Assembly (NCBI GenBank): GCA_964549305.1
Contig: CAZJVM010000088.1
Coordinates: 1-9,285 of the forward strand
DNA from: an uncultured bacterium
GTDB lineage: Bacteria; Schekmanbacteria; GWA2-38-11; J061
Reading direction: 5' to 3'
Length of the DNA: 9,285 bases
The position numbers and the translations under genes were made by a program. The notes beneath the pieces are model-generated. The model saw nothing but the letters and a program-made list of their open reading frames with translations. It had not been told where the DNA came from and did not search any database. Shown piece after piece: positions 1 to 9,285 of this stretch. The first letter of the stretch is position 1, and each line of letters opens with the position of its first letter.

Positions 1-1278
1 CTTTTGTTCTTGCTCATACTCAGCAGTAACAACCCTTAATTTTGCGTAAAGCAAAATAACGATGATAAAAATTATAATTACGTAATAAATGAGATTCTGT
101 ATTCTTATCTTGTGCCCTCTCTCAAAGTCAGCAACTATGGCTTCAACCTTTTGAGTGTCTTCAGATATCTTTGTTTTCAGTTCATTAATCCTGTTACTTG
201 ACAAAGAATGTGTCAGAGGTCCGATTTCCTTGAAGTAAGTCTCGGCCTCATTCAGAGAATCCTCTATATCCTGATTATTCCTTCCGGAAAACTCTATTTT
301 TTTAAAACTTGAATGAGCTCTGTCAAGCTCCCCACGCGTATCAAGAATTAAGGTGTATATGTCTTTGGCTAATTCTTTTACATCAGTGCTCTGATGGCAG
401 GCACCGCAATGTCCCGCTTCAACTCCCTGAAACATTTCCGGTGTCAAAGCTTTATTTTTGTGATTTCCGTGACAATCATAGCATTTGGGACTTCCCGCTG
501 TTTTAAGAGATTCGTAATGAGGCCCCTGTTTGAATTTATCCGCTATCACTCCGTGGCAGTTGCCGCATACATCCGCTATTTCCTTAATTCCGGGAGGGGT
601 GGCGCCGTGGAAACCGTGACAGGTCGCGCAGGTTGGTACAAGCGAAGGATTTTTACCTTCGATTTTTCCGCTTAAAATCTGTCCGTGGTAACCTGCCATA
701 TAAAGGTCATATTGGTTTGATTTTATATTATACTGGCTCATAAGTTTCTGGTCGGCGTGGCATTTCGCGCAGGTTGTCGGCACATTTGAATGATAAACCG
801 ACGATGAGGGATCGTTTATTTTTTTTATGTCGTGCTTTCCATGACAATTTGTGCAAACCGCAACATTTTGATCACCCCTGACAAGTTTTTTCCCGTGCAC
901 ACTTGTTTTATAAAGAGCGTACTGGTCTGTCCTCAAGTTGTATCTTTTCATTTTCACAGGGTCGGCATGGCATTTCGCGCAAAGTTTTGGAATATCCTTC
1001 CTTTCAGGCGCGCCTATAAATCCGCGCGCATCATACATTGCGGCATCCATATCTTCCGCTTCCATGGAATTTCCGCCGTGACAATCCTGACAATATACTT
1101 CAGCATCCTTATGGACGCTTGTTTCCCACTGTATAACCGCCTTCTGCGCTTCTCCGTCAAGTCCTCTGTGGCAGGTTATACATCCGTTATCTTCAGCAAA
1201 TACAGAAGGCATATAAATTCCAATCAGGCCGATGACCAGAAATAAGCCAATAACAAAAGTTTTTTTCTTAAAATTCAT
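1..1278 (-). CDS. Nonaheme cytochrome c with signal peptide and C-terminal membrane anchor; probable c-type acceptor subunit of the Rieske/cytb complex (3' end runs off the window)
   Basis: Manual translation, open from ATG 1278 (alternative in-frame ATG 1305) to base 1 with no stop: MNFKKKTFVIGLFLVIGLIGIYMPSVFA|EDNGCITCH... Nine CxxCH motifs: CITCH, CQDCH, CAKCH, CTNCH, CAKCH, CATCH, CGNCH, CYDCH, CGACH. These are followed by a helical stretch and a hydrophobic helix LIYYVIIIFIIVILLYAKLR. Lies directly downstream of subunit IV. Confidence 0.93.
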   Translation of the reverse strand, partial: MNFKKKTFVIGLFLVIGLIGIYMPSVFAEDNGCITCHRGLDGEAQKAVIQWETSVHKDAEVYCQDCHGGNSMEAEDMDAAMYDARGFIGAPERKDIPKLCAKCHADPVKMKRYNLRTDQYALYKTSVHGKKLVRGDQNVAVCTNCHGKHDIKKINDPSSSVYHSNVPTTCAKCHADQKLMSQYNIKSNQYDLYMAGYHGQILSGKIEGKNPSLVPTCATCHGFHGATPPGIKEIADVCGNCHGVIADKFKQGPHYESLKTAGSPKCYDCHGNHKNKALTPEMFQGVEAGHCGACHQSTDVKELAKDIYTLILDTRGELDRAHSSFKKIEFSGRNNQDIEDSLNEAETYFKEIGPLTHSLSSNRINELKTKISEDTQKVEAIVADFERGHKIRIQNLIYYVIIIFIIVILLYAKLRVVTAEYEQEQK

Positions 1279-1311
1279 TTCCTTATTTTTCCTTTCATCT
1301 TTCATAATATG

Positions 1312-1743
1312 TCAGGATAAGTAACCCCACACTGTCAAAGCGGCAAAACATATAACCCCCACTATTCCGAGAAAAACCGCGACAGGACGGCGTTTGGGAT
1401 TCCTTTCAGGATTCTTGTCTATGAAAGGGAAGAATATGAGAAGTGCAAAAACCACTCCCTGACCTAAAACTCCCAATGCCTTGGGCGCCCATTGCCCAAG
1501 AAAATCAAGATATTCCGCGACCTTCAGAAACTGATAAGCTGCAAGAAAATACCATTCCGGTTTTATATGCTCAGGCGTAGTAAAAGGGTCGGCAGGCGGT
1601 TCCATGGGAGCAGGAGACAATGTCGCAAGGGTAATGAGCCCGCCAAAAACTATAAATGCTACAATAACTTCCTTTAACAGATGGTTGGGGAAAAAAGGTA
1701 TTCCTTTTTCCTTTTCATTTGTATTACCGTTTTTTTCATTCAT
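1312..1743 (-). CDS. petD: Rieske/cytochrome b complex subunit IV (C-terminal half of a split cytochrome b, PetD-like)
   Basis: MEPPADPFTTPEHIKPEWYF carries the Qo-site PEWY motif and resembles PetD EPADPFATPLEILPEWY. Also FFPNHLLKE and FFPFIDKNPERNPKRRP motifs, three hydrophobic helices, and a strong RBS. Confidence 0.92.
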   Translation of the reverse strand: MNEKNGNTNEKEKGIPFFPNHLLKEVIVAFIVFGGLITLATLSPAPMEPPADPFTTPEHIKPEWYFLAAYQFLKVAEYLDFLGQWAPKALGVLGQGVVFALLIFFPFIDKNPERNPKRRPVAVFLGIVGVICFAALTVWGYLS

Positions 1744-1752
1744 TCTTTTTAT

Positions 1753-1760
1753 CCTCCTTA
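1753..1760 (-). promoter_or_regulatory. Shine-Dalgarno TAAGGAGG for subunit IV
   Basis: Minus strand reads TAAGGAGG-ataaaaaga-ATG (1743). Confidence 0.8.
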
Positions 1761-1800
1761 AAAAAGGGAAGAAAATATTTTTATATTATAATTTAGTAAC

Positions 1801-2523
1801 TTACAGTGGTCCTGAAATACCCTGTTTTCTTATCATCAAAAAATGCCCTATGAGAAAAGCGGCGATGCTTGCCGGCAGAATCAAAACGTGTACGGCAAAA
1901 AACCTCGTGAGGGTCGCCTGAGTGACATCAGTGCCGCCTCTTATGAGCATCTTTAAAAGATCGCCTGCAATAGGCACTGCGCTGGGAATTTCTGTTCCAA
2001 CAGTCGTTGCCCAGTATGAAATCTGATTCCACGGAAGAAGATAACCCGTAAACCCGAATCCGAGAGTCAGAAGCAGAAGCACGATTCCCGTGACCCAGTT
2101 AAAGTCTCTCGGAGCTTTATAGGCACCGTAAAAGAAAACTCTTAGCATATGCAGGAATACGAAAACAGTCATCAGGTTTGCCGCCCAATGATGTATTCCT
2201 CTCATTAACCATCCGAAAGGAACATTGTTTGTAATATGAACAACACTCTTATATGCCGCTGCAGTCGTGGGTTCGTAATACATCAGCAAAAGAACACCGG
2301 TAAATGCCTGAACTATAAAGAGCAAAAATGTTATACCGCCAAAACAAAAAGTCCAGTTAACGTGGTCGCCTACGGGTTTTTTTAGGTTTTTCTCAAGCGC
2401 ATCTCTAATGCTCAGTCTTTCATCGAGAGGTCCGTAAACAAAGCCTGTCAATGTAAGCAGATTTAAAATTTCCCTGAAACTCCCCCGCTTTTCTACATCT
2501 TTGTTATTTTCTTTATCACCCAT
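1801..2523 (-). CDS. petB: Cytochrome b6-type subunit (N-terminal half of a split cytochrome b) with heme ci-binding Cys
   Basis: HVNWTFCFGGITF (cf. b6 HVNIFYCLGGIT). Heme ligand helices IHHWAANLMTVFVFLH and AVHVLILPASIAAFLIGH (14 residues between the His). GFTGYLLPWNQISYWA motif. C-terminus IRKQGISGPL as in cytochrome b6. Confidence 0.95.
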   Translation of the reverse strand: MGDKENNKDVEKRGSFREILNLLTLTGFVYGPLDERLSIRDALEKNLKKPVGDHVNWTFCFGGITFLLFIVQAFTGVLLLMYYEPTTAAAYKSVVHITNNVPFGWLMRGIHHWAANLMTVFVFLHMLRVFFYGAYKAPRDFNWVTGIVLLLLTLGFGFTGYLLPWNQISYWATTVGTEIPSAVPIAGDLLKMLIRGGTDVTQATLTRFFAVHVLILPASIAAFLIGHFLMIRKQGISGPL

Positions 2524-2535
2524 TTTTATTTTAAG

Positions 2536-2541
2536 CCTCCT
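2536..2541 (-). promoter_or_regulatory. Shine-Dalgarno AGGAGG for cytochrome b6, overlapping the Rieske stop codon
   Basis: Minus strand reads TAG(stop)GAGG-cttaaaataaaa-ATG. Confidence 0.65.
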
Positions 2542-2983
2542 ACCCTATTTTTATAATTTCACCTTTGATTTCGGCTTTAAAGCTCTGCAAAGGTTTAGGC
2601 GCTGGTCCGCCCATAACATTTCCCCTTATATCAAACTTTGCCGCATGGCAGGGACATTCAATCAAAGTGTCTCCTTCGTGCCAGTTAACAAGGCATCCAA
2701 GGTGGGGACATACGGCAGAAAGGGCAAAAACTCCTTCGGCGGTTCTCACAACAATAGCAGGCTTACCTTCGTATCTTATCTTTCTCGATTTACCTTCAGG
2801 AATATCGGACAAGGGTATGGTAACCGACTTGCCGGATCCGCTTCCGATCGCTTTTTTTGAGGGCCACAGATATGCCATCGTTACATAAGCGGTAAGAAGT
2901 CCCCAGGACGCGACAACAAAACCGATTATGTAATCAAGAAAAGTACGTCTGCCAAAGAGACTCTCACTCTTTTCCAATTCCAT
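2540..2983 (-). CDS. petC: Rieske [2Fe-2S] protein of the Rieske/cytb complex, Tat-type anchor
   Basis: Box I CPHLGC (2693-2710), box II CPCH (within 2633-2656), GPAPKPL loop, and N-terminal GRRTFL twin-arginine motif followed by a TM helix. RBS AAGGAG at 2989-2994. Confidence 0.95.
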   Translation of the reverse strand: MELEKSESLFGRRTFLDYIIGFVVASWGLLTAYVTMAYLWPSKKAIGSGSGKSVTIPLSDIPEGKSRKIRYEGKPAIVVRTAEGVFALSAVCPHLGCLVNWHEGDTLIECPCHAAKFDIRGNVMGGPAPKPLQSFKAEIKGEIIKIG

Positions 2984-3112
2984 ATCATCTCCTTATATTA
3001 TATGTGGTTCCTGACTTCCACTGACACATTGAGTTTCCGTCTTTTTTTATGAATTAAAAAATCGAGAGTGCCTGATATTATTTTTTAGCTTAAAAGTCCA
3101 CCCTCTTTTTTT

Positions 3113-4903
3113 CTACAAAACCATTTTTTTCGTTTCGTTGATGTATTCTCTTGCCTTGTCGAGTAGCGAAAGCGCATAATCAACATTATGGACTCCTCTT
3201 GCATATTCAACGAATTCAATATTGTATTGCGCATCTGCAAACAATTGTTTCGCCTTTGACGGCGCGCGTTTTATGTATGGCCTTAATGCCGAAAGTTTCT
3301 TTTTGGCATCCTTGAGTTCTGCATTTACCGCGTCTTTCCATTCTCCGAGTAACTCCCTGTAATCTTCACCGTGACAATTGACACAACCTTCCTCGGAGGG
3401 TTCAAGAGTGGTGCCCTTAAATTGCGTTCCGTTAACGCCATTTTCCTTTTTAATTATGTGGCATCCTATGCAGTCAACCTGCGCTATAAACATAGGACTC
3501 GGCATATTTTCGACACCTCTTCCGCTAACTCCCATATAAAGTTCTTTCTGTCCCGAATGTTTTTTCTCATGGCAGATATTACAGCTGTAATCGAGTGGTT
3601 TTACGGTAGTTTTGACTCTATGTTTTATTTCAGTATGGCATCTCGTGCATTCAACTTTCTTGTCTGTAACATGCTTTTTATGAAGAAAAGGGAAATCATT
3701 ATATTTTTCAAGGCGTTCCGGTTCACCGTGACAGGTTATACAAAACTCTTTCGGAACTTTTCCATCGCCTTTAATGACTTCAAGGTGGCATTTCTGACAG
3801 GGGACACCCTTCCCGGCAAAATCCTGATGATTATAAGTTATACTTTCAAACTCTATATCTTGAGTTGGAATTTCATGGCAAATGGTACATCTTGCCTGCT
3901 TGTCCCACAATGTGGGGTCTTTTTCCAATCCATTGAAATGGCAGGTAAAGCAGGTTGTTTCCGTAACGGATATATGAGAACCCTGTACAATTTGTGAATG
4001 ACAGGATGTACACCTCAGTTTTATTCCTGCCCTCATTTGAGTTAAATGAGGCGTGTGATCAAAAATTATTCCTTTTTTAAATAAAACTTTACCTCGTAAA
4101 AGCCTTGTGGCATGACAACCGGAACGAAGACACGACGCATCTTCAATCTCTGCATATGGTTTGGTGCTGTATGTCCCCGTCAAAAACTTTGCAACCTGGC
4201 TTACTGCCTGAAACTTGCCTTTAATCTCCTCTCTGAAACCGGGAGGGTAATGGCAGTCAACGCAGGCAACGGATTTATGCTGTGAATTTGCCCACATATC
4301 GTAGTAGGGTTGCATTATATGGCAGGAAGCACAGAAACTGGGACTCATACTGTATTCGATGAAAGCGATATTTCCTATTATAAAAACGGCAAAAGCTATA
4401 CCAAGAGCATAATAGAAGCGTTTCCTGATATGAAGCACATCGTCTTTGCCTACGGGAAAATGAACACCTATATAGTCAAAAGCTTTCCGCCACCATTTAG
4501 CCGACTTCACGGAAGATTTAATAAGCATCTCATACATATTTATCTGGCTTTTTACTGCGGAAATCAGTTTATTGAGGTTGAGAGGTTTTACAAAATACTC
4601 GGCAGCACCTGCGGAAATAATTTCACTGGCGGAATTTTCCACAACTCCTGAAGCGACCATAATCACTCTTGAGAAAGGGCTGAGTCTGAGAATTTCCCTC
4701 AGCACTTCCATACTATTTCTGTCGGGGATGTTGTAATCAAGAATTATTACTGCGGGAGTTTCAACGGCAATCTTTTTAAGGGCATCATTTGATTTTTTGA
4801 AAACTTCGAAGGGAAGACCTTCACCGTCCAATCTCAACGAAACGCTTTTATGAAAATTTTCATCAGAATCTACAATATAAACCTTCTTCATCATCATCTC
4901 CAT
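3113..4903 (-). CDS. Fusion protein: response-regulator receiver domain + TM helix + NapC/NirT-like-anchored dodecaheme cytochrome c
   Basis: aa ~5-121 match the REC pattern (KVYIVDSD...VIILDYNIP...VIMVAS...AGAAEYFVKP). TM at ~163-182 after KRFYY. Then 11 CxxCH plus CLRSGCH (CX4CH), and a C-terminal helical region with RGVHNVDY. True start may be ATG 4891 (GGAG 6 nt upstream). Confidence 0.92.
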   Translation of the reverse strand: MEMMMKKVYIVDSDENFHKSVSLRLDGEGLPFEVFKKSNDALKKIAVETPAVIILDYNIPDRNSMEVLREILRLSPFSRVIMVASGVVENSASEIISAGAAEYFVKPLNLNKLISAVKSQINMYEMLIKSSVKSAKWWRKAFDYIGVHFPVGKDDVLHIRKRFYYALGIAFAVFIIGNIAFIEYSMSPSFCASCHIMQPYYDMWANSQHKSVACVDCHYPPGFREEIKGKFQAVSQVAKFLTGTYSTKPYAEIEDASCLRSGCHATRLLRGKVLFKKGIIFDHTPHLTQMRAGIKLRCTSCHSQIVQGSHISVTETTCFTCHFNGLEKDPTLWDKQARCTICHEIPTQDIEFESITYNHQDFAGKGVPCQKCHLEVIKGDGKVPKEFCITCHGEPERLEKYNDFPFLHKKHVTDKKVECTRCHTEIKHRVKTTVKPLDYSCNICHEKKHSGQKELYMGVSGRGVENMPSPMFIAQVDCIGCHIIKKENGVNGTQFKGTTLEPSEEGCVNCHGEDYRELLGEWKDAVNAELKDAKKKLSALRPYIKRAPSKAKQLFADAQYNIEFVEYARGVHNVDYALSLLDKAREYINETKKMVL

Positions 4904-5007
4904 TTAGATTCACTTTTCATCTTCTCATCATCATTCTGAATTAAATTATTGAATTGTACACTCTTTACAGTTATCAAGTCAATAAACACATTTGTTACAA
5001 GGCACTT

Positions 5008-5024
5008 TGCAATTATTATGCCAA
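5008..5024 (-). promoter_or_regulatory. Sigma-54 (RpoN) -24/-12 promoter
   Basis: Minus strand TTGGCATAATAATTGCA has exact GG-N10-GC spacing and is close to the consensus TGGCAC-N5-TTGCW. It lies ~105 bp upstream of the REC-cytochrome gene, in the correct orientation. Confidence 0.8.
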
Positions 5025-5049
5025 TTTTAAAAAAAAAATTCTTCCCTGA

Positions 5050-5062
5050 TAATCTATTGTTA
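5050..5062 (-). promoter_or_regulatory. Putative IHF binding site
   Basis: Minus strand TAACAATAGATTA vs consensus WATCAANNNNTTR (1 mismatch), located between the sigma-54 promoter and the upstream palindrome. AT-rich context lowers specificity. Confidence 0.45.
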
Positions 5063-5117
5063 TTAAAAGGTGTTTTGAGATTCTTAAAAAATTGACAGAT
5101 AAGATACACTTGTGATT

Positions 5118-5136
5118 TTGCGACAAAATGTCACAA
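5118..5136. promoter_or_regulatory. Inverted repeat, candidate enhancer-binding-protein site (UAS)
   Basis: TTGCGACA-AAA-TGTCACAA, 8-bp arms with one mismatch, ~95-115 bp upstream of the -24 element. Confidence 0.55.
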
Positions 5137-5207
5137 TTCTTGGAAATATGACAATAAAGGGGCAATGCGACGATTTACAAAGAGGAATGAAAAACGACTG
5201 CTTTATC

Positions 5208-7069
5208 TTATTTTTTCACCCTTTTATTGTCTTTTGCGTCTATAATTTTATTCAATATGTCGCTAAGGTTCGTTTCTATTTCTTCCAATACCGATAATGA
5301 CTCGGGGAAATTATGTACTGTTTTTCCTTTCTTGAGAAATCTGTATGCTTCAATGCTTCTTTCATAATTTTTCTTTAAAGAAATACTCTCACGATTCTCC
5401 GCTTTTTTCCCGTTTTCGAAATCAAGGCTGATTCTCTCGATATATTTATCTATGCTGTCATTAATCGCGGATGTCTTCAGTTTCCATTCATCGAGCATTG
5501 TTTCGTAACTCTCTTCGTGGCAGTTAACGCAACGGGTTACGGCAACCGACGCGGACTCGTCTTCCGACGGCAAGTGGCAATCGGCACAGGTAATATCCGA
5601 TGCCGCCATAACATCAGGCACAATTCCCGGAGTGTATCTCTGCGACTTACCATAATAGAGGGAATATTCCTCGCTGTGACAACGTTTGCAGTCGCCGTTA
5701 TCGTCTTCGTGATGGCATGCGGCACATTCTGCCTCCGTAAGTGTGGTTTCCTTATGCTTTTCGGCTGAATGGCAATCGGTGCAGTCAAATCCGAATTCCG
5801 AAATATGCTTTTTATGGGGAAAATCATTACCCTTGTAATCAAGCACTGAATCTTTCTTTATATAATTGTGGCAAAATGTGGTGCAATAGGATGTGCTCAT
5901 TTTCAACAATTCATCCATAGAACTCTTTTTTCCGGTGCCTTTCAAAACACTGTCCGCAACCCTGTTAACCTCTGAAAGAATTTTTACGGAATATTCCAGA
6001 TTGTGAATTCCCTTTGAGCGCTCGAGAAAATCAATATTAAAAGAGGCATCGTCGAAATCCTTCCGGGCACCATCTTTTGATTTTATTCTTTTTGAAGCAA
6101 GATTTAAACGTTTCTCAGAGTATGAAACAAGTTCATTGATATTTTTTTCCCAAGCCCTCAACATCAAGTCATAACCCTTGTCGTGACAGGCAAGGCAGGA
6201 TTTTTCATTTGCCTCTGCCATCGCCTCTCCGAGAATATGCTTTCCCTTTACAAAGTGAACTTCCGTATGACAACCGTCGCAGGAAACCTGTGCCGCAAAC
6301 ATTCGGCTTGGGGTGTTTTCTACCCCTTTTGCCATAACGCCCATATATAATTCCTTCTGACCTCCATGAAGCTGTTTGTGGCATCCGTCACATTTAACTT
6401 CCAGGGGTCTTGCCATCTTCACATTACCATGCTCTATTGTTTCGTGGCAGTAAAAACAGTCAATTCCCTTGCCCGATACGTGCTTGTCGTGAATCAGCTT
6501 GTGGTCGTCAAATTTTTCCATCCTTTCCGGATGGCAGGAATAACATCTGTTTTTGTTAACTTTTCCATCTCCGTTAACAACCTTAGTATGACATCTGCTG
6601 CATTCGATTCCCGTTTCAATGTATTCGGAGAGATTTACGGAATAACCTCCGTGTTCAACCTCACCCTCGGGCACGCCGTGGCAGGAAGGGCATCCTGTAA
6701 ATGCCTTGTCTTCCGGCATTCCCTTGAAATGGCAAAGGAAACAGGTTTCCTCCGTAACATCCACATGACTGCCCTGGACAATCTGGGAATGACAGCTCGA
6801 GCACCTGAGCATTTTCCCTCTCAGAAGCCGTCCCATATGCTTTGCGTGGTCGAAATTTATTTTTCTCTNNNNNNNNNNNNNNNNNNNNNNNNNNNNNNNN
6901 NNNNNNNNNNNNNNNNNNNNNNNNNNNNNNNNNNNNNNNNNNNNNNNNNNNNNNNNNNNNNNNNNNNNCTTGTACAGAAAGAAGGGTTTTGGAAATTTCT
7001 GTAAAACAATCCAATTGAAACAATGAGGACGAGAAATATGACTGCCGAAATAATAGCGCTTTTCTTCAT
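5208..7069 (-). CDS. Large membrane-anchored multiheme cytochrome c (15 visible heme motifs, ~18 inferred), interrupted by the assembly gap
   Basis: The real N-terminus is the 6857..7069 frame (MKKSAIISAVIFLVLIVSIGLFYRNFQNPSFCT..., ATGA overlap with the upstream stop). It continues after the gap in the 5208 frame (RKINFDHAKH...). 14 CxxCH plus CTTFCH are visible, and it is a clear paralog of the 3113..4903 cytochrome domain. Confidence 0.88.
6869..6968. other. Scaffold gap (100 N placeholder)
   Basis: Exactly 100 N. The reading frame shifts across it, so the placeholder length is not the true length. Confidence 0.97.
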
Positions 7070-8055
7070 TTTTTATCCGATTCATCCTTTCCGTTACCTT
7101 TGTTGCGCTTCACCATTATTTCCTCATATTCGAGAGGGTGCTCTTCAATCATATCTTCCTTCGATATTTTTCCGTTCCACCACACCCAGCTCATGGGAAA
7201 TACTTTTGGGTTAAAATGGACATTGTAAAAATGCCATATAAGGATTGCCAGAGTGCAAAGCAGCCCTTCGTCGCTGTGCGCTTCCTTTGATATGTCAACA
7301 ACAACTTTACCTAACAAATTTATCGATTGAACTTCAAACCACATCAAAAAACCTGACCCAATCATTATTAGGCAACCCCAGTAAACCGCCCAGTAGTCAA
7401 ACTTTTCTATATAGGAAAAGCGCCCGAATTTCGGCTTCTCGTCGGTTTTGCCGAAAAAGTACTTAATCATCTGTATTACATCAAAAAGGTCTTTTGGCAT
7501 TGGTATGAGCTCGATAAAATCACTTCTTCCCTGCCGCGTAAAGGGTGTGTAGATAAGGCAATGGTACAAAAACATAACGACAAGGCCTGTCGCGCCTATT
7601 CTGTGCGCGAAGGTAATGGTCTTCATCCCGCCTATTAAATTTATAAAGAAAGCGGCAGGCCCCGTATAATAGAATTTTTCAGGTATCCCTGTCACAATAA
7701 GGATGATACAGCTTGTAAAAAGCAATATATGCTGGAGACGGAAGTTAATACCGAATCTGATAAAAAAATCTTCTTCCTTTTCCTCTGAAATTTTTTCATC
7801 TTTTCCCGGTTCAGGAGAAACTTCTTTTTTCGCGGACTCCTTTTCCGCCTTCTCAAGATAATCGAGGATTATTTTGTCTTTCGCTTCCACATAGTCTTCA
7901 AGTATACGTGACGCGAGTTGCTCAAGTTCCTCCTGTTTCAAACCATTGCCGTGCTTCTCCTTAAGTTCCTTGATGACCTGGTCTTTTATCGTTTTCCTGA
8001 AAGCATCAGGTTCATTGCCATGGGAATTATCATCACTTCTTTTTCCGTCATCCAT
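7066..8055 (-). CDS. Diheme cytochrome b of the FdnI/HyaC (CbcB/CbcL b-domain-like) family with a charged N-terminal extension
   Basis: RFGINFRLQHILL...TGIP, FAHRIGA, FLYH, KPKFGRFSYIEKFDYWAVYWG, EAHSDEG...IWHFYNVHFNP...EEHPLEY. Start moved to ATG 8055, which overlaps the upstream gene end by 8 bp and has GGAG/AGGGA upstream. The ORF track start at 8097 is less likely. Confidence 0.88.
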   Translation of the reverse strand: MDDGKRSDDNSHGNEPDAFRKTIKDQVIKELKEKHGNGLKQEELEQLASRILEDYVEAKDKIILDYLEKAEKESAKKEVSPEPGKDEKISEEKEEDFFIRFGINFRLQHILLFTSCIILIVTGIPEKFYYTGPAAFFINLIGGMKTITFAHRIGATGLVVMFLYHCLIYTPFTRQGRSDFIELIPMPKDLFDVIQMIKYFFGKTDEKPKFGRFSYIEKFDYWAVYWGCLIMIGSGFLMWFEVQSINLLGKVVVDISKEAHSDEGLLCTLAILIWHFYNVHFNPKVFPMSWVWWNGKISKEDMIEEHPLEYEEIMVKRNKGNGKDESDKK

Positions 8056-9139
8056 TTCTTCCCTGCTCCCTTTTTTTGAGGCGTTTCCTGAGGTCAAGGA
8101 TAATATGTACTATCAAAGCCAGCATTACCGCTATTGTAAGATATTTAAACGACTGAGCCACATAATAAACAATACCTGACTCCTTCTTTTTGGGGTTAAT
8201 ATGCATCTTTCCCTTTGCAAAATTTATATTCGCTCCCGGATGACATTTACCGCAGGTCTTTGGAATATTGTTCTTGTTCACCATTGACTGCGGATCGCTT
8301 GAAGGCCTTATGTCGTGATATCCGTGACAGCTTGAACAGTTTGCCGCAGTCTTGACGCCAAATTCGTTTGCTATTCCGTGAAAACTTTCCGAATAGGTTT
8401 CAACCTGTTCGGTGGAAACTCCATACTTTTCCATAATTTGCATTCTTTCGTGGCATTCGGAACAGGTCTGTTTTATATGACTTGCAAATACTGTTGACCT
8501 GGGGTCTTCGTGTGAAAAAATGTTATGCTCGCCGTGGCAGTTCGTACATACAGGAACATCGGGATTCCCTTCTTTAAAATCCTTGCCGTGAATGGAATTC
8601 GAATAATCAACGTATTCCTTGAGGTGGCATTTGCCGCAAGTCTTGGGGATATTCTCACGCGCAACCGTTGATGTTCCGTTTTCGTGCTTATAAATATTGT
8701 GAGTCCCGTGGCAATCCTGGCAAATAGGCGCAGATGTGACTCCCGATAAAAGGGCTTTTCCGTGAACGCTGTTTGAATACTCGCTGTATTTCTCACTCTG
8801 CGGCGCACCCGAAGGGTTACCTATAAAATGACATCTCTCGGCGCAGTTCACTATGCTTATGCTGTTTCTGTGAGGTATGGAAAGGACATCGGAGTGGCAG
8901 TCGGTGCAGGTTTTTTCACTGTGAACGGACTTTCGAAACTTCTCTATATCCACGTAAAGGTTTACAATCCTTCCCGTTTTAAGGGGATTGGAAAACCCCT
9001 TTTTCCCGTGGCATACAAGACATTTTATTTCATCATGTTGCGCAAAGGCATAAGATGAAACAAAAACCATTACAGCCAAACAAAGAAGATTTACGTAAAA
9101 TATTTTTTTTACAGAGTTAGAACCAACCATTTTTCTCAT
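8048..9139 (-). CDS. Nonaheme cytochrome c, signal peptide + C-terminal TM anchor (CbcA/CbcL c-domain-like)
   Basis: Signal peptide ending YAFA. Eight CxxCH (CLVCH, CTDCH, CQDCH, CGKCH, CTNCH, CSECH, CSSCH, CGKCH) plus CAERCH. Recurrent SxHG...CxxCHGxHxI units. C-terminal helix YLTIAVMLALIVHIILDLRKR. Confidence 0.92.
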   Translation of the reverse strand: MRKMVGSNSVKKIFYVNLLCLAVMVFVSSYAFAQHDEIKCLVCHGKKGFSNPLKTGRIVNLYVDIEKFRKSVHSEKTCTDCHSDVLSIPHRNSISIVNCAERCHFIGNPSGAPQSEKYSEYSNSVHGKALLSGVTSAPICQDCHGTHNIYKHENGTSTVARENIPKTCGKCHLKEYVDYSNSIHGKDFKEGNPDVPVCTNCHGEHNIFSHEDPRSTVFASHIKQTCSECHERMQIMEKYGVSTEQVETYSESFHGIANEFGVKTAANCSSCHGYHDIRPSSDPQSMVNKNNIPKTCGKCHPGANINFAKGKMHINPKKKESGIVYYVAQSFKYLTIAVMLALIVHIILDLRKRLKKREQGRNG

Positions 9140-9145
9140 TTTTCA

Positions 9146-9285
9146 CTATGCAGTCTTTTTAGTTATTTTTTCGTATTCGAGATAATGTTCTTTTTTCATT
9201 CTTTCCGGGTCCATCATCCCGGTAAGCCAGGTTTTATCCATAGGAAATATAGAAGGATTAAAATGCACATTATACTGGTGCCAGA
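9146..9285 (-). CDS. C-terminal fragment of another FdnI/CbcB-like cytochrome b (5' part outside the window)
   Basis: Manual translation WHQYNVHFNPSIFPMDKTWLTGMMDPERMKKEHYLEYEKITKKTA* (TAG 9146-9148) aligns with WHFYNVHFNPKVFPMSWVWWNGKISKEDMIEEHPLEYEEI of 7066..8055. Confidence 0.87.
   Translation of the reverse strand, partial: WHQYNVHFNPSIFPMDKTWLTGMMDPERMKKEHYLEYEKITKKTA

Follow-up and report, generated by a model that had tools for sequence, protein, structure and literature searches.

In bacteria that respire metals and nitrogen oxides, respiratory branches are chosen by redox potential; to our knowledge, the known controls of such branches are either transcriptional or intrinsic to the cytochromes. 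In response regulators of the NtrC/DctD/NtrC1 type, helix alpha5 of the receiver extends into a linker that sets the dimer state of the output domain, a cytoplasmic AAA+ ATPase. OcwA of Thermincola potens (PDB 6I5B, so named in the search listing) is a nine-heme cell-surface reductase with neither a membrane quinol module nor a receiver. NrfH, NapC and CymA (for NrfH of Desulfovibrio vulgaris, PDB 2J7A and 2VR0) begin with a single helix that is followed directly by heme 1, with the motif CXXCHXM, and by heme 2; NrfH itself has four hemes in ~160 residues and only a short tail in the cytoplasm. According to the accessible part of its description, heme 1 of NrfH has a Met ligand and lies at the quinol site next to the membrane helix (10.1101/2023.05.03.539133). 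ImcH of Geobacter sulfurreducens, a NapC/NirT-related multiheme cytochrome of the inner membrane, is thought to oxidise menaquinol; the accessible parts of the sources on it present it as an inner-membrane quinol oxidase for extracellular electron transfer and as a dimer in detergent, give it three membrane helices, a CX3CH first motif and seven hemes, and do not mention a receiver.

The gene considered here lies in a window (the whole stretch of DNA that was analysed) of 9285 b, the features of which are collected in Table 1. We saw that one uninterrupted frame, ORF 3113-4903 (-), encodes 596 aa, as the original prediction had it, in the order REC (receiver) domain, helical linker, single membrane helix and periplasmic cytochrome. 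Translation probably starts at the fourth or fifth ATG (4894 or 4891), as MKK opens the proteins of relatives and GGAG is present just 5' of these ATGs. The predicted number of heme motifs, 12, was recovered by a motif script; 11 of them are CXXCH, but one (C258-H264) is CX4CH. The sole hydrophobic stretch (residues 163-187 by script, with the helix itself placed at 161-185) has four Lys/Arg on its N-terminal side and none on its C-terminal side. From the chemistry of c-heme attachment and from the positive-inside rule we infer a cytoplasmic receiver and periplasmic hemes; that the two should face each other across the membrane, another of the initial claims, follows from the domain order. The protein thus differs from NrfH in its 12 hemes, its OcwA-like extension and the 160 residues of cytoplasmic receiver and linker, and from regulators of the NtrC type in that its output would be across the membrane. 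We propose, tentatively and at somewhat less than an even chance, that this is one inner-membrane protein in which phosphorylation of Asp56 would tune electron uptake from the quinol pool by the NrfH-like 12-heme cytochrome.

Table 1. Features of the window, with positions counted from its first letter
Feature	Position	Strand	Evidence
Whole ORF: receiver, linker, membrane helix and 12-heme cytochrome	3113..4903	(-)	Frame, Pfam, motif script, relatives
REC domain, residues 8-118; codon of phosphoacceptor-position D56 at 4736-4738	4550..4882	(-)	Pfam, AF2, Foldseek, NtrC alignment
alpha5 of the receiver continuing as a long linker helix, residues 110-144	4472..4576	(-)	AF2 secondary structure, heptad-register hydrophobicity
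Cytoplasmic juxtamembrane motif WWRK..IG(I/V)HFP..K.D..H...R, residues 137-162	4418..4495	(-)	Alignments of 16 and 61 sequences
Single membrane helix, about residues 161-185, basic flank on N-terminal side	4349..4423	(-)	Script, AF2
Periplasmic 12-heme domain, residues 186-596; OcwA/NrfA-like C-terminal module, residues 373-588 (3140-3787)	3116..4348	(-)	Pfam, script, profiles
First heme motif CASCHIM (CXXCHXM), C191-M197; NrfH-type heme 1 beside the membrane	4313..4333	(-)	Alignment with D. vulgaris NrfH, PDB 2j7a_C
sigma-54-type -24/-12 promoter element TGGCAT-N5-TTGC, ~106 nt 5' of the first ATG of the ORF	5009..5023	(-)	Motif scan
Rieske iron-sulfur protein; 129 nt separate it from the cytochrome gene upstream	2540..2983	(-)	PF00355, E 9e-16
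Cytochrome b6	1801..2523	(-)	PF00033, E 1.5e-61; NCBIfam cytochrome b6 model, 279 bits
Cytochrome b C-terminal part, subunit IV-like	1312..1743	(-)	PF00032, E 8.5e-19
Multiheme cytochrome c, cut off by the contig end; hydrophobic stretch close to the end of the readable part	1..1305	(-)	ORF, Pfam
Paralogous cytochrome without receiver, opening at its own membrane helix; 100-N gap at 6869-6968	5208..7069	(-)	ORF, script
Cytochrome b561/FdnI-like membrane protein	7066..8097	(-)	PF01292, E 6e-9
Multiheme cytochrome c with C-terminal membrane helix	8048..9139	(-)	ORF, Pfam

One could suspect an artefact, in which misassembly or a sequencing error has fused separate genes for the receiver and the cytochrome: the window is a short contig of an assembly fragmented into 169 contigs, and a gap of Ns sits in the neighbouring gene. 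The same single frame, with a conserved linker, is found, however, in 5/5 genomes of the phylum and in seven further clusters; also, a check for a chimera at the REC-to-helix junction, advised at the outset, found independent contigs from three public runs crossing it unbroken (4302-4643, 4425-4592 and 4385-4583); none has a joint or indel there. Within the reach of sequence data, these observations refute an artefact, and we give it next to no probability.

The receiver matches Response_reg (PF00072) over residues 8-118, with E 1.2e-14 and 54.9 bits against a cut-off of 30.2, at profile positions 1-111 of 111. Its AF2 model has the (beta-alpha)5 fold, five strand-helix units with pLDDT of 94-97. 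Foldseek matched it to receiver structures with target-normalised TM-scores (TMt) of ~0.9 and rmsd of 1.3-1.6 A; when the whole-protein model was submitted, only receiver structures came back, and comparison with a protein atlas gave only stand-alone receiver clusters (score 0.82), an uninformative outcome. The best sequence matches were receivers of the NtrC/DctD/NtrC1 type (NtrC 1dc7, E 3e-11; NCBIfam ntrC, E 7.7e-13).

When aligned with NtrC 1dc7, D56, the phosphoacceptor-position Asp at the end of strand 3, falls on D54, D14 on D12 and K106 on K104. The residues originally picked out (D12/D14, D56 and K106) are all present and, together with E15, Y103 and P107, are identical in 8/8 receiver-bearing sequences; these include the conserved Lys-Pro after strand 5 (K106-P107) and the aromatic switch residue (Y103). 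The acidic pair for metal binding, after strand 1, had been assigned less exactly: S13, which varies in relatives, and not D12, takes the first acidic position (that of NtrC D11), with D12 one position earlier. The conserved Thr/Ser that closes strand 4 is absent; A84 aligns to NtrC T82, and S85 is next to it. This switch Thr is Ala or Val in four of the eight sequences, that of the window included (Val in one relative from the same family), and is kept in the other family of the phylum. Furthermore, in a second small lineage the receiver is degenerate, with Asp56 replaced by Glu. It scores under the Pfam cut-off in three of five sequences (E 0.027 to 1.3e-4), the other two having no REC match among the Pfam matches listed, and is still recognisable as a receiver by hhalign (probability 83%, E 8.8e-6). 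A84 and the Glu of the sister lineage weaken the reading of the domain as a simple phospho-switch.

The same observations bear on a reading in which the domain is a constitutive pseudo-receiver for dimerisation or docking, one that, with no phospho-signalling involved, stabilises the cytochrome or ties it to a partner in the cytoplasm or the membrane. Loss of the switch Thr in half of the sequences, variation at the first position of the acidic pair, and the sub-threshold receiver with Glu at position 56 in the sister lineage all agree with it, as does a sequence that gives no assignable cognate kinase. On the other hand, D56, D14, K106-P107 and Y103 are kept in 8/8 sequences, across two families of the phylum that are ~46% identical in this region; such conservation would not be expected had phosphorylation been given up. 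We consider a purely structural receiver unlikely.

With regard to how a phosphorylated receiver could act on the cytochrome, the linker helix (residues 110-144) has a 3.5-residue, heptad-like hydrophobic periodicity over the eight receiver-bearing sequences, and a continuous helix is predicted by modelling from alpha5 towards the juxtamembrane motif and the membrane helix. The motif is also kept in relatives that have no receiver. In the alignment of 16 sequences G146 is invariant and P150 and R162 are nearly so; in that of 61 sequences G146 and R162 are nearly invariant (at least 90%).

The cytochrome body starts as an NrfH-type protein does. NapC/NirT (PF03264) matched residues 172-248 with 44.7 bits against a cut-off of 24.1; thus both families named beforehand, Response_reg (PF00072) and NapC/NirT, were found, and several multiheme families matched the 596-aa protein besides. 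The CXXCHXM form of heme 1 is present in 61/61 aligned family members and in 118 of the best 120 matches, and the family profile aligns with NrfH 2j7a_C (E 2.3e-13) over the helix, heme 1 and heme 2. The NrfH equivalog model, TIGR03153, gives 63 bits, which is under its cut-off of 134, and with 12 motifs and 596 aa the protein is outside the tetraheme/pentaheme, ~160-400-residue range of NapC/NirT/NrfH. Residues 373-588 match OcwA 6i5b (single sequence, E 6e-10; profile, E 1.2e-23), and the profile also matches NrfA chains (E ~3e-4); the likeness to OcwA and the NrfA family, which is confined to this module, includes a shared GVHN(V/Y)D motif and long terminal helices. Judged by sequence, an NrfH-like quinol-dehydrogenase module and an OcwA/NrfA-like module together make up the body, and menaquinol would be oxidised at heme 1. 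Identity with ImcH, as that protein appears in the accessible part of its description, was rejected, the 596-aa protein having one helix, CXXCHXM and 12 motifs.

In the mechanism that we tentatively favour, a histidine kinase would phosphorylate Asp56; the upstream part of the cluster encodes a candidate, a periplasmic heme-c sensor kinase. The phosphorylated receiver would then change, probably in the packing of a dimer along the alpha5 linker; the change would reach the membrane helix flanking the quinol site, and the respiratory branch could be switched on or off faster than transcription allows. We know of no NrfH-type protein in which a signal passes by a single helix to the quinol site. 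If true, this would be a direct post-translational link from two-component signalling to electron transport and a case in which one membrane helix carries a signal from inside to outside. For both questions the protein is a compact test system, a single polypeptide with one helix and a defined phospho-site.

The sigma-54-type element is the sole match in the window at no more than one mismatch (shuffled sequences gave a mean of 0.3), and such an element is present upstream of the orthologous gene in 5/5 genomes of the phylum. As this conserved element precedes it, the fusion gene is likely to head the Rieske/cytochrome b6 operon, the place that it had been given from the outset; the multiheme cytochrome at the contig end (1..1305) is likely the c subunit of the Rieske/b complex. 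That all genomes sampled from this uncultured phylum have the gene, leading such an operon inside a very large cytochrome cluster, suggests that it is important for respiration.

There is no kinase gene within the window. A heme-c sensor kinase and a sigma-54 response regulator are encoded upstream of the cluster in two genomes (G004 and G001), and the same pair is present on another contig, C42, of the window's own genome, where the kinase gene occupies 5565-7688; the kinase has a full-length match in three genomes and a partial one, at a contig end, in a fourth of the five. The receiver of the fusion is no close copy of that of the C42 regulator, so it is by neighbourhood only that the kinase can be assigned. 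A separate idea, that the receiver was copied from the neighbouring sigma-54 regulator, was rejected: the C42 regulator is absent from the 15 matches at E < 1e-3. The best matches of the receiver within the genome share 32% identity with it and are encoded on other contigs.

One could also speculate that the signal runs from outside to inside. The redox state of the hemes would alter gain or loss of phosphate by the receiver, or docking of a kinase, and the protein would serve as a redox-dependent phosphate sink or co-sensor for the sigma-54 regulator. Since a kinase and a sigma-54 regulator belong to the cluster itself and a sigma-54-type element precedes the gene, a feedback loop is plausible; also, at the single locus of the degenerate-receiver lineage that was examined, a HAMP-HisKA kinase gene is convergent with the cytochrome gene and adjoins it. 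This neighbouring kinase, however, was seen in only one locus of that lineage. The body has every feature of a functional NrfH-type electron-transfer protein intact and belongs to a large family that is mostly without any signalling domain, and the C42 locus kinase carries a periplasmic heme-c domain of its own, so that a second sensor is not obviously needed. We regard outside-in sensing as decidedly unlikely.

Both the inside-out switch that we prefer and its alternatives concern a rare protein. The fusion is present in 5/5 genomes of the phylum (four genera in two families), with the paralog in each same genome; it makes up eight 90%-identity clusters, with one 50%-identity representative among 1.84 billion. 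Besides the protein of the window, seven 90%-identity clusters combine PF00072 with cytochrome families, at 57-82% identity. The body is widespread and usually opens close to the membrane helix. Of the best 120 relatives, 106 either carry at most ~100 residues ahead of their first heme or do not have the motif; a further one, P0009, is a fragment truncated at its N-terminus. This agrees with the original view of the receiver as an add-on. As most of the family has no receiver, the cytochrome body works without phospho-control. A word-based homology search, of limited sensitivity, with the receiver region alone gave three fusion proteins and four receiver-kinase proteins; the same kind of search, with the same limit, gave four proteins for the degenerate-receiver region. 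A quick tree of 61 of the 120 listed matches and two paralogs (the 16-heme long forms and the 59 other matches were left out) does not separate one gain of the receiver from two.

A full-text literature search found no paper on a receiver-cytochrome fusion, and receivers are not mentioned in the accessible parts of a survey of Desulfuromonadia cytochromes and of a survey of quinol oxidases; initially, no characterised protein of such architecture was known, and none was found in the literature searched. One could further speculate that the case is part of a wider, undescribed grafting of cytoplasmic sensor domains (receiver or degenerate receiver) onto the N-terminus of NrfH-like 12-heme cytochromes, the present one being a two-component switch that acts from inside across the membrane on a quinol dehydrogenase, so that single branches of an electron-transport network would be gated after translation; in this general form the proposal is possible but doubtful.

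The paralog without a receiver was observed next to the fusion gene in three genomes (G000, G001 and G004). In the window it starts at ATG 7069 (MKKSAIISAV...), at its membrane helix as had been claimed, but its body is not the same: this longer form has 16 CXXCH motifs and one CX4CH and is only 40-45% identical to the 596-aa protein.

The ORF runs without interruption for 596 residues, and the original prediction of a receiver joined by one membrane helix to a 12-heme cytochrome agreed with the results of Pfam, a motif script, AlphaFold2 and Foldseek alike. Pfam matched, as had been anticipated, a full-length receiver domain (PF00072; residues 8-118, E 1.2e-14; the score is 54.9 bits, the cut-off 30.2), the NapC/NirT N-terminal region (residues 172-248) and several multiheme families. 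The script found a single hydrophobic helix at residues ~161-185, with four Lys/Arg flanking its N-terminal side and none flanking its C-terminal side; the predicted total of 12 heme motifs stood, with 11 of them CXXCH and one CX4CH rather than CXXCH. In the AlphaFold2 model, computed from 61 aligned sequences, the receiver fold had pLDDT 94-97, and its last helix extended to residue 144, followed by a short hairpin and then the membrane helix; confidence was lower for the cytochrome part, as expected for a model without hemes. Foldseek aligned the receiver part to solved receivers with target-normalised TM-scores of ~0.9 (rmsd 1.3-1.6 A). Translation is likely to start at the fourth or fifth ATG. 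As c-type heme attachment takes place outside the cytoplasmic membrane and receivers work inside, any coupling must go through the single helix.

We consider it practically out of the question that the fusion is an artefact. It was present as a single gene in five of five genomes of the phylum (four genera, two families), each of which also carried the receiver-less paralog (adjoining the fused gene in G000, G001 and G004). A collection of 5.8 billion protein clusters held seven further clusters combining PF00072 with the cytochrome families at 57-82% identity; two of these, from Candidatus Schekmanbacteria, bear the NCBI names 'response regulator' and 'hypothetical protein'. Across the receiver-bearing clusters the linker was conserved, as was the juxtamembrane region. 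The concern that the receiver-to-helix junction might be chimeric was answered by short contigs from three public runs that cross it, none of them showing a joint or an indel there. In the C-terminal part of the gene (window 3351-3354), a related strain seen in one public run at low depth had a compensating 1-base insertion and 1-base deletion, 3 nt apart.

The modules are known; the combination of a receiver with a 12-heme cytochrome is undescribed. A full-text literature search turned up no publication reporting fusion of a receiver to a multiheme or NapC/NirT cytochrome, in accord with the earlier statement that no characterised protein is known to have this architecture; the accessible text of two surveys of such cytochromes does not mention receivers. 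The protein is present in public databases under the bare name 'response regulator'. An exhaustive HMMER search of 1.84 billion 50%-identity representatives with residues 1-195 recovered receiver, linker and helix together in one protein only (P0005; E 5.9e-49, query 4-195 on protein 1-192); all other matches listed were ordinary receiver proteins. Among the best 120 relatives of the whole protein, eight (the window's own included) had the receiver, five had a degenerate receiver and one was a fragment; the other 106 lacked the first heme motif or had it at residues 16-101, leaving room for a short cytoplasmic tail only. Rare as it is, the combination is fixed in one phylum (five of five genomes).

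The lineage with the degenerate receiver was found in MAGs, two of them labelled Deltaproteobacteria. Asp56 is replaced by Glu and D12/S13 by Glu/Arg, with Lys-Pro kept. Three of the five sequences matched the receiver profile with scores under the Pfam cut-off (E values from 0.027 to 1.3e-4), and no receiver was among the Pfam matches listed for the other two; hhalign aligned degenerate with true receivers across 110 columns (probability 83%, E 8.8e-6). A search with the lineage's N-terminal 200 residues returned four clusters only. In a quick maximum-likelihood tree of cytochrome bodies (61 of the best 120 relatives plus two paralogs), the true-receiver group formed one clade (SH-aLRT support 99) and the degenerate group a separate one (support 100); both lay within one 30-row clade (support 97), not as sisters. 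The receiver may have been gained once and then lost in places, or gained twice separately. At the sole degenerate-lineage locus examined (L015 7037-13423), the genes ResB and CcsA for heme attachment precede the cytochrome gene, and a HAMP-HisKA kinase gene is convergent on the latter; Rieske/b genes were absent within 10 kb.

The family profile of the cytochrome body matched D. vulgaris NrfH (2j7a_C), the quinol dehydrogenase of nitrite reductase, over the membrane helix and hemes 1 and 2 (E 2.3e-13), and 6i5b, given in the search listing as the nine-heme reductase OcwA of Thermincola, over the C-terminal half (E 1.2e-23); NrfA chains followed with weaker matches. The first heme motif was CXXCHXM in 61 of 61 aligned members. 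In NrfH, according to the accessible part of the source, this motif supplies Met as the heme ligand, with the quinol site next to heme 1 and the membrane helix (10.1101/2023.05.03.539133). The body is best described as a putative NrfH-like quinol module followed by an OcwA/NrfA-like multiheme module. It was rejected as an NrfH orthologue, its 63 bits falling short of the cut-off of 134, and also as ImcH, which in the accessible descriptions has three helices and seven hemes, the first of them with a CX3CH motif, in contrast to one helix, CXXCHXM and 12 motifs here. The family is large, with at least 2016 proteins at E <1e-3 among 8000 candidates scored. In Elusimicrobia genomes a member directly follows a CbcL-like gene; at two of those loci the Rieske/b6/subunit IV/multiheme set comes next, as in the window. 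The cytoplasmic juxtamembrane motif W-R/K-R/K ... IG-I/V-H-x-P ... D..H...R (window 4418-4495, minus strand) was conserved across the whole family, receiver-less members included.

Asp56, metal-binding Asp14, Lys106-Pro107 and Tyr103 were kept in all eight receiver-bearing sequences; since these belong to two families only ~46% identical in the receiver region, the conservation argues for a working phospho-site, predicted at Asp56. The receiver could instead be a constitutive scaffold, a reading favoured by A84 (a position usually Thr), S13 (usually Asp) and the lineage with Glu56; set beside the conserved phospho-site, it seems rather unlikely to us. The closest relatives are NtrC-type receivers, in which the dimer state of the output domain depends on a linker continuing from alpha5. 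In the present protein alpha5 is predicted to continue over 35 residues, its hydrophobic positions spaced in a heptad-like manner. A signal might pass from this linker through the juxtamembrane motif to the membrane helix flanking the quinol site, and as our preferred reading we tentatively propose that a phosphorylation-controlled packing change could tune quinol oxidation or the assembly of this branch. The reverse direction, with the receiver-cytochrome as a redox-dependent phosphate sink or co-sensor, is unlikely.

The window is the entire contig C88 (9285 bases) of a 2.94-Mb genome in 169 contigs; all its long ORFs are on the minus strand, with names backed by Pfam and NCBIfam.

Coordinates of genes, junction-spanning contigs and promoter-like elements
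Feature	Sequence	Coordinates	Strand	Remark
Multiheme cytochrome c, C-terminal helix	window	8048-9139	-	first in transcription order
Cytochrome b561/FdnI-like protein	window	7066-8097	-	second
Long multiheme cytochrome (paralog)	window	7069-5208	-	third; interrupted by 100-N gap 6869-6968
Receiver-cytochrome ORF	window	4903-3113	-	fourth
Rieske protein	window	2983-2540	-	fifth
Cytochrome b6	window	2523-1801	-	sixth
Subunit-IV-like cytochrome b C-terminal part	window	1743-1312	-	seventh
Further multiheme cytochrome	window	1305-1	-	last; runs off contig
Run contig over junction	window	4302-4643		~97% alike
Run contig over junction	window	4425-4592		identical
Run contig over junction	window	4385-4583		identical
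Sigma-54-type element	window	5009-5023	-	
Sigma-54-type element	L002	3381-3395		
Sigma-54-type element	L003	3377-3391		
Sigma-54-type element	L004	3572-3586		
Sigma-54-type element	L005	3370-3384		
Heme-c sensor histidine kinase (likely)	C42, own genome	5565-7688	-	
Heme-c sensor histidine kinase (likely)	L012	10049-12157		
Sigma-54 response regulator paired with kinase	C42, own genome	4198-5568	-	
Sigma-54 response regulator paired with kinase	L012	8646-10037		
CbcL-like fusion (11 CXXCH + cytochrome b561 domain)	C42, own genome	1849-3783	-	upstream in cluster
CbcL-like fusion (11 CXXCH + cytochrome b561 domain)	L012	6241-8244		upstream in cluster

The AT-rich 304-nt gap ahead of the receiver-cytochrome gene carries a sigma-54-type -24/-12 element, TGGCAT-N5-TTGC (coding strand 5023-5009), the sole match in the window at no more than one mismatch (mean in shuffles 0.3). 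Each of the five phylum genomes has a like element ahead of its orthologous gene (a perfect match in three), and no terminator-like site was found on the coding strand in the 129 nt down to the Rieske gene. For these two reasons the gene is likely, as originally proposed, the first of its operon with the Rieske/b6 genes, here a putative sigma-54-dependent receiver-cytochrome/Rieske/b6 operon. In G004 a second perfect element (L011 6320-6334) precedes a different operon adjoining another sigma-54 regulator.

The 100-N run shifts the frame of the paralog; as the same-genus genome has ~75 codons between the flanking residues, the run is a gap of unspecified size, not 100 real bases. Counted from the first start codon, as listed, the b561-like ORF shares 50 nt with the end of the cytochrome gene before it, and has a charged, Lys/Glu-rich N-terminal extension of ~110 residues ahead of the membrane domain.

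Two relatives have long contigs on which the genes of a sensor kinase and a sigma-54 response regulator open the cluster, followed by the CbcL-like fusion, more cytochromes, the paralog, the receiver-cytochrome with the Rieske/b6 set, and a Psr-like molybdoenzyme set. The corresponding upstream genes of the window's own genome are at the start of contig C42, which, to go by gene order, would abut the window. In the kinase, two membrane helices enclose a periplasmic domain, with a PAS domain and kinase core after them; because the periplasmic domain has a single CXXCH, the kinase is likely a heme-c redox or ligand sensor. It was full-length in three of the five genomes and partial at a contig end in a fourth. 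As the receiver's partner it is only a candidate; no similarity was found between this receiver and that of the neighbouring regulator. Counting the CbcL-like fusion, another b561-like protein and two NrfH-like cytochromes, the cluster has at least four putative quinol-linked modules in addition to the Rieske/b6 complex.
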